Shown here: one piece after another, positions 1 to 64,000 of the stretch
How the letters are laid out: the number at the start of each line of letters is the position of its first letter
Position numbering within the stretch: position 1 is the first letter of the stretch
Assembly: GCA_934271195.1 (NCBI GenBank)
Contig: CAKQRB010000021.1
Span: 21-64,020, forward strand
Direction: 5' to 3'
DNA: 64,000 bases
DNA from: an uncultured Alphaproteobacteria bacterium
Lineage (GTDB): Bacteria > Pseudomonadota > Alphaproteobacteria > RF32 > CAG-239
The notes under the pieces: generated by a model
Database searches by the model: none
Seen by the model: the letters and a program-made list of their open reading frames with translations, nothing else
Told to the model about the DNA's origin: nothing
Program-made: the position numbers and the translations under genes

Positions 1-60
1 TTAACTTTGGGCTGAAAGCTTAGAAAATGAGGTTGGGCTTGACTTTTGCTTACTTTTGGT

Positions 61-1465
<1,405 letters not shown>

Positions 1466-1467
1466 AA

Positions 1468-2412
1468 ATGACAGAACATTGTCAGGATCAGCAGTTTATA
1501 AACAATTTTTTGAAAGAAAACCGCCAAGAGGGGTTGCGCGTATTTGTAGCCGGCGGCAGCCGCTCGGGTACGGAACCGGTTTATGTTGAAGAAGCATATA
1601 ACCTCGGCAGTAAAATTGTCAAACTCGGCTTCAAGTTGGATTTCGGAGTTTCCAATTCCGGTATTATGGGAGCGGTTGCCCGCGGCGTTTTGGACGGCTG
1701 GAACAAAAAGAAAAATGCCGACGGCGTCAAAAGCCCGATTCAGGGCGTGACGACCGAGGCCTATTATGAATTGTATCCCAAAGATGATGAGCTTATCTGC
1801 CAGATTGACAACCTGATTTTTGCCAAAACGCTGGAAGAACGCAAACAAAAACTCCTGAATGCCGACTTTGTGGTTTTTGCCCCCGGCGGTGTCGGAACTT
1901 TGGACGAGCTGGCTTATGATTGTGTAGCCATGCAGGACGGATTTTTAGACTTCAAACCGTTTATTTTTTATAATATCGACGGTTATTTTCATCATATTAT
2001 GGAATATCTCAAGGAGATTGCGCTGAAAGGATTTGCCGACCCGATGCCTTTTATCGTGGTTGATAACAGCGAAGAGATCGGCATTGTCATGCGGTTGATA
2101 AAGCAGCGTTATACGCATAAAATGAACGGCAAAGAGGCTTATGTCAAAGTCCGTGAGCTGATTTATGACCTGCCGTATTTCATCAAGAAAAAAACGGACG
2201 ACAGTATTTTTGTTGAAGATATTGACGCCGAAATTGTCCGTATCCGCACATTAGGCAGTCCGGAAGAGAAGCAGGAGCTGGAAGCCGCTGTCGAACAGGC
2301 CTATCTTGAAAAGGAAATTGAGCGAATGTACGAGCGCCTTGCCAAAACCGGCCGCGATACCTCGGTTGTCAGCGACAAACTGACCAAGCTTAAAAAACGC
2401 CGCAAAAAATAA
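1468..2412 (+). CDS. LOG/TIGR00730-family protein (nucleotide 5'-monophosphate nucleosidase-like) with a charged C-terminal coiled-coil extension
   Basis: PGGVGTLDE motif and Rossmann-like N-terminus. GGAG RBS. Starts 3 nt after the tgt stop. Confidence 0.75.
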   Translation: MTEHCQDQQFINNFLKENRQEGLRVFVAGGSRSGTEPVYVEEAYNLGSKIVKLGFKLDFGVSNSGIMGAVARGVLDGWNKKKNADGVKSPIQGVTTEAYYELYPKDDELICQIDNLIFAKTLEERKQKLLNADFVVFAPGGVGTLDELAYDCVAMQDGFLDFKPFIFYNIDGYFHHIMEYLKEIALKGFADPMPFIVVDNSEEIGIVMRLIKQRYTHKMNGKEAYVKVRELIYDLPYFIKKKTDDSIFVEDIDAEIVRIRTLGSPEEKQELEAAVEQAYLEKEIERMYERLAKTGRDTSVVSDKLTKLKKRRKK

Positions 2413-2420
2413 GCCGGTTT

Positions 2421-3044
2421 TTAAGCTTTTGACAAAAGATTGAGCGCCTTGTCTCTTTCCTGCGGATAGCGCTTGCGGATAATGTTGTCCCTTTCTTTTG
2501 GAGCCATTTTTGTCAGCGCTGAAACATAAGCAATGCGGGCATCATACAACCGGTTGATAATCTCTCGGTCAGAACAGGATGAAACGTCTGTTCCGAGTGC
2601 TTTTTGGACAATCAGAGCTGCCCGCCCGTGCTGAACGGCCATGGAATACAGCACGTCTTTCAGGACAGGGTGCCTTTCTTCCGGATTAAGCCCTTTTATC
2701 ATGCCGATTTTTTTGAACAGCGGCCGGAGTTTCTGCTCAATAATAAAATCGTGCTGAGCCTGTACAAAATCTTCCTCTCTGGCAAGAGTTTGCCAAGCGT
2801 GCTCAAATGCTGCCGTTTTGTTGACGGCGCCGGTATGTCCGCCGGCATTTTGTAAAGCAGAGGCGTAAGTGATATAGCGGTCACAAGAGCTGAGAAATTT
2901 CAAAAAGTCTTTCATTGTGCCTTGCTTGGTTTCAATTTGATAAGTTCCGTAACTGTAACCGCCGGTCGTGTCATAACCGATTGCCGCCGGATTGCCGTTT
3001 GACTCAAAAGAAGAACTCAATGTGCCGAGTTTGTAAGATGTCAT
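2421..3044 (-). CDS. Lysozyme-like superfamily protein (putative peptidoglycan hydrolase/toxin), no signal peptide
   Basis: N-terminal FESNGNPAAIGYDTTGGYSYGTYQI resembles the catalytic Glu plus D..GG.S.G / G.YQ pattern of SLT/GH24/GH108-type lysozymes. Start moved to ATG 3044, which has the GGAGAAAA RBS of the conserved 49-bp module. Confidence 0.5.
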   Translation of the reverse strand: MTSYKLGTLSSSFESNGNPAAIGYDTTGGYSYGTYQIETKQGTMKDFLKFLSSCDRYITYASALQNAGGHTGAVNKTAAFEHAWQTLAREEDFVQAQHDFIIEQKLRPLFKKIGMIKGLNPEERHPVLKDVLYSMAVQHGRAALIVQKALGTDVSSCSDREIINRLYDARIAYVSALTKMAPKERDNIIRKRYPQERDKALNLLSKA

Positions 3045-3046
3045 GA

Positions 3047-3095
3047 TTTTCTCCATAAAAAAAGGCTCCTGCCGTTAAGCAGAAGCCGGATTAAA
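3047..3095 (-). repeat. 49-bp leader module, copy A: terminator-like hairpin + U7 + SD
   Basis: Identical at all 49 positions to 4620-4668. The minus strand reads TTTAATCCGGCTTCTGCTTAACGGCAGGAGCCTTTTTTTATGGAGAAAA (9-bp stem, U7, then GGAG). Confidence 0.85.
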
Positions 3096-3120
3096 AAATG
3101 CCCCGAATAAGATCCGGGGC
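3093..3120 (-). terminator. Intrinsic terminator immediately upstream of module A
   Basis: Minus strand reads GCCCCG-GATCTTATT-CGGGGC followed by ATTTTTT. Confidence 0.6.
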
Positions 3121-3217
3121 GGTTATCTTGTTATTTATAAACAGATTATAATTACATTGTCTTGTAAAATAATACATTATTATAAGCTAAAGCGCTCATA
3201 TACAGGGAGGAATGTAT

Positions 3218-3541
3218 TTATCCAAGCATAAAAATTTTAGGGTAAAAATACAATATGATGATATAATTTAATACAGCGATAACAAAACAAGAAATTAAAA
3301 AAGCCTTTTGGCTCATTTTATGATCAATAAAAAATATCGAACATGCAGCAAGACTATAGACATAAAACCACCATGGAAAAAAATGAGGAAAAAAAATGAA
3401 GTGTATTAATGTTATATAGCTGATAATGGCAATGCCGGTTATAAAATACATTGTAATATTTACAAAAAACATGCCTAAGAATAACGAAATATCCTTAATA
3501 TAACCCCATATTGTATCAGGTGGCTGCTTTATAATTTTCAT
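3218..3541 (-). CDS. Small polytopic membrane protein (3-4 TM), putative immunity protein
   Basis: Start moved to ATG 3541 (GGAGAAAGTA RBS). Strongly hydrophobic F/I/Y-rich sequence. Lies in the AT-rich patch. Confidence 0.6.
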   Translation of the reverse strand: MKIIKQPPDTIWGYIKDISLFLGMFFVNITMYFITGIAIISYITLIHFIFFPHFFPWWFYVYSLAACSIFFIDHKMSQKAFLISCFVIAVLNYIIILYFYPKIFMLG

Positions 3542-3606
3542 TACTTTCTCCTCAGTTACTATGCGTAATAATGCAATAATACCAAATGACAATTAAAGTT
3601 TGTTTT

Positions 3607-3918
3607 TTAATAACAAATATTAAATCCGTCGCAAAGAGTTTTTGTAATCTCTCCCGGATAGCAAAAGACTAGAATCCAATGATTGATAAAAGCATAGATA
3701 CTTAACATCAAATACCAAGTCTTATTTATGCCATTTTTGTTTCTGTATATAACCAATCCCCCAATAGTAGTGGCAAAATATATAAACAGAACAGAGAAAA
3801 ACGATTGGGAAAAAATGATTAAACGGGATAATATATAAAATTCTAATAATAAATAGCATTGCAATAGGGCAATGGATAGCCCCCATATTTCAGAACAAAC
3901 TTTTTTTATCCGAGACAT
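3607..3918 (-). CDS. Small polytopic membrane protein (3-4 TM), putative immunity protein
   Basis: Start moved to ATG 3918 (GGGAAGAAATATT RBS). Size and architecture match the neighbour at 3218..3541. Confidence 0.6.
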   Translation of the reverse strand: MSRIKKVCSEIWGLSIALLQCYLLLEFYILSRLIIFSQSFFSVLFIYFATTIGGLVIYRNKNGINKTWYLMLSIYAFINHWILVFCYPGEITKTLCDGFNICY

Positions 3919-3952
3919 AATATTTCTTCCCAAACTTTTTATTTATAAAAAG

Positions 3953-3980
3953 ATTATAATTGTATTGTTATATAAATCAA
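3953..3980 (-). promoter_or_regulatory. Sigma70-like promoter for the two membrane-protein genes
   Basis: Minus strand reads TTGATT-16 nt-TATAAT. The -35 box overlaps the stop codon of the 3977..4615 gene. Confidence 0.5.
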
Positions 3981-4615
3981 TAGTTATAATCACTGTCACC
4001 GTCTTGCCAGAAAGAAGATAGCGCATTATTAAGAGATGAGTCTGCAATGCCTTCGCCAATTTCTTTTAGTAATTTTCTTGCATTTGCAGGAATATGAGGG
4101 TTTGAAGCTAACGTTGCGACACCTTTAATTTGAGGTAGTTTTTGGATGCCCCAATTAGCCGCCCCGGCACTGGCAGCGCCAATGACAGTGCTTTTCAGAT
4201 GAGAAGATATATCTTTTTCTCCTGTTCCCAAACCGGCGACGGTTCCAAGGCCTATAGGTTCCAATCTTCCTAAAGCGGCTATTCGTGCCGGACTGTAATA
4301 TGCTCCGATGAATTCGGATAAAGCCGTTGATATCGGATAATTATCATTGCACCAGTTTAAATGATTGCGATTCAAGTCTCGTGCTGTTTGGTAATTTTGG
4401 CTGACAGACGGAAACGGATTTTTCAGTTCACTGACATCATCCAACGCTTTACCGGTTGCATATCCTGCACCGACTATTTCGTCTCCCCAGCCCAAAGTAT
4501 ATCCTTGGTATCCGCCGTCGGCAATGCAGCCGATTCTGTTGAAAGCTTTATTTTTTAGAGTATTTTCCTGCGAATAGTAATTTCCTCTAAGTAATTTTCC
4601 GATAGATTTTGACAT
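3977..4615 (-). CDS. Hypothetical Gly-zipper protein (putative membrane-active toxin), no signal peptide
   Basis: 212-aa ORF with the GGAGAAAACATT RBS of the conserved module. Contains G/A-rich hydrophobic stretches (IGLGTVAGLGTGEKD, VIGAASAGAANWG). Confidence 0.6.
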   Translation of the reverse strand: MSKSIGKLLRGNYYSQENTLKNKAFNRIGCIADGGYQGYTLGWGDEIVGAGYATGKALDDVSELKNPFPSVSQNYQTARDLNRNHLNWCNDNYPISTALSEFIGAYYSPARIAALGRLEPIGLGTVAGLGTGEKDISSHLKSTVIGAASAGAANWGIQKLPQIKGVATLASNPHIPANARKLLKEIGEGIADSSLNNALSSFWQDGDSDYNY

Positions 4616-4619
4616 AATG

Positions 4620-4668
4620 TTTTCTCCATAAAAAAAGGCTCCTGCCGTTAAGCAGAAGCCGGATTAAA
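4620..4668 (-). repeat. 49-bp leader module, copy B
   Basis: Identical to 3047-3095. Confidence 0.85.
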
Positions 4669-4690
4669 TAAAAAAACGGTTACTGAAAAT

Positions 4691-4726
4691 AAAAACAAAA
4701 AAAAGCCGATGCAACCACATCGGCTT
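4691..4726 (-). terminator. Intrinsic terminator upstream of module B
   Basis: Minus strand reads AAGCCGATG-TGGTTG-CATCGGCTT followed by TTTTTTGTTTTTATTTT. Confidence 0.65.
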
Positions 4727-4813
4727 ACGGTGCACACACTTACACACCATAATAAAACTAATAACGTACAGTGACACTCATGTCAATATGGCTGTCAGAT
4801 ATATGTGGATAAA

Positions 4814-4853
4814 GCAAAAAAGACAAAGCCCCGTATCAGTCACGATACAGAGC
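4814..4853 (-). terminator. Intrinsic terminator of the 4867..5355 gene
   Basis: Minus strand has a 10-bp stem (GCTCTGTATC / GATACGGGGC, with G-U pairs) followed by TTTGTCTTTTTTGC. Confidence 0.6.
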
Positions 4854-4866
4854 TTTTGTTTAATCC

Positions 4867-5355
4867 TTATCGGTATTTCAATAATGTATACCCGTAATGC
4901 TTAATCTTTTTTTCTGCTTCTTCAAAACTGCATAATCCCAGATTAACCGCTTGCAAAACAGCCGCTTCGTCAACCAGCTTTAACTTCAGCATTACCGGCA
5001 GAACCTTGTCTTCCATTTTTGGATACCATTTCAGCATTGTGGCAAAAGCTCGCAGGGGTTTATCCGGCTTGGTCAGTGAGGCGCATTCCCAGTCAATGAC
5101 CATCTCCCGATAATCCTTTTCGTTCTGGCAATGCTTTCCTTCATATTCGGTATGATGCCGCGAGTGCCGGCGGTGAATCCCCTGAACCTCTTCCACGTCC
5201 AGCCACGGAAGCCAGTATAAAAACAGCTTGTCCAGATCATGCCTCAGGCCTTTGAACGTGTTATGTCCCAAAACCTTTTTTTCAATTTTCAAAAAAGCCA
5301 GCTTGTGCCGCCAGGTGTACAAAAAATAATCAACGCGAATTGCTATAGAACTCAT
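4867..5355 (-). CDS. Hypothetical protein, possibly HD-like (DUF5662-like)
   Basis: 162-aa ORF with His/Asp-rich motifs (RHDLDK, HRRHSRHH). The family assignment is weak. Confidence 0.45.
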   Translation of the reverse strand: MSSIAIRVDYFLYTWRHKLAFLKIEKKVLGHNTFKGLRHDLDKLFLYWLPWLDVEEVQGIHRRHSRHHTEYEGKHCQNEKDYREMVIDWECASLTKPDKPLRAFATMLKWYPKMEDKVLPVMLKLKLVDEAAVLQAVNLGLCSFEEAEKKIKHYGYTLLKYR

Positions 5356-5493
5356 AAATTAAAATAAAACATACATATTCAATAACGCAATATCCTATTG
5401 CAAAATTTTGTCAATTTGCGGCTTAAGAAAGGCTTTGGCTTTTTTTATATTTTATGCTAAACTGACACTGTTTTTTTACAGGCGGAGATAAAT

Positions 5494-7251
5494 ATGGAAA
5501 CCGGCGTTACCAGATTTTTATGGAAATATACCAAAAAGCTTAAATTATGGTGCTTTCTGGTCGTTCTGACTTTTGCATTGGCAACAGTGCTGGGCAGAAT
5601 GTTTAACTATTTCAGCGCCCGAATGGTAGACCTGATTGCTTCTGCGCCGGCAGATTCTCAAACCATGCGCACGCTGCTTCTCCTCAGCGGCGGAATTTTT
5701 GCCGCCATCTCCCTCCAAAGTCTGGTTGAAATTGCGCAACGCCTGATAAACGTGCGTTTTATGCCTTACTATCTGAGCAAAGTTTCACGCGATTTGTTCA
5801 GCCATGCCCATAAACATTCTTCTTCCTTTTTTGCAGAAGAAATGGCCGGAAATATCGCCGGCAAAATCAAAAATATCATCAATAATACCGAGCAGGCTTA
5901 TTTTCATATTCTCTACGGCCTGCTGTCGCCGGTTTTGAGCTTTGTCATCAATATTGTGTTTATCTATACGGTCAACGTCGAACTTGCGCTGTGTTTTACG
6001 GTTGTCACGCTGCTTTTTGCCGCACTGATGATCTGGCTCAAACGCAAACTTATACCGTTTTCCGAGCGCAAAAACAAACTGAGTTCGGAATCTACGGGTG
6101 TCATGGTTGACAGCATTACCAACTCCGATTTGGTTAAAAACTTTAGCAATTATCTTTATGAAAAACACCGCTATTACAGTTCCGTCAATAAGATGATGAA
6201 AGCCCTGCGGACGGAAGAACTGAAGTCCTCGCGCATAGATTATGCCGTCAAGGTCGCGTTTGATATCATGACGGTCAGTTTTATCCTGCTGGTTTTTTAT
6301 TATTGGTATGCCCAAAACATCAGCGTCGGCGGTGTTGTGTTGGTTTTGTCACTCATCAGTTCGATGATTCACGTCGTGGCCAATATCAGTATGTTTACCA
6401 CTCGCTTTGTTCAAGTAGTCGGCGGCATTCGCGACGGCCTGAAACTTCTGGCCAAACCCTGCGAGGTCACGGATAAAGCCGGTGCCAAAAGCATTAATGT
6501 CGGCAAGGCCGATATCCGGATTTGTAATTTGAACTATCACTATAAAGAAGCCAATGCTTTGTTTAAAGACTTTTCCCTGCATATTAAGGCCGGTGAAAAA
6601 ATCGGGCTGGTCGGCCATTCCGGATCGGGAAAATCCACGCTTGTCCGGCTGCTGTCGCGCTACTATGACGTTCAGTCCGGTGAGATTCTGATTGACGGGC
6701 AAAATATTGCCGATGTAACGCAGTCCTCGCTGCGCCGCAATATTGCCCTGATTCCGCAAGACCCGAGCCTGTTCCACCGCAGTATCATGGAAAACATCCG
6801 CTATGGCCGGCTTTCGGCTACGGATGAGGAAGTTTACGAGGCTGCACGTCAGGCTTTTTGCCATGATTTTATCTTAAAAATGCCACAGGGCTATGGCAGC
6901 AAAGTCGGCGAGCGCGGCGTTATGCTCTCCGGCGGCGAGAGGCAGAGAATAGCCATTGCGCGGGCAATTTTGAAAAACGCCCCGATTTTGATTCTGGACG
7001 AGGCCACCTCGGCGCTGGACAGTGAGAGCGAACATTGTATTCAAGAATCTTTAAGAAAGCTGATGAAAGGCAAAACCGTCATTGCCGTTGCGCACCGTCT
7101 GTCCACGTTGAAAGAAATGGATCGTATTATTGTTATGGACAACGGCAAAATCATAGAAGAGGGAACGCATCCGGCGCTGATTCGTAAAAAAGGCGCTTAT
7201 TACGGATTTTATAATATGCAGGTTTCCGGTTTTGTGCAGGAGGCTCAATAG
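5494..7251 (+). CDS. ABC exporter, fused permease/ATPase (MsbA-like)
   Basis: Six-TM domain plus an NBD with Walker A GHSGSGKST, signature LSGGERQR and Walker B ILILDEATSALD. Confidence 0.9.
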   Translation: METGVTRFLWKYTKKLKLWCFLVVLTFALATVLGRMFNYFSARMVDLIASAPADSQTMRTLLLLSGGIFAAISLQSLVEIAQRLINVRFMPYYLSKVSRDLFSHAHKHSSSFFAEEMAGNIAGKIKNIINNTEQAYFHILYGLLSPVLSFVINIVFIYTVNVELALCFTVVTLLFAALMIWLKRKLIPFSERKNKLSSESTGVMVDSITNSDLVKNFSNYLYEKHRYYSSVNKMMKALRTEELKSSRIDYAVKVAFDIMTVSFILLVFYYWYAQNISVGGVVLVLSLISSMIHVVANISMFTTRFVQVVGGIRDGLKLLAKPCEVTDKAGAKSINVGKADIRICNLNYHYKEANALFKDFSLHIKAGEKIGLVGHSGSGKSTLVRLLSRYYDVQSGEILIDGQNIADVTQSSLRRNIALIPQDPSLFHRSIMENIRYGRLSATDEEVYEAARQAFCHDFILKMPQGYGSKVGERGVMLSGGERQRIAIARAILKNAPILILDEATSALDSESEHCIQESLRKLMKGKTVIAVAHRLSTLKEMDRIIVMDNGKIIEEGTHPALIRKKGAYYGFYNMQVSGFVQEAQ

Positions 7252-7313
7252 TTTTTTAACAAAATTGCGCTATATTGTCTTAAACTGAAACGATAATAAT
7301 CCGGAGTTGTGCT

Positions 7314-8390
7314 ATGCGCGAGAAGTTAAAATTTGTTTGGGAGGCAGTTTGCTATGCTTTTTCAGGTCTCTCCAAAGCGTTGAAACCTGTTATGATGCGG
7401 CTTTGTGATCTGCGGGAAAAACTGTCCGCCGCTTACTATAAGAAAACTGAACTGCATTTAACCCTGCATGGCCGATTGCGCGAACAGATTATATCTGGGA
7501 AGCTGCTCCTTGTTGCGCGTATTTTTCTGATCTTTTTTATGATTGCGCAGGCCTTTGCCGTCTATTACGTCATTCCGCGTATGAATGTTCTGATCGCCAT
7601 GCTGATTTTATATCTCCCGCTGTCTATCTTGGTTATTCGCGGCTATCGTCTGGCTTTGTTGCTGGTGATTCCTATTTCTTTTTATATTATGGTACGCTAT
7701 CAGCTGCAAAATTACGTGACCATAACGGTCGGCTCGTCCTGTACCCTGCTTTTGCTGCTGCTGGGATATTTTAACTTTAAGTTGGAAAACACCAAAAGCC
7801 TGTTGCAGCGACAGGGGCTTCTGCCCAAACCGGAAGGGACATTCTGGCGCGATTTTGCATTTTCTTTGCTGTTGTTCGGCATTTTGAACGTCTATACCAC
7901 ATTATATAACAATATGCAGGAAAAAGCCCATAAAGAGGCTCTCGAACAGGCGCATAAAAAACTGATGGAAGCTGCCGGCTATGTTGTCTATCACCAGCGG
8001 GCATACAGCGATTATTGCAAAAAAGAAGGTTGGCAGGTCAAGCTTTATCCACAGGCTTTCAATGACAAGTTTGCCGCCGAAGTCAAAAATATAGAAATCA
8101 AATTGTCCGAGCAGCAAACCAGCCTGAAGAAAATTTATGACAATGCCCGCGGCACCAATTGGTCAAAAACTTTGCGTCAGGTAGTCGAAGAAATTAATAA
8201 CATTCGTGAAGACGCTATCATCCGCCGCTTTGCCAAAGAACTCAAACTCCCTGTGGCCGAAGTCAGGATGACCTCGGAAATGGACGATACCATGACCATG
8301 AAAGAGGCCTGCAAACTGTTTGATGAAGAACACGACAAATATCTTGCCGCCGATCGTCCGGAATTCGGGGTTATTTCTATGTTTAAGTAA
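7314..8390 (+). CDS. Hypothetical membrane protein with a soluble C-terminal domain
   Basis: 358-aa ORF with a GGAG RBS. Several N-terminal TM helices. No family recognised. Confidence 0.6.
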   Translation: MREKLKFVWEAVCYAFSGLSKALKPVMMRLCDLREKLSAAYYKKTELHLTLHGRLREQIISGKLLLVARIFLIFFMIAQAFAVYYVIPRMNVLIAMLILYLPLSILVIRGYRLALLLVIPISFYIMVRYQLQNYVTITVGSSCTLLLLLLGYFNFKLENTKSLLQRQGLLPKPEGTFWRDFAFSLLLFGILNVYTTLYNNMQEKAHKEALEQAHKKLMEAAGYVVYHQRAYSDYCKKEGWQVKLYPQAFNDKFAAEVKNIEIKLSEQQTSLKKIYDNARGTNWSKTLRQVVEEINNIREDAIIRRFAKELKLPVAEVRMTSEMDDTMTMKEACKLFDEEHDKYLAADRPEFGVISMFK

Positions 8391-8399
8391 GGGGGAACA

Positions 8400-9626
8400 A
8401 TGCTGAACTTTATCTGGGCCGGATTTTTTTTGGCAGCCTTTGCCGCGGCATTATACCAAAGCCTGTGGCTGGGTAACTGGGCAATCTGGACAGATTTGGT
8501 CACGGCGGTTTTTTCTTCTTCTAAAAACGCTTTCAGTATTTCTTTAAACCTGACCGGCATTTTGTGTCTTTGGCTCGGTTTGCTGAAAATTGCTGAGAAA
8601 GCCGGTATGACCGAGGCTTTGGCCCGTCTGCTGCAACCGCTGTTCCGACGGATACTGCCGGAAGTTCCGGCCAATCATCCTGCCTTGTCGTCAATAGTCA
8701 TGAACATGGCGGCCAATGTGCTCGGACTTGATAATGCCGCCACGCCGATGGGGTTGAAGGCTATGGAGCAATTACAAAGCCTGAACCCGCATAAAGACCG
8801 CGCCAGCAATGCGCAGGTACTGTTTATGGTCATTAACGCTTCGGCGGTAACGCTGATTCCCATTACGATTTTAATGTATCGCTCCGAATTGGGGGCCGCT
8901 AATCCGACGGCTGTTTTTATGCCGATATTGTTTGCAACCTCCGTATCGACGCTTGTTGGTTTTTTGAGTGTGGCCTATGTGCAAAAACTGAAAATATTTA
9001 ATCCGGTCGTTGCCGCTTATCTTGGCAGTTTTGCCGTTTTTATCGGTGCTGTCGCGTGGTATTTTAACAGTCTGCCGGAAAGTTCCAGATTGCAGAATTC
9101 CTCCGCTTGGGGTAATTTTATCTTGTTCGGATTTATTATCCTGTTTATTACCGCCGGCCTGATAAAAAAGCTCAATGTTTATGAAAACTTTATCATCGGC
9201 GCCAAAGAAGGCTTTGATATTGCCGTCAGAATAATCCCTTATCTGGTGGCTATGCTGGTGGCTGTTGCGGTTTTGCGCGCCGGCGGCGTACTGGATATGA
9301 TTGTGCTTGGTTTTGAAAAATTCTTTAGTGCGCTGGGTTGGAATACAGATTTTGTTAAAGCTCTGCCGACAGCCTTGTTAAAACCGTTGTCCGGCAGCGG
9401 AGCGAGAGCCATGATGATAGAAACAATGCAGACTTATGGAGCTGACAGCTTTCCTGCCTTTGTTGCATCAGTTGTTCAGGGTTCAACTGAAACTACTTTT
9501 TATGTCTTGGCAGTTTATTTCGGCGCCGTAAAAATCAGCAAAGTCGGTGCCGCCCTGCCTTGCGCTTTGCTGGCCGACTTTGCCGGAATTGTCGCCGCCG
9601 TTTATTTTTCTTATCTGTTCTTTTAG
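8400..9626 (+). CDS. Nucleoside-recognition (Gate) domain membrane protein, SpmA/SpmB-like fusion
   Basis: 408 aa, about 10 TM, GGGGGAACA RBS. The overall pattern resembles spore-maturation SpmA/B-type transport proteins. Confidence 0.65.
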   Translation: MLNFIWAGFFLAAFAAALYQSLWLGNWAIWTDLVTAVFSSSKNAFSISLNLTGILCLWLGLLKIAEKAGMTEALARLLQPLFRRILPEVPANHPALSSIVMNMAANVLGLDNAATPMGLKAMEQLQSLNPHKDRASNAQVLFMVINASAVTLIPITILMYRSELGAANPTAVFMPILFATSVSTLVGFLSVAYVQKLKIFNPVVAAYLGSFAVFIGAVAWYFNSLPESSRLQNSSAWGNFILFGFIILFITAGLIKKLNVYENFIIGAKEGFDIAVRIIPYLVAMLVAVAVLRAGGVLDMIVLGFEKFFSALGWNTDFVKALPTALLKPLSGSGARAMMIETMQTYGADSFPAFVASVVQGSTETTFYVLAVYFGAVKISKVGAALPCALLADFAGIVAAVYFSYLFF

Positions 9627-9743
9627 CAACACGAACTGCTCATGCTCTGACGGGCCGCATGGCAGGCTCCCAAGCCATTATAGCCGCCGCTGGCATCACG
9701 GATAAGTTTCCCATGACTCATCTGCTGGGTTTGTTTTTTTGTT

Positions 9744-10001
9744 CAAGCAAAGTAAGAAAGAATAATAACCAACTCAACAAAGAAACCAAAACAGAAAATC
9801 AGAAAAGAAAAACGATGACAAAAGAAAGAGCAGAAAGCAATAGGTGGAGAACAAGAAGCGAGCGGCGAAGTGAGAGTAAGTTGGAAAGAAAGAGAACGGA
9901 AAATAAACGAGATAAGGAAGTGAGAAAAGAGAACGGAACGAGGAAGCGGGAAAAAAATGGCGAAGGGATAAGGGAGAGAAAAGGGAGGAACAAGTCCTCC
10001 C
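9744..10001 (+). repeat. Polypurine intergenic element, copy 2
   Basis: About 258 nt. A hand count gives roughly 17 T and 25 C in 240 nt. Boxes 1 and 2 are shared with copies 1 and 3. Ends in the hairpin GGGAGGA-ACAAG-TCCTCCC. Confidence 0.75.
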
Positions 10002-10028
10002 TTCCTATTCAAGGCATGTCTTTTATCT

Positions 10029-10096
10029 CATATCCTGCCGGAGCAACGCGGTGTTCAGGGCAGTGAGCTGACAATTGAAGCCTCATCTGCAAGATA
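10029..10096. repeat. Single copy of the 99-bp hairpin repeat family
   Basis: CATATCCTGCCGGAGCAACGCGGTGTTCAGGGCAGTGAGCTGACAATTGAAGCCTCATCTGCAAG aligns (about 75% by eye) with the units at 56713-56990. It abuts the adhE stop codon. Confidence 0.65.
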
Positions 10097-10098
10097 CG

Positions 10099-12732
10099 TT
10101 ACCGATGCTCAGTTCCGTAGTAGGCGTTCAAGTACATCTGCTTGATTTCCGAAATTAACGGATAAGCCGGGTTAGCGCCGGTGCATTGGTCGTCAAACGC
10201 CAACTCCGACAACTCGTCTAACCCGTCAAGGAAAGTCTTTTCATCTACGCCCCAATCTTTGATAGAAGCCGGAATGTTAATATTTTTCTTCAACTTTTCA
10301 ATAGCCTTAATCAGGTTGGCTACTTTCTCGTCATCGTTTTTGCCGCCAAGGTTCAGAAACTCGGCAACTTTAGCATATCTTCTTTTTCCTTCCGGATAAT
10401 GATACTGTGAGAAAGTTCCCTGCTTGGTCGGTTTGTCATTGGCATTAAACTTAATGACTTCATTAATCATCAAAGCGTTTGCAATACCGTGCGGAATGTT
10501 AAAGGCGCTGCCGAGCTTATGCGCCATCGAGTGACATACGCCGAGGAAAGCCTGAGCAAAAGCCATACCGGCCATCGTAGCGGCATAATGCATATTTTCG
10601 CGGGCTTTCGGGTTGTTGGCGCCATCGTTGACAGAAAGCTCCAGATTGTCAAAAATCAGGCGGATAGCTTCATAAGCAATACCATCGGTAAACGGCGTTG
10701 CCAGAATAGAGGCCAGAGCTTCCAGCGCGTGTGTCAGCGCGTCAATACCGGAAGCGGCCGCCAGACTGCGCGGCATAGACAGAACCAAATCCGGATCAAT
10801 AATTGACATATTGGGTGTCAAAGCATAATCGGCAATCGGATATTTGATATGCGTGTTAGAGTCGGTAATAACGGCAAACGGCGTAACTTCCGAACCCGTG
10901 CCGGAGGTTGTCGGAATGGCAACCATATAGGCCTTGGAGCCAAGATCAGGGAACATACAAACGCGTTTGCGAATATCCATAAAGCGCATTGCCAAATCAT
11001 CAAATTTGACTTCCGGATGTTCATACATCAACCAGACGATTTTGGCCGCATCCATCGGAGAACCGCCGCCGAGCGCGATAATAACGTCCGGTTCAAAACT
11101 GCGGCACATCGTCAAAGCGCGATTGACGGTATCCGTATCCGGATCCGGTGCGACTTCGGAAAAAATCTGGAACGCAATGCCCATATCTTCCAAAACGGAA
11201 GTGATTTTGTTGGTGTAGCCAAGTTGAAACAACGGTTTGTCTGTAATAATCAAAGCTTTTTTCTTGCCGCAAAGCTCGCGCAAAGCAAAACCGACAGCGC
11301 CCTGTTTGAAGTAAATTTTCGGGGGAACTCTGAACCAGAGCATATTTTCGCGTCTTTCAGCAACATTTTTAATATTCAACAAGTGTTTTACTCCTACGTT
11401 TTCGCTGGCTGCATTGCCGCCCCAAGATCCACAGCCCAGAGTGAGCGACGGGTCAAGGCGGAAGTTGTACAAATCACCGATACCACCCTGAGAAGACGGG
11501 GTGTTCACAAGCATACGACCGGTTTCAATAACCTCGCTGAAGCGGGCAATACGGGCTTTGTTATGGTCGGCGGTATAAAGGACGGAAGTATGTCCGCGAC
11601 CGGCGAAATCAACCAAATCGCGCGCCATAAACACGGCCTGTTCAAAATCATTGGCTTTGTACATGGCCAGAACCGGAGAAAGTTTTTCATAAGAAAATTC
11701 TTCTTCAGTACCGATTTTCTCGGCTTCGCCAATCAGAACCTTTGTGTCTTCGGGAACTTTAACGCCGGCCATTTCGGCAATCTTATAAGCAGGTTGTCCG
11801 ACGATTTTGGCGTTCAGCTTGCCGTCAATAATGATTGTTTTGGCAACTTTCTCTTTTTCCTTTTTGCTCAGAATATAAGCGCCGCGATATTGCATCTCGT
11901 CTTTAACGGCATCATAAATGTCTTTGTGAACGATAATTGATTGTTCGGAAGCGCAAATCATGCCGTTGTCAAAAGTCTTACTCATCAAAATGGAACTGAC
12001 CGCCATTTTAATGTCGGCTGTTTCGTCGATAATGGCCGGAACGTTTCCTGCGCCCACGCCGAGAGCAGGCTTGCCAGAAGAATAAGCCGATTTGACCATG
12101 CCCGGACCGCCGGTTGCCAAAATCAGGTTAATGCCATCATGACTCATCAGATGCTGTGTAGCCTCGATTGTCGGTTCTTCAATCCAACCGATGATATTTT
12201 CCGGAGCGCCGGCTTTAACAGCGGCTTCCAACATCAGGCGGGCGGTTTCAACCGTGCATTTTTTTGCTCGCGGGTGCGGAGAAAAGATAATGCCGTTGCG
12301 GGTTTTGAGCGAAATCATACTCTTGAAAATGGTTGTGGACGTTGGGTTGGTTGTCGGAATAACGCCGGCAATCACGCCAAGCGGTTCGGCAATTTTGGTA
12401 ATGCCGTTGGTGGCGTCGTGCTCAATCACGCCACAGGTTTTGACATGGCGATATTTGTTAAAAATTTCTTCGGCGGCAAAATGGTTTTTAATCACCTTGT
12501 CTTCCACAATACCCATACCGGTTTCTTCCACGGCCATTTTTGCCAGCGGAATACGGTGGCTGTTGGCCGCAATGGCCATGGCTTCGACAATCTTGTCAAC
12601 CTGCGCCTGAGAGAATGTCGCCATAACTTTTTGTGCGGCGCTGACTTTTGCGATTAAGGTGTTCAAATCCTCAATGCTCTTGGCACCATTATCGTTTTTT
12701 TGCTCAGTTTTCGCAACAACTTCTTTTTTCAT
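10099..12732 (-). CDS. adhE: Bifunctional acetaldehyde-CoA/alcohol dehydrogenase
   Basis: N-terminal ALDH domain plus C-terminal Fe-ADH domain (GGGSPMDAAK, HSMAHKLG). Start moved to ATG 12732 (MKKEVV). Confidence 0.93.
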   Translation of the reverse strand: MKKEVVAKTEQKNDNGAKSIEDLNTLIAKVSAAQKVMATFSQAQVDKIVEAMAIAANSHRIPLAKMAVEETGMGIVEDKVIKNHFAAEEIFNKYRHVKTCGVIEHDATNGITKIAEPLGVIAGVIPTTNPTSTTIFKSMISLKTRNGIIFSPHPRAKKCTVETARLMLEAAVKAGAPENIIGWIEEPTIEATQHLMSHDGINLILATGGPGMVKSAYSSGKPALGVGAGNVPAIIDETADIKMAVSSILMSKTFDNGMICASEQSIIVHKDIYDAVKDEMQYRGAYILSKKEKEKVAKTIIIDGKLNAKIVGQPAYKIAEMAGVKVPEDTKVLIGEAEKIGTEEEFSYEKLSPVLAMYKANDFEQAVFMARDLVDFAGRGHTSVLYTADHNKARIARFSEVIETGRMLVNTPSSQGGIGDLYNFRLDPSLTLGCGSWGGNAASENVGVKHLLNIKNVAERRENMLWFRVPPKIYFKQGAVGFALRELCGKKKALIITDKPLFQLGYTNKITSVLEDMGIAFQIFSEVAPDPDTDTVNRALTMCRSFEPDVIIALGGGSPMDAAKIVWLMYEHPEVKFDDLAMRFMDIRKRVCMFPDLGSKAYMVAIPTTSGTGSEVTPFAVITDSNTHIKYPIADYALTPNMSIIDPDLVLSMPRSLAAASGIDALTHALEALASILATPFTDGIAYEAIRLIFDNLELSVNDGANNPKARENMHYAATMAGMAFAQAFLGVCHSMAHKLGSAFNIPHGIANALMINEVIKFNANDKPTKQGTFSQYHYPEGKRRYAKVAEFLNLGGKNDDEKVANLIKAIEKLKKNINIPASIKDWGVDEKTFLDGLDELSELAFDDQCTGANPAYPLISEIKQMYLNAYYGTEHR

Positions 12733-12845
12733 GTTGCTGTTACCCCTTTCGTTGCTGTTAAAATCACAATTCCTCAACAATATATAATCAATTCTCCAAA
12801 GATTGGTTAATTTTTTTTATACATGCCGAGTTATCCAAATACATT

Positions 12846-14258
12846 TTATTTCAGATTCTTACAAACTTCCTCGTAGTCGCTGAAATGAAAAATCTGACCG
12901 TTAATATATTGGCCGGTTTCGTGTCCTTTGCCGGCAACGATAAGAATATCGTCTTGCTCAAGTCCGGCAATGGCAGTTTTGATGGCTTCGGCGCGGTTGC
13001 CGATGTTTTTGCCGCGCGGGCAGGCCGCCATAATCTGCGTTCTGATTTTCTCGGCGTCTTCGGTGCGTGGGTTGTCATCAGTCACATAAATCACGTCCGC
13101 CAGATCGTTGGCAATCTTTCCCATAATCGGCCGCTTTCCGGCATCGCGGTCGCCGCCGCAGCCGAATAAGACATGAAGTTTGCCGCGGCAGTGAGAACGC
13201 ATGGCGCGGATAACGTTCTCCAAAGCGTCCGGCGTGTGGGCGTAATCAATATAAATGGCCGCGCCGTCGGTCGTCTTTCCTGCCAGATCCAGTCGCCCTT
13301 TGGCACCGTGAATATGGCTGATATGCTGTAAAGTGTCATCAGGTTTTCCGGTCAGCTCAGTAGCCATGCCCAAAGCGCAGAGCGCGTTCATAGCCTGAAA
13401 TTCTCCGGCCAGAGGCACAAAAATTTCTGTTTCTTTGCCATAAAAAACAATGCGAAGCTGCTGCCCGTCAAGCGTCGGAACTGCTGACAAAAGCTTGAGT
13501 TCCGAACCGTTGCGGCCGTAGGTAATGACTTTTTTGCCGCTGTCTTTGCAAACTTTGCGCAAGCGGTCATAAACCTCAATGTCAGCGTTCAAAACAGCGG
13601 TACCGTCATCAACCAAAACTTCGCGGAACAAAATTTCTTTGGCTGTCAGATAATTTTCAAAAGTTTTGTGATAGTCAAGATGATCACGGGTCAGATTGGT
13701 AAAACCGGCAACTTTCACATTTTGCACGCCGCCGGTACGATATTGGCAAAGGCCGTGGCTTGAGGTTTCCATTATCACATGGTCATACCCGTCTTTTTTA
13801 AGGTTTGCGAGTTCTTCGGCAATCACGGCTGCGTTTGGAGTGGTGTTGGGTGAGGGAACGGGCGCTTCGTTGCCTTTAATCAGTCCGAGAGTGCCCATGC
13901 TGGCGGCTTTAATGTCCATTCGGGTTAAAATCTGCCGCACAAAATCAGCAATTGAAGTCTTGCCGTTGGTACCGGTAATTGCTGCAATATTTTCCGGCTG
14001 CGGGCCGTAGAACTTGGCGGCCATCACGGCAAAAGCCTTGTTAGGATTGTCATCTGTCACGAATGTAACTTGCGGATAAGCTTTGGTATCGGCATATTCC
14101 GGCTTGCAGACAATGACTGCGGCGCCGTTTTGCACGGCCGACGGGATATAAGCCGAAGCCGGTGCTTTTTCGCTGTCTTGCGCCCCGAATAAATATCCCG
14201 GTTTAATTAGACGGGAGTCTGTTGACAGGCCTTTGATTTCAATTCCAGAAACTTTCAT
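12846..14258 (-). CDS. murE: UDP-N-acetylmuramoyl-L-alanyl-D-glutamate--2,6-diaminopimelate ligase
   Basis: Mur ligase P-loop GTNGKTS. The DNPR motif (VTDDNPRTED) is typical of DAP-adding MurE. Confidence 0.9.
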   Translation of the reverse strand: MKVSGIEIKGLSTDSRLIKPGYLFGAQDSEKAPASAYIPSAVQNGAAVIVCKPEYADTKAYPQVTFVTDDNPNKAFAVMAAKFYGPQPENIAAITGTNGKTSIADFVRQILTRMDIKAASMGTLGLIKGNEAPVPSPNTTPNAAVIAEELANLKKDGYDHVIMETSSHGLCQYRTGGVQNVKVAGFTNLTRDHLDYHKTFENYLTAKEILFREVLVDDGTAVLNADIEVYDRLRKVCKDSGKKVITYGRNGSELKLLSAVPTLDGQQLRIVFYGKETEIFVPLAGEFQAMNALCALGMATELTGKPDDTLQHISHIHGAKGRLDLAGKTTDGAAIYIDYAHTPDALENVIRAMRSHCRGKLHVLFGCGGDRDAGKRPIMGKIANDLADVIYVTDDNPRTEDAEKIRTQIMAACPRGKNIGNRAEAIKTAIAGLEQDDILIVAGKGHETGQYINGQIFHFSDYEEVCKNLK

Positions 14259-14385
14259 TTTTTTATCCCTCTGCTTCGATTCTTTTACAAAGAGTCTGAA
14301 TCAAAAAAATGAAAGAAGTGTTTAAAATTTCATACTTGTCAAATTATTTTCCCATTTTATAATTATGGCAAAACAGGAGAAGAAA

Positions 14386-14829
14386 ATGAAAGAGCACTAC
14401 AGCGCGGAAGAATTAAAAGAAATGGAAATTACTTACGAGGCTTTGAACAAGTCACGTATTCAGGAGCTGATAAGCTATGCCAAAGGCATGGGATACCGGC
14501 GTATAGGTCTGGCTAATTGCATTTGTATGCAAAAATATATTGAAACGCTGGAAAATCTGTTGAAAGCCGGCGGACTGGAGGTCTTTCATGTCAACTGCCG
14601 CGAGGGCGGGCTTGATTTGTGCGATTTTACCGCCGACCATAAAGGCTCAAGCTGCGATCCGGCTTATCAGGCTGATTATCTGAATTCTATGAACACCGAC
14701 TTGAATGTCAATGTCGGTCTTTGCCTTGGTCACGGGCTGATTTTTCAAAAACATTCCAAGGCGCCGGTCACCACGCTGATTGTAAAGGATTTCGCAACCG
14801 GACATAATCCATTGGCTAATTTTGAATAA
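14386..14829 (+). CDS. DUF1847-like Cys-rich metal-binding protein
   Basis: ORF 14365..14829. ATG 14386 is preferred because it has a CAGGAGAAGAAA RBS. Conserved Cys pattern and GLCLGHG motif. Confidence 0.5.
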   Translation: MKEHYSAEELKEMEITYEALNKSRIQELISYAKGMGYRRIGLANCICMQKYIETLENLLKAGGLEVFHVNCREGGLDLCDFTADHKGSSCDPAYQADYLNSMNTDLNVNVGLCLGHGLIFQKHSKAPVTTLIVKDFATGHNPLANFE

Positions 14830-15092
14830 CCTTTCTTTAATGTAATCAGAATAAACAACATAAGAGTTGCGCCGATCAGAATAATCGCGACAGAGGACTC
14901 TGTTTCACGCCGCAGCTTCCGATTTGCCGCAAAAATGCTCAGATAACTGAACAGAAAAACACCGCAGAAAAGATTGACAATTGAAGCTATAGCGAGCGCC
15001 ACCACGCTGTTCAGATTTATATCAATTTTTTCATCATGCGTATAGATATTTTCATTGTTTGAAAATTCAAGGCCGGATTGACAACTTGACAA
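14745..15092 (-). CDS. Possible small membrane protein (2 TM); its 3' end overlaps the convergent DUF1847 gene
   Basis: 115-aa ORF with two clear hydrophobic helices. It overlaps the neighbouring gene by 85 nt. No RBS checked. Confidence 0.3.
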   Translation of the reverse strand: MSSCQSGLEFSNNENIYTHDEKIDINLNSVVALAIASIVNLFCGVFLFSYLSIFAANRKLRRETESSVAIILIGATLMLFILITLKKGYSKLANGLCPVAKSFTISVVTGALECF

Positions 15093-15137
15093 CTTTATGC
15101 CAAGGTAGAAAAAATTTTTCAGGAAAGATTCTGTAAA

Positions 15138-15683
15138 ATGCTGTCGGATAAAAACTCAAGATTTCTTTTACTCTCATGTTGTGCTCCTTGCTCCTGCGCT
15201 GTCATCAAAACGCTGGCCGAGCAGTTCTATGACTTTAGCGTCGTGTTTTACAATCCTAATGTCCGCCCGCGGCAAGAATATTGCAAACGCTGTGAGGAAA
15301 ACCGCCGGATTTGCAGTTTGTACCAGATTCCTTTTATTGAACTGGAATACGATAACGAACATTGGTGTGAGGTGACAAAAGGGCTGGAAAACGAGCCGGA
15401 ACGCGGTGCCCGTTGTTCTGTTTGCTTTTATATGCGGCTGAAAAGGGTTATGGAATATGCCAAGGCTAACGGCTTTTCCGGCGTGGCTTCGGTTTTGGGT
15501 GTTTCACGCTACAAAAATCTGGAACAGGTCAATGCTGCGGCGGCAAAAGCTTCAATCGAAACTGGTGTGCCCTATCTGGAAATTGAGGGCCGTAAACATG
15601 GCATGCAGGAACTGCGCAGCCAATTGATAAAAGATTTGGATTTGTATAATCAGAACTACTGCGGCTGTCGCCCGCGCGATTAA
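15138..15683 (+). CDS. queH: Epoxyqueuosine reductase QueH (DUF208)
   Basis: LLSCCAPCS motif, FYNPN, and a C-terminal CGC, as in QueH. Confidence 0.8.
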   Translation: MLSDKNSRFLLLSCCAPCSCAVIKTLAEQFYDFSVVFYNPNVRPRQEYCKRCEENRRICSLYQIPFIELEYDNEHWCEVTKGLENEPERGARCSVCFYMRLKRVMEYAKANGFSGVASVLGVSRYKNLEQVNAAAAKASIETGVPYLEIEGRKHGMQELRSQLIKDLDLYNQNYCGCRPRD

Positions 15684-15714
15684 AAAAGCCTTACTCCGTT
15701 ACAGAGCAGGGCTT

Positions 15715-16254
15715 TTACACACGTTCCGAAAAATAATCATAAGCCTCGGTCAGAAGTTTGAATTTTTCTTCGGCCGACGGATTATTCGGATTTTTGTCCG
15801 GATGATACTGTTTTGCCAGCCGCCGATAGTTCTTTTTCAGGTTATCTCGGGTGAGCGTAGTGCGGGACAATTCCAAAATCTGCAAATAGCGCTCCTCTTG
15901 ACTTGGCTCGTCTTTCGGCGGCTGATAAGTTTTTTGCTGCTCCTCACTATTGTTTTGAGAGCTTCTGGAAAAACCACTTCCGTTTTCATAACTGCCTTGC
16001 GTTGAATATTTGCTGCCGGCCGTCTGTTTGTTAAACTGATAGCGCCGGTACTTCGGCCGGTGAAAAAATTCCAGATACAGGCCGTATAAGAAAGCGCAGC
16101 CGTAACAAATACATCTGAAAGGAAAGCTCGCTACCAACCAGATAATCTGCAAAAATCCTAGAACCGCCAAAACACCTGTCCAGACAATTTGTACCAGCCG
16201 CCAAAGCAGACAAAGCATAACAATCAGGACAAAAATATAAAAGATGATATCCAT
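15715..16254 (-). CDS. Membrane-anchored J-domain co-chaperone (DjlA-like architecture)
   Basis: N-terminal TM helices, a low-complexity linker, and a C-terminal J domain ([13 protein letters not shown] with HPD). Confidence 0.75.
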
Positions 16255-16322
16255 ATAATAATTGAATTAAAAATTTATTCTGAACCGGAAGATAAGCATG
16301 CCGGACAAGGAATGTCAACATT

Positions 16323-16357
16323 AAAAAAAAGCAGCAATATTTGTATTGCTGCTTTTG
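16323..16357 (-). terminator. Intrinsic (bidirectional-looking) terminator after the 16368..17906 gene
   Basis: 10-bp stem AGCAGCAATA/TATTGCTGCT flanked by an A8 run and a T run. Confidence 0.65.
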
Positions 16358-16367
16358 AATTAATAAT

Positions 16368-17906
16368 TTACTGCCACTTTTGACAATAAAAAGCGGCTTC
16401 TTCAGAATTATTGCGGTTAAAAAACTCTCTTAAGGCATACATCTCAAGCGGATAACGCTCAATATAAGCCATAACGATGTCATGGCTGCCTTTTTGAGCC
16501 AAAAACTTTTCCGTTTCCGGATCCAACCGCCCGTCCAGACTGCATGCAAAAGCATAAGCATCTCCTTTTTCAATAAGGCCTTTTTGAAAATCAAGATAAT
16601 CATAACTGTCCTCTCTTTTATAAGCGGCAATCAACTCTTCGTCATTTTTCCGGCCGGATAAATTAAATTCTCTGATAAAAGTATCAGTATGAGGCCACTC
16701 CAGAAAACTGATGTAATGCATAATCAGATTATGGTCGCCTTTTTCCAACAGCTTACGTACGCCGTCACTCTTCAGGCAATGCTTCATGGAAATATAGTCC
16801 ATAATTTCCTGTGTCGAGCGCTTCTCAACTAAAAGTTCCTCAAAAAGGTAAGAAAAATCATGCAGAGCAATGTAAGCATAGAAATTTTCCGAACTTCCGG
16901 ATTCCAACAGCTTTTTCTGCCGTTCTTCCGATAAATCTTTCTGAGAAATCCAGAACTTAAAGTTTTCTGGATTGCCGTCGTCCAACAATTCAGCCTCTAG
17001 TTCCGAACACAAACCATGCTTCAAAAGGTGCAAAGAAATTTCTTCCCGATTGCCTCTTGCCCATAATTTTTTTTGAACTTCGGGAACAAAACCGTGACGT
17101 TCGATGTAATACATCAACTCGTCATGATTCCCTCTGCTGACAACCACGTCTTGTGCCGGCCCGCCAAATCCCATATAAGACAGATAAGCGCGTATTTCTT
17201 CGGTGTTATTGCATTGTGCAATAATAACCTGAACGTCATCGGGAAGAGCTTTGTGCTGCTGTCCGTAATGGTGAATGATGAACAAAAGGTCATCATGATT
17301 CCGGTTATGCTTAAAATATTCCGAAACCAGCTCCGGACACAGACCATGCTTGCGAAAATGCAAGAAAATTTCATCTCGGTTGCCGCGTTTCCATAGCTTT
17401 TTCTGAACCTCAGGCACAAAACCGTGACGCTCAATGTAATACATCAACTCGTCATGGTCGCCTCTGTCAACAATAATATGTTGCGCCGGCTCGCCAAATC
17501 CCAGATAAGCTAAATAAGTATGCATTTCTTGCGCGTTGTTTCTTTGCGCAATAATAACCTGAACGTCATCGGACAAAACAGGGACATATGAATAGTTGTC
17601 ATGCTTTCGAATGTTTTGATACATTTGACCGTATTTTTGAATCATGAGCAAAATTTCATCATGCTTTTGCCTTTTTGCAATTTGCAACGCTTCAGCAGGT
17701 CTTAGCATATTATCGACAAACTTGTCATAATAAAAAATCCCGTCATAGTCTTCTGCATAAACAGTTTTAAAATAGCACTCAAGCTTGTTCAGCTTCTCCA
17801 TAATCTCAATGTGGGTTTCACACTCTTTCCGCGCTTCTTCTAAAGAAACATTCGGATCCTTTACTTTTTCAGTCTTCATAATATACATAATTTTTATTGT
17901 TTTCAT
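16368..17906 (-). CDS. Helical-repeat protein of unknown family
   Basis: 512 aa built from roughly 35-40 aa units (G[DNS]H[DN]-LM-YI...). It carries a 330-bp (110-aa) internal tandem duplication. Confidence 0.7.
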   Translation of the reverse strand: MKTIKIMYIMKTEKVKDPNVSLEEARKECETHIEIMEKLNKLECYFKTVYAEDYDGIFYYDKFVDNMLRPAEALQIAKRQKHDEILLMIQKYGQMYQNIRKHDNYSYVPVLSDDVQVIIAQRNNAQEMHTYLAYLGFGEPAQHIIVDRGDHDELMYYIERHGFVPEVQKKLWKRGNRDEIFLHFRKHGLCPELVSEYFKHNRNHDDLLFIIHHYGQQHKALPDDVQVIIAQCNNTEEIRAYLSYMGFGGPAQDVVVSRGNHDELMYYIERHGFVPEVQKKLWARGNREEISLHLLKHGLCSELEAELLDDGNPENFKFWISQKDLSEERQKKLLESGSSENFYAYIALHDFSYLFEELLVEKRSTQEIMDYISMKHCLKSDGVRKLLEKGDHNLIMHYISFLEWPHTDTFIREFNLSGRKNDEELIAAYKREDSYDYLDFQKGLIEKGDAYAFACSLDGRLDPETEKFLAQKGSHDIVMAYIERYPLEMYALREFFNRNNSEEAAFYCQKWQ

Positions 17907-18330
17907 TCAAGCTTATAGCACATTTTTTTATAAAATCAACCATAAAAAACTCCTCGAAAGGGGAGATGGCGCAGAAAAAATTTTTATAAGACAACGGAAT
18001 CGTGCTGTTGCAATAGACGACATTGTCAATGCACAGCCGCTTAGTGAAAAAAAGTTGGACGCTGCCGCAACTTGCTCTTTGGCTTTAGCTGCAGGCACCT
18101 GCGTCTTCCTTAATGATTATATCAAAAAGTTATGTAATTTCAGTGCCATAATTTTAGTTTTCTGCCATTTGTTTTTCAATCCATGTCATAATCAAATCAA
18201 TAATGTCTTTTTGCTGTGCTGTTCCTCTCAATGAAAAATATAAACCTTGGCACAAAAACACATGAACCATTGTTTTTGCATTGCAAATAAAAAAGAGAAC
18301 GGTTAAACTCCGAAGCAAAGGAAAAATACC

Positions 18331-19338
18331 ATGAATTTAACAAAAGAAAGTATTATCAGCCTGCTTGCAGACGAAGAACATGAACAAGACCTTTTGCAAA
18401 AAGCAAATGCTGTCCGCCGGCAATATGTCGGAGACGAGGTTCATCTGCGAGGTTTGATAGAATTTTCAAATATTTGCCGTAACAATTGCCTCTACTGCGG
18501 TATCAGAAAAGGCAATAAAAATGCTGTCCGCTATCGTATGACGCCGGAAGAATTGACAGAAACCGCCCGCCGCGCCGCCGGTATGGGTTTTAAGACTATT
18601 GTCATGCAGTCCGGCGAAGACATGTATTACACGTCGGAGCGGATATGCCGGATTATTGAAGAAATCAAAAAATTTGACGTAGCCGTTACGCTGAGTATAG
18701 GAGAACGCAGCTATCAGGAATACAAAGCGTTCCGCGAAGCCGGTGCCGACCGTTATCTGATGCGTATTGAAACCACGGACAAGGACTTATACCATAAGCT
18801 TGATCCGGAAATGAGCTGGCAAAAGCGCTATGAATGCCTATTGATGATAAAAGAACTAGGTTATGAGCTTGGTTCCGGCATTATGGTCGGCCTTCCGGAG
18901 CAAACGCTTGAATCCATCGCCGATGATTTGCTTTTTTTGCAGGATTTGGAAGTTGATATGGCGGGTATCGGACCGTTTATTCCGCATCCGGACACCCCTT
19001 TGGCACAAGAAAAAGGCGGCGCTTTGCATTTGGCGCTGCGCACTATGGCAATCATGCGGCTTTTGCTGCCGGACATTAATATTCCGGCCACAACGGCAAT
19101 GGAAAGCCTGCATCCCGAAGGCAGAATAATGGCACTGCAAAGTGGAGCAAATGTTGTTATGCCAAATGTGACGGAAGGAGAATATCGCAGATTATATGAA
19201 CTTTATCCCGGAAAAGCAGGAGCAAATGATACGCCTGCTCATTGCCGCAGTTGTATCGGTCGGAAAATTATGTCACTCGGCCGCAAAATCGGAACCGGTT
19301 ACGGCAGCCACGGGAGAATTGCCAAAAATGAGGAGTAA
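18331..19338 (+). CDS. hydE: Radical SAM [FeFe]-hydrogenase maturase HydE
   Basis: EFSNICRNNCLYCGIRKGNKNAVRYRMTPEE...VMQSGED closely matches my recollection of the HydE N-terminal signature (BioB-like family). Confidence 0.75.
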   Translation: MNLTKESIISLLADEEHEQDLLQKANAVRRQYVGDEVHLRGLIEFSNICRNNCLYCGIRKGNKNAVRYRMTPEELTETARRAAGMGFKTIVMQSGEDMYYTSERICRIIEEIKKFDVAVTLSIGERSYQEYKAFREAGADRYLMRIETTDKDLYHKLDPEMSWQKRYECLLMIKELGYELGSGIMVGLPEQTLESIADDLLFLQDLEVDMAGIGPFIPHPDTPLAQEKGGALHLALRTMAIMRLLLPDINIPATTAMESLHPEGRIMALQSGANVVMPNVTEGEYRRLYELYPGKAGANDTPAHCRSCIGRKIMSLGRKIGTGYGSHGRIAKNEE

Positions 19339-20098
19339 AGTTTTAATTTACGCTGATTACGGCTGCTCAAACATAAACATTTTAGAAAGCGGTTTGCGGG
19401 AATATTTTGAACCTCGGAAATGTACGGTAGATTTAACAGATGCCGCGGGTATAATCAGCAGGAATGAACTGAATGAAAATGTCCTTGCCTTTTTTATGCC
19501 GGGAGGAGCAGGAACGCCTTTTCGTCGTAAACTTGAAGTTCTGGGTAACGAAAAAATCCGTGACTATGTCCGTAACGGCGGCATATATTGCGGAATTTGT
19601 GCCGGGGCATATTATGCCTGCCGCCGGACGATTTTTGAAGCCGATATTCCTGAATTAAAAATTATTAGTGAATGCGGGTTGAATTTAATTGAAGGACAGG
19701 CCGTGGGAACATTGTATAAAGAGCTCGGCATTCTGCCTTATGCCAAAAATGCAGGAGCCGCAGCGGCTGTCGAAATAGAATGGCAGGATAAGGAAAAGCA
19801 TCTTGCTCATTATCACGGAGGTCCGTATTTTGAATTGGATAATCCGGCGGAGTATGAAATTTTGGCGCGTTATAATTTCGGAGAAAAACCGCCGGCCATA
19901 GTAGAACGCAGATACCATAAGGGAAAAGTAATTATTTCCGGTGTTCATTTTGAAGACAGCGGACAACAGCTGAAAAAAGCTATTCATTGCCTGCGTATAG
20001 ATTCAGGTATTGCTTTGCAAATTGCAGACAAACTGATGGCAAGAGAAAATTCCAGACAGGCGCTGTTTGATAAAATTATGTCACGAAGCGGAAGATAA
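19328..20098 (+). CDS. BPL_N / class-I glutamine-amidotransferase-like domain protein
   Basis: Start moved to ATG 19328, which overlaps the hydE stop. Motifs VLIYADYG, FFMPGGAGTPF and GGIYCGICAGAYYA resemble the biotin-protein-ligase N-terminal domain. Confidence 0.5.
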   Translation: MRSKVLIYADYGCSNINILESGLREYFEPRKCTVDLTDAAGIISRNELNENVLAFFMPGGAGTPFRRKLEVLGNEKIRDYVRNGGIYCGICAGAYYACRRTIFEADIPELKIISECGLNLIEGQAVGTLYKELGILPYAKNAGAAAAVEIEWQDKEKHLAHYHGGPYFELDNPAEYEILARYNFGEKPPAIVERRYHKGKVIISGVHFEDSGQQLKKAIHCLRIDSGIALQIADKLMARENSRQALFDKIMSRSGR

Positions 20099-20251
20099 TA
20101 GATAATTGATAAAAAACAACACCTTGGCAAATAAACGGCAGAGAGCTAAATCCTGATACATAACATTATTTTTATTTATGTTATGAGTGTATTGAATCTG
20201 ACAAAAGTAATGGGGCTTTTGTAGCATACTTATGAACTGTTTTCTGCATAT

Positions 20252-20277
20252 ATAAAAAACCCCGGAATTCCGGGGTT
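20252..20277 (-). terminator. Intrinsic terminator of the DUF2934-like gene
   Basis: Palindrome AACCCCGGAATTCCGGGGTT followed on the minus strand by TTTTTT. Confidence 0.65.
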
Positions 20278-20301
20278 GTAAAATCTCAGTAAAAACAAAG
20301 C

Positions 20302-20559
20302 TTATTTTTTTGCTTTAGCGCTAGATGTTTTAGAGCTGGAAGCTTTTTTTACAGAAGTTTTGCTTGCGCAGGCTTTGCTGCTTGTTTTTGTAGAACAGCT
20401 GGATTTGCTTGTGCTGCAAGATTTGCTGGAGCAGCTTATTTTAGAAAACTGGTTCAAAGCATCATTCCAATTTTGCAATTCTGTGCCGTTTTGGCAACCA
20501 TTGTTCAGCCAATTGTAGTAAGCGGCAATACGGATATCATTTTCAGAGTAGTTTTTCAT
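20302..20559 (-). CDS. DUF2934-like small protein with a Ser/Lys/Cys-rich tail
   Basis: N-terminal IRIAAYYNWLNNG...LQNWNDA fits the DUF2934 pattern. The tail is SCSSKSCSTSKSSCSTKTSSKACASKTS... AAGGA RBS. Confidence 0.6.
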   Translation of the reverse strand: MKNYSENDIRIAAYYNWLNNGCQNGTELQNWNDALNQFSKISCSSKSCSTSKSSCSTKTSSKACASKTSVKKASSSKTSSAKAKK

Positions 20560-20919
20560 CTTTATAGTCCTTAAAAGTAAAATTTTCCAAATACAACCAT
20601 AGAATATATATAAAGTGTTAAAACTTGTTTAATTTATTGATTTTTCTAAAAATTATTTTTTCTCTTCTTGTCAAAAATGTGTTGTTTTGTCAATGATAAT
20701 ATGTATTTTTGGAAATAAAAAATAATTTTTAAGAAAAATCAAGCGGAGAAGAAATAGTTGTTTGTTAAAATTTCTGATAATTTAGGCATAATTTTTTTGT
20801 GATATCTGCTTAAATAATGAAAATTTATGACCTGATGCTAATACCGGCACGGCTTCCGGCTCGCCGGTTTCCGGATTCAATTCCAATGTTATACACCCCG
20901 CATATTTTTTTCTCCTTAA

Positions 20920-22563
20920 TTAAGGTTTCCCATCTATCTTTTGCTCCCGCATTCTGTTCAGAAGCGCGGCGTTGAGATTGTCTTGCCCCTGTGGTTTCTG
21001 CCGTTCGGCTGTCATGGCCGGTTTTTCTTGCGTCGGATTTTCCGTTTGCGCTCTAATTCCTCTCAGCGCAGTCAGTTTGCCGCGTACGTCTGCTAAACGG
21101 GAAATAATATTTTCTTGACTGATATTCGACCTTTCAATGGCGGCAATGGCCGGGTCTAAATATTTTGCATAATAGGCCTTACGTGGATCCGATGCTGCCT
21201 GCGGATCATATTCGGCAAAAACTTCTTTTCCGGCAATGTGTTCGTTTTTCTCACGAAAACCCATAACGCGGCCGCTGTCCCGATCCATAGCCATAACTGT
21301 GGCAAAGGCGTCTTGCCCGCGGCAGTCCACATCCGGTTTATGACCTTTAACCTCAATGTTTTCTCCCTCTCTGTCCCAATAGGTGAGTTTGGTTACGGCC
21401 ACGCGCATGTTGCCACCCCAAGGGGCTGTAAAGGTTCCTTGAGTATATTGTTGCTTACCTGCCGTATTTTCGCCGACATATCGCACATTTGGGTGATGAT
21501 AAAAGGAAGTATAGGCACTTTCTGCCGAAGAACCGACATCGCGATCAATCAAAATATCTGTCCGACCATGAAAACCTTCCTTTTCATTAAACGGATAATA
21601 AACTGCCGTTTCATCAAATAAGGTTTTTGTCTGACCGGAAAAATGGCTGCGTTCAATTAAGTTGGAGGCAGTTAATCCGTCTTTTTCATAGTTTTGCGAT
21701 TTATAAGCGCCGTGCTGATGTAAAAAATGGTTTGAAAGCGCCGTGTCTTTAATTTCACAGCGTTTATAAGTATTAACCAGATTCCCGTACAGACGTTTGG
21801 CAACATGGTCTATCGGCTTGTCTTCGCCGCCGCGGTTGCCGCGTACGTCAAGAATAATACGGCCGTTTTCCCATTTTTCTTTATTTTCCGAATAAGCCTT
21901 GTCAAAGGTTTCAATAAAGCCTTTCCATGTCTCATAATCGTTTTTGCCGCCCAAATTGGGAATAGACACGATTAAAATGTCTTCATCACCGTTTTTCATT
22001 TCTCCAATTTGCCACATTGGAAAACGGACGCCGAATTCTTCACCCCATCCTTCGCCGAGAGAACGATAGCTCTCCGGTTTGTTTTTATTTTGGAAGAAAT
22101 TGTCGCCCACGCTTCTTTTCTCGGCCTTTTCTCCGCCGTGAACGGTCTTTTCGCCAATTCCGATTTCAAAATGCCGGTCTTCAATAAAGGCTGCTGTCCG
22201 TTCGGCCATTTCTTGCAAAAACTCTCCTTGAGGACGATCCGCGCTAATTCCGGCATATAGTTTTTCAATTTCAGATTTGAAACTTTGCTGATTTTCCGGG
22301 CTGAATTTATCAAAGCCGACATGTTCAAACGCCGCTTTGGCATAATAGGCCAAATAAAAACGTTGAAGCTCACCGGAGATATTTTTTTGATTATCTTCTT
22401 GCAGCTGCGATTTTGAACGAGGCCGATATTGCTGCATCATTTCTGCGTCGGAAACAGATTCTATAATCTGCTCAAAAGTTAATTTTTGCGACGGCTCTCT
22501 TTTTTCCATACAGTCCTCCATCTGGTCAACTGAAGACATCGTATTTTCATTTTCGCCAGCCAT
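20920..22563 (-). CDS. S41-family serine peptidase without signal peptide or PDZ domain
   Basis: ILDVRGNRGG, catalytic-Ser motif DVGSSAESA and Lys motif ENTAGKQQ. Start moved to ATG 22563. Confidence 0.6.
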   Translation of the reverse strand: MAGENENTMSSVDQMEDCMEKREPSQKLTFEQIIESVSDAEMMQQYRPRSKSQLQEDNQKNISGELQRFYLAYYAKAAFEHVGFDKFSPENQQSFKSEIEKLYAGISADRPQGEFLQEMAERTAAFIEDRHFEIGIGEKTVHGGEKAEKRSVGDNFFQNKNKPESYRSLGEGWGEEFGVRFPMWQIGEMKNGDEDILIVSIPNLGGKNDYETWKGFIETFDKAYSENKEKWENGRIILDVRGNRGGEDKPIDHVAKRLYGNLVNTYKRCEIKDTALSNHFLHQHGAYKSQNYEKDGLTASNLIERSHFSGQTKTLFDETAVYYPFNEKEGFHGRTDILIDRDVGSSAESAYTSFYHHPNVRYVGENTAGKQQYTQGTFTAPWGGNMRVAVTKLTYWDREGENIEVKGHKPDVDCRGQDAFATVMAMDRDSGRVMGFREKNEHIAGKEVFAEYDPQAASDPRKAYYAKYLDPAIAAIERSNISQENIISRLADVRGKLTALRGIRAQTENPTQEKPAMTAERQKPQGQDNLNAALLNRMREQKIDGKP

Positions 22564-22811
22564 TGGTATATACCCTTTTGTAATAATAAACCAACATATC
22601 CTAAGTATATACTGTTTATACTTAATATTCAATTAAATTTTTTTCGCAATTTTTTGTCAAAATACGTTTAAGGAGTGGGTTGCTGCATTTGTCCACGGCA
22701 ATAATTGTTCTGTTAGCAATACTTAAATCACGCTTATGTGTTATTTTTTATTTTACATTTTATATTATGAATTTTATATTTGGCGTGAAATAATGATTGA
22801 AAGGATAAATA

Positions 22812-23276
22812 ATGGAAAAAGTTTTTCGTTATTCAATAAAAGCCATTATAATCAGGAATGGGAAGTTATTGGTAGAAAGTTGCGATTATGGTCGAGGTCG
22901 ATTTTGCAAACTTCCCAGCGGTGGACACCAATGGGGAGAAAACATGACAGAAGCTCTGATTAGGGAATGTAAAGAAGAATTATGTTTAGAGGTATCACCC
23001 AATCGTCTGGTAATAGTTAGAGATTATATTGCCAAAAATCATCGTCAATATACTGATTCAGATTATTTTCATCAGGCTGAATTGATGTTTGAGTGCTCGG
23101 TTAAAGATTTTTCATCTCTGGCTTGCGGTACAGAACCGGATGGAGAAAACCAGCAAATCAAATGGATTACCATAGACGACCTTGCAGATTCTGATTTTTA
23201 TCCTAAAGCAATTATTCCATATCTTAAAAACATCAAAAATATTAAAGAAACTCTTGTTCTTGGAGATGTCAATTAA
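22812..23276 (+). CDS. Nudix hydrolase
   Basis: Nudix box GGHQWGENMTEALIRECKEELCL. Confidence 0.85.
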   Translation: MEKVFRYSIKAIIIRNGKLLVESCDYGRGRFCKLPSGGHQWGENMTEALIRECKEELCLEVSPNRLVIVRDYIAKNHRQYTDSDYFHQAELMFECSVKDFSSLACGTEPDGENQQIKWITIDDLADSDFYPKAIIPYLKNIKNIKETLVLGDVN

Positions 23277-23340
23277 ACAAGAATCTTTTGATTACCTCTT
23301 CACAATGGCTGTATCAAAACTTATCAAAAAATTTAATGCA

Positions 23341-23367
23341 AAAAAAGCCTTGTAAAAACAAGGCTTT
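23341..23367 (-). terminator. Terminator after tRNA-Lys
   Basis: Minus strand reads AGCCTTG-TTTTTA-CAAGGCT followed by TTTTTT. Confidence 0.6.
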
Positions 23368-23370
23368 AAA

Positions 23371-23446
23371 TGGTGAGCGCGTCGGGATTCGAACCCGAGA
23401 CCCTTTGATTAAAAGTCAAATGCTCTACCAACTGAGCTACGCACCC
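23371..23446 (-). tRNA. tRNA-Lys (anticodon UUU), CCA encoded
   Basis: The reverse complement reads GGGTGCGTAGCTCAGTTGGTAGAGCATTTGACTTTTAATCAAAGGGTCTCGGGTTCGAATCCCGACGCGCTCACCA. Cloverleaf with anticodon loop CTTTTAA. Confidence 0.92.
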
Positions 23447-23605
23447 TCATTAAATACGAAGCTATGTATAAGCGATAAAAAAACGATAGTCAATAAAAAA
23501 AATCAAAAAAATTAAAAAAAATAAATTTGTGCTGTATTTATTAATAATTATATGTTAACATCACACTAACTTAAAACACGGAAGACTAATTTTAAGAGGA
23601 AAGCC

Positions 23606-23923
23606 ATGGCTGATAATAATATTGCAGAACAAGAAGGTAGATACGATATTTTACAAAACGGGGCAGGAGAAATCCTCATTATCATCAAATACCGCAACGG
23701 CGGTCCGGAAAATCCGCGTCTGGTTTATGACGGCGGCGATATTGCTCTGCTGTACCGCAGTCGGGAAAGCGCTTTGTTTTTAGATGCAATTAATGAAAAA
23801 GCCCGCGCACCGTTAAAATCCGTAGATGAAGTCCTGATTGCCGAGATTGACGGAGACGAGGTTGCCCGCGAATATAAAGTGCCGATGCGTATTGTAAAAA
23901 GTCTGGAGGCCTTGGCCAAATAG
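23606..23923 (+). CDS. Hypothetical protein
   Basis: 105-aa ORF with an AGAGGAAAG RBS, followed by a terminator. Confidence 0.55.
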   Translation: MADNNIAEQEGRYDILQNGAGEILIIIKYRNGGPENPRLVYDGGDIALLYRSRESALFLDAINEKARAPLKSVDEVLIAEIDGDEVAREYKVPMRIVKSLEALAK

Positions 23924-23944
23924 CGTTATGCACAACCGTTGCAA

Positions 23945-23974
23945 AATAAGGGCTTTAAAAGCCCTTATTTTTTG
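23945..23974 (+). terminator. Intrinsic terminator
   Basis: AATAAGGGC-TTTAAAA-GCCCTTATT followed by TTTT. Confidence 0.7.
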
Positions 23975-24012
23975 TTATATTGTTCGCAGTTAAATTATGT
24001 AAGACAAATAAA

Positions 24013-25677
24013 ATGCTTGTACATCTGTTTTTATTGTTGTTCGTTCTGGGCGGAACTGCTTTTTTTCTGCCTAAAAACAAGTTTTCCCGTTTCTTTTCTG
24101 CATTGCTCTTTCTCTCGGCAGGAATCGGTGTTTGGAATCTTTTTCAGGCCTGTCATTCAGCGCATACAGAACCGTTTGTTTTCCATTGGATTCAATACAA
24201 AACCCTGCATATAGACATCAGTTTATCTTCCAATTTGCGCAATTTTATTCAAATTATGCCTTTTGGCGTTGTGTTGTTGTTTTCGCTTTTTAGCAATATT
24301 TTTTCTCGGCAGGAAACAAGACGTCTGCGTCTGGGCGGCCTTATGTGCATCAATCTGGCATTTTTGTTGCTTCTGATATGTGCCAACAATCTGATTGTCT
24401 TAATGATTAGTGCTTTTCTGATCGGCATCACAACGCTTTATATTATAAATGATTACGATTCGAAAAAAACTTATATCTTTTATAATCTGGTTTCTGACAT
24501 GGCCTTGTTTACGGCTTGTGCCATAATTTACAGCCGCTTTCATCAGGTCGAGTTGTCTGTATTGTTACGTTACGCCCATGAAGGCGAACACGTTTCGCTG
24601 GTTGCGTTACTGATTTTGCTGAGTTTGATGATAAAAAACGGTTTGTTTTTGTTTCAGAACCAATTGCTGAGTTTTCGGGATATCAATTTTAATCGGATGA
24701 TATTTTTGAGCTTTTGCAGTTTGCCGGTTGTCGGAATGTTGATTTATGAAAAAGCCCTGCCGTTGCTGTCTTCTTTTGAATATACCGGCATCATAATCGG
24801 AACGGCTGCAACCCTTTCCGTGCTCTATGCGCTGGGCGGAACTTTGATTTATGACGATATCAAAGAAAAAACACTGTGCTTTAATATGCTGTTTTGGGCG
24901 TTGCTATATGGCTTATCTTTGTCAATGCCGCAATTCTCTTTTGTCTCCTGCTATCCTCTGTTGTTGCTGATGCTGGCTCTGAATGGGCTGATTCATGCTT
25001 TGTCAGCCTCCGCTTCTGATGAGATTTATGCTTCTAAAATGGGCGGCTTTGCCAAAATGCTGTGGCCGCAGCTTGTTTTTTTCATCATTTGGTACGCCGT
25101 TTTTTCTCAAAATGTTTTTGCTTTAGCCCAACCGGTACCGATTCTGAACTTCGAGTTGGAAATTTTTGCTTTTACCATAGCTTTGGCTTTGGCACATTTG
25201 TTGCGTCAGGTGTTCTTCGGACCAACTCGGGCAGATGGCATTGTCTATGCGCGTTTACGGACTTTGCCTTATGCCGATTGCTGGCTTCCGGCAGTTTTGA
25301 TTTGTGGCTTCTATGCCTTGCCGCTGTCAAAAATTTCGGTCGCGGGGATAACGGCGCCGGCCGTATTTGTCCTGCTGCTGGTCATACATCCTCTGCGCGG
25401 CTTGTCACGTTATTACGCCGATGAAGAATTGCAGTTGTCAGAATTCTTCAAACGCTTTTATGAGCTGCTGATTTTAACGCCGATAACTGTTTTGGGACGA
25501 ATTTTGTGGTTGACCATAGATTTTGTAATTATAGAACGCACAATTATCAATTCTCTCTCGGATATGATAAAGATTTTAATCCGAATCTCTCAAAAAATCC
25601 ACCAGCCGCAAATGCTTAATTATATCCTGCTTACGCTTTGCGGACTGGGTATCATCTTTTTGTATGCGGGGAGATAA
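24013..25677 (+). CDS. Highly divergent NuoL-like antiporter-type subunit
   Basis: Polytopic protein with a NuoL-type C-terminal lateral-helix region (WLTIDFVIIERTIINSLSD...). The canonical WE (TM5) and KSAQ.P..WL.DAM..PTPVSAL motifs are degenerate. ATG 24013 is preferred over TTG 23980. Confidence 0.55.
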   Translation: MLVHLFLLLFVLGGTAFFLPKNKFSRFFSALLFLSAGIGVWNLFQACHSAHTEPFVFHWIQYKTLHIDISLSSNLRNFIQIMPFGVVLLFSLFSNIFSRQETRRLRLGGLMCINLAFLLLLICANNLIVLMISAFLIGITTLYIINDYDSKKTYIFYNLVSDMALFTACAIIYSRFHQVELSVLLRYAHEGEHVSLVALLILLSLMIKNGLFLFQNQLLSFRDINFNRMIFLSFCSLPVVGMLIYEKALPLLSSFEYTGIIIGTAATLSVLYALGGTLIYDDIKEKTLCFNMLFWALLYGLSLSMPQFSFVSCYPLLLLMLALNGLIHALSASASDEIYASKMGGFAKMLWPQLVFFIIWYAVFSQNVFALAQPVPILNFELEIFAFTIALALAHLLRQVFFGPTRADGIVYARLRTLPYADCWLPAVLICGFYALPLSKISVAGITAPAVFVLLLVIHPLRGLSRYYADEELQLSEFFKRFYELLILTPITVLGRILWLTIDFVIIERTIINSLSDMIKILIRISQKIHQPQMLNYILLTLCGLGIIFLYAGR

Positions 25678-25680
25678 GCC

Positions 25681-27114
25681 ATGAGCAGCAATCTTTATCT
25701 GTTGTCAATTATCATCGCTCTGCCGTTTCTGGGCATGTTGTTTGTCTTGTCTGCCAAAGATGATGACAAAACCGGCGGGCGCAATGTATATAATGTCAGC
25801 TTGTTTGCCGTCATTGCCAATATCGTGCTGATTTTGCGAATGTTTTTCCGTCTTGATGTCAAGTCTGCTGCGCTGCAGCTCACGGAACGCTTTACCTGGC
25901 TTGAAAATCCGCGCATTGATATTATTCTGGGAGTTGATGTTTTTTCCGCCTTGCTGTTGCTTGCTGTTCATATTGCCTTTATCATCGGTTTTATGGCTGT
26001 GCGGAATAATCAGCTGCGGCAGAAGTCAATGATGGTTTTTTCGTTGCTGTTTCTGAGTCAAATTACCGGTTTTTTGCTGTCGGCTGATATTTTTTCTTTT
26101 TATATCTTTTTTGAAGCCCTGCTTTTTCCGGTCTTTATGCTGATTGGCATTTTTGGCGATATCCGTCGGCAGGGGACGATGTATCGCTTTTTCCTGTACA
26201 ATTTTCTGGGAGCCGTCGTGCTGTTTTTAGCCACCATTATTCTGTATAATTACCAAAACGGTGCGGTTGAAATCACCAAAGTTGCGGATTTGTCGTTTAA
26301 CGGCCGGATAGAACACTTTATGTGGGCGTCGATCTTAATCTCGTTTCTGTCGCGCATACCGGTCTGGCCTTTCCATTTCTGGATTTCTTCGGTTAGCTCC
26401 AGCATCAAAAACCCGCTTGTATTTATTATCGTCAACCTGATACCGCTGACCGGAATTTACGGCCTGATACGCTTCTTGCCGCAAACGTTTCCTCCCTCCG
26501 CTGCATTTTATATAACGGCGCTGGAAATCATCGGCGTCGTGACCATGCTCTTCATTGCGCTGATAGGTTTTATCAATAAAGATACGCAGTATAAGTTCTT
26601 TTCTTACATAACTGTCTATTACATTATGTATATGCTGGGACTGCTGAGCAAAAACAGCCTGATTATGCTGAATGTCGGGTTTTCTTTCTTCAGCTACCTG
26701 ATTATCGTGGCCGGCTTGGAGTTTGTGTTTGGATATATCCGCACTCAGCAGGAAAAACTGGAACTCGGAACGGAAGGTTTGCTCTGTCCTGTACCAAGAC
26801 TGTCATTCGTCTATTCCTTTCTGGTGCTGGCGGCCATCGGCCTTCCTGTCTCATCTTTGTTCCTGAACAATTTTTTAATCATTTCCAGCCTGCTGGAAAA
26901 TAACTTCAATCTGGGAATAACGGTCATTGGTGCTCTGGTTCTGTCGTCCGGCGCACTGCTGGGAGATTTGTACCGCCTGAAAGACAGTTCGGCTTTCAGT
27001 CCGGACAAAGGCTGTATACTGGATATTTCCAGACCGTATTTTGTGTTTTTGGTGTTTATCATATTTGTTTTAATCGCCTCTTTTGTCAGACCCTTATGGT
27101 TTTTGGGTGTGTAG
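25681..27114 (+). CDS. Divergent NuoM-like antiporter-type subunit
   Basis: FYIFFEALLFPVFMLIGIFG aligns with NuoM FFFWELMLVPMYFLIGIWG (TM5 Glu kept). FLSRIPVWPFHFWISSVSSS aligns with FAVKMPVVPLHGWLPDAHSQ, with the Lys and the LPDAH motif lost. Confidence 0.65.
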   Translation: MSSNLYLLSIIIALPFLGMLFVLSAKDDDKTGGRNVYNVSLFAVIANIVLILRMFFRLDVKSAALQLTERFTWLENPRIDIILGVDVFSALLLLAVHIAFIIGFMAVRNNQLRQKSMMVFSLLFLSQITGFLLSADIFSFYIFFEALLFPVFMLIGIFGDIRRQGTMYRFFLYNFLGAVVLFLATIILYNYQNGAVEITKVADLSFNGRIEHFMWASILISFLSRIPVWPFHFWISSVSSSIKNPLVFIIVNLIPLTGIYGLIRFLPQTFPPSAAFYITALEIIGVVTMLFIALIGFINKDTQYKFFSYITVYYIMYMLGLLSKNSLIMLNVGFSFFSYLIIVAGLEFVFGYIRTQQEKLELGTEGLLCPVPRLSFVYSFLVLAAIGLPVSSLFLNNFLIISSLLENNFNLGITVIGALVLSSGALLGDLYRLKDSSAFSPDKGCILDISRPYFVFLVFIIFVLIASFVRPLWFLGV

Positions 27115-27123
27115 GAGAAAAAA

Positions 27124-35765: not shown

Positions 35766-36848
35766 CTATTTAACTTCGCCGATATACATGCCAAGGTCAA
35801 TAGCGGCTTTAACAAAGTCGCTGTGCGTGTTCAACAGCGTTGTGCCTTCTTTAACCACGTCTTCCAAAGCATAAGCTTGAACGTGGCCGTCTTTCCACGC
35901 AACCATCTTGTTGCTTTCGCCTTTGGCCAGCAGCTCAATGGCTTTGGCGCCGAAGACGGCAGCCAGCAGGCGGTCAAGAGCGGCCGGCGTACCGGAACGC
36001 TGAATGTGTCCGAGCTGGGTTACGCGAATCTGAAAATCTTTGTAACGGCTGCTGATTTCGTTGTTAAGATATTGGCCGATGCCGCCGTAAACAGCCTCGC
36101 CGACCATGTTCTTTTTGTTGGAAAGGTGTTCGCCGTTTTCGGTCTTGATACCTTCCGAAACGACCAATACGGCATGATTGCGACCGCTGGCTTTAATGGA
36201 TTTGAGCTTATTGATAATGCCGTCAATGCTGTATGGAATTTCCGGCACCAGACAAACGTCGGCAGAACCGGCCAAAGCGGAATGCATTGCCAAATGTCCG
36301 GCATCGCGTCCCATAACTTCCATAATCAGTGCGCGGTTGTGAGAACGTGCGGTCCATTCCAAATCGTCAATAGCCTGCGTGCAAACCTGAACGGCAGATT
36401 GAAAGCCAACAGAAAATTCGGTAATCGGAGTATCATTGTCAATAGTTTTGGGAATGCCGATAACGCGAACGTCAGTGCCTTTGCAGTAGTTGCTGACAAT
36501 GTTCATGCTGCCGTCGCCGCCGACAACGACAATGGCGTCCAGTCCAAGGTCTTTAACGCCCTGTGCAAAACGTCTGGACATTTCTTCCAGAGATTCCATT
36601 TTAACGCCTTTGTTCAAAGATCCAAGGTAAGAACCGCTGAGTCTCGGCCAAGGGGAGTCGGAAAAATTATGAACGGTGAGAACTTCAAAACTGTGGGGCG
36701 TTTCGGTAATGCCGTCAGTACCGTTATGAATACCATAAACCTCCCAGCCTTTTTTGCTGGCGGCTTCTACAACCGCGCTGATAACGGCATTAAGTCCGGC
36801 GCAGTCGCCGCCGCTTGTCAAAACACCAATTCTTTTAATTTTATCCAT
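35766..36848 (-). CDS. pfk: 6-phosphofructokinase (PfkA family; phosphoryl donor uncertain)
   Basis: GVLTSGGDCAGLN, GGDGS and IPKTIDND. Start moved to ATG 36848 (AAGGAG RBS). Confidence 0.88.
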   Translation of the reverse strand: MDKIKRIGVLTSGGDCAGLNAVISAVVEAASKKGWEVYGIHNGTDGITETPHSFEVLTVHNFSDSPWPRLSGSYLGSLNKGVKMESLEEMSRRFAQGVKDLGLDAIVVVGGDGSMNIVSNYCKGTDVRVIGIPKTIDNDTPITEFSVGFQSAVQVCTQAIDDLEWTARSHNRALIMEVMGRDAGHLAMHSALAGSADVCLVPEIPYSIDGIINKLKSIKASGRNHAVLVVSEGIKTENGEHLSNKKNMVGEAVYGGIGQYLNNEISSRYKDFQIRVTQLGHIQRSGTPAALDRLLAAVFGAKAIELLAKGESNKMVAWKDGHVQAYALEDVVKEGTTLLNTHSDFVKAAIDLGMYIGEVK

Positions 36849-36943
36849 CAAAAAACTCCTTGTTTTTAATATAAAAAAGATTAAATTTAAGACTATAATA
36901 AAATATTCGGGGCATTTATACACCAAGATTTTAAACAAGTCTA

Positions 36944-36972
36944 TTGCAATTTTGAAAATTATCGTGTATAAT
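36944..36972 (+). promoter_or_regulatory. Near-consensus sigma70 promoter upstream of the small ORF and rpsU
   Basis: TTGCAA-17 nt-TATAAT with an extended -10 TG (GTGTATAAT). Confidence 0.55.
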
Positions 36973-37045
36973 ACATATAAATTTTATGGAAATATTTCCA
37001 GCAAAAAATAAGTTATCAAATTTTTTCTTAATAAAGGTAGGTTTA

Positions 37046-37258
37046 ATGACCAATTTAAGCACTTTGGACAAGCTCCAACAACAATTGTGCGAACTAAAGT
37101 TAGAAGAGAGAAGAGTTCGTTCGGACATCAAAAATCTGGTCAGAAAGAATTCGACAATTGATTTTTTTCAGGCAAAACAACTAAATAGCCTCCGCACCGG
37201 TGTCAAAAGCCGGATAAAAAGCGTTGAGTCTAAAATCATGCCTAATATTATTGCATAA
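37046..37258 (+). CDS. Small coiled-coil hypothetical protein
   Basis: ORF 36986..37258, with the start moved to ATG 37046 (AAAGGTAGG RBS). Confidence 0.45.
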   Translation: MTNLSTLDKLQQQLCELKLEERRVRSDIKNLVRKNSTIDFFQAKQLNSLRTGVKSRIKSVESKIMPNIIA

Positions 37259-37346
37259 AATGATTGCAAAATCAGATTTTGTGTGTTAATAAATAGCGCG
37301 AAACTCGTTATTAACCTTTTAAAATAAGTGAAATGGGGTGATTTAA

Positions 37347-37553
37347 GTGGTTCAAGTTACTGTTATCGGTAATGATGTAGCTCAGTCTCTGAAAGTTTTG
37401 AAAAAGAAGATGCAAAGAGAAGGTGTCTTCCGCGAGATGAAATTAAGACGTCATCATGAGAAAAATTCTGAGAAAAAAGCCCGTCGTCAGGCTGAAGCCG
37501 TAAGACGCGCGCGCAAACAGCTGCGGAAACGCTTAGATACTGAAGGATTCTAG
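37347..37553 (+). CDS. rpsU: 30S ribosomal protein S21
   Basis: VQVTV...[31 protein letters not shown] is typical of S21. GTG start. Confidence 0.9.
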
Positions 37554-37570
37554 TCCTTTGGAGAATTTTG

Positions 37571-37598
37571 AAAAGGAGGCTTTTAGCCTCCTTTTTGC
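37571..37598. terminator. Bidirectional terminator between rpsU and the Cys-rich gene
   Basis: AAGGAGGC-TTTTA-GCCTCCTT flanked by A and T runs. Confidence 0.7.
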
Positions 37599-37625
37599 AT
37601 ACTCGTAATAAAAATAAATTAGCCG

Positions 37626-38702
37626 CTACGAACAACTGTAACTGTGATTAAACTCGCCATCACAAAGAGTTGAAGGGCATCTGCTAGAGCTCTCGTGGTC
37701 ATCCGCCGCCCAATCACACCAATCCTGCTGTTTCCAACACGCTTCTGAAATGTTATAATTTCCTCCGGTATAGTCGCAACTCAAAAAACACCATCCGCCT
37801 GACCAAGTTGTAGAAATACTTGTAAGAGAATGGCAACTTGATCCGCCACCGGAACTACCACCGCCGGAATAACATCCAGAGCCACCGCAGCGCGTATCAC
37901 ATGATTGGATAGATCCGTCAGTACAGCAGTCACCATGACATGTTGAGTGAACGGAACACCAGTCTGAAGAGTAGCGATTACAACATGAAACGGAGTTATA
38001 GCAGGTTTTGTTGCCACAACCGTTTTTCTTGGAGGACGAACATCCGGTAGGGTCAGAGGAATAAGGATAACCGGACGGGCAGTTCATGTTGCAGGTGTAA
38101 TAACAGGTATATTCGCAGCCGTCGGTGCCGTTCGTTCCGTAGTTCTTAGAAGTAAGAGAAGTATAATCGGGACAACCTGACGGTTTACAACAGGTTCCGT
38201 AAGAATTATCATAAGAGCATCGTCCGGAGTTCTTTTTAAGCTTCTGACCGGAAGGACAAGAGTTAGTATAACCTGTATCCCGACAAGCGCGGGGATTGTC
38301 AGTCTTGCATTGTTTGTAAAGAGAACCGTCACTCGGACAAGGAGTGTCAACATATTGAGGAATGGAGCATGAGGTCGTGTTATATCCGTTTTGTTTACAC
38401 CACTTCGCGGCGTCGCATTTAAGATAATGGTCGTCACGAGAACATTTTCCGGCATCGGCATAATATTGCGGACACTTGCCGTCAGCATAGTAGGTGAAGC
38501 CGTTGCTTTCACAAAAAGCGGAATCTTCATTCATATTCATGTTTCCGCCGCCACCGGCAAGATCATCATCAGCACAGTCTGGCAGGAAGCAAACGCCACA
38601 GTAAGCGGAGGTTGGGAGGAGAACCGAGAAAGCTGCGGCAACAGCAAAAACTGACACCGCAGAGTTTAGTTTCATGTGTAGCATAGTGTTAGTATTCTTC
38701 AT
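37626..38702 (-). CDS. Secreted cysteine-rich protein (about 41 Cys in 358 aa)
   Basis: GGGAGGAAGCCG RBS. Signal peptide ...AVSVFAVAAAFSVLLPTSA. G/S/Y/N/C-rich mature part with recurring G[YF]T..C and CPSG motifs. Confidence 0.75.
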   Translation of the reverse strand: MKNTNTMLHMKLNSAVSVFAVAAAFSVLLPTSAYCGVCFLPDCADDDLAGGGGNMNMNEDSAFCESNGFTYYADGKCPQYYADAGKCSRDDHYLKCDAAKWCKQNGYNTTSCSIPQYVDTPCPSDGSLYKQCKTDNPRACRDTGYTNSCPSGQKLKKNSGRCSYDNSYGTCCKPSGCPDYTSLTSKNYGTNGTDGCEYTCYYTCNMNCPSGYPYSSDPTGCSSSKKNGCGNKTCYNSVSCCNRYSSDWCSVHSTCHGDCCTDGSIQSCDTRCGGSGCYSGGGSSGGGSSCHSLTSISTTWSGGWCFLSCDYTGGNYNISEACWKQQDWCDWAADDHESSSRCPSTLCDGEFNHSYSCS

Positions 38703-38937
38703 CGGCTTCCTCCCTAAAAAGTTCCAATACTAAGATTAGTATATCATAAAGAAACGCCAGTGTCAAACACTCATGAAGAATAATGTGGAAATTTTGGGCA
38801 GAGGAGTGGGAAAAGCAGTGGAGATTTTGGCTAAGATAAAAACTTTAGCCAAATCTGTGTGTTATCGTCTAAAAGCATAAAATTAAACACTTTATCAAAG
38901 ACAAGCTTAAGGAGAATATTAAATTTAAGAAACCATC

Positions 38938-39723
38938 TTATGAAATGATAATTTGTTTGATTTGAACAGCCAAGCCTGTTGTGTCGTCCGTTTCAATAAA
39001 CACGCCGCAGAAGGTTCCTTTTCCTTTTGCCGGACAGAGGCGCCCGCCGGTATACTTGCGGGTCAGCCGATTCACCGGTTCTTCTTTTTCAAAGCCGATG
39101 ACCGAGTTATAATCGCCGCACATTCCGACATCGGTCATATAAGCCGTGCCGCCGTCACGAATGGTCGCGTCAGCCGTTGGAATATGGGTATGGGAGCCGA
39201 TAACAGCCGAAACCCGTCCGTCCAGATAATGTCCGACCGAAACTTTTTCAGCGGTGGCTTCGGCGTGAATATCAACAAATATGGCATCAATATTTTTGCC
39301 AAGTGTATAATTTTTGAGCAAATTGTCAATTGCCTGTGCCGGACAGTCTACGGCTTCCATAAAAAGCCGACCAAGTAGCTGGGTGACCAGAATTTTTTTG
39401 CCGTTGGCCAGTTCAAATTCAACAAAACCATGCCCCGGCAGGTGAGGCGGATAATTCAACGGCCGTACGATTCTTTTGCATTCATTCAAAAACGGAATAA
39501 GCTCGCGCTGTTGCCAGACATGGTTTCCGGTTACCAGTACGTCAGTGCCTTTTTGTAAAAAATCTTTGCAAATTGCGGGGGTTGCGCCAAAACCATGAGC
39601 TGCGTTTTCAATATTTACAATAAAAACGTCAGGATGATAAATGTCTTTGAGACTGTCAATATTGTTGAGAACGGCTTCTCGGCCGGCTCTGGCGACAACA
39701 TCGCCGCAATAAATTATCTTCAA
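38938..39723 (-). CDS. ymdB: YmdB-like metallophosphoesterase (TIGR00282 family)
   Basis: MKIIYCGDVVARAGR, NIENAAHGFG and GNH motifs. TTG start with an AAGGAG RBS. Confidence 0.8.
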   Translation of the reverse strand: MKIIYCGDVVARAGREAVLNNIDSLKDIYHPDVFIVNIENAAHGFGATPAICKDFLQKGTDVLVTGNHVWQQRELIPFLNECKRIVRPLNYPPHLPGHGFVEFELANGKKILVTQLLGRLFMEAVDCPAQAIDNLLKNYTLGKNIDAIFVDIHAEATAEKVSVGHYLDGRVSAVIGSHTHIPTADATIRDGGTAYMTDVGMCGDYNSVIGFEKEEPVNRLTRKYTGGRLCPAKGKGTFCGVFIETDDTTGLAVQIKQIIIS

Positions 39724-39756
39724 CCGAAGACTCCTTGCTGTTTGGGCTTTGGCAAC

Positions 39757-39945
39757 AAAAAAATCCCGAAAGGGGGATTTTATTGGGAAGGTGCCGTCTG
39801 ACCGTATGGATTACATTCTAATCGAACCGCTTGGACAAAGTGGGTGCCGTAATAACTAAACCTCGGTTCAGACAGGGACAGCTCCCTATAAAAAAATGTT
39901 GGCTCGGTAGACCTGCGGAAATACGAGCCAGACAGTCACCTTCTA
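39757..39945 (-). ncRNA. Candidate structured ncRNA downstream of zapA (possibly 6S/SsrS by position)
   Basis: Long-range pairing of GAAGGUG..GUCUG (39943-39929) with CAGAC..CACCUUC (39800-39787). Internal hairpins. Ends in the terminator AUCCC-loop-GGGAU-U7. Confidence 0.4.
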
Positions 39946-39955
39946 TGCCTATAGG

Positions 39956-40291
39956 CTACAACATTTCGATAGAAGATGCAACAGAAATTATCTGATTTTT
40001 TAAACTTTTTATCTCTTCGCTCAGAGAAGCGTCAAAATCAAGAAGTTGCGAGTTATCCACAGCAACGGCTGATGAGCTTTTTCCGGCTTTTTTAAGTTCG
40101 CTCAGCTCATCAGCCAGCAAAAGGCCGGCCAGAACCAAAACCATGCTTTCATTAACCTGTCCGACGGATAGGTTAAGAGCCTTAGCTTTTTCGTCAAGCA
40201 GGCGCGCCAGCTGAATGATGCGGACTTCTTGTCCGTCCTCGCAGGCTACGGCATACTCGCGCGAATTAATTGTGATTGTTACCTGAGCCAT
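39956..40291 (-). CDS. zapA: Cell division protein ZapA
   Basis: MAQVTITINSREYAVACEDGQE... is the typical ZapA N-terminus, followed by a coiled-coil C-terminus. Confidence 0.85.
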   Translation of the reverse strand: MAQVTITINSREYAVACEDGQEVRIIQLARLLDEKAKALNLSVGQVNESMVLVLAGLLLADELSELKKAGKSSSAVAVDNSQLLDFDASLSEEIKSLKNQIISVASSIEML

Positions 40292-40538
40292 CTTTTTCCA
40301 AAACTTTATCCAAACGGTTGATTACGGAATCGACATTGTCGATAATCTGAGCATAAGAAGACTTCATTGCCTCGATTTTCTTTTCGCGCAACTTAATGTC
40401 GGCGACAAACTTCTTTTGTCTTTGCAAAACTTCTTTTTTCTTACCGTCCAGAACTTCATTTAAATGAGCCAAAGCGTTGCTGAGTTCGGAAATTGCCTCG
40501 TTTGTCTTCGGCAGAAGGATATTTTTTGTATCAGTCAA
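40266..40538 (-). CDS. DUF4164/ZauP-like coiled-coil protein upstream of zapA
   Basis: 90-aa coiled-coil ORF with a TTG start and a GGAAGAG RBS. It overlaps zapA by 26 nt, and this gene order is known from Caulobacter. Confidence 0.6.
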   Translation of the reverse strand: MTDTKNILLPKTNEAISELSNALAHLNEVLDGKKKEVLQRQKKFVADIKLREKKIEAMKSSYAQIIDNVDSVINRLDKVLEKDGSGNNHN

Positions 40539-40638
40539 AATATTTCTCTTCCTTTTCTGAGATTATTCTCGTATATTAATATCAATTCGGCAATATAGTA
40601 CTAACATATCAGACTTTTTCAAGTAACAAAAAACAATT

Positions 40639-41178
40639 ATGCAAAGTTTTATAATAAAATTAGAAAATCAGAACGAAGACTTAATCAATGATGATAACAT
40701 TTGCTGTTATCTCATCGATTCTTCTTATAAAAAAGAAAAGATTAATGCGTTGGCAGCGCGGATTCATGCCGGTGATTGCCTGCTGTTGGTCGGCGGAAAA
40801 AATGCGGACGACATCTGCTGTGAATATGGGCTGGACGGCGTGGTGGTTGAGGTATCTGAGAATCTGCCATATAAAAAACAACTTTCGGGTTTGCGTGAAA
40901 AAATCGGCAAGGGGCGCTTTGTCGGTGTAGTTTGCCCGCTGCAGCGCCATGCGGCCATGATTGTCAGCGAAACCGAACCGGATTTTGTGGCCTTTCGGAT
41001 TGACAGCCTGACACGGGCGAGGGAGATTGTTTCTTGGTATAATGAGCTGTTTCTGATTCAGTCTGCTGTCATAAGCGGTAAAGCTGACTGCGATTTGCGT
41101 GGGTTTGATACCGATTTTCTGATTCTCACTCCTGAAGAATTTAAAATTTTGGTTGCTAAAAAAGAAAGTTTAGATTAA
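40639..41178 (+). CDS. Hypothetical protein, weakly ThiE/TMP-TENI-like
   Basis: 179-aa ORF. The alternating beta/alpha pattern and GLDGVVV are weakly suggestive. Confidence 0.4.
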   Translation: MQSFIIKLENQNEDLINDDNICCYLIDSSYKKEKINALAARIHAGDCLLLVGGKNADDICCEYGLDGVVVEVSENLPYKKQLSGLREKIGKGRFVGVVCPLQRHAAMIVSETEPDFVAFRIDSLTRAREIVSWYNELFLIQSAVISGKADCDLRGFDTDFLILTPEEFKILVAKKESLD

Positions 41179-41215
41179 TTATTATTCAAAAAAATAAATA
41201 TGGAGACAAATAACA

Positions 41216-41779
41216 ATGAAACAATTAGCAGGATCAATCAGAATTGGCTGGGTTATTGAATACAAAGGAAAAGCCTGGACCGTAACCAAAGCTCAACACA
41301 TCAAACCGGGAAAAGGCGGCGCTTTTATGCAGGTGGAGATGAAAGCCGTTGAAGAAGGCACCAAAACCAACGAGCGTTTCAGAACCGAAGACAGCGTTGA
41401 AAAATTGATGGTTGAAGAAAAAGACTGCCAGTTCCTGTTTGAGGATTCTAACGGTCTGACCTTTATGGAAAGCGAAACCTTTGAACAATTCACCATGCCG
41501 TCAGATATTCTGGGCGATTCCCGCCCGTTTATGACCGATGGTATGACGGTTTATATCAACTTTATTGATGGCAAGCCGATTTCTGTCGAGCTGCCGATGC
41601 AGGTTGTCTGCACCGTTGTTGAAACCGAACCGGTGGTTAAAGGCCAGACCGCGTCTTCCTCTTATAAGCCGAGCGTTTTGGACAACGGCGTCCGCGTTAT
41701 GGTTCCGCCGTTTATCAATACCGGTGACAAAATCGTTGTTGCCACCACCGATGCAACTTATGTAGAGAGAGCCAAATAA
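41216..41779 (+). CDS. efp: Elongation factor P
   Basis: HIKPGKGGAFMQVEMK loop region. 187 aa. GGAG RBS. Confidence 0.93.
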   Translation: MKQLAGSIRIGWVIEYKGKAWTVTKAQHIKPGKGGAFMQVEMKAVEEGTKTNERFRTEDSVEKLMVEEKDCQFLFEDSNGLTFMESETFEQFTMPSDILGDSRPFMTDGMTVYINFIDGKPISVELPMQVVCTVVETEPVVKGQTASSSYKPSVLDNGVRVMVPPFINTGDKIVVATTDATYVERAK

Positions 41780-42582
41780 TGTCTTATCTTTCCCCTGTTT
41801 CAGCCATGCTGGTCAATGCTGTCAAAAAAGCCGGACAGTCCTTGACCCGTGACTTTAATGAAGTTGAAAAATTGCAGAATTCCGTAAAAGGGCACAGCGA
41901 ATTTGTGGTATCTGCCGTTAACCGCGTGACCAGAAGTCTGCAGCAGGAATTGTCCAAAGCCAAACCGAATTATCCGTTTTATGCAGATGGAAAACCGCGT
42001 CCGCAAGGAGTGCATTTTGTTGTTTCTCCGATTGACGGGATAATGAACTTTGCGCACGGGATTCCCTATTTTTCAATTTCTGCTTCAATCGTGGAAAATG
42101 AAACCACGCTGGCTTCTGTCATTTATAATCCGGCTACCGACGAGTTGTTCTTTGCCGAAAAAGGCGTCGGTGCTTTCAAAGAAGGCTACCGGAATCACGA
42201 GCGCCTGCGTGTCTCTTCTCGCAAGGAACTGCATGGAGCGTTAACGGCGTCTTTGCTGAAGTACAGGGAAAAACCGGAAGAATATCATAACATTCACGGT
42301 CGCCTGATTGCCGGCACGGAAGATTTGCGGATTTTCGGTGCATTGAGCTTGGATTTGGCAAACGTTGCTGCCGGAAAACTTGATGCTGCGGTCAGTCTGG
42401 CAAACAGCGTTTCTGATCTGACGGCAGGTATTCTTTTGGTTAAAGAAGCCGGTGGTTCGGTTTTGGAAATTGCACAAAAAGATATCCGCTCGGAAGATCT
42501 GGCAGCGGTATTTGCCAGCGGTAATATTCTGGCTTCTAATCAGGCATTGGCCAAACCGGTTTATGAACTGCTGAACAAATAA
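41779..42582 (+). CDS. suhB: Inositol monophosphatase family protein
   Basis: IMPase motifs (SPIDGIMNF, and a region related to the family's WDxxAG motif). Start overlaps the efp stop. Confidence 0.8.
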   Translation: MSYLSPVSAMLVNAVKKAGQSLTRDFNEVEKLQNSVKGHSEFVVSAVNRVTRSLQQELSKAKPNYPFYADGKPRPQGVHFVVSPIDGIMNFAHGIPYFSISASIVENETTLASVIYNPATDELFFAEKGVGAFKEGYRNHERLRVSSRKELHGALTASLLKYREKPEEYHNIHGRLIAGTEDLRIFGALSLDLANVAAGKLDAAVSLANSVSDLTAGILLVKEAGGSVLEIAQKDIRSEDLAAVFASGNILASNQALAKPVYELLNK

Positions 42583-42613
42583 AGTTTGTAACTTTATAAA
42601 AACAGAGGGCAAA

Positions 42614-43585
42614 ATGATGAAAAAACAGAAGATATTGGTTTCCGCAATGGTCGCGTTAATGTTCTCGACAGCCGGCGTATCTGCTCAGGATGTGTATGTG
42701 GACTTGTCGGTTTTAGACAGTCTCATGACCGATTCTTCTGCTCCTTCCGCACCGCTTTTTCCGGTTGTTTCTCCGGATAGTCATTCGGTAAAAAAAGACG
42801 TCAAAAAAGCGCTTCATAAAGCTAAAAAACAAGTCAAAAAAGCTGTCCGCGCCGAAAAAGACGTTGTCAGTATTCCGCAAAAATCAGAAATCAAGGTCGA
42901 AAACCTGAAGCCGGTGTCCAACGACCGACCGGACTTGAGTTCGGAACACGCGCAGGTAAAAGATCAGCCAGTCAATAAGGCAGCTGCAGCCGAAGTTTTG
43001 GGCAATGTTGAAAAGGCGGCTTCTGCGCCGGAGACTGAGACCGCTTTGCCTCAGACACCGTCCAAAGCCAAAGCCGATTCGGATGTTTCTTCCAAAAATA
43101 ACGAGCTGACGGCAATCACTCCGGTTGAAATGCCGGAAAATACCGGAAACCAGACCATGCAGCCTGAACCGCAAAAGCCGGAAGCCGAAATTCAATTGCT
43201 GGTTTCTGTAGAACCTGCGGAATCAAAGACATTGCTGGTGTCACCAGCGGAGCAGACGTCAGTTCCGGCTGAACATAAGATCAGCGCCGCGGATAATCAT
43301 ATTGTCTTTGCCGAAGATGTTTCGGAATTAACGGAGGACCACAAAAAACAAATTGATGCGGTTGTTGCCGGATTTGAAGATCCGAAAAACAACAAGATTG
43401 CCATATTCTCTTACAATTATGACAACGGCGAAGATGTTTTTCGCAAAAAGCGTATGAGCCTGAGTCGTGCCGTGGAAATCCGCTCCTATTTGCTGGGCAA
43501 AGGCTATAAAAATTTCTCAATTAAGGTCATAAACGTTAATGAGGCTGATAAAAATAATCTGGTAATGGTTATCGAATTAAAATAA
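42614..43585 (+). CDS. Secreted protein with a low-complexity linker and an OmpA/MotB-like C-terminal domain
   Basis: Signal peptide MMKKQKILVSAMVALMFSTAGVSA. C-terminal ...LSRAVEIRSYLLGKGY. Confidence 0.5.
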   Translation: MMKKQKILVSAMVALMFSTAGVSAQDVYVDLSVLDSLMTDSSAPSAPLFPVVSPDSHSVKKDVKKALHKAKKQVKKAVRAEKDVVSIPQKSEIKVENLKPVSNDRPDLSSEHAQVKDQPVNKAAAAEVLGNVEKAASAPETETALPQTPSKAKADSDVSSKNNELTAITPVEMPENTGNQTMQPEPQKPEAEIQLLVSVEPAESKTLLVSPAEQTSVPAEHKISAADNHIVFAEDVSELTEDHKKQIDAVVAGFEDPKNNKIAIFSYNYDNGEDVFRKKRMSLSRAVEIRSYLLGKGYKNFSIKVINVNEADKNNLVMVIELK

Positions 43586-43684
43586 ATTTAAAATTTTTGT
43601 AAAATAAAGCTTGCTTAATTTATTTCTCTACTGTATAAGAGCAATAAAAATATGCAAAATATAGAAAAATTTGGAGAAAATAAA

Positions 43685-43927
43685 ATGAAAAAAGGTATTC
43701 ATCCTGACTATCATGAAATTACTTACATCATGACCGATGGAACAGAAGTAAAGACAAAATCCACTTGGGGCAAGGCTGGTGATGTAATGCGTCTGGAAGT
43801 AGACCCGAAATCTCATCCGGTTTGGACAGGTGTTTATCGTATGGTTGATACCGGCGGTCAATTGTCTAAATTCAAAAACAAATTTGGTGCTTTTGGTCTT
43901 AAAACCGGTGATGATGCTGCAAACTAA
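43685..43927 (+). CDS. rpmE: 50S ribosomal protein L31 (no CxxC zinc motif)
   Basis: MKKGIHPDYHEI... Start moved to ATG 43685 (GGAGAAAATAAA RBS). Confidence 0.9.
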   Translation: MKKGIHPDYHEITYIMTDGTEVKTKSTWGKAGDVMRLEVDPKSHPVWTGVYRMVDTGGQLSKFKNKFGAFGLKTGDDAAN

Positions 43928-43954
43928 TTTCATTATAGTTTAGCTTTTTGTTAA

Positions 43955-43989
43955 CCTGCATTTGGTAATTTGAATGCAGGTTTTTTTTA
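43955..43989 (+). terminator. Intrinsic terminator of rpmE
   Basis: CCTGCATT-loop-AATGCAGG followed by T9. Confidence 0.8.
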
Positions 43990-44009
43990 TGCAGGGACAA
44001 AGAACTGCC

Positions 44010-45590
44010 ATGGTCAAAATAGTACATTATGAAGTATATACCGATTCCGGAGACGGCTGGAAACTGGAAGAACGGTTTTCCAACGAGCAGCGGTACGAAG
44101 CCGTAAATCTGGCCAAAGAACAGGAACAAAACCATAAAAAAGTCAAAATCATCAAAGAATACTTTGATGTTCAGGACAATTCCTATCAGGAAACGGTTGA
44201 ATATGTCAGCGGCTTTTCCAACCGGAAAAATGTCAAGGGCGGCGCTTATTCCGAAATTTCCGGCGGTAGTGCAGGCAATAACAGTTCCGAAGGCGAAAAA
44301 AGTACAGGCGCCGCAAGGCGTGACAATGTTATGACCGCTATCATCAAGCTGCTGGCAATAATTATCTTATGTCTGGCTTTGGCCAATTTTCTGGTTACTT
44401 TGTTGACCCCGATTGTTGAAAGTTTTGCGCCGGAAGAAATAACCAACCCGATTTTGTTTGTCCTGTTTTTCTGCCTTTTTCTGGGAATTGCGCTGCCGCT
44501 GCTGCTGAAGAGAGTACCTTGGCATGTCTTTATTCCCCGTTCACCGCATAAGAAAAATCTGGATGAAAGAAAGTTTTATAACCGAGCCGATATCATTGCC
44601 AAATGTTATAATATGAATGATGAGTTTGATCCTCAGCTCGCGCCGGTCTATCCTGAAGCCCCGCTGGAGTTCAAACGCTATATTCTCAATTTTCTGAGTG
44701 ATGTGGTTTCTAACATCAATTCTGCCTCGGCCTTGCAGGACAGTTTTTCTCGTCTCGGCGTTAAACTGGTAATCTTCGGCGGTTGTTTTGAACTGGCGCG
44801 CTATAGCGGCCTTTCCCTGACTGAAGCCAATTCGCTGCTGTACGAGGCCTTTAAGATATTGGACGGCGATAAAACCGATTTAGAAGATTTCTACGAGGCC
44901 AAAAAGACCTATAAAGACAACCGTTATGCCGTATTCTTAACCGGTGTCGGTGCTTATCTGATGGGACAGGTAATTTGGGAAAAACCGCTTGACATCAATA
45001 TGTTAAAGCTGTCATTTGACAAATGGGAAGAACAAAACAGCCAGCTGGACAAGGTGAAAAGCCCAGATGAAGTCATTGAAAAAGAAGTGTCTTTTTCCTG
45101 TCTGGTCAACATTAAAAATTCAGTCGAATTTATTGATACGGCAATCCCCGGACTGGATCAGCAGAAAAATGACGTCAAAGCCGGCGTGCGCAATATAATC
45201 CGGAATCTGCTTGAAAAATATAAATCCATGAGTATTTCGGAAGAAGGTGAGATAACAAGGCTGACTTTCAACAAACTGAATCGTGCGGTTAAATTTGCCG
45301 TCGATTTTCTGAATGACGTTGCAATCTATGCCGACGATATTGCTGACGAGAACATGCTGTTTCATTGTTGCTGTACGATTATCGAGGACATTCGGAGTCA
45401 GGGAGACAGCATACAGAATTACATTGCCGATTTGTTTGACCAGACCTATGACTATGAAATCGTCACGACCGAAGCCATTAACAAATTTCGGGACGAACTT
45501 GATACAACCCGCTATAATTTTGACTTTTTGGGCGAAAAAACGCTTTCGCGCTCCCAAAAAACGGAATCTATTTATAAAATATTGTATTAA
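44010..45590 (+). CDS. Hypothetical protein with two central TM helices
   Basis: ORF 43974..45590. The earlier ATGs lie inside the rpmE terminator, so ATG 44010 is preferred. Confidence 0.55.
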   Translation: MVKIVHYEVYTDSGDGWKLEERFSNEQRYEAVNLAKEQEQNHKKVKIIKEYFDVQDNSYQETVEYVSGFSNRKNVKGGAYSEISGGSAGNNSSEGEKSTGAARRDNVMTAIIKLLAIIILCLALANFLVTLLTPIVESFAPEEITNPILFVLFFCLFLGIALPLLLKRVPWHVFIPRSPHKKNLDERKFYNRADIIAKCYNMNDEFDPQLAPVYPEAPLEFKRYILNFLSDVVSNINSASALQDSFSRLGVKLVIFGGCFELARYSGLSLTEANSLLYEAFKILDGDKTDLEDFYEAKKTYKDNRYAVFLTGVGAYLMGQVIWEKPLDINMLKLSFDKWEEQNSQLDKVKSPDEVIEKEVSFSCLVNIKNSVEFIDTAIPGLDQQKNDVKAGVRNIIRNLLEKYKSMSISEEGEITRLTFNKLNRAVKFAVDFLNDVAIYADDIADENMLFHCCCTIIEDIRSQGDSIQNYIADLFDQTYDYEIVTTEAINKFRDELDTTRYNFDFLGEKTLSRSQKTESIYKILY

Positions 45591-45669
45591 TGAGGGAAAA
45601 TTTCAAAAAAGGTTGAGATATTATAATTTTTATGCTACAATATAAAGTGTTTATTGAGGAGTATTAAAA

Positions 45670-46482
45670 ATGCAGATACCGTCGAGTTCATCAAATGTCA
45701 AGGATGGCATTGCTTATTGGGAGAAAGTCGCTGCGGATGTTAACGACGTTGACGAGAAGTTTTCCAATGCCCGTGATTTAGGTTATCTGCGTTTGAATTA
45801 TGCCCGCGTGACCTCAATCGCCCGCCTTTCCGAATATGACAAAGAAGATAATTACAAAATTCAGGTGCAGTCCAACGGCAAATTTTCGCTGGCCCTGCGC
45901 AATACCGAAGGCTCTGACGACAAGGTGCTGGATCTTTCCAAATATGACGAGACGCTTGACAAACTGAAACAACAGTTTGATCCAGAAGGCTATGCCAAGG
46001 AGCAGGAAGAAAAGAAAAAAGCCAAAGAAGATTTGCTGGCAACCATGGCTCCCGGAATGCAGGTGCAGGTTTATATGGTGAAAAACGGCAAAGAAGTTTT
46101 GGTTGCCGACAGTACGGCAGAAAAAGGCGATGGCCTGAGAACCAATTTTGATAATATGCTTTCCGGCGAATACAAGGCCAAAAAAGGCACCTATTATGTA
46201 AAAGTCAGCCGTGATGATACCGTTGATAAAGACGCCGAACTTCCTTATGCGTTGCAAATGAGAGTCGGTTCGTCGCACAAACATGAATATAGCTTTACCG
46301 AAACCGTTTCTTCCGATACCAAAAACAAAGAATATACCCGTATTCCGTCCACAACGTCGGCAAGCGGAACTTTGTCAAGTGTCAATGCCCTGCAAATACA
46401 GGCTTCACGCTATCAGGCAACGGCTCAGATGCTGCAAATCGGATATTTGAATGTGGCTAATATTTATAACAGCCGCAAATAA
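45670..46482 (+). CDS. Hypothetical protein
   Basis: 270-aa ORF with a GAGGAG RBS. No family recognised. Confidence 0.55.
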   Translation: MQIPSSSSNVKDGIAYWEKVAADVNDVDEKFSNARDLGYLRLNYARVTSIARLSEYDKEDNYKIQVQSNGKFSLALRNTEGSDDKVLDLSKYDETLDKLKQQFDPEGYAKEQEEKKKAKEDLLATMAPGMQVQVYMVKNGKEVLVADSTAEKGDGLRTNFDNMLSGEYKAKKGTYYVKVSRDDTVDKDAELPYALQMRVGSSHKHEYSFTETVSSDTKNKEYTRIPSTTSASGTLSSVNALQIQASRYQATAQMLQIGYLNVANIYNSRK

Positions 46483-46505
46483 AATTGCTTAGAGCTTGTA
46501 AAAGT

Positions 46506-46534
46506 GCCTCAGAAACAAATTCTGAGGCATTTTT
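46506..46534 (+). terminator. Intrinsic terminator
   Basis: GCCTCAGA-loop-TCTGAGGC followed by ATTTTT. Confidence 0.75.
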
Positions 46535-46628
46535 AATAAAAGTCTTGTATAAATGTAAAATATCTTCTATTTTAGCAGTAATTATTTTAATGCAAAATTT
46601 TAAAGGAAGTTAAGAAAGGATATAAAAA

Positions 46629-47168
46629 ATGACAGCTCCATTGATGCCGAGAGCAACCGCTGTATGGTTGGTAGAAAATACAACTCTGACATTTCGCCAG
46701 ATTGCCGACTTTTGTGAACTGCACGAGTTGGAAATTCAGGCAATTGCCGATGGCGATGTTTCTGGAAACATTATGGGAATTAACCCGATTGACAATGGCC
46801 AGTTGACTTTGGATGAAATCCAACGTTGCGAAGCAGACAGCAAAGCCCGTCTGGAAGCCTGTTATATTGAACGCAATGTCAAATTGAAAAATGCAAAAGC
46901 CAAAAAGATTCTGTCTCCGACTCAAAGAGGCGATAAACCAAATGCAATTTTGTGGATTGTCAAGAATTGTCCGGAACTCAAAGATACCCAGATTTGCAAG
47001 TTGATTGGCACAACCAAGCCGACAATTGAATCTATTCGTGAAGGCACACACCGCGATATGCTGAACCTGCGCCCGAAAAATCCGGTAACCGTAGGGTTGT
47101 GTTCGGAAAAAGATTTGGAAAATGCCGTAGCCATAGCCAAGGCAAAAGCTTCGAAAGAAAAGAAATAA
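46629..47168 (+). CDS. DUF1013 (TrcR-like) protein, an alphaproteobacterial signature
   Basis: MTAPLMPRATAVWLVENTTLTFRQIADFC.LHELE is characteristic of DUF1013. Confidence 0.75.
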   Translation: MTAPLMPRATAVWLVENTTLTFRQIADFCELHELEIQAIADGDVSGNIMGINPIDNGQLTLDEIQRCEADSKARLEACYIERNVKLKNAKAKKILSPTQRGDKPNAILWIVKNCPELKDTQICKLIGTTKPTIESIREGTHRDMLNLRPKNPVTVGLCSEKDLENAVAIAKAKASKEKK

Positions 47169-47187
47169 TCTTTGTTAAGAAAAACAA

Positions 47188-47215
47188 AAGCCGGAAATGT
47201 CCGGCTTTTTGTTTG
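47188..47215 (+). terminator. Intrinsic terminator
   Basis: AAGCCGG-AAATGT-CCGGCTT followed by TTTGTTT. Confidence 0.75.
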
Positions 47216-47280
47216 CGTGAAAATCCGCTTGCAAATCTTGACTTTTTTAAGCGCCGCCGATGTTCGTCCTTTGGGTCATA

Positions 47281-47449
47281 TAAAAGTAAAAAAGAAGAAT
47301 AACCAACTCTATGAAAAAAACAAAAGCCTAAAATAAAAAAAGAGAATGATAGTGGATATGAGGACGGAAAAAGGGCGGAGTGAGGAAAGAGAGCGGAACA
47401 AGGAAGCTGGAAAAGAAAGTGATGGCGAGAGGGGAATTTTTCCCCTCTT
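47281..47449 (+). repeat. Polypurine intergenic element, copy 3 (shorter)
   Basis: AAAAGTAAAAAAGAAGAATAACCAACTC... and GGGCGGAGTGAGGAAAGAGAGCGGAACAAGGAAG match boxes 1 and 2. Ends in the hairpin AGAGGGGA-ATTTT-TCCCCTCT, which abuts the elbB stop. Confidence 0.7.
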
Positions 47450-48133
47450 TCATGATATCAGCTCAACCATTGCGTCCACCAGATTCCGTGTCCCTCGCGC
47501 AATTTCACGAATTGATTTCGCCAGCATATAACACGGGGTTGTCACAATCTTGTTTTCTTCATCTACGCAAACGTCTGTTGCGCCACAGTCTTCATGTGCC
47601 GCACCCATTTGACGGATTCCGAGGGCAACGGTTTCTTCGTGTCCAATGGTAACTTTAATTTTGTTTTGTCCCAAAACTCTGGCAATCACCACCGGCGCAA
47701 TACACATCGCTCCGATGACGATTCCTTGTCTGTGACTTTCTTCTAGAACACGTTTTACTTCTTCGTTTACGTCGCATTTCGCGCCTTTGGCAGCAAAATC
47801 AGACAGATTCATCGCCGCCCCAAAACCGCCGGGGAAGACAACGGCGTCAAAATCCTGCGCTCTGAATTCTGACAAATCCAAAATATTGCCGCGGGCAATA
47901 CGGGCAGATTCCGCCAGTACGTTGCGGTTGTCGTCATCACCGGCAATAGCGGTGGACTGGCCGGTAAAATGGTCAATAGTCTTGGCCTGCCAAGTATTGG
48001 GGGCAAAGCATTGGTAAGAACATCCGGCTTCGTCAATAGCCAGCAGGGTACATACTGCCTCATGAATTTCTGAACCGTCAAAAACGCCGCATCCGGACAA
48101 GACAACTGCAAATTTGGGAGCTTCCATCATCAT
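47450..48133 (-). CDS. elbB: DJ-1/PfpI-family protein ElbB
   Basis: KFAVVLSGCGVFDGSEIHEAV and MCIAP match the ElbB pattern. Confidence 0.8.
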   Translation of the reverse strand: MMMEAPKFAVVLSGCGVFDGSEIHEAVCTLLAIDEAGCSYQCFAPNTWQAKTIDHFTGQSTAIAGDDDNRNVLAESARIARGNILDLSEFRAQDFDAVVFPGGFGAAMNLSDFAAKGAKCDVNEEVKRVLEESHRQGIVIGAMCIAPVVIARVLGQNKIKVTIGHEETVALGIRQMGAAHEDCGATDVCVDEENKIVTTPCYMLAKSIREIARGTRNLVDAMVELIS

Positions 48134-48244
48134 TAAATCCTTTCTAAATAAAAAAATCTTGTTTATAATACTAAATAAGATTCATAAATTAAACAACAAG
48201 TAATTATACTAAAGCAAATAATAAAGACTTATTAGGATTTTTAT

Positions 48245-49513
48245 ATGAAGTATAGATTGACTACTCTGGAAAACGGTATCCGTGTTATAACCTCGGAACG
48301 TCCGGAAATAGAAAGCGTTTCCCTAGGCGTATGGGTAAAAACCGGATCAGCTTATGAGGATGAAAAGGTAAACGGTATCTCTCACTTTTTGGAGCACATG
48401 GTGTTTAAGGGTAGTGCCAAGCGTAATCTGGTGCAGATTTCCGAAGACATTGAAAATGTCGGCGGTCAGATAAACGCCTATACCTCGCGTGAATTTACGT
48501 CATTTTATGCCAAAATGCTTAAAAACGATGCCGAACTGGCGGTAGACGTTATTGGCGATTTTTTGATGAACCCGACTTTCCCTGAAGATGAACTGGTAAA
48601 AGAGCGGGAAGTCGTCGTGCAGGAAATCAAGCAAAGCATTGATACGCCGGATGACATTATTTTTGACCATCTGCAAAGTGCGGCTTTTCCCGATCAGGCC
48701 ATCGGCCGGACGATTCTGGGACCGACGGAAAAAGTCCGTTCTTTTACGGCAGATACGCTGCGCCGCTATATGCAAACCAATTACGGCGGTGAAAATATTG
48801 TTATCGGTGCAGTTGGCAAAATCAATCATGACGCTTTTGTCAGAATGGTTAGCCAACGTTTTTCCGGCATGCAAAAAAATGTTTCTTTCACGCCGTCTTC
48901 CCAAAATTACGTTGGCGGGTTTTCTGCCGAAATCCGCGATATTGAACAGGCTCATGTTATTCTTGGTTTCAAGACCTTTCCTTATTATGACAAACATTAC
49001 TATCCCTGTATGTTACTGTCCAACATTCTGGGCGGCGGCACGTCGTCACGCCTGTTTCAGGAAGTGAGGGAAAAACGCGGGCTGGTTTATACGGTTTACA
49101 GTTTTGCCAATTCTCATACCAAAAACGGGCTGCTGGGTATTTATGCCGGTACCGGTCAGGCAGAACTTCCTCAACTTCTGCCTGTTGTGTGTGACGAAAT
49201 CCAAAAAGTCTGCAATGATTTAGTGGATATTAAGGAACTTAACCGCGCCAAAACCCAAATGCGGGCAGGAATGCTCATGGCTTTGGAAAGCTCAACATCT
49301 GTGGCTGAAATTCTGGCGCGACAGATTCTAATCTACGGACGGGTTCTGAGCATAAGCGAAATGATAGATATGATAGATTCCGTAACGGTTGATGACATTC
49401 GCGATACCGCCGGCAGAATCTTTTCTTCCGTTCCGTGTTATAATCTGGTGGGCGCGATAGAGAATAAAGACGCGCCGTCTTATGAAGACATTAAAGCCGT
49501 TTTGGCGAGGTAG
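48245..49513 (+). CDS. M16-family zinc peptidase
   Basis: HxxEH motif in GISHFLEHMVFKG. Confidence 0.85.
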   Translation: MKYRLTTLENGIRVITSERPEIESVSLGVWVKTGSAYEDEKVNGISHFLEHMVFKGSAKRNLVQISEDIENVGGQINAYTSREFTSFYAKMLKNDAELAVDVIGDFLMNPTFPEDELVKEREVVVQEIKQSIDTPDDIIFDHLQSAAFPDQAIGRTILGPTEKVRSFTADTLRRYMQTNYGGENIVIGAVGKINHDAFVRMVSQRFSGMQKNVSFTPSSQNYVGGFSAEIRDIEQAHVILGFKTFPYYDKHYYPCMLLSNILGGGTSSRLFQEVREKRGLVYTVYSFANSHTKNGLLGIYAGTGQAELPQLLPVVCDEIQKVCNDLVDIKELNRAKTQMRAGMLMALESSTSVAEILARQILIYGRVLSISEMIDMIDSVTVDDIRDTAGRIFSSVPCYNLVGAIENKDAPSYEDIKAVLAR

Positions 49514-49515
49514 CC

Positions 49516-50436
49516 ATGGTTCGGTTGGTCTTGGCAGAACCGCGGGGATTTTGTGCCGGTGTCCGGCGGGCGATTTCTTTGGTGGAAGAAAGCCTTGAGC
49601 GTTTTGGTGCGCCGGTTTATGTCCGCCATGAAATTGTGCATAACAAATATGTTATTGCCGATTTGAAGCAAAAAGGCGCAGTATTTATTGATGAACTGGA
49701 AGAGGCGGACTTGTCCCGTCCGGTGATCTTTTCCGCTCACGGCGTTTCCGCTTCAGTTGTGGAACAGGCTGAAAGACTGGGGCTGAAATTTATTGACGCA
49801 ACTTGTCCGCTGGTTGGCAGGGTTCATTATCAGATTCGCAAAATGGCAGCCGCCGGCAAAAAAATCATTATCATCGGCAAAACCTCGCATCCGGAAATCA
49901 TCGGTACTCGCGGCCAAATTCCGGCTGATTATGAGGCCTGTATTATCGGCACGGCGGAAGAAGTTGATTCTCTGCCTTTTTCGTCAACGGATAAGATCGG
50001 TTTTGTGACCCAGACAACTCTTTCCGTAAATGATACCAAAGAAATCATCTCTCGTTTGAAGGCGCGCTTTCCGTCTTTGGAAGGTCCTAAACAAAATGAC
50101 ATCTGCTATGCCACCACCAATCGTCAGCAGGCTGTTGGAGAATTGTCGGCACAGTGCCCGACGGTGATAATCATCGGATCAAAAAATTCTTCCAATTCCC
50201 GCCAGTTGCGTGAAGTTGCTTTGAAAAGCGGCGCCAAGCAGGCTTTTTTGATTGATGATGCCGCGGAACTTGATTGGAACGCGCTGGATACAAAAAATCC
50301 GATAGGCGTGAGTGCCGGTGCTTCAGCTCCGGAATATCTGGTGGAAAATTTACTGGTTGAGTTTAAGCGTCATTATGGTATAATAGATACCAGCAGACTT
50401 GTAATTACAGAGGAAAAAGTAAATTTCAGGCACTGA
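49516..50436 (+). CDS. ispH: 4-hydroxy-3-methylbut-2-enyl diphosphate reductase
   Basis: LAEPRGFCAGVRRAI, SAHGV and ATCPLV are typical of IspH/LytB. Confidence 0.92.
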   Translation: MVRLVLAEPRGFCAGVRRAISLVEESLERFGAPVYVRHEIVHNKYVIADLKQKGAVFIDELEEADLSRPVIFSAHGVSASVVEQAERLGLKFIDATCPLVGRVHYQIRKMAAAGKKIIIIGKTSHPEIIGTRGQIPADYEACIIGTAEEVDSLPFSSTDKIGFVTQTTLSVNDTKEIISRLKARFPSLEGPKQNDICYATTNRQQAVGELSAQCPTVIIIGSKNSSNSRQLREVALKSGAKQAFLIDDAAELDWNALDTKNPIGVSAGASAPEYLVENLLVEFKRHYGIIDTSRLVITEEKVNFRH

Positions 50437-50460
50437 TTTGTGATAAAGGAGAGCAAGGCC

Positions 50461-51525
50461 ATGTCTCGTGCGGAAGATATCTTTCAGAAGCTGGTATACT
50501 TCGGCGAAGATGCTATTGATGATTTTATTATAAACTCCCAGACCGAGGAGTTGTTTCTTGACTTCAAACAAGCCGTTTCCGTCGGCAAAAACTTTACGAC
50601 TTTGCATCGTGACGACCGCAAAAATCTAGCCAAAGCGATATCCGGCTTTGGCAATTCCGAAGGCGGGGTGATCGTCTGGGGCGTGGAATGTTCGCGCGAT
50701 ATTGAAATTGGCGATGTTGCCCGTGCCAAAGTCAAGGTCAAAAATGTTTATCGCTTTTTGAGTTGGCTGGAAAACGCCATTTCCGGCTGTACCATTCCAA
50801 GCCATAATAAAGTCCGCAATCATATTATCAGCGCGGATGAAAACGGCGACGGTTTTATTGCGACTTATATTCCAAAAAGCGATATCGCTCCGCTGATGAC
50901 AACCACGGGCAACACCATTTACATCCGCTCGGGATCAAATAATGTTCCTGCGCCTTATTCCGTAATTGCAGGTATGTTCGGACGCCGCCCGCAGCCGAAT
51001 GTGGAGCTGATTTTTGCTGATAAAAGCCTTGAAGTGCTTGAAAATGCAGACGAAGATATGTTCTATCCGAACAGTATTGATAATCCGCCCGAACGTTATG
51101 TTAAAATCAGCTTTTCTTTGCAGTGTAATAATGACAGCAATGTCATTGCCCGCGAGATGTACTTGTCCTGCACAACCGGCAGTACCGGCGGAGAATATAA
51201 TAAAGTGCGATTTCTGAATTATAATCAGATGGATACGATTCCGGCCATCGAAGGGCAACTGAATCTGATAACGCGTCCGGAACTGCGCCTGCCGCCGCGC
51301 GGCGTGCTGAAATTTACCAATATCAATTTGATATTGTCGCCTTTTATTGAAGATGACTTTCTGCTGGACGGCGTGGCCGGAGCGGACGGAACCGCCCCCA
51401 AGAATTTCCGCCTTTACATTTCCAAAAATAAGTTGCGGTCATTTGTTGCAAAAGCCTTGCGCAATGAAGAAGAAAACAGTATTCTGATCAACGAATTTTT
51501 TGGCGAATTTTTACGTTGCGAGTAG
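50461..51525 (+). CDS. AlbA_2 (Schlafen-like divergent AAA) domain protein with an unknown C-terminal domain
   Basis: The N-terminus carries the SQTEELFLDFKQ and FGNSEGGVIVWGV motifs of PF04326-type proteins. ATG 50461 has an AAGGAGAG RBS. Confidence 0.55.
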   Translation: MSRAEDIFQKLVYFGEDAIDDFIINSQTEELFLDFKQAVSVGKNFTTLHRDDRKNLAKAISGFGNSEGGVIVWGVECSRDIEIGDVARAKVKVKNVYRFLSWLENAISGCTIPSHNKVRNHIISADENGDGFIATYIPKSDIAPLMTTTGNTIYIRSGSNNVPAPYSVIAGMFGRRPQPNVELIFADKSLEVLENADEDMFYPNSIDNPPERYVKISFSLQCNNDSNVIAREMYLSCTTGSTGGEYNKVRFLNYNQMDTIPAIEGQLNLITRPELRLPPRGVLKFTNINLILSPFIEDDFLLDGVAGADGTAPKNFRLYISKNKLRSFVAKALRNEEENSILINEFFGEFLRCE

Positions 51526-51528
51526 CTT

Positions 51529-51966
51529 ATGGCAATAATTGAAGTTTTTACTGACGGCGCCTGTTCGGGAAATCCAGGCCCCGGCGGCTGGGGCGTTATT
51601 CTGCGGTATCGCGGCACTGAGAAAGAGTTAAGCGGCGGCGCGCCCGAAACCACTAACAACCGCATGGAGCTGACGGCGGTGATAGAAGCGCTGAAAGCCT
51701 TAAAGCGCGAATGCGACGTCGTGCTTCATACTGACAGCCGCTATGTGATGGACGGCGTGCAGCAGTGGCTCCCGAACTGGAAGCAGAATGGCTGGCGGAC
51801 CAGTAATAAAAAATCGCCGGTTAAAAATGTCGACCTGTGGCAGGAACTCGATTCCTTGCTGCAAAAACACAATATCCGTTGGATTTGGGTCAAAGGCCAT
51901 AACGGGCACGAAGAGAATGAGAGGGTTGATAAGCTGGCGCGTGATTTTGCCAAATCTTTTTGTTGA
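51529..51966 (+). CDS. rnhA: Ribonuclease HI
   Basis: [26 protein letters not shown] and [14 protein letters not shown]. Confidence 0.92.
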
Positions 51967-52024
51967 ATGTCAGACAGAATCTGCTATAATACAATCAAAA
52001 CAAAGCTGTTGCGGAGATTGGACG

Positions 52025-52642
52025 ATGAGTGAAGAAGATGAATGGCAAAAGCAGATAAAAGAAGCGGAGGAACAAGCCGCCAAAATCGAACAAATGCGTC
52101 AAAATCTGCAAAATAGTGGAGACGAAAGAAATTTAAGGGTAGAAAAAGAAGTGCCGGTGTTTGGGGACGAAACCAAATATAAATTAACGGACAATACCGG
52201 CGCTTGTACCGAGATCCATATTAAAGACAGCGGAAAGGTCGAAGCCCGTGGCGAGCAGACCGAGCTGGCGGACAATGTGGAAAAGAACGAAAAAGTTCAG
52301 CCTAAAAACGCTCATCCGGAAGCGCAAAGCGACGTTCGCCGACAGGCATATCAGGCGATTGACGCATCGGTATTGACCGAAGCGGAAAAGACAGAGTTAA
52401 AACAACGGGTTGAGAATTATAACTTTGCTGAAGCCAAAGAAAAACCGGAAGAAATGGTCGAAAGCTTAAAAACGTCAGTCAGCCGGCAGGAAAATAAAAA
52501 ACAGGAAGACGCAGAAAAAATTCAGCAACATCGAGGCGTGAGCAATAAGAAAAAACAAGACGTGTCGAGAAATTCTGACCGTATGATAAACAAAAGTCTG
52601 ACGGCCGAAACGCTGAAAGATCTCGCCAATAAAGGAAGATAA
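52025..52642 (+). CDS. Acidic/charged coiled-coil hypothetical protein
   Basis: In ORF 51788..52642, only the part after ATG 52025 (GGAG RBS) is free of rnhA overlap. Confidence 0.5.
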   Translation: MSEEDEWQKQIKEAEEQAAKIEQMRQNLQNSGDERNLRVEKEVPVFGDETKYKLTDNTGACTEIHIKDSGKVEARGEQTELADNVEKNEKVQPKNAHPEAQSDVRRQAYQAIDASVLTEAEKTELKQRVENYNFAEAKEKPEEMVESLKTSVSRQENKKQEDAEKIQQHRGVSNKKKQDVSRNSDRMINKSLTAETLKDLANKGR

Positions 52643-52668
52643 GGCAAAAGTTTTTTCTTTTGCAAGCT

Positions 52669-53412
52669 TTATACGATGCTTTCCAGAGAATTGAACAACT
52701 CGCGGATGTCTTCTGGATTACATAAACGGTGATTGGAATTTTTCAGCATTTTCACCACCACCTGAGAACTGCGCAGGCATTTTGCAATATTCATCGCTTT
52801 ATTCGGATCAAGACAGTCGTCTTTCATTCCCTGCAGCAAATGCACCGGACAATCTATCGGGATTTCCCGCCCGAGCAGGCACATCTCCCGCGCTGTATCA
52901 AACATTTTTTTTGTAAAGATATAAGAAAAATCTTTGGTGGCAAATTCCAAACGTCCGGACTGTGTCATTGTCTGTTTTTGCTCCGGTGTAAAGACATATT
53001 GCTCCAAATCTTTGGTAAAATCAGGCGCTGCCGCCAGTCCGACAACTCCGCGGACTCTGTCCGGACGTTCCGCCGCCGCCAACAGGCTGAGCCAGCCGCC
53101 GATGGAAGATCCGACTAAAACAACCAACCCGTCAACCATCTCGTCAATAATCTCAAGAATTTGGGATTTCCAAACGGCCATGTCGGCTTCTTCATAACGC
53201 TCCGAGTCGGAACCATGGCCGGCCAGTTCATAACGGAAAAAGCCAATGCCGCGGGCGGCGCACCATTCTTTCACGCTTTCCGGCTTGCGTCCCCAGCAGT
53301 CAGAGAACAATCCGTGAATATAAATTACGCTAATTTTGTGGGTTGACAAAGATTTTGCTTGGCTATACTCAAATTTGGTTGTAAAGTTGGTTTTAAATTT
53401 GCGGTTTTGCAT
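52669..53412 (-). CDS. Alpha/beta hydrolase
   Basis: HG oxyanion region (YIHGLFS) and nucleophile elbow GSSIGG. Confidence 0.75.
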   Translation of the reverse strand: MQNRKFKTNFTTKFEYSQAKSLSTHKISVIYIHGLFSDCWGRKPESVKEWCAARGIGFFRYELAGHGSDSERYEEADMAVWKSQILEIIDEMVDGLVVLVGSSIGGWLSLLAAAERPDRVRGVVGLAAAPDFTKDLEQYVFTPEQKQTMTQSGRLEFATKDFSYIFTKKMFDTAREMCLLGREIPIDCPVHLLQGMKDDCLDPNKAMNIAKCLRSSQVVVKMLKNSNHRLCNPEDIRELFNSLESIV

Positions 53413-53457
53413 AATTACCTCAGTTTGAATAAATTTTGAAAGGATTGTAATTTAGAA

Positions 53458-54609
53458 ATGAGCAGCAGTAAAGAAAAAAAACCGGTTGTCCTGCAGGTTT
53501 TGCCCGAAATGGAAACCGGCGGTGTTGAAGTCGGAACGGTTGAGGTCGCTTCCGAACTGCAAAAGCATGGAATCAAAAATTTTGTGGCTTCGCAGGGCGG
53601 ACGAATGGTTTATGACCTTGATAAATTGAAAGTTCCGCATTTTACCCTGCCGCTCAAAAGCAAAAATCCGTTCAAAATGCGCAAAAATGCCCGCATATTG
53701 GAAAAGATTATCCGTGATAACGGGATAAATATTGTCCATGCTCGTTCGCGTGCGCCGGCATGGAGCGCCTATTGGGCAGCCAAAAGAGCCGGCGTTAAGT
53801 TTGTTACCACTTTTCACGGCACATACGGCCTCGGCCCTTGGGGAATTAAGAAGATTTATAACAGGGTTATGACTTACGGCGAAAGGGTTATTGCCATTTC
53901 CAACCATATTAAAAATCATGTCCTGCAAAATTATAAAACCGACGAGACCAAAATCCGCCTGATTCACCGCTGTGCTGATATTGAGCGCTTTTCGCCGACC
54001 GCCGTTACGCAGGAACGCATGATTAATAAAATTAAAGAGTACAATATTGCCGATGACAAGCCCGTATTGCTGCTTCCGGGGCGCATAACCCGTTGGAAAG
54101 GCCAGCATTTGCTGATAGAAGCTCTTGCCAAAATGAAAAACCGGAATTACTATTGCATTATCACCGGAGACAGCCAGGGGCGCCAGCATTATATGGATTA
54201 TCTGGAAGAGTTGGTTCATAAATACAAACTGGAAGATCGGGTCGGCTTTTTCGGACGCTATTCCGACGTTCCGGCGCTGATGATGATAGCAAACGTTGTT
54301 TTGTCAACGGCAATCGAGCCGGAAGCCTTTGGCCGCATATCTATTGAGGGGCAGGCTATGGGCAAAATCGTTGTTGCTTCTGACATCGGCGGTACGCTTG
54401 ATACTGTGGTTGACGGCAAAACCGGCAAACTGTTCAAAAGCAATGATGCGCAGTCTCTGGCCGACGCGCTGGACTGGGCGCTTGGCCTGTCTGCTGCAGA
54501 AGCCGAAAAAATCGGCAAAGCCGGTATAGAAAATGTCCGCGCTAATTTTACCAAACAAATTATGTGCGGCAAAACAATAGAAGTTTATAAAGAAGTTTTG
54601 GGAGAGTGA
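53458..54609 (+). CDS. GT4-family (GT-B) glycosyltransferase
   Basis: Typical N-terminus with GG.E. C-terminal E-x7-E region (EPEAFGRISIEGQAMG). Confidence 0.8.
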   Translation: MSSSKEKKPVVLQVLPEMETGGVEVGTVEVASELQKHGIKNFVASQGGRMVYDLDKLKVPHFTLPLKSKNPFKMRKNARILEKIIRDNGINIVHARSRAPAWSAYWAAKRAGVKFVTTFHGTYGLGPWGIKKIYNRVMTYGERVIAISNHIKNHVLQNYKTDETKIRLIHRCADIERFSPTAVTQERMINKIKEYNIADDKPVLLLPGRITRWKGQHLLIEALAKMKNRNYYCIITGDSQGRQHYMDYLEELVHKYKLEDRVGFFGRYSDVPALMMIANVVLSTAIEPEAFGRISIEGQAMGKIVVASDIGGTLDTVVDGKTGKLFKSNDAQSLADALDWALGLSAAEAEKIGKAGIENVRANFTKQIMCGKTIEVYKEVLGE

Positions 54610-54703
54610 CGGTCATTCTCCCGCCGGAACCGCAGAATTGTCATTTGCCTGTGGTTTTGTCCGTAAATTAAATGACAAAAAAGTAATATAAGGAAATTTA
54701 AAA

Positions 54704-56635
54704 ATGGTTGCGATTAAATTGCCTGACGGCAGTATTCTTGATATGGAGAGCGGTGTCAACGGTTTTGACATTGCCAATAAAATTAGTTCTAACCTGGCCA
54801 AGGCGGCTTTAGCCATCACCGTAAACGGCACGACACAGGATTTGAGCACCCCTATCACTACCGACGCAACCGTAACAATCATTACCGGTAAAGATAAAGA
54901 GGGTCTGCACATCATCCGTCACTCCTGCTCGCACGTTATGGCACAGGCGGTTAAAGAATTGTGGAAAGACGTTCAAGTCACGATCGGACCGGCTATTGAA
55001 AATGGCTTTTATTATGACTTTTCCCGCAAAGAACCTTTTACGACTGAAGATTTTGAAAAAATCGAGGCAAAAATGCACGAAATTGTCAAACGTGATGAAA
55101 AAGTCGAACGCATTGTCATGCCGCGAGACGAAGCGATTAAATTTTTCAAAGATTTGGGTGAACATTACAAAGCCGAAATTATTGAAGACCTGCCGCAGGA
55201 CGAAGTGATTTCTCTTTATCGTCAGGGCAGCTTTACCGATCTCTGCCGCGGGCCGCACGTTCCTTCTACCGGCAAAATCGGCGATGCATTCAAACTTATG
55301 AAAGTTGCCGGCGCTTATTGGCGCGGCGATTCGAGCAAAGAAATGCTGCAGCGTATCTATGCCACGGCCTGGGCTGATAAAAAAGATTTGAAAGCTTATC
55401 TTGAAATGCTGGAAGAAGCGGCCAAACGCGATCACCGCAAACTCGGGCGTGAAATGGACTTGTTCCACTTTGAACCTGACTATGCGCCGGGGGCGGTTTT
55501 CTGGCACGATAAAGGCTATAAAATTTACCGCAAGCTGATTGAATATATGCGCAAACGTCAGGAAAATAACGGCTATATCGAAATCAGCACGCCGCGCGTT
55601 ATGGACAGATGCTTGTGGGAAACTTCCGGCCACTGGGACAAATACGGCGCTCATAACTATTCCGGCCAGACCGAGGATAAAAAATGGTTCTGTATCAAAC
55701 CGATGAACTGCCCCGGCGGTTTGCTGGTCTACAAGCAGGGGATTAAGTCTTACCGTGACCTGCCGCTGCGTGTGGCCGAGTTCGGCAAAGTCAACCGCTA
55801 CGAGGCTTCCGGTTCTTTGATGGGACTGATGCGCGTTCGCGAATTTACGCAGGACGATGCCCATATTTTCTGCACGCCGGAACAAATGGAAGAAGAATGT
55901 ATTACAACTTTGAAGCTGATACTGGATATTTATAAAGACTTTGGCTTTAATGACGTCAAGATTTATCTCTCAACCCGTCCGGACAGCATTTACCGTATCG
56001 GTTCTGACGAAATTTGGGATTTGTGCGAAAATGCACTGGCCAATGCTTTGACTTCGCATGGTTATAAATTTGAAATCAATGAAGGCGAGGGCGCATTCTA
56101 CGGTCCGAAACTTGAGTTTATTCTGAAAGACGCTATCGGCCGTGAGTGGCAGTGCGGAACAATTCAGGTTGATATGAATCTGCCGCAGCGCTTTGATATT
56201 TCTTATATCGGTGAAGACGGAGAGAAACATCAGCCGGTTATGTTGCACCGCGCCTTGTTCGGCTCAATTGAAAGATTCTTAGGTATTTTGATTGAGAACC
56301 ATGCCGGCAAACTGCCGCTGTGGCTTTCTCCGGAGCAAGTCGTTGTTGCGCCGATTGTCAGCGAATTTGACGATTATGCCGAAGAAGTCGCCGCCGCTTT
56401 GAAAAAAGCCGGCTTGAACGTGAAGACGGATCTGCGCAATGAAAAAATCAATTATAAGATTCGCGAGCACTCGGTTGCTAAAATTCCGGTCATTGCCGTT
56501 GTCGGAGCCAAAGAAAAAGAAAACCGCACGGTAACGGTTCGCCGGATTGGTTCTGACAAACAGGAAGTCATGAAACTTGATGATTTTGTGCAGACTTTGG
56601 CGCAGGAAGCGCAAATGCCGTCACAAGATAAGTAA
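54704..56635 (+). CDS. thrS: Threonine--tRNA ligase
   Basis: TGS domain, editing-site HSCSHVM, class II core, 643 aa. Confidence 0.95.
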   Translation: MVAIKLPDGSILDMESGVNGFDIANKISSNLAKAALAITVNGTTQDLSTPITTDATVTIITGKDKEGLHIIRHSCSHVMAQAVKELWKDVQVTIGPAIENGFYYDFSRKEPFTTEDFEKIEAKMHEIVKRDEKVERIVMPRDEAIKFFKDLGEHYKAEIIEDLPQDEVISLYRQGSFTDLCRGPHVPSTGKIGDAFKLMKVAGAYWRGDSSKEMLQRIYATAWADKKDLKAYLEMLEEAAKRDHRKLGREMDLFHFEPDYAPGAVFWHDKGYKIYRKLIEYMRKRQENNGYIEISTPRVMDRCLWETSGHWDKYGAHNYSGQTEDKKWFCIKPMNCPGGLLVYKQGIKSYRDLPLRVAEFGKVNRYEASGSLMGLMRVREFTQDDAHIFCTPEQMEEECITTLKLILDIYKDFGFNDVKIYLSTRPDSIYRIGSDEIWDLCENALANALTSHGYKFEINEGEGAFYGPKLEFILKDAIGREWQCGTIQVDMNLPQRFDISYIGEDGEKHQPVMLHRALFGSIERFLGILIENHAGKLPLWLSPEQVVVAPIVSEFDDYAEEVAAALKKAGLNVKTDLRNEKINYKIREHSVAKIPVIAVVGAKEKENRTVTVRRIGSDKQEVMKLDDFVQTLAQEAQMPSQDK

Positions 56636-56656
56636 TCTGTATTTCAGTATCACAAA

Positions 56657-56687
56657 AGAGCCGCTCTGAAAAGAGCGGCTCTTTTTC
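56657..56687 (+). terminator. Intrinsic terminator of thrS
   Basis: 11-bp stem AGAGCCGCTCT-GAAA-AGAGCGGCTCT followed by TTTTT. Confidence 0.85.
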
Positions 56688-56712
56688 TATAGTGATAACT
56701 GAAATATTCTTT

Positions 56713-56990
56713 TATATCCACTGTCAGAGCAACGCGGTCTCTGAGGCAGGGCACTGACAATTGCTGCCTCACCCGCCGCAAACTGCAAGTTTTTCAAGGT
56801 ACACATTTTTTCATATCCTCTGCGGGAGCAACGCAGTCTCTGAGGCAAGGCGCTGACACTTGCGGCCTCACCCGCCGCAAACTGCAAGATTTTCAAGGTA
56901 CACATTTTTTTATATCCTCTGCGGGAGCAACGCGGTCTCTGTGGCAGGACGCTGACAATTGTTGCCTCACCCGCCGGGTGTGAGGTATTA
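56713..56990. repeat. Tandem array (about 2.7 units) of a 99-bp hairpin repeat
   Basis: The unit motif ATATCC starts at 56714, 56813 and 56912. Each unit is ATATCCTCTGCGGGAGCAACGCGGTCTCTGAGGCAG-GGCGCTGACAATTG-CTGCCTCACCCGCCGCAAACTGCAAG... Confidence 0.85.
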
Positions 56991-56998
56991 TGACATCT

Positions 56999-57451
56999 CT
57001 ACCTCTTTGCGGCAAAAAAAGATTTTAGAATTTGAGAGCACTCTTCTTGCAAAAAACCGCTTTCCACAATCGGACGATGATGACAAGTCGGCTGCTGGTA
57101 AAACTTCACGCCGTTAAGAACTGCGCCGCCTTTAGTGTCTTCGGTTCCGATATACAAATGTTCAATTCTGGCAAAAGAAATAGCTGCCGCACACATGGTG
57201 CAGGGCTCAAGCGTTACATACATATCCAGCCCGCGCAAACGGTTACAGTTAAGTTTGCGGCAGGCTTTCTGAATTGCCAGAATTTCGGCGTGAGCCGTTG
57301 CATCAAGCGAATGTTGGCTTAAATTATAGGCAGAGGCAATAATTTCGCCATCTGTTGGATTAACAATCAACGCACCGACCGGAATCTCGTCTGCTGCGGC
57401 TGCCTGCCGCGCCAGTTCAAGAGCCTTGTCCATATAAAATTTGTGATTCAT
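56999..57451 (-). CDS. tadA: tRNA adenosine(34) deaminase
   Basis: HAEILAI and PCTMCAAAI motifs. ATG 57451 is preferred over TTG 57466. Confidence 0.9.
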   Translation of the reverse strand: MNHKFYMDKALELARQAAAADEIPVGALIVNPTDGEIIASAYNLSQHSLDATAHAEILAIQKACRKLNCNRLRGLDMYVTLEPCTMCAAAISFARIEHLYIGTEDTKGGAVLNGVKFYQQPTCHHRPIVESGFLQEECSQILKSFFAAKR

Positions 57452-57512
57452 CTTTGACCTTTGCAAAATTTATGTGTATTATACGGATAATATTAAAAAA
57501 GGAAAGAAAAAT

Positions 57513-58235
57513 ATGTCTGAAAGAATAGCCAAGTTTATAGCCCGTTCGGGGGTTTGTTCCCGCCGTGCCGCGGAAGATCTGATTGCTCAGAAAAGGGTAA
57601 CCGTAAATGGCGAACCCATTGAAAGCCCGGCTTTTAACGTTGAAGGAAATGAAAAAATTTTGATTGACGGCGAAAAACTTCCGGCTAAGGAAAGCAGCCG
57701 CCTTTGGCTTTATTACAAACCAACCGGTCTGGTGACAACGCATAAGGACAATCAGAATCGCCCGACTGTTTTTGACAATCTTCCGGCAGGCATGCCGCGC
57801 GTTATTTCCGTCGGCCGGCTTGATTTGAACTCCGAGGGACTTTTGCTGCTGACCAATAATGGCGAACTTTCGCGTCGTCTGGAGCTTCCGGGAAATGGCT
57901 GGGCCAGAAGATACAAGGTTAAGGTTCATGGTTTTCTTGATGAAAAAAAACTGGCTTCTCTGGCAAACGGCATTACTGTGGACGGGGTGGAATACGGTTC
58001 AATCAAAGTTGAAATTGAGAATAAAACCGGCACAAACGCCTGGCTGATTGTTTCTCTGACAGAAGGTAAAAATCGTGAAATCCGTAAGGTGATGAAGGCT
58101 GTCGGACTGGATGTCGCCCGCCTGATACGGCTTTCTTACGGACCGTTCCAGCTTGGCTCGATGAAAAAAGGCGAGGTCAGGGAAGTCTCTGGAAAAGTAT
58201 TGAAAGAACAGCTCGGCAAAGATTTTGAATTATGA
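57513..58235 (+). CDS. rluB: Pseudouridine synthase, RsuA/RluB family
   Basis: S4 domain (RIAKFIARSGVCSRR) and catalytic GRLD motif (VGRLDLNSEGLLLLTN). Start moved to ATG 57513. Confidence 0.85.
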   Translation: MSERIAKFIARSGVCSRRAAEDLIAQKRVTVNGEPIESPAFNVEGNEKILIDGEKLPAKESSRLWLYYKPTGLVTTHKDNQNRPTVFDNLPAGMPRVISVGRLDLNSEGLLLLTNNGELSRRLELPGNGWARRYKVKVHGFLDEKKLASLANGITVDGVEYGSIKVEIENKTGTNAWLIVSLTEGKNREIRKVMKAVGLDVARLIRLSYGPFQLGSMKKGEVREVSGKVLKEQLGKDFEL

Positions 58236-58777
58236 GAATCATCGCCGGCAAATATCGCGGCAAAAAATTAAAGTCGCCGCTGACTGATAAAATCCGGCCG
58301 ACTGCAGATCGGGTGCGGGAAGCTGTTTTTAATATTTTAAATGCGCGCCTGAACCAAAATTGGTCGGATTACGCTTTGCTTGAAATTTTTGCCGGTACCG
58401 GTGCTTTCGGTTTGGAGGCTTTGTCCCGCGGTGTTAAAAAAATCTGCCAGATAGATATAGATACCAGAACGGCTGCCGCGAATGCCGCATTGTTTCCTGA
58501 AGAAAAATCCCGCATAAAGCTGCTGCGTGCCGATGCCGCAAAGCTGGGAACTCCTGCTGAAAAATTCAATCTGTTGTTTATGGACGCCCCATATAATCGG
58601 GGACTGAGTGAAAAAGCTCTGGCTTCGGCTGCGAACGGCGGCTGGTTGGAGCCGGAAGCCTTGTGTCTGGTCGAAGTCGAAAAGAAAGAACAAATCAAAG
58701 TTCCCGAAAATTATGAAGTTTTGGAAGAACGGAGCTACGGTCTTGCCAAAATTTTATTTCTTAAATTCAAAGGTTAA
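58232..58777 (+). CDS. rsmD: 16S rRNA (guanine966-N2)-methyltransferase
   Basis: MRIIAGKYRGKKL, a SAM motif and the DPPY-like MDAPYN. ATGA overlap with rluB. Confidence 0.85.
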   Translation: MRIIAGKYRGKKLKSPLTDKIRPTADRVREAVFNILNARLNQNWSDYALLEIFAGTGAFGLEALSRGVKKICQIDIDTRTAAANAALFPEEKSRIKLLRADAAKLGTPAEKFNLLFMDAPYNRGLSEKALASAANGGWLEPEALCLVEVEKKEQIKVPENYEVLEERSYGLAKILFLKFKG

Positions 58778-59919
58778 AACTTTGCAACGGTAATATTTTC
58801 AATCAACAGCTTGCGGTCTTTGTAATCAACCGGCGCAATGACCGTAAGATATTTGTCTTTTGGGGAGAGCTTAAAGGCCTTGTTGCCGAGCAGGATTTTA
58901 CTGACAAACACGCCCTTGCTGTCAAGCCACTGATATTGCAACATACTGTCCATACTTTCCGCCAGTCCTTTGGAAGATGTGTCCAAATGCAGATTCGGCT
59001 CCAGCTTTTCATTAAAATAGAGACTGCCGCGACCGACCAAAGCGAGAGGTTTCCAGTTTAATGAAGCATATTTCAGGTTGATGTAGCCGCCGGCCTCCAG
59101 CCATTCGTAAATGGCGGAACGATAAGACGTGTTGCCGTGAACTTTTCCCATGACGTCCGCCTCTGCAAAAATCATGTCAATTTTATCAGACAAGGCAATT
59201 TCATACTTCTTGTCAAATCTCAAATTTCCCACCAGCAGAGAGCAGCCCCATGCCGGTACTAAACCTGTCTGGTTGGCCGGTGTTTTACGAACGGCGGAAA
59301 AAAGCATGTCGCCGATTTGCGCCGTATGCCGGACATTCACTTCTTTGGCGCTGACAATCAAATGCACAAGCTGGTCTTTTTCGTTAATGTCCATCAGAAT
59401 CAACGGATTCGGAATATCAAGGTTATATGTTTTCTGATGAAAATAAACCTTTATTTCGGGAGACAGGCGGATTGTAATTTTACGGGGATTAAAAAGATTA
59501 GCCGAAACCTCGATTTTAGGAATTTCCACCATAAAAGTCCGTTCCCGGTACAGGCTGTAAAATTGAAAATTCTGTACAGTGACCAAACTTCCCGGATAAG
59601 TCGAAGAGAAAGAAATGTTGTTGTAAGCCACATCCCATCCGGTCTCGTTGAGAGAATTCTGAATTTTGACGATTTCACTTTTGATAAGGCCTATGGCATA
59701 AGAGCGCGAAAAAAGAACCCACATCCAGATAAATGTCAGCAAAGCGGTAAACAAAAAAGTTCCGATGCCCAATTTGGAAATCTGAAAATGAAATTTCCGT
59801 TTCGGCCGGCTTTCAGTCATCTCGGTTGTGTCCGGTTTCAGCCCTTCGAAAATCGCCTTAACCTCCAAAACGTCCTCAACCGAAGCCTGCTGGCGGGTAT
59901 GTTCTTCTTTTTCTGCCAA
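58774..59919 (-). CDS. Hypothetical membrane-anchored protein (DUF2125-like?)
   Basis: 381-aa ORF with a TTG start 2 nt after the plsC stop. Single N-terminal TM helix. Confidence 0.5.
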   Translation of the reverse strand: MAEKEEHTRQQASVEDVLEVKAIFEGLKPDTTEMTESRPKRKFHFQISKLGIGTFLFTALLTFIWMWVLFSRSYAIGLIKSEIVKIQNSLNETGWDVAYNNISFSSTYPGSLVTVQNFQFYSLYRERTFMVEIPKIEVSANLFNPRKITIRLSPEIKVYFHQKTYNLDIPNPLILMDINEKDQLVHLIVSAKEVNVRHTAQIGDMLFSAVRKTPANQTGLVPAWGCSLLVGNLRFDKKYEIALSDKIDMIFAEADVMGKVHGNTSYRSAIYEWLEAGGYINLKYASLNWKPLALVGRGSLYFNEKLEPNLHLDTSSKGLAESMDSMLQYQWLDSKGVFVSKILLGNKAFKLSPKDKYLTVIAPVDYKDRKLLIENITVAKF

Positions 59920-59921
59920 GA

Positions 59922-60689
59922 TTATTTTACCTTTTTATACTTTTGAAGCAAGTCTAGCGTATAAGGATACTTTTTGAAAGCTTCCTGATTAAGTTCTTCG
60001 CATTTATTTTCAATCTTTTGTTTGAGCGTATCCATAAATTCTTTTTTCTCCAACCCCGGAGCAATCGGCGGCATAAATTCTATAATGACCTTGCCGGGAT
60101 AACGCATGAAAGAGGCTTTTTCCCAGAACAGGCCGGTATTAAGTGCAACCGGTACCACCGGCAGGCCGAGATTCTGATAAAGAAAGGCTACGCCGGGTTT
60201 GTATTGGGTAGTCGTTTCCGGCTTTGTGCGAGTTCCTTCCGGAAAAATTATAATCGGCCGGCCTTTTGCCACCCGTTTTTTAGATTCTTTCAGCATATTT
60301 TTCATGGCAGCCGAACCGGCAGAGCGGTTGACCGGAATCATGCCGTAAAAATGCGATGCCCAACCGAAGAACGGAATAAAATGCAACTCTCGCTTCAAAA
60401 TGAAAACGCCGGTTTTGATAATGGTTGTCAGATAATAAGTTTCCATCGCCGACTGATGCTTGCAGGCATAAATCACGCCGCTTTGGCTGATGTGCTCTTT
60501 CCCGCGTATTTCAATATCAAGGCCGCAGATAATCTTAAGCAGTATGCGCGATGACGGCTGCATTATGCCGTTCCAGAATTTAATGCTCAGTTTTTGCGGA
60601 AACGGAGCCAGAAAAAGAGAAATAACGGCGCCGAGCAAAATCAGCCCGTAGCAGCAGATGTTAAAAATCAAAGAACGAATAAAAAGCAT
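59922..60689 (-). CDS. plsC: 1-acyl-sn-glycerol-3-phosphate acyltransferase
   Basis: KHQSAMET (HX4D-type with Glu) and FPEGTR motifs. Confidence 0.85.
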   Translation of the reverse strand: MLFIRSLIFNICCYGLILLGAVISLFLAPFPQKLSIKFWNGIMQPSSRILLKIICGLDIEIRGKEHISQSGVIYACKHQSAMETYYLTTIIKTGVFILKRELHFIPFFGWASHFYGMIPVNRSAGSAAMKNMLKESKKRVAKGRPIIIFPEGTRTKPETTTQYKPGVAFLYQNLGLPVVPVALNTGLFWEKASFMRYPGKVIIEFMPPIAPGLEKKEFMDTLKQKIENKCEELNQEAFKKYPYTLDLLQKYKKVK

Positions 60690-61268
60690 TTAGTCCTCAC
60701 AGGTAAAAAATTTTTTGCTAAAATAAACATACAGAAATTTGTTGTATTCTGTGGCAATCAGCCAGAAACTCCCCGGATTCTTCCACCATTTTGCATGAAC
60801 TTTGTCGGAATAAACAGGACTCGGAACAATTGACACTTTCGGAGAACGATGGCGAAATTCCAGAATACTGCGCGGCAGATGATAATTAGAAGTAACCAGT
60901 CGGATGGAACGGATATTGTTTTTCTTAATCCATTCGTCGGCTTCAATGGCATTGCCGATGGTGTCTTTGGCTTCGCTTCCGGTTTGCACTTTTTGCTTTT
61001 GGCTGATTTTCAAGTCGTTAAGTTGTTCTATCTGGTTCAAAGACGTCTGTTTGGCAACTCCGGAGATAAACAATTTTTCTGCCGCGCCATCGTTCAAAAG
61101 TGCCACGGCATTGCTGATCCGGTTACGTCCGCCGGTCAGGGCAATAATAGCATCGGTCTTAATGTCGGCAGGGCTTTCATAGGAGTTAATATGATGATTA
61201 AACCACAAAAATCCGGCAAACCAGAGCAAAAGCAAACATAAAGCAGTAATAATAAAAAGTTTTCTCAT
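60690..61268 (-). CDS. DUF218 (YdcF/ElyC-like) protein
   Basis: Start moved to ATG 61268 (ATGA overlap with ftsX). N-terminal TM helix. IIALTGGRNRI motif. Confidence 0.7.
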   Translation of the reverse strand: MRKLFIITALCLLLLWFAGFLWFNHHINSYESPADIKTDAIIALTGGRNRISNAVALLNDGAAEKLFISGVAKQTSLNQIEQLNDLKISQKQKVQTGSEAKDTIGNAIEADEWIKKNNIRSIRLVTSNYHLPRSILEFRHRSPKVSIVPSPVYSDKVHAKWWKNPGSFWLIATEYNKFLYVYFSKKFFTCED

Positions 61269-62191
61269 ATCATTTTTTCTAATGTGCGTTTTACGGTATA
61301 ATAGGCGGTAAACATCGCAATCATAACGGCAAATAACGGCAATATCAAGATAGTTACCCATGATTCTGCGGATAAATGCGCGCCGCTGATAATTCCCCCC
61401 TCAATCTGCTCGGCCAAAGAGGCAATCAGAAAAATCGTCGGAATGGAAAGAGCCACGCCGATAATGCCGCCCAAAAGCGACAGCCAACCGGTTCGACGGG
61501 CATATTGCTGGGCAATATACGCATCTTTTGCACCCATGGTATGAAGAATTTCTATAATATAGCGGTGCAGCCCCAGACTGGTCTGTGTACTGTAAAAGAT
61601 TGCGCCGGACGTTACCAGAATGACCAAAAACAAAATGCTCAGAGCCAGCATTTTCAAACCATCGGCAAAACGAATAAGCTTGTTGAGCCAAAGTTTGTGG
61701 TTGTCAACTGAAGCCAGTGGTGAAACCTGAGCCAGATTCTCTGCCAACAAGCCAAAATCCAGCGTTTCTCCTTTTTTGATTTTTACGTCAATCAGTCTTG
61801 GCACCGGCAAACTTCCGATTTCAATGCCGTCTCCAAGCCACGGTTGAATAAGCTTTTGCAGTTGCTCGTCTGACAAGGGCGTGACTTTTTCAATCTCTGC
61901 CACCGATTCCAGATATTGCACGACCTTGTTCTGGTTCTCCATCGTATCGGCCAGAGCCTTGCTGCGATCGCTGTCATTAACCGGCATAATCTGAATGGTC
62001 AGCGAGCCGAGAATACTGTCATTCCAGTTTCTGAGCATGGAATTGATGGAAAGCACGCCGGCCAGCGTAATGGCAAAAATAAAAACGGAAATAGAAATCA
62101 TAATCTGCAAAAACAGGTTAGAACTGTCATTGTTCAAAGGCAGTTCCTGCTTGCGCGAAATAAAATCAGCCGCAGTGTTATTGCTCATCAA
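61265..62191 (-). CDS. ftsX: Cell division permease FtsX
   Basis: Four-TM FtsX topology, downstream of and overlapping ftsE. Confidence 0.85.
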   Translation of the reverse strand: MMSNNTAADFISRKQELPLNNDSSNLFLQIMISISVFIFAITLAGVLSINSMLRNWNDSILGSLTIQIMPVNDSDRSKALADTMENQNKVVQYLESVAEIEKVTPLSDEQLQKLIQPWLGDGIEIGSLPVPRLIDVKIKKGETLDFGLLAENLAQVSPLASVDNHKLWLNKLIRFADGLKMLALSILFLVILVTSGAIFYSTQTSLGLHRYIIEILHTMGAKDAYIAQQYARRTGWLSLLGGIIGVALSIPTIFLIASLAEQIEGGIISGAHLSAESWVTILILPLFAVMIAMFTAYYTVKRTLEKMI

Positions 62192-62934
62192 ATGCCTCCT
62201 TTTCCGGTTTTGTTGCCAATGTTGATACCGGTAAAATCGTAAGGCTCATAAACGCTGAGCCCGTGGTTTTGCAAATGCAGGCGCGGAAAGGCAAAATCGG
62301 TAATCAGCTTTTCGCTGTGGGTTGCAATCACAACAGTTGTGCCGAGTTTGTTAAGCTCGACGAACAGCTTCATGAGCTTTGGTGCAATGTCGTTGTCCAC
62401 GTTTCCTGTTGGCTCGTCGGCCAGCAGCAGGTCAGGGCGGTTGATAACGGCGCGGGCAATGGCAGTGCGCTGTTTTTCTCCGCCGGAAAGTGTGGATGTT
62501 TTGGCATACATATTACGGTCAAGTTCAACCCATTGCAAAAGTTCTGTCACTCTTTTTTTGACTTCCCGTTCGTTCATGCCGCAGATTCTCAGAGGCAGAG
62601 CCACGTTGTCAAAGGCCGAAAGGTGTTCCAGCAGGCGAAAGTCTTGAAATACGACACCGATTTTGCGCCGCAGCAAAGAAAGGTTGTCGCGGTTTGTAAA
62701 GTTGATATTCTTGCCAAAAACTTGCACTATGCCGCGGCTGGGTTTTTGTGTCAGGTACATCATGCTGAGCAAAGACGTTTTTCCGGCGCCGCTGCGTCCG
62801 GTCAGAAAGTGAAAAGACCCTTTCTTCAGGCTCAGAGAAATGTCGCTCAAAATCTCCGGCCCCTGACCGTAACGGATTCCCACATTCTGCATGACAATAA
62901 TTGCATTATTGCTCTTGGTTTCGTTTTTTTGCAA
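62188..62934 (-). CDS. ftsE: Cell division ATP-binding protein FtsE
   Basis: Walker A GRSGAGKTS, signature LSGGEKQR, Walker B LLLADEPTG. Confidence 0.9.
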   Translation of the reverse strand: MQKNETKSNNAIIVMQNVGIRYGQGPEILSDISLSLKKGSFHFLTGRSGAGKTSLLSMMYLTQKPSRGIVQVFGKNINFTNRDNLSLLRRKIGVVFQDFRLLEHLSAFDNVALPLRICGMNEREVKKRVTELLQWVELDRNMYAKTSTLSGGEKQRTAIARAVINRPDLLLADEPTGNVDNDIAPKLMKLFVELNKLGTTVVIATHSEKLITDFAFPRLHLQNHGLSVYEPYDFTGINIGNKTGKGGI

Positions 62935-63068
62935 TTTTTGCCCTCCTTGAAACTAAAATATTTTCTCTAAGATATAGCAATAAATCATTTAATAAAATAT
63001 TTTTTTTCTTTGATTAAATGCTTTTTGTGCAATAAGGTACAATATAAAGGAAAAAAGGTAAAAAACAA

Positions 63069-64000: not shown

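Follow-up and report, generated by a model that had tools for sequence, protein, structure and literature searches.

A repeated terminator-like hairpin joined to a ribosome binding site ahead of toxin-like and lysozyme-like genes in an uncultured gut alphaproteobacterium

Related systems and layout of the locus

Late control in lambdoid phages involves the promoter pR', followed by the intrinsic terminator tR', together with Q; lysis or stx genes are located downstream, and a -10-like repeat is present in the initially transcribed region. Colicin operons consist of toxin and immunity genes followed by an intrinsic terminator and then by a lytic gene that relies on read-through (PMC4161892), and there are other operons in which terminators in the leader have been described together with antitermination (PMC13401043, PMC12691694). 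At the level of the 5'-UTR, the REP2 repeats of Neisseria and the IR repeats of Borrelia plasmids, located directly ahead of genes, contain two stem-loops, a ribosome binding site (RBS) and a start codon, and their presumed origin is a duplicated regulatory region (PMC3184786). Polymorphic toxin systems are described as diversifying through recombination with standalone toxin cassettes (PMC3482391).

The locus described here was found in an uncultured alphaproteobacterium, in a 64-kb stretch of chromosomal DNA that was analysed as a whole and that we call the window. Its relevant features are all on the minus strand and are given below in the 5' to 3' order of that strand.

4867..5355, minus: gene for a DUF5662 protein, directly upstream of the leader, found in only part of the related islands
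4825..4856, minus: terminator-like hairpin 3' of the DUF5662 gene, from a scan for terminator-like sites
4733..4786, minus: promoter-like block, from consensus match and conservation
4695..4726, minus: predicted upstream terminator of module copy 1, AAGCCGAUGUGGUUGCAUCGGCUU + U8, with AAGCCGAUG..CAUCGGCUU + U8 at 4726-4703
4620..4668, minus: module copy 1, with hairpin 4660-4637, U7 4636-4630 and Shine-Dalgarno sequence (SD) GGAG 4627-4624, then ATG 4615 of the 212-aa toxin-like gene
3977..4615, minus: gene for the toxin-like protein, 212 aa, all-alpha and Gly-rich, with an N-terminus, MSKSIGKLL, that is common to lysozyme fusions in relatives
3935..3982, minus: element of 48 nt, just ahead of the first membrane-protein gene, in which a perfect TATAAT is paired with TTGATT at -35
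3607..3918, minus: gene for a multi-pass membrane protein, 103 aa, candidate immunity protein
3218..3541, minus: gene for a multi-pass membrane protein, 107 aa, candidate immunity protein
3127..3174, minus: the other 48-nt TATAAT element, 81% identical to the one at 3935-3982, immediately 5' of the tandem terminators that precede the lysozyme gene
3093..3120, minus: predicted upstream terminator of module copy 2, GCCCCGGAUCUUAUUCGGGGC + AUUUUUU, with GCCCCGG..CCGGGGC + AUUUUUU at 3120-3100
3047..3095, minus: module copy 2, with hairpin 3087-3064, U7 3063-3057 and SD GGAG 3054-3051, then the conserved ATG 3044 of the lysozyme-like gene
2421..3044, minus: gene for the lysozyme-like protein, 207 aa (Pfam T6SS_VgrG3-like_C, E 3e-30)

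The order of toxin-like gene, membrane-protein genes, tandem terminators and lysozyme-like gene is like that of the colicin operons. However, the first (toxin-like) gene is here also preceded by predicted terminators, and the terminator is fused to an RBS and repeated as an identical module; in addition, no SOS box was seen, the lytic gene would encode a lysozyme-fold enzyme and not a lipoprotein, and the locus is chromosomal and not on a plasmid. A resemblance to lambdoid late control is found in the succession of promoter, short-range terminators and lytic or toxin genes and in the -10-like repeat of the leader, but the window has no Q-like gene or prophage, and there are two or three terminators versus one. 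As in REP2, the module is located directly upstream of open reading frames (ORFs) and carries the RBS and start context. A REP2 repeat, in contrast, measures 120-150 bp and contains a promoter, and each genome has 23-26 dispersed copies, whereas the module is ~50 nt long (~75 nt with its upstream terminator), is present in two copies in a single island and has full terminator features. With the polymorphic toxin loci (CDI, Rhs, MafB, MuF) the island shares one N-terminal region with alternative C-terminal domains (proteins P0002 versus P0010 and P0009), putative small immunity genes downstream and, beyond them, a standalone copy of one C-terminal domain, and short conserved junctions; it differs from them in that the standalone lysozyme receives its RBS and start from the module, and in that the junction is a non-coding terminator-RBS unit and not a coding motif. 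In its presumed working the element is like a leader terminator or attenuator, and like the portable repeats of the REP2 type, but none of the curated families with which it was compared (Rfam, attC, REP2) includes it.

What is unusual, as far as can be read from the DNA, is that a terminator of apparently full strength is fused to an RBS, that at least two predicted terminators are maintained through non-homologous hairpins, and that the same terminator-RBS unit doubles as a cassette junction. Our preferred reading, to which we give an even chance of being correct, is that the structured end of the leader combines a terminator with an RBS and limits the transcription of effector genes, and that its copies supply homology for the shuffling of cassettes. 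If this is true, one short element would serve as a transcription block, as a supply of RBS and as homology for cassette gain and loss, and an uncultured clade of gut Alphaproteobacteria would use read-through of tandem terminators to control both a peptidoglycan hydrolase and a toxin-like protein. This would imply that the basal level is very low, or else that there is an antitermination factor yet to be discovered. No known principle is overturned by such a system, which is compact, and the module together with its leader could be used as a sequence tag for finding more effector cassettes of this kind in metagenomes.

The module and its leader

The first-pass annotation had noted the identity of the 49 bp at 3047-3095 with those at 4620-4668, and this was confirmed by a core search, a repeat finder and a covariance model. 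On the minus strand of the window, 3095-3047 and 4668-4620 both read UUAAAUCCGGCUUCUGCUUAACGGCAGGAGCCUUUUUUUAUGGAGAAAA, with all 49 nt identical. A search of the window for the 46-nt core, allowing up to 3 mismatches, returned exact matches at 3047-3092 and 4620-4665 on the minus strand and no others, and there were none in 100 shuffles. The repeat finder aligned 3047-3098 with 4620-4671 (52 nt at 98% identity, 49 identical). The covariance model was built from 13 related module copies and run over the whole 64-kb window with filters off; the two window copies scored 84 and 78 bits, and no diverged third copy was found in the 64 kb, the next best match having 15.8 bits (E ~0.9). The surrounding DNA had also been described as unrelated, which is not entirely the case given that a 48-nt repeat at 81% (3935-3982 and 3127-3174) is located nearby.

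In copy 2, the arms and loop of the hairpin read GGCUUCUGC-UUAACG-GCAGGAGCC. The module hairpin is 24 nt long, with a stem of 9-10 bp that includes 6 G-C pairs and a loop of 4-6 nt, and it folds at -17.2 kcal/mol (z = -4.75). Directly 3' of the stem is a U-tract, which is U7 in both window copies and U6-U8 in all but one of the 13 related copies, L023b having UUUCUUU. The U7 is followed by AUGGAGAAAA, and the spacing from GGAG to the start codon is 6-8 nt; GGAG is conserved at this distance ahead of the ATG in every gene-bearing module copy. The terminator anatomy is found on the coding strand only. The description of a hairpin and U7 resembling an intrinsic terminator and followed by an SD was therefore borne out in stem, loop, U-tract and folding, and by their sequence both hairpins have all the features of an intrinsic terminator.

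An AUG inside the module (3056) is not kept in the relatives, which have AUUGGGAG, AUAAGGAG or AUCGGAG, and therefore the lysozyme-like gene most probably starts at 3044 (MTSYK) and not at 3056. The probable start codon of this gene is thus corrected by the present analysis.

Ahead of each copy, a second terminator-like hairpin was found, in agreement with the proposal that each putative toxin gene is preceded by two terminators. The upstream hairpins of copy 1 and copy 2 are different, unrelated sequences, and the one belonging to copy 2 travels with the module in most related loci. A strict scan for terminator-like sites over the 64-kb window gave 24 sites, five of them within 3064-4856, and tandem sites occur nowhere else in the window. 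The hairpin at 4825..4856 is a candidate for insulating the leader from upstream transcription. As a separate observation, two other genes of the window have a terminator-like hairpin abutting or overlapping their start.

The promoter-like block upstream of copy 1 contains TTGACA (4786-4781), a 17-nt spacer with a GTGTCAC palindrome and TATTAG (4763-4758), and it also holds a second -10-like hexamer, TATGGT, at 4751-4746. We infer that the TTGACA block is a promoter; an alternative RNAalifold structure, in which the promoter-like block is paired with the GU-rich stretch, weakens this assignment. Reading the sequence gave no credible promoter in the interval from the hairpin to the SD, nor one that overlaps the hairpin itself. 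When folded from the predicted transcription start, the window leader forms three successive stem-loops, the last two with U-tracts, and the GU-rich stretch of the promoter-like block makes up the 5' arm of the first. The RNAalifold consensus likewise consists of separate hairpins, with no pairing that involves the terminator arm. There was no Rfam match to a known riboswitch or leader family at the gathering threshold, the sub-threshold matches being generic two-hairpin small RNAs (sRNAs) and leaders. Neither of the marks by which a riboswitch, T-box or attenuator would be recognised, a curated family or a competing antiterminator pairing, is thus seen in the predicted leader.

The 13 distinct module copies from related contigs have standard pairs at the nine stem positions in 99% of cells. 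Their 5' arm is nearly invariant; in the 3' arm, A and G replace one another opposite U (U-A to U.G), with one compensatory C-G to U-A change in the L046 module. Loop sequences vary among the copies (UUAACG, UUUUUU, UUUGC, CUUGUGG). Covariation in the hairpin is not significant, being equalled in 71 of 500 shuffles for what are very similar sequences. The invariance of the 5' arm goes beyond the need of a plain terminator and hints at sequence-specific recognition. The SD is retained in all copies that precede a gene, and it has decayed in the gene-less copies L033b and L028a.

We also aligned the region upstream of the first gene from eight lineages, and this leader alignment is made up of three blocks: the promoter-like block, a variable middle and the conserved module. 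The promoter-like block aligns with TTGAC(A/T), the GTGNCAC palindrome, TATnnn and an invariant TTAT(G/A)GTGT.T..GTGT. From AATCC to the U-tract, 26 of 34 positions are invariant, compared with a mean column identity of 63%; the lysozyme gene is 69-75% identical between the same lineages. The variable middle always has at least one lineage-specific terminator-like hairpin, and lineages without the GCCCCG hairpin carry a AAGCCGAUG hairpin in its place. Since these non-homologous hairpins are swapped for one another, the count of at least two predicted terminators is kept.

Outside the module, no part of the leader is better conserved than the GU-rich block, and this is one of the points in favour of the leader being an sRNA gene. 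It would produce a GU-rich RNA of ~55-120 nt, with its 3' end at the first or second terminator and a role in trans, the module hairpin would be mainly an Hfq-type terminator, and the downstream genes would be expressed incidentally. The predicted RNA, three stem-loops with U-rich linkers, would suit such a function, and its GU-rich single-stranded stretch, internal terminator-like hairpin with U-run and terminal terminator are like those of GcvB (RF00022). Indeed, a sub-threshold Rfam match to GcvB covers 4630-4809 (29.8 bits, E 6e-5 to 4e-4) and aligns the GU-rich stretch and both terminator hairpins. However, the score is under the gathering cut-off of 42 bits, the first hairpin of the model falls on the putative promoter, the host is alphaproteobacterial, and the RNA runs into an SD and a gene, making the likeness architectural only. 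Moreover, the second copy (3047-3095) has no GU-rich block upstream, and the SD is kept exactly where a gene follows, which argues that the module serves downstream translation. A search of the window for a target complementary to the GU-rich block returned only the block itself. We consider that an sRNA gene is a very unlikely explanation of the leader.

More distant homologues of the toxin-like protein (L054, L057) are preceded by a leader with a promoter-like element, one hairpin and an SD; in L057 this leader is duplicated ahead of two paralogues, and a GH108 lysozyme is found in the cluster. The hairpins of L054 and L057 have a weak U-tract, and for this reason termination may not be the ancestral role of the leader hairpin. 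Perhaps the hairpin acts post-transcriptionally, as a protective stem-loop with the U-tract as an S1 or translational-enhancer site before the SD, so that the module would be a portable and efficient translation-initiation region for the cassette genes. The weak U-tracts of the distant relatives are consistent with this, as is the fact that hairpin, U-run and SD always move with the start codon, and REP2 and the IR repeats would be precedents (PMC3184786). Nevertheless, a GC-rich stem of 9-10 bp with U7-U8 is the form of a canonical terminator and is always accompanied by a second such signal upstream, and no evident promoter would place the hairpin at the 5' end of an mRNA. A purely post-transcriptional role therefore seems to us highly improbable.

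Expression through the tandem hairpins

In our preferred reading, the 49-mer would be the last part of a conserved 5' leader, in which the terminator (9-10 bp hairpin + U7) is joined to an RBS, and this RBS would serve whichever effector gene fills the slot in a hypervariable island. Each slot would run from the promoter-like block through at least two intrinsic terminators to the SD and the ATG. Because the interval from the last terminator to the SD has no room for a promoter, effector mRNA would come only from polymerases that pass both hairpins. The leader would in this way act as a throttle, with most transcripts ending as short leader RNAs and a minority reading through and being translated from the module SD, and the peptidoglycan hydrolase and the membrane-active toxin-like protein would thereby be kept at a low or conditional level. 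The tR' terminator of lambdoid phages, ahead of lysis and stx genes, follows the same logic. So does the terminator that precedes the colicin lysis gene (PMC4161892). From the anatomy of the hairpins, we infer that termination occurs at them in vivo. Two strong tandem terminators would leave very little read-through unless relieved.

One way to relieve them would be regulated processive antitermination, in which a dedicated factor (a Q-like protein, a NusG paralog such as RfaH or LoaP, or an RNA element) would load onto RNA polymerase at the promoter-proximal block and take it past both terminators, so that a signal switches the effectors on. The layout of promoter, tandem terminators and lytic or toxin gene does resemble the lambdoid pR'-tR'-(stx)-S-R-Rz arrangement. 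Possible recruitment features are the -10-like TAT(G/A)GT past the putative -10 and the GTGNCAC palindrome of the spacer, which are invariant in the eight lineages; they are compatible with antitermination and not specific for it. However, an antiterminator gene, for which the earlier annotation had advised a search, did not turn up: of the ~45 ORFs scanned in the 64-kb window, none encodes a protein of the NusG-paralog, Q, RfaH or LoaP type. No ops-like element was seen on reading the leader. The only island gene adjoining the leader is the one for DUF5662, but it is missing from several islands that keep the leader, and its product has no structural match to Q proteins. We considered therefore regulated antitermination to be unlikely.

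DUF5662 itself was rejected as a Q-like antiterminator. The protein has no sequence match in the PDB, its AlphaFold model is confident (pLDDT 92) and has no significant fold match, and its invariant H/HD/H/HH/D motif is HD-like.

A broader proposal would have the island as an integrase-free expression site with a conserved promoter, a short GU-rich RNA, tandem terminators and a shared 49-nt adaptor acting as both gate and recombination handle, opened by an unknown antitermination signal or expressed in a subpopulation. We find this combination quite unlikely as a whole.

Cargo genes and exchange at the module

All 13 distinct module copies were found in contigs of related gut Alphaproteobacteria and in the same island, which extends from a LOG-like gene to an ABC transporter gene. 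An exact-pattern scan of 185,579 species genomes (GTDB species representatives) gave 20 matches, 17 of which were unrelated terminators in other phyla and three were in gut Alphaproteobacteria MAGs; these true relatives carry the module at this island only. In the JGI metagenomes, the first scan gave no module and the second picked up four matches in marine coding sequence, all due to chance. Two scans of viral contigs did not find module DNA, and the protein scans of viral contigs found lysozyme domains only 36% identical, in marine viral contigs, and no match for the toxin-like protein, for which tblastn also gave no match in GenBank phages. The idea that the 49-mer would recur before other accessory genes was thus upheld within the island, where different genes follow it, and did not hold for the rest of the window or of the related genomes. 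The genes following the module in the related loci are listed below.

L015, L016, L035-38, L044: module, then the lysozyme gene alone
L006, L023-27: module, then a 267-aa toxin-like gene, with a second module copy ahead of the lysozyme gene
L046: module, then a 299-aa homologue, only 40% identical
L039-42, L045: module, then 271-aa and 275-aa fusions of an MSKSIG... N-terminus and a lysozyme domain
L028, first copy: gene-less; the toxin-like gene is missing from just past the U-tract and the membrane-protein gene is retained
L033, second copy: gene-less; the lysozyme ORF is missing from just past the decayed SD

The toxin-like proteins encoded behind the module have 212-299 aa. The 212-aa protein had no match in Pfam; its core is distantly similar to the N-terminal portion of phrog_5880, a family of uncharacterised phage proteins of ~660 aa. 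An AlphaFold model of the 267-aa relative is all-alpha (pLDDT 70), and it gave no match in the PDB and only weak matches to uncharacterised phage proteins of 600-770 aa. No signal peptide was evident in the 207-aa lysozyme-like protein. It is plausible that both cargo genes encode toxins. The 107-aa membrane protein is 67% identical to a 120-aa protein encoded downstream of the 267-aa toxin-like gene in L023, and even distant relatives have small membrane proteins encoded after the toxin-like gene. From this context, the island proteins may be an effector and its immunity proteins. A role as holins is less likely for the two membrane proteins, which are without a charged C-terminal tail. The element at 3935..3982 is a candidate internal (immunity) promoter, and together with its second copy it brackets the two membrane-protein genes.

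Over its first 49 residues, P0010 differs from P0002 at one position, after which a lysozyme domain replaces the toxin core, and P0009 is built in the same manner from the shared N-terminus and a lysozyme domain. The lysozyme domain and the toxin core are therefore alternative C-termini of one N-terminal region. Fusions of MuF and lysozyme are also present among the homologues and link the domain with polymorphic toxins carried by phages (PMC5576092).

The suggestion that the conserved junction could be used for cassette exchange gained comparative support from these loci, in which varied genes stand behind the module, breakpoints fall there and two copies are gene-less. Differences in gene presence and absence end at the module. 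In L033, a [GCCCCG terminator + module] unit stands on either side of a segment with the lysozyme gene and, on the opposite strand, a 150-aa gene; no homologue of this 150-aa gene was found in the window. Because short repeats bracket cassettes both here and in the window (the 48-nt repeat), the island appears as a mosaic of cassettes bounded by short direct repeats, with the module as the most conserved boundary. From the gene-less copies and the fusions of the N-terminus to lysozyme, the module and the domain boundary are the apparent exchange points, in keeping with the diversification described for polymorphic toxin systems (PMC3482391). A transposon or MITE was rejected as an origin of the module, which is not dispersed, has no associated transposase and, apart from the hairpin, no terminal inverted repeats.

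Our preferred reading would account for the two module copies by the two cassettes that the island holds. The copies, in direct orientation, would bracket the toxin-like gene and the two membrane-protein genes with ~50 bp of perfect homology, at which cassettes could be inserted, deleted or exchanged. Recombination between the window copies would give the single-module, lysozyme-only state, as found in L015 and L035. This points to a use of the module in recombination.

The module might instead be a site for a site-specific recombinase, acting at the DNA level in the manner of attC or dif. Its palindromic 9-6-9 layout would fit, as would the direct repeats on either side of cassettes, seen both in the window and in L033. 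However, neither the window nor the related loci have an integrase or recombinase gene, and the changes in the arms are A/G switches opposite T, which keep the wobble pairs of an RNA and do not keep the symmetry of the DNA. The likeness to attC of integrons also breaks down in that the hairpin has only 24 nt, the module being far shorter than attC, and in that the only GTTRRRY-like word of the window's hairpin is located in the loop, which is not conserved, and is lineage-specific. We regard a recombinase site as extremely improbable.

Alternatively, the second module copy could be a neutral leftover of a recent local duplication, without a function of its own. Two copies in one island, and gene-less relics in L033 and L028, are what would be expected from this. 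Against it, the module is conserved ahead of the first gene in lineages with only 65-89% identity between their lysozymes, it is also carried by a toxin homologue of just 40% identity, and the hairpin and SD are preserved throughout. We therefore give almost no weight to a neutral duplication.

The flanking genes on one side are tgt and the LOG-like gene; those on the other encode the ABC transporter, a 358-aa protein that matched no family, and a transporter with a Gate domain. The 64-kb window was found to contain no genes of a T6SS or a phage and none for an integrase or an antiterminator, and its remainder is ordinary alphaproteobacterial chromosome (TrcR, EF-P, ThrRS, PFK, RNase J, QueH, 6S RNA). 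The GC content is 28-33% over 3200-4200 versus 45-50% in the flanks. Among named relatives, the closest are MAGs from the gut that are labelled 'Alphaproteobacteria bacterium', one of them from water-deer rectum.

Start codon of the lysozyme-like gene and relatives of the toxin-like gene

In the start region of the lysozyme-like gene (3042-3056, minus strand), gene callers begin the protein at an ATG within the 49-nt module, giving a product of 211 aa (MEKIM..., protein P0003). Because this module-internal ATG is missing in most related module copies, the conserved start is probably the ATG at 3044, which would yield 207 aa (MTSYK...).

In L057, a locus of a distant alphaproteobacterial MAG, the toxin-like gene has two paralogues of 310 aa, each preceded by a near-identical promoter-hairpin-SD leader (L057 7900-8003 and 11190-11282). 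The L057 cluster (8001-12211) also has a 103-aa membrane protein, a GH108 lysozyme and a 165-aa secreted-type protein. Thus the grouping of toxin-like protein, small membrane protein and peptidoglycan hydrolase is seen again here, the lysozyme being a non-homologous one. An N-terminal motif, ..P[IL]KR.NP..G...YY.....IDV..PD.PNP, is common to proteins P0123, P0125, P0128, P0132 and P0013. Among these are toxin-like homologues that are distant, together with a fusion of MuF to lysozyme. The shared motif suggests that different C-terminal domains may have a trafficking or packaging region in common.

The DUF5662 protein

4867-5355, minus strand: DUF5662 gene

The DUF5662 family is widespread and its members are mostly 117-130 aa long. 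Its invariant motifs (H, HD, H, HH and IDWECA..TKPDKP) look HD-hydrolase-like. The AlphaFold model is all-alpha and confident (pLDDT 92), and its comparison with the PDB gave no significant fold match.

Other ORFs, RNAs and repeats in the window

Three large ORFs had no Pfam match at E <= 1e-5: 31202-35305 (minus strand, 1367 aa), 23980-25677 (plus strand, 565 aa) and 43974-45590 (plus strand, 538 aa). The sole Rfam matches at gathering score in the window were a 6S RNA and one tRNA.

39788-39941, minus strand: 6S RNA (Rfam, 51.7 bits)
23374-23446, minus strand: tRNA (Rfam)

Further sequence repeats in the window are listed below.

~40-300, ~9720-9990 and ~47250-47420, plus strand: purine-rich intergenic repeat family
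16988-17242 and 17318-17572: 255-nt direct repeat, 77% identity, within a 512-aa ORF (16368-17906)
56706-57002, downstream of the ThrRS gene: 99-nt unit in three tandem copies, 72-88% identity

The purine-rich repeats have a conserved core, GGTCAAGCAAAAGTAAGAAAGAAGAAWAACCAACTCTA..GAAGAAACCAAAA.CAGAAAAT, followed by 100-200 nt of near-pure A/G, and match no Rfam family. The first two copies bracket a 9.7-kb segment running from tgt to the Gate-domain transporter, the variable island included. The 512-aa ORF is without a Pfam match, and the direct repeat inside it suggests that its product is an internally repeated protein. The 99-nt tandem unit may represent an element of REP-like or terminator-like type, and there is a related copy of 56 nt near 10035 (10035-10090).

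Follow-up and report, generated by a model that had tools for sequence, protein, structure and literature searches.

The 212-aa protein encoded on the minus strand of the 64,000-nucleotide stretch of DNA analysed here (the window), together with the two small membrane proteins encoded behind it, probably forms a polymorphic toxin-immunity cassette, the toxin of which would be a cut-down, domesticated form of the N-terminal module of a podovirus internal-virion (ejectosome) protein. It appears to represent a family of toxins for bacterial competition that has not been described before. The earlier note on this DNA had proposed a membrane-active toxin with membrane immunity proteins that could be expressed independently. 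The core of that proposal gained from the joint swap of the toxin C-terminus and the first membrane gene, from the exchange of the cassette as a block and from the membrane genes that follow homologues elsewhere, whereas the label 'colicin-like' and the treatment of the two membrane proteins as equivalent had to be given up.

Organisation of the cassette and its leaders

Three open reading frames were confirmed on the minus strand, in the arrangement described earlier, at 4615..3977 (212 aa), 3933..3607 (108 aa when read from a TTG) and 3592..3218 (124 aa, again from a TTG). The likely real start of the second gene is the ATG at 3918, which gives the 103-aa product of immA, and that of the third is the ATG at 3541, which has a GAGGAG ribosome-binding site ahead of it and gives the 107-aa product of immB (Table 1). 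The AT-rich patch noticed earlier was found to have a GC content of 0.27–0.31 over ~3000–4050, compared to 0.44 for the whole window. It coincides with immA and immB, and is explained in part by the F/I/L/Y-rich coding of these two membrane genes.

The cassette has tgt, LOG and ABC transporter genes as neighbours, and no phage, gene-transfer-agent or secretion-system cluster was found within the 64-kb window. The DUF5662-like gene upstream is deleted in two 97%-identical contigs (L002 and L003), and is a dispensable accessory gene of the island. The adjacent ABC transporter, a conserved 585-aa exporter, was considered as a dedicated exporter and found to be unsupported in this role: it has neither a peptidase domain nor a partner membrane-fusion protein, shows a dN/dS of 0.04–0.06 and is missing at the other homologue loci.

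Table 1. Features of the cassette and its surroundings, in window coordinates.
Feature	Position	Strand	Remarks
DUF5662-like gene, 162 aa, upstream	4867..5355	(-)	PF18907, 27.9 bits vs cut-off of 27
Weak promoter-like site GTGTCA-17-TATTAT, upstream of toxin leader	4749..4777	(-)	9 of 12 in consensus scan
First terminator-like hairpin and T-run, leader of 212-aa gene	4703..4726	(-)	Folds in minimum-free-energy structure of 4750..4610, z -4.4
D1 leader	4620..4671	(-)	10-bp hairpin (4660..4637), U7 run and GGAG ribosome-binding site, immediately 5' of the ATG of the 212-aa gene
212-aa toxin-like protein gene (P0001)	3977..4615	(-)	Helical core ~21–110, Gly-zipper region 121–156, then variable C-terminus
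D2, region upstream of immA	3935..3982	(-)	Holds TTGATT-16-TATAAT (3980..3953); overlaps stop of 212-aa gene
immA, 103 aa, 3 TM helices	3607..3918	(-)	Proposed cognate immunity for window-type toxin C-terminus
Promoter-like site TTGTCA-16-TATTAC, upstream of immB	3565..3592	(-)	Read directly from the sequence; inferred
immB, 107 aa, 3–4 TM helices	3218..3541	(-)	Proposed orphan immunity matching P0002-type sister toxin variant
D2', second copy of immA upstream region, after immB	3127..3174	(-)	81% identical to D2
Intrinsic-terminator-like hairpin ending the tox-immA-immB unit	3100..3120	(-)	Separates immB from lysozyme gene
D1' leader before lysozyme gene	3047..3098	(-)	Hairpin (3087..3064), U-run and ribosome-binding site
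Lysozyme/chitosanase-like protein gene, 207 aa	2421..3044	(-)	VgrG3 C-terminal type, no signal peptide; PF21277, E 3e-30

The sequence that had been read as a near-consensus promoter ahead of immA is present, and its -35 hexamer takes in the TGA that ends the 212-aa gene. Among the promoter-like sites of the region, this TTGATT-16-TATAAT sequence scores best (10 of 12), and the sister genome L005 has it unchanged, but sites of this class are not enriched, with 13 found in the region against 9.7 ± 3.1 expected. The GTGTCA-17-TATTAT site is on its own not above chance. The promoter-like site upstream of immB has a counterpart in the sister genome L004, which reads TTGTTA-16-TATTAT.

The leaders D1 and D1' constitute a 52-nt direct repeat with 98% identity, of which the window holds only two copies, with none expected by chance, and the D1 leader is nearly invariant before both the toxin and the lysozyme genes in three lineages. 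The D1 hairpin folds at -17.7 kcal/mol (z -4.3). Both genes have an upstream terminator-like hairpin followed by the shared D1 hairpin, and thus two hairpins in tandem. No Rfam family was found for the leaders, as all matches fell far below gathering scores. The tandem hairpins and the shared leader suggest that the toxin and lysozyme genes are probably kept nearly silent and are switched on together. The 207-aa lysozyme also matched stretches that lie inside giant proteins of phages (phrog_26249 and phrog_34863). As to T6SS cargo effectors, the domain of the lysozyme is of the VgrG3-like C-terminal type, and the window contains no T6SS gene. An extra 162-aa gene in L004, tested as a lysozyme inhibitor, had no family match.

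Relationship of the 212-aa protein to podovirus ejection proteins

Hydropathy analysis of the 212-aa protein (Kyte-Doolittle, 19-residue window) showed no segment of signal-peptide strength, in agreement with the earlier description, and none hydrophobic enough for a transmembrane helix. The Gly-zipper ascribed to this protein is borne out by a true GxxxGxxxG run at G124, G128 and G132. The glycine-zipper families of Pfam (Gly-zipper_Omp, YMGG and 2TM) did not match P0001 at E ≤ 1, and a marginal match to Gly-zipper_Omp was seen in one of 50 relatives (E 9.7e-4). No trafficking or secretion domain was recognised in the protein by Pfam or NCBIfam, and a sequence search of the PDB found nothing. 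AlphaFold2 run with 91 sequences modelled residues 21–110 as a helical bundle with pLDDT 92–97, and the C-terminal half at low confidence; the model obtained with only two sequences (pLDDT 37) was uninformative. A Foldseek search, suggested as a check in the earlier note, returned no match in the PDB and nothing significant in BFVD, where the weak matches (E 0.1–0.6) were long phage proteins, including a virion structural protein of Mx8. The GLGTG motif said to be shared with a giant protein does occur in the 1367-aa protein encoded at 31202..35305, but the two proteins have no detectable similarity (best BLASTP E 2.9) and the match is due to chance.

None of the three cassette proteins matched a Pfam or NCBIfam family, as had been stated, but the 212-aa protein is not an orphan, since profiles link it to phrog_5880. 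A profile search with P0001 and its sister variant P0002 found 93 relatives (15 of them at E ≤ 1e-10) among 1.84 billion representatives, and 47 of the 50 relatives that were scanned matched phrog_5880, with a best E of 4e-63. The match of P0001 alone was weak (E 3e-4, residues 28–153), so that the link rests on profiles, and covers only positions ~54–164 of the 661 in the phrog_5880 profile. This profile represents the N-terminal module of ~670-aa proteins encoded at the podovirus internal-virion (ejectosome) position, beside a virion cell-wall hydrolase, and such proteins are functionally analogous to gp7, gp20 and gp16 of P22 and gp14–16 of T7. Partner domains in the relatives were Phage_Mu_F, P22 gp7 / DNA ejection protein, minor head / DNA pilot protein and endolysin. 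The family profile also matched SUBG_00011 of Sulfitobacter phage pCB2047-C (hhalign probability 95.4%, E 2e-8; hmmsearch E 1.7e-12). The SUBG_00011 gene is flanked by the gene for a 643-aa virion 'endolysin' and a tail fibre gene, and the arrangement in Microcystis phage MJing1 matches that around it. Internal virion proteins of these podoviruses have been assigned the position between the virion endolysin and the tail fibre (PMC10386132).

Taken together, these comparisons show, at the level of sequence profiles, that podovirus internal-virion (ejection) proteins carry, as their N-terminal module, a homologue of the 212-aa protein, which descends from that module. The homology extends over the helical core and the Gly-rich motif (QG.TLG..DE..G ... 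Y...RD..R ... YG.G..EG), and the Gly-rich stretch is therefore a conserved family motif and not a private feature of the toxin. A peptidoglycan hydrolase gene adjoins both the phage genes and the window cassette. In contrast to the ejection proteins, the window protein corresponds to no more than the first ~200 of their ~670 residues, and shows neither the full phrog_5880 architecture (~660 aa) nor a location in a phage virion module; its gene lies on the chromosome in housekeeping surroundings that contain no phage genes. Additionally, its C-terminus is polymorphic and small membrane genes come next, whereas the phage genes have no such followers. A tblastn search with P0001, P0041 and P0045 gave no match in 50,697 phage genomes, and only P0048, the best phrog_5880 member, reached annotated phages. 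No close relatives were present in JGI metagenomes or IMG/VR, and the diverse alignment of the family (A2) was too divergent for scanning viral contigs.

Exchange of C-termini of the putative toxin and of proposed immunity genes

Comparison of sister genomes showed that the C-terminal half of the toxin and immA are exchanged together. P0002 and P0001 have an essentially identical core and share ~25% identity from residue ~105 onwards, that is, over the C-terminal ~105 aa. The breakpoints of the swapped segment in the DNA lie at window positions 4326 and 3607, and in L001 and L004 the C-terminus, D2 and immA have been replaced by a different C-terminus, with only immB kept. We found immA only where the window-type toxin C-terminus occurs (in the window and in L005); in L004, which has the other C-terminus, it is missing except for a 47-nt 3' remnant. 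As no homologue of immA was found in 5.8 billion proteins, its co-variation with the toxin C-terminus rests on only two cassette types. In L001 and L004, on the other hand, the P0002-type toxin gene is followed by a single membrane gene, the immB orthologue, and a full-length immB homologue (31% identity, BLASTP E 0.008) lies behind the gene for the distant toxin homologue P0006 in L018. The two membrane genes are thus not equivalent, the first co-varying with the window toxin C-terminus and the second being the partner of the sister variant, which makes immB probably an orphan immunity gene in the window. On these patterns of co-occurrence, we propose that immA encodes the cognate immunity protein of the window toxin and immB an orphan immunity protein for the sister variant.

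The two proteins had also been described as similar polytopic proteins of ~105 aa. Each does have 3–4 hydrophobic helices, but no homology was detectable between them (BLASTP E 0.56; hhalign E 0.14). Neither immA-immB homology nor homology of either to a 96-aa family was supported, and the link between immB and the 108-aa protein of L018 was the only credible one among the membrane-protein relationships compared. Scars of immunity arrays were seen in the D2/D2' pair of the window and in L004, where the 47-nt 3' end of immA lies directly after immB. D2' is what remains of an ancestral array of tandem immunity genes, and the scar in L004 is complementary to it.

The cassette also recombines and moves as a block. 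Identity between the window and one sister genome was 95–99% across 4566..3218 and 84–93% outside this segment. The dS between the window and L005 was 0.33–0.44 in the flanks, compared to 0.12 for the toxin gene, 0.07 for immA and 0.03 for immB, and the flanking sequence places L005 nearer L004. All three cassette genes are under purifying selection, with dN/dS values of 0.28–0.41 for the 212-aa gene, 0.32 for immA and 0.42–0.49 for immB; that of the lysozyme gene was 0.12–0.15.

Short chromosomal relatives of the 212-aa protein occur in other Gram-negative bacteria in non-phage contexts. At every non-phage locus examined (L006, L008, L010, L011, L014 with two modules, L016, L018 and L020), one to four small membrane proteins are encoded behind the homologue on the same strand, and these proteins belong to at least three unrelated families. 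These include three tandem immunity paralogues at L011. The 266-aa and 289-aa toxins at L014 have the first ~95 aa in common, differ beyond that point and are paired with different membrane proteins, and orphan C-terminal toxin fragments were found at L016 and L020 (E 2.7e-13 and 6e-6). The earlier note had advised looking for the trio near secretion-system genes in related genomes; no secretion genes were found in the window or in the related loci. By the general definition of polymorphic toxins (Zhang/Aravind type), the conserved N-terminus with an abruptly divergent C-terminus is present, as are the co-varying small downstream gene and the orphan C-terminus and immunity modules, but there is no recognisable trafficking domain at the N-terminus and no secretion system linked to the cassette.

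Proposed mechanism, alternative explanations and known systems

In the mechanism that we propose, the 212-aa protein, once released or delivered, would reach the periplasmic face of the inner membrane of a competitor. It would insert there via the Gly-zipper and the amphipathic C-terminal half, in the way envisaged for the parent ejection proteins during construction of the DNA conduit, and this insertion would collapse the membrane barrier. The three-helix immA protein would neutralise the cognate C-terminus in the inner membrane of the producer, and immB would protect against the variant toxin of sister lineages. The immunity genes would be transcribed from their own promoter-like sites, and the toxin and lysozyme genes, behind their common leader, would be switched on together. 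A bolder version, which we regard as speculative and doubtful, is that the cassette represents a new class of bacteriocin derived from a domesticated ejectosome, in which a free-standing, envelope-penetrating module would pass through the inner membrane of a competitor or insert into it without a dedicated secretion system. Here the toxin would be co-regulated with the phage-derived lysozyme via the shared terminator-containing leader, the pair would perhaps leave through lysis of part of the population or be packed into particles resembling phages or gene-transfer agents, and the immunity proteins would stem from superinfection-exclusion proteins of phages.

If the toxin-immunity reading is correct, it would add a toxin family that is currently recognised by no domain database, and which occurs in poorly studied gut Alphaproteobacteria and other Gram-negative bacteria. 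Phage tails are known to become tailocins; the conversion of membrane-penetrating ejection machinery into a polymorphic toxin would be a new route from phage parts to weapons. As a minimal version that comes with natural inhibitors, the 212-aa protein would offer an experimental handle on the entry of ejectosomes into membranes, and the profile of alignment A3 could be used to find such cassettes in metagenomes.

Homology to an ejection-protein module would also be expected of an anti-phage module, in which the membrane proteins act as superinfection-exclusion factors against insertion of the podovirus ejectosome and the 212-aa fragment serves as a decoy, dominant-negative subunit or sensor. 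Exclusion proteins such as P22 SieA, T4 Imm and HK97 gp15 are typically small inner-membrane proteins with their own promoters, the homologue loci sit in variable regions, one of them adjoining GmrSD and other defence-type genes, and an arms race with phages would also yield polymorphism. However, nothing would tie the variation of a decoy to that of an exclusion protein, and orphan C-termini that each have their own membrane gene, along with paired swapping, are hallmarks of toxin-immunity systems and would be unexpected for a decoy. PADLOC, moreover, had no family match for any of the three proteins, and we consider an anti-phage role unlikely. The order of the genes, with small membrane genes followed by a lysozyme that lacks a signal peptide, may be read instead as a lysis or release cassette of the holin-endolysin or type-10-secretion-like kind, where the membrane proteins would be holin and antiholin for the lysozyme and the 212-aa protein a cargo or accessory. 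The D1 leader common to the 212-aa and lysozyme genes suggests co-regulation, and both proteins come from phage modules. Against this, immA and immB matched no holin family in Pfam or PHROGs and do not have the charged C-terminal tail typical of holins, the terminator at 3120..3100 lies between immB and the lysozyme gene, and distant homologue loci keep the membrane genes with no lysozyme gene. Holins would likewise not account for the tandem near-identical copies and the orphan toxin fragments, and a lysis function appears distinctly improbable.

Orphan immunity, in the form of immB, and arrays of immunity paralogues guard against the toxins of others and would not be needed by a strictly in-cis module. 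This makes it quite improbable that the genes form an intracellular addiction or abortive-infection pair, in which the 212-aa protein would damage the producer membrane from inside, with no export, once a labile or limiting membrane 'antitoxin' is lost, even though neither an export signal nor secretion genes were detected, linkage of the partner genes is tight and the cassette acts as a mobile unit. Pore formers that mimic ejection proteins or colicins, in addition, usually act from the periplasmic face (PMC11630599). A decaying prophage remnant with no present function would account for two genes derived from phage virion modules and for the deviant composition of the patch. This reading is already disfavoured and has only the slightest chance of being right: in at least three lineages intact ORFs occupy one and the same site on the chromosome, with housekeeping genes on either side, dN/dS is 0.12–0.49, the leaders are conserved and there are no other phage genes in the 64 kb.

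The immunity proteins of colicins A and E1, Cai and Cei, are small polytopic inner-membrane proteins. CdiA-CT/CdiI of the E. coli EC93 type is a CDI ionophore toxin with a small polytopic inner-membrane immunity protein (PMC11630599). The putative toxin-immunity cassette of the window follows the same logic as pore-forming colicins and CDI ionophores, namely a helical membrane-targeting toxin with a glycine-zipper helix, a highly polymorphic small membrane immunity protein encoded directly downstream, and diversification as cognate pairs. However, the window protein has no similarity to them in sequence or fold, CdiA/CdiB, receptor-binding and translocation domains and a VENN motif are absent from the window, and the predicted toxin is free-standing, at 212 aa. 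The Cdz bacteriocins of Caulobacter are also alphaproteobacterial, with a Gly-zipper toxin, a small 3-TM immunity protein (CdzI) and an island-like distribution (PMC5380434). CdzC and CdzD are 84–86 aa long, have N-terminal secretion signals and lie beside a dedicated type I secretion system, cdzAB (PMC5380434), whereas the window protein has 212 aa, a folded helical core of phage origin and no dedicated transporter, and the Cdz pattern of 5–10 kDa, an N-terminal secretion signal and an adjacent type I system is not seen. In the MuF polymorphic toxins of temperate phages, an ejected head-internal phage protein is likewise used as a toxin chassis with immunity encoded downstream; these toxins are kept within prophages and have enzymatic C-terminal toxins (PMC12226406), unlike the window cassette, which is chromosomal, without a MuF domain and with a variable part of membrane type. 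Some of the long relatives of the 212-aa family are fused to MuF domains.

Three-gene cassette and its repeated leaders

The locus contains three consecutive minus-strand genes, encoding a 212-aa protein and two smaller proteins, called immA and immB for reasons given below. An earlier note had proposed such an operon in an AT-rich patch, and both features were borne out, the GC content dipping to 0.27-0.31 at ~3000-4050 as compared with 0.44 window-wide, with its trough at the two small genes. No segment of the 212-aa protein has the hydrophobicity of a signal peptide or transmembrane (TM) helix, and each of the small proteins contains three or four TM-strength hydrophobic segments. The near-consensus promoter proposed to overlap the stop codon of the 212-aa gene was the top promoter-like site of the region in a consensus scan, with such sites overall not enriched there.

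Two direct repeats, D1 and D2, structure the locus. The D1 leader comprises a 10-bp hairpin, a U7 run and a GGAG ribosome-binding site, and its 3' end abuts the start codon of two unrelated genes, one encoding the 212-aa protein and the other a lysozyme. Each of these genes lies behind two tandem terminator-like hairpins, namely an upstream hairpin and that of D1. The leaders folded far more stably than shuffled sequence (z -4.4 and -5.2). D1 matched no Rfam family; it is nearly unchanged before both genes in three lineages, with rare substitutions preserving stem pairing via G-U. The shared leader, the tandem hairpins and this conservation suggest co-regulation by read-through or antitermination. 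D2 contains a promoter-like site.

The lysozyme is a stand-alone protein without a signal peptide, and also matches inner segments of giant phage proteins (phrog_26249, phrog_34863). No obvious immunity gene for it was seen within the window. In the sister lineage, an extra signal-anchored protein of 150-162 aa, encoded on the opposite strand between immB and the lysozyme leader, differs between samples in its N-terminal part. Neither Pfam nor PHROGs had a match for it, and a role in inhibiting the lysozyme or as an immunity protein is conceivable.

Coordinates of features in the window and, where named, in comparison loci
Feature	Position	Strand	Remarks
212-aa gene	4615..3977	-	First of three consecutive ORFs
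Second gene (immA)	3933..3607	-	Start most likely ATG 3918 (sequence reading), 103 aa
Third gene (immB)	3592..3218	-	Start most likely ATG 3541 after GAGGAG ribosome-binding site, 107 aa
Promoter-like TTGATT-16-TATAAT	3980..3953	-	-35 hexamer encloses TGA stop of 212-aa gene
Promoter-like TTGTCA-16-TATTAC	3592..3565	-	Upstream of immB; counterpart at same position in L004
D1 leader, 52 nt	4671..4620 and 3098..3047	-	Copies 98% identical
Terminator-like hairpins	4726..4703 and 3120..3100	-	One upstream of each D1 copy
D2, 48 nt	3982..3935 and 3174..3127	-	After 212-aa gene and after immB; copies 81% identical
Lysozyme	3044..2421	-	VgrG3 C-terminal type, 207 aa; PF21277, E 3e-30
Exchange breakpoints	4326 and 3607
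Block of 95-99% identity to L005	4566..3218		84-93% outside
DUF5662-like gene	4867-5355		4858-5285 deleted in L002 and L003
358-aa membrane protein	7314-8390		No Pfam family
Other ORFs without Pfam family	16368-17906, 23980-25677, 37626-38702, 42614-43585, 43974-45590, 45670-46482		With the 358-aa ORF, 270-565 aa
1367-aa protein	31202-35305	-	No Pfam family
Purine-rich region	1-300		Upstream of tgt
Extra sister-lineage protein	L004 7329-7817	-
Extra sister-lineage protein	L021 1333-1545
XRE/HTH_3-type regulator regions	L008 9220-9938; L011 9221-9940; L014 7560-8278

Relationship of the 212-aa protein to phage internal-virion proteins

A profile of the 212-aa protein (P0001) and its sister variant (P0002), searched against 1.84 billion representatives, retrieved 93 relatives, many of them 500-880 aa long and matching near the N-terminus. 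The PHROGs family phrog_5880, annotated as of unknown function, was matched by 47 of the 50 relatives scanned, and weakly by P0001 alone (E 3e-4). Partner domains in the scanned relatives included Phage_Mu_F, P22 gp7/DNA ejection protein and minor head/DNA pilot protein, as well as glucosaminidase, endolysins and a peptidoglycan-binding domain. The best phrog_5880 member among the relatives (P0048) led to ~670-aa hypothetical proteins of ~40-kb podoviruses, namely Sulfitobacter pCB2047-A and -C, Microcystis MJing1 and Rhizobium RHph_Y25. The phage gene is placed in the virion module, right after that of a ~600-640-aa virion cell-wall hydrolase, and in pCB2047-C also directly precedes the tail fibre gene; the same slot holds the internal-virion (ejectosome) genes in this podovirus group (PMC10386132). 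The family profile matched the Sulfitobacter phage protein by hhalign (probability 95.4%, E 2e-8) and by hmmsearch (E 1.7e-12), the hmmsearch match taking in the Gly-rich motif as well as the helical core.

AlphaFold2, with a 91-sequence alignment, confidently predicted residues 21-110 of P0001 as a helical bundle (pLDDT 92-97) but left the Gly-rich region and the C-terminus uncertain. Fold searches with this model, including the Foldseek check suggested earlier, gave nothing significant, and the best weak BFVD hits were to long proteins of phages, among them the virion structural protein of Mx8. The Gly-zipper described previously is present as a GxxxGxxxG run (G124xxxG128xxxG132), but it is the YG.G..EG motif found family-wide. 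We consider it very probable that the 212-aa protein is homologous to the phage-ejectosome module, sharing common descent with the phrog_5880 proteins but without their length or phage context. The lack of a recognised family for the trio was confirmed in Pfam and NCBIfam, where none of the three proteins had a match, but does not extend to the descent of the 212-aa protein.

Membrane partners, exchange and selection

Short relatives (218-387 aa, ~25% identical) are chromosomal and not in prophages, lying beside ribosomal-protein, glycolysis, lpx, mla, mraZ or clpB genes. At every short-relative locus examined, small membrane proteins were encoded downstream on the same strand. These comprised one 96-aa 3-TM gene with a truncated copy (L006) or with an 89-aa single-TM gene (L010), two 96-aa genes with two other small membrane genes (L008), and three tandem 96-aa paralogues (L011). 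L014 carries two tandem modules with differing partners (128 and 96 aa), whose toxins have the first ~95 residues in common and diverge thereafter. In L016 a full module precedes an orphan fragment of a toxin C-terminus (E 2.7e-13), which has a 96-aa gene to itself, and in L020 two membrane genes precede another toxin fragment (E 6e-6). In L018, a distant homologue (P0006) is partnered by a 108-aa protein that aligns with immB over its full length (31% identity, BLASTP E 0.008), with the motifs IKD and VLN-YII-LYF-P in common. At least three partner families can be distinguished, none detectably similar to another, and immA had no relatives among 5.8 billion proteins. Downstream partners that are diverse, evolve fast and are amplified in tandem, together with orphan modules, are a hallmark of polymorphic toxin-immunity systems.

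In AT-rich relatives, a gene for an XRE/HTH_3-type protein of 191-239 aa, a candidate dedicated regulator absent from the window, precedes the 289-aa-type toxin genes. A 67-aa ORF follows it in L008 and L014 and is apparently fused to it in L011.

P0002, found in L001 and L004, has its first nine residues in common with P0001 and an essentially identical core, but carries a 50-residue linker insertion and is only ~25% identical from about residue 105 on. Between the two breakpoints, the C-terminus, D2 and the second gene of the window have been swapped in L001 and L004 for a different C-terminus, which directly precedes the orthologue of the third gene. The second gene was therefore named immA, partner of the window-type C-terminus, and the third immB, partner of the P0002-type C-terminus and an orphan in the window. 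L004 retains a 47-nt remnant of the immA 3' end (95.7% identical) right after immB, and in the window the stretch preceding immA is left behind after immB as D2'; both are scars of what was once a tandem array of immunity genes, which explains the D2 repeat.

Values of dN/dS were 0.28-0.41 for the toxin-like gene, 0.32 for immA, 0.42-0.49 for immB, 0.12-0.15 for the lysozyme and 0.04-0.07 for LOG and the ABC transporter, showing the cassette and lysozyme genes to be functional, though faster-evolving than housekeeping genes. The flanks of L005 are nearer to L004, yet its cassette is of the window type. Comparison of the window with L005 gave a synonymous divergence (dS) of 0.33-0.44 for flanking genes, as against 0.12, 0.07 and 0.03 for the toxin gene, immA and immB. 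Along with the block of high identity in the sliding comparison, confined to 4566..3218, this indicates that the three genes transfer between lineages as one unit.

Close relatives among 5.8 billion proteins were limited to P0001 itself and the 57%-identical P0002. A one-genome-per-species scan gave two loci, both in MAGs of uncultured gut Alphaproteobacteria (L005, mouse gut MGBC133411; L004, water-deer rectum RGIG9125). The island lies between tgt-LOG and a 585-aa ABC exporter in all three genomes.

Proposed function and alternatives

We favour, with some reservation, the reading of the cassette as a polymorphic toxin-immunity system, judged from sequence comparison. Its supports are the ejectosome-module homology, the joint exchange of the C-terminus and immA, recombination of the cassette as a block, purifying selection, and the association with small membrane proteins, which is conserved. 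The toxin/immunity interpretation of the earlier note was thus broadly right in kind, but needed amending for the phage-ejectosome descent and the orphan status of immB. The 212-aa protein would act on the competitor inner membrane from the periplasmic side, through its Gly-zipper and amphipathic C-terminal half, as thought for the parent ejection proteins in breaching the envelope. immA would neutralise it inside the producer membrane, and immB would guard against the sister toxin variant, both being transcribed from their own promoter-like sites. The terminator-like and D1 hairpins before the toxin and lysozyme genes suggest that these are probably kept near-silent and then released together. 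We found no signal peptide, trafficking domain or nearby secretion genes as signs of export.

An anti-phage module, with an ejectosome decoy and exclusion proteins, would fit the ejectosome homology, but leaves the orphan modules and co-variation unexplained and had no match in a PADLOC search; we regard it as unlikely. The gene order in the window lineage agrees with a holin-endolysin or type-10-like release cassette. This is quite improbable, however, as no holin family matches the membrane proteins, a terminator lies between their genes and that of the lysozyme, and a lysozyme is missing from the other homologue loci. An in-cis addiction module would not explain the orphan immunity genes and has a similarly small chance of being correct, and a dead prophage remnant, contradicted by synteny and selection, is very improbable indeed.

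A toxin-immunity cassette of this kind would operate in the manner of pore-forming colicins and CDI ionophore toxins, whose immunity proteins are small and polytopic (PMC11630599), and is also similar to the glycine-zipper bacteriocins (Cdz) of Caulobacter (PMC5380434). It belongs to none of them, the 212-aa protein having no sequence or fold similarity to any. The colicin-like label was replaced by descent from phrog_5880 ejectosome proteins. CdiA/CdiB are absent here, as is the dedicated type I system of Cdz, whose toxins are only 84-86 aa (PMC5380434) as against 212 aa. MuF polymorphic toxins offer a conceptual parallel, a phage-internal protein serving as toxin chassis. Full-text literature searching found no paper on ejectosome-derived toxins, and the cassette would represent a hitherto unrecognised toxin family of unusual phage origin.

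The remainder of the 64-kb window holds housekeeping genes. The DUF5662-like gene is missing almost entirely from the metagenome contigs L002 and L003, lost at an A-rich microhomology despite 97% identity elsewhere, and is therefore dispensable for the cassette. The middle of the 1367-aa protein is long and repeat-like, and its C-terminal part is rich in alanine and lysine before giving way to a hydrophobic Gly-rich segment. This protein may serve in host interaction or at the surface; its proposed link to the 212-aa protein through GLGTG was dismissed, the two being unrelated. The 358-aa membrane protein adjoins the ABC exporter and is conserved in all three genomes. Upstream of tgt, the plus strand is strongly purine-rich (GC skew 0.46, AT skew 0.52) and not alignable to L005.

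Follow-up and report, generated by a model that had tools for sequence, protein, structure and literature searches.

A dispersed repeat with a covarying folded module and a polypurine tail in a few uncultured Alphaproteobacteria of the gut

INTRODUCTION

The described systems closest to the sequence reported here are the REP/BIME, ERIC, rhizobial RIME, Correia/NEMIS, and RPE repeats, which, like it, are multi-copy and intergenic and often lie between convergent genes. REP/BIME, ERIC, and RIME-type repeats resemble it further in being imperfect palindromes kept by compensatory change, in occurring as modular, mosaic, and truncated variants, in being tied to rearrangements and assembly breaks, and in the RNA hairpins that they may form when co-transcribed. 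Compared to these repeats, the unit described here is larger, at approximately 350 to 650 nt, and neither terminal inverted repeats nor a target duplication nor a partner transposase could be found for it. To our knowledge, it matches none of these families in sequence. We also know of no described family of this type with a strand-specific polypurine tail of 130 to 260 nt, a tail of such length being without known precedent among bacterial repeats.

Regulatory RNAs offer another comparison. CrcZ/CrcY, with A-rich Hfq-binding motifs, and CsrB/RsmZ, with GGA motifs, are several hundred nucleotides long, carry A/G-rich motifs, possibly as a single-stranded binding platform, and can be multi-copy, all as in the present unit. 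Unlike in CsrB/RsmZ, however, GGA occurs here at the level set by composition and is not presented in hairpin loops, and, in contrast to CrcZ and CsrB, neither a promoter nor a terminator dedicated to the unit was found and the copies are dispersed, truncated, and mosaic. Eukaryotic SINEs share with the unit a structured 5′ body, a purine/A-rich 3′ tail of variable length, and dispersed copies, some of which lack the 5′ part; the tail here is a mixture of A and G with inherited boxes rather than poly(A), truncation occurs on both sides, and neither target-site duplication nor a reverse transcriptase (RT) was seen in the loci carrying the unit, which sets it apart from a SINE. We know of no bacterial SINE. 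Finally, IS200/IS605-derived PATEs and REP-RAYT systems are similar in their strand-specific imperfect hairpins tolerating G-T pairs, their orientation bias, and their nature as small non-autonomous derivatives, whereas the hairpins of our unit are unrelated to those of a nearby IS200 copy, its module far exceeds a REP in length, and its polypurine tail is left unexplained. Among the known systems compared, the unit answers only to the generic description of a repeat.

Here, we analyzed three purine-rich intergenic stretches, called copies 1 to 3, in a 64-kb stretch of DNA, referred to below as the window, together with related loci (designated by L and a number). An earlier note on this DNA had proposed that these stretches form an undescribed family of noncoding RNA or DNA elements.

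RESULTS

The three stretches proved real when base content was determined: the + strand contains 81.4% A+G at 61-340 (copy 1), 80.6% at 9744-10001 (copy 2), and 74.6% at 47281-47449 (copy 3). For copy 2, a hand count of 17 T and 25 C in about 240 nt was replaced by a recount of 134 A, 74 G, 31 C, and 19 T in 258 nt. In a scan with a 100-nt sliding window, copies 1 to 3 were the only noncoding stretches of the window with at least 75% purine, one further such stretch (52031-52132) being coding, and no pyrimidine-rich stretch was detected; because of the latter, all three copies are co-oriented on the + strand. They are flanked by tgt (copy 1), by genes for a Gate-domain membrane protein and AdhE (copy 2), and by genes for TrcR and a DJ-1/PfpI protein (copy 3). 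The 27-nt box 1 pattern, AAAGTAARAAAGAAKAAWAAMCAACTC, matched the window three times with no mismatch, exactly at copies 1 to 3, against a chance expectation of 0.00 from shuffles. This bears out the homology claimed for the copies, which evidently constitute a true family beyond compositional likeness. Of the two boxes previously assigned to every copy, box 1 is present throughout, but box 2, AAGAAGCGAGCGGCGRAGNGAGAG, is complete only in copies 1 and 2 and is reduced in copy 3 to an 11-nt core, GGCGGAGTGAG.

The polypurine tract had been taken as the whole element; this did not hold, since a module supported by covariation lies upstream of box 1. Such a module is conserved in 17 units from two metagenome-assembled genomes (MAGs) and metagenome contigs, and the tract is the 3′ tail of a larger unit, in which a folded module of approximately 190 nt precedes the tail (Table 1). 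Box 1 provides the 3′ strands of two helices, its start belonging to the second hairpin and its end (CAACUC) to the closing helix. The leader found upstream of many units is itself a degenerate 5′ half-module, with the same AAGCAC motif at its end. Small GC hairpins are inserted at varying positions of the module, and two further module subfamilies were found through metagenome loci.

Table 1. Features of the complete unit and of the three copies in the window
Feature	Position	Strand	Remarks
Complete unit: optional leader	5′-most on purine strand		Degenerate half-module
Complete unit: GC hairpin CCCCTC..GAGGGG	After leader, before module
Complete unit: module	~190 nt		Closing helix GAGUUG/CAACUC, enclosing an irregular stem-loop of ~150 nt and a second hairpin
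Complete unit: single-stranded box UAUGAAGAAACCAAAACCCGAAAAU	After module		Strongly conserved
Complete unit: tail	3′ end of unit, 130-260 nt		80-89% purine; loosely conserved boxes
Copy 1: module, 3′ half	1-93	+	3′ arm of long stem, last hairpin, box 1
Copy 1: polypurine tail	94-340	+	Box 1b at ~94-130; box 2 at 182-205
tgt	341-1465		Pfam TGT; start codon at 341
Copy 2: module remnant	9726-9775	+	Box 1 only; long stem missing
Copy 2: polypurine tail	9776-9982	+	Box 2 at 9853-9876; unstructured as RNA
GC hairpin GGGAGGA/TCCTCCC	9983-10001	-	Intrinsic terminator of adhE
40-nt motif GCAACGCGGTGTTCAGGGCA.TGAGCTGACA.TTGA	10043-10080		Between adhE stop and terminator
adhE	10099-12780	-
Copy 3: module remnant	47237-47309	+	Last hairpin (variant with mini GC hairpin GCCGATGTTCG) and box 1
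Copy 3: polypurine tail	47310-47427	+	Short; box 2 core only, at 47374-47384
Hairpin AGAGGGGA/TCCCCTCT	47428-47448		Directly after DJ-1/PfpI stop codon
DJ-1/PfpI gene	47450-48133	-

Folded as a single sequence, one unit reached -87.6 kcal/mol (z -6.45 versus shuffles). When 16 distinct modules were analyzed with RNAalifold, the long stem comprised 29 pairs with 97.2% of the cells paired, and compensatory changes were seen at 12 of these pairs, with 52 cells changed on both sides; as controls, none of 500 shuffles reached these values, and sliding the partner by 1 to 3 columns left 27 to 67% of the cells paired. The whole-module structure, which was derived from one member and is somewhat favored by this construction, comprised 68 pairs with 89.4% of the cells paired and 19 covarying pairs. 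The last hairpin covaries across the subfamilies, as CTTAC/GTAAG, GTTAC/GTAAC, and GCTAC/GTAGC. With regard to the choice of strand, the long stem contains 30 G-U cells versus 4 A-C cells, with two G-U pairs invariant or nearly so, and the covariance model R1, built from 16 units, scored approximately 200 bits on the + (purine) strand versus approximately 30 bits on the - strand. Because of this excess of G-U over A-C cells and the strand-specific scores, the module structure belongs to the purine strand, on which its pairing is under selection; the alternative of a CU-rich RNA made from the minus strand is disfavored by the same cell counts. The structure would be that of an RNA or, with lower probability, of single-stranded DNA, G-T pairs being tolerated also in single-stranded DNA hairpins, e.g., those of REP. 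Even taken alone, the module is a new RNA-like motif with good support.

The tails contain 7% C and 6% U. Between 9744 and 10010, copy 2 folded no better than shuffles (z 0.07), with nothing beyond the terminator of the neighboring gene, and the fold of a whole unit gave a z of only -1.8. Long-range pairing between leader and tail was rejected on account of the latter value and of duplex energies mostly within about 1.5 standard deviations of those of composition-shuffled tails, L003 and L015 being somewhat better. Motif counts in the tails, in which related copies are treated as independent so that the z-scores are inflated and indicative only, gave GGA at 218 observed versus 207 expected (z 1.1), AGGA at 84 versus 99, and AGGAG at composition expectation; GGAGG was depleted, with 3 observed versus 31 expected (z -5.5), GAGG stood at 51 versus 81, and CGG and GCGG were enriched. 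The suggestion that the tract sponges the anti-Shine-Dalgarno sequence or a CsrA-like protein found no support in these counts: the depletion of GGAGG, even with its z inflated by related copies, speaks against the former, and GGA at its expectation, in a tail without hairpins, against a CsrA sponge of the CsrB/RsmZ type. A-rich, ARN-like stretches are abundant, which follows from composition alone; a putative Hfq-type (ARN)n platform in the tail is possible. As for the tract as DNA, uninterrupted purine runs have a median of 5 nt and at their longest reach 22, 21, and 12 nt in the window copies, mirror repeats have arms of 5 to 9 nt, no longer than in shuffles, and the tails show neither 3-nt nor 10-11-nt periodicity. 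A tract of H-DNA-forming mirror repeats was rejected on the grounds of the short runs and the shuffle-like arms, which leaves the H-DNA proposal of the earlier note weak.

In nearly all full units, an ATG stands directly after CAACTC, despite variable neighbors, and is followed by AAG AAA. The frame so opened nevertheless stops at codons 6, 8, 25, 29, 35, 47, 52, 71, and 76, homologous tail blocks fall in different reading frames among copies, and 23% of the 1429 indels in the tails are multiples of 3; in the window, the ATG is missing from copies 1 and 2, and the ATG frame of copy 3 ends after 6 codons. Stop codons are not specifically avoided in the tails, because T is about as frequent as C. 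The tails are evidently noncoding, as had been considered likely, and they do not have the conserved frame or stop of a K/E/R-rich protein gene. A census of the family via spurious ORFs in a protein database was tried and yielded little, as a profile of the module's minus-strand read-through peptides matched only 2 called proteins among 5.8 billion. Some function of the tail is suggested by the sequence conservation of box 1b, by the AUG kept in full units, and by a purine bias that persists.

At the tgt locus, the covariance model matched 1-93 with model positions 91-187 (86.9 bits; E 1.4e-21; flagged as 5′-cut), and nhmmer matched the module at 2-93 (E 1e-25). The module sequence of copy 1 is identical to that of full units in L002, L003, and L006; its last hairpin reads CTTACTTTTG-GTCAAG-CAAAAGTAAG, and box 1 ends in the closing-stem strand CAACTC. 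The ATG conserved at this point is mutated to AAG, and the tail reaches as far as the start codon of tgt. It also contains the point at which L001, an independently assembled version of the tgt locus, breaks off. Copy 1 is in all probability a complete unit of which the window, by where it starts, shows only a part.

At the adhE locus, the remnant of copy 2 corresponds to model positions 137-187 by nhmmer (E 5.5e-06) and scores 15.9 bits with the covariance model (E 0.084). The GC hairpins said to end copies 2 and 3 are both present, but the first lies outside the element. In a sister species, L037 (AdhE 94% identical), GGGAGGATTTGTTCCTCCC and then TTTTTT come right after the adhE stop, with no tract or module; because the hairpin is kept in this element-free species, it is adhE's own terminator. 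Likewise, no module or polypurine tract was found within 10 kb of adhE in species with AdhE 82-94% identical. An approximate-match search of all loci detected the 40-nt motif and the hairpin also downstream of a putative flagellin gene beside full units, in L002 and L007, the downstream gene of L007 reading as a flagellin from its sequence. These two loci had been considered orthologues of copy 2, which we withdrew, as their neighbor is the flagellin gene rather than adhE and only the hairpin and the 40-nt motif are common.

At the third locus, the remnant of copy 3 corresponds to model positions 128-187 by nhmmer (E 7.3e-07) and scores 24.1 bits with the covariance model (E 4e-4), with its 5′ junction between TTGCAAATCTT and GAC. 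A terminator-like scan flags the hairpin adjoining the DJ-1/PfpI gene on the + strand. In L042 (GCA_017480965.1), whose TrcR protein is identical to that of the window, the TrcR terminator is followed by a promoter, a conserved leader, a small XRE-like gene, a MITE-like repeat, and, at the site of copy 3, a full module with its tail, whereas the window jumps from the -35 region of the promoter straight into the last hairpin of the module. Copy 3 is evidently a deletion derivative relative to L042, and its tail is nearly unchanged in four contigs of the window's own species (L039, L041, L043, and L044). Copies 2 and 3, in which just 50-70 nt from the 3′ end of the module are left together with the tail, are 5′-deleted relics; they are probably inert and unlikely to be functional on their own.

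Beyond the window, the recurrence of the family in relatives was confirmed. Box 1 was found 13 times among 185,579 species genomes, every time in two related MAGs of uncultured Alphaproteobacteria, which originate from water deer rectum and mouse gut, and a 20-mer of the module retrieved 7 true loci from metagenomes. Copies number 3 in the window and at least 10 and 4 in the two MAGs; all are intergenic, and the gene downstream of the unit is convergent in approximately 13 of 19 cases. The distribution of the family, among uncultured Alphaproteobacteria of the gut, is narrow. Multi-copy, intergenic, and an imperfect palindrome of conserved structure, the unit has the properties by which REP/BIME/ERIC-type repeats are recognized.

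Several observations bear on how the units behave as repeats. They occur singly or in tandem, the latter, for example, in L006 and L013. Fragments are cut on either side, L026 keeping model positions 13-69, L023 keeping 64-157, and L019 ending at 147, and some fragments are joined to other units. Many copies lie at contig ends, relatives' contigs end in or just before a unit, and in several places the gene order of relatives changes exactly at the unit. Where the two MAGs have a unit at a common site, identity amounts to 93-97% in the flanks and 92-94% in the modules; over three such site pairs, the tails show a difference of 18% and contain 22 gaps in 431 nt, compared to a difference of 4-5% in the flanks of two of the pairs. 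L004 and L011, which represent a shared site, carry different hairpin variants, which argues for exchange between copies rather than point mutation, and copies within one genome are more alike than orthologous copies across species. No terminal inverted repeat or target-site duplication was detected at the junctions compared (window versus L042 and L040; L009 versus window 38700-38880), and the ends of the unit are heterogeneous. No enzyme that mobilizes the unit was demonstrated, nor any species in which a copy is present in some members and absent from others; copy 3 is stable across four same-species contigs, and no RT gene was found in any locus collected. An IS200-type tnpA adjoins one unit in the same community; its end hairpins are its own and unrelated to the unit, and we rejected it as a partner, regarding it as a neighboring insertion.

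Database searches are in line with the earlier note, in which the element was not recognized as any Rfam family. Rfam 15 gave only tRNA and 6S RNA in the window, both elsewhere, and only rRNA in 21 loci carrying the unit, and a permissive search with the complete unit (E ≤ 10) returned chance-level scores of 12-19 bits versus gathering scores of 36-90. Phage, plasmid, and viral collections contained no match to the unit, and no description of the repeat was found in the literature. Scans of the purine strand for sigma-70 promoters and for terminators revealed no consistent promoter or terminator of its own; in L004, L009, L011, and L013, where the unit comes after a divergent gene, the sequence TTGGCT-N18-TATAAA ahead of it is a candidate for a + strand promoter. 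Local GC skew gave no consistent signal for unit orientation relative to replication. By tblastn, Hfq, CsrA, and ProQ were not found in the window and the loci, which cover a small part of any genome.

DISCUSSION

We tentatively favor the reading that the unit is a new dispersed, mosaic repeat that is expressed as a purine-strand RNA and homogenized by recombination, without a dedicated function in trans. Transcription of the purine strand we infer from the G-U pairs only. Since neither a consistent promoter nor an own terminator was found, it would probably rely for the most part on read-through or on local promoters of low strength, for which TTGGCT-N18-TATAAA is one candidate; as several units sit right behind strong terminators or beside divergent genes, read-through may be low. 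Within such a transcript, the module would fold into a stable head, and the tail, poor in C and U, would be unable to fold. Given the established preferences of Rho for C-rich RNA and of RNase E for A/U-rich sites, such a tail should be a poor target for both enzymes and would remain attached to the head as a long single strand. Recombination or gene conversion among the copies, or else some mobilizing activity, would maintain and homogenize the family. The conservation of box 1b, the AUG, and the purine bias count against this reading insofar as they suggest a function of the tail that it does not specify. If expressed in this manner, the units would represent a structured RNA motif absent from Rfam, with an unusual architecture of a head plus a purine tail, in a poorly known gut clade.

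A possible but rather unlikely explanation is that the units are trans-acting regulatory RNAs, in which a 5′ domain would serve stability or recognition and the tail would titrate Hfq, S1, a CsrA-like protein, or pyrimidine-rich RNAs, as CrcZ and CsrB do. The covarying structure on the purine strand is consistent with such a role, as are the single-stranded, very well conserved box 1b, the unfoldable tail, the candidate promoter in four loci, and the high copy number, at least 10 in one MAG. On the other hand, neither GGA nor AGGAG exceeds composition, GGAGG is rarer than expected, the promoter and terminator scans gave nothing consistent, the tails instead ending at the neighbor's terminator or stop (in L009, the smpB stop), many copies are truncated or mosaic, and Hfq and CsrA were missing from the small part of each genome covered by the window and the loci. 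Of comparable probability is a more far-reaching version, in which the units would form a new class of bipartite bacterial RNA, a structured head with a polypurine tail resistant to Rho and RNase E, present in at least 10 copies per genome and serving in trans as a single-stranded sponge or scaffold for a protein or for pyrimidine-rich RNAs, or in which the unit would be the first bacterial SINE-like element, spreading via an RNA intermediate.

We regard as improbable that the unit is a single-stranded DNA element moved by a Y1/HUH transposase, REP/RAYT or IS200/IS605 derived and PATE-like, the hairpins then being those of top-strand DNA. Strand-specific imperfect palindromes with G-T pairs would fit, and so would the common orientation of the three window copies, the dispersal, mosaicism, and nesting of units with other palindromic repeats, and the tnpA beside one unit. 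This IS200 copy, however, has end hairpins of its own, neither a fixed target motif nor a duplication was observed at the junctions compared, local GC skew gave no consistent orientation signal, and transposition of single-stranded DNA leaves a polypurine tail of 130 to 260 nt unexplained.

Very improbable is a SINE-like retroposon, i.e., a structured RNA with a purine/A-rich tail whose reverse transcription would give 5′-truncated copies. The layout of a structured head and an A/G-rich tail recalls such an element, copies 2 and 3 retain no 5′ part, and some tails show tandem expansion of short purine motifs, e.g., GGAAGGAGAGG four times in L008. Against this, truncation affects both sides (L026, L023, and L019), copy 3 is accounted for by deletion relative to L042, and target-site duplications and RT genes were absent from the loci collected; moreover, the ordered boxes common to the tails indicate that these are inherited rather than newly synthesized.

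Still more doubtful is the view that the tails encode charged, K/E/R/G-rich peptides from the conserved AUG (MKKPKPENKK...) or are decayed gene fragments. The nearly invariant ATG with the AAG AAA that follows, a codon 6 that varies as CCC/CCA/CCT, and frames held open by T depletion might suggest it; the scattered stops, the frame shifts between homologous blocks, the proportion of indels in multiples of 3, the lack of a 3-nt periodicity, the frequency of T relative to C, and the missing ATG in window copies 1 and 2 all argue against it, and the AUG abuts a stable helix, with no Shine-Dalgarno sequence at the proper distance. Least credible is a DNA structural element, with the tract forming H-DNA (triplex) or R-loops as a barrier between convergent genes: the frequent convergence of the downstream gene and the strong strand asymmetry are in its favor, but convergent intergenic regions are where insertions are best tolerated, the purine runs are short, the mirror-repeat arms are as in shuffles, and the covarying module and the conserved boxes would be left unexplained.

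The units also have consequences in practice. Short-read assemblies break at them, and gene order changes where they lie; they give rise to long ORFs, spurious ones, on either strand, and they can pass for gene leaders, as upstream of tgt.

Conserved details within the module and at the start of the tail

The full repeat units, each a folded module with a polypurine tail, carry a conserved AUG immediately 3' of CAACTC, the 3' strand of the closing stem of the module; AAG AAA comes next, and the AUG is kept despite variable adjacent bases. This AUG is mutated in copy 1 of the window (positions 94-96) and lost in the 5'-deleted copy 2, and the reading frame downstream of it showed no conservation across full units. 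In loci from related gut Alphaproteobacteria, mini GC hairpins, GCCGGCCTCCCGGC and GCCGACGTTCGGC, were found inserted at differing sites of the module, namely its apex (L007, L009, and L013) and its last hairpin (L004, L005, L007, L009, and L013), each of them immediately 5' of CTTT(T)GG. On the purine strand, these hairpins resemble terminators.

Genes and conserved regions adjacent to the units

A recurrent neighbor of the units is a small XRE-like gene, encoding a product of 86-113 amino acids and preceded by a promoter-like sequence and a conserved leader of ~200 nt, for which no Rfam match was obtained. A full unit lies immediately 3' of this gene in loci L042 and L023, while the L045 contig breaks off within the gene. 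The adjacency may or may not be meaningful.

Members of the Cys-rich secreted protein family were also found in loci L004, L009, L011, and L013. In the loci from metagenome-assembled genomes (MAGs), the repeat unit follows the conserved upstream region of the gene on the opposite strand, and in L009 this region carries a minus-strand promoter, TTGACA-17-TATAGT; the window copy of the region is without the unit.

Coordinates of features in the window and in related loci
Feature	Location	Strand	Remarks
40-nt motif GCAACGCGGTGTTCAGGGCA.TGAGCTGACA.TTGA	window 10043-10080		between adhE stop codon and GGGAGGA/TCCTCCC terminator
tRNA gene	window 23374-23446	-	Rfam match
Cys-rich secreted protein gene	window 37626-38702	-	
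Conserved upstream region of Cys-rich gene	window 38703-38850		
6S RNA gene	window 39788-39941	-	Rfam, 51.7 bits vs gathering score 46.4
TTGCAA-N17-TATGAT (promoter-like) and leader, ahead of XRE-like gene	L042 3590-3822		
Same arrangement	L045		
Same arrangement	L023 ~100-330	reverse	
Paralogous small gene	L003 2549-2809		immediately 5' of full unit
Paralogous small gene	start of L008		immediately 5' of full unit
Putative IS200-type tnpA	L030 613-1041		element 553-1088
Tandem repeat, ~29 nt x3	L037 18880-18990		between convergent genes

Other repeats in related genomes

Palindromic MITE-like repeats of other kinds, the GTCATTGCCGGACTTCGATCCGGCAATCC ... GAGAATGACA and GTCATCCTGAGC types, cluster upstream of units in L007, L014, L026, L030, and L042, whose genomes are abundant in intergenic repeats. 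Within one such repeat in L030, ~300 nt upstream of a unit, sits a gene that reads as an IS200-type tnpA from its HVVWTCKYRR motif and is bordered by CCCCGGGTTTACCCGGGG hairpins; the ends of this element bear no relation to the module. The tandem repeat of the sister species L037, CCCGGGGATGACGAAAGAAAAAAGAGCT, is rich in purine, yet it has no kinship with the polypurine-tailed family.

Additional features of the window

The 40-nt motif at the adhE terminator, together with the GGGAGGA/TCCTCCC hairpin, was also observed in two MAGs (L002 and L007) 3' of a putative flagellin gene, so named by its sequence. In L037, the hairpin is present and the motif absent.

The 6S RNA and tRNA genes were the only Rfam matches within the window. 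A strongly negative AT skew (-0.30) at 24001-28000, across three consecutive plus-strand ORFs (23980-28539), may be due to the T-rich codons of membrane proteins.
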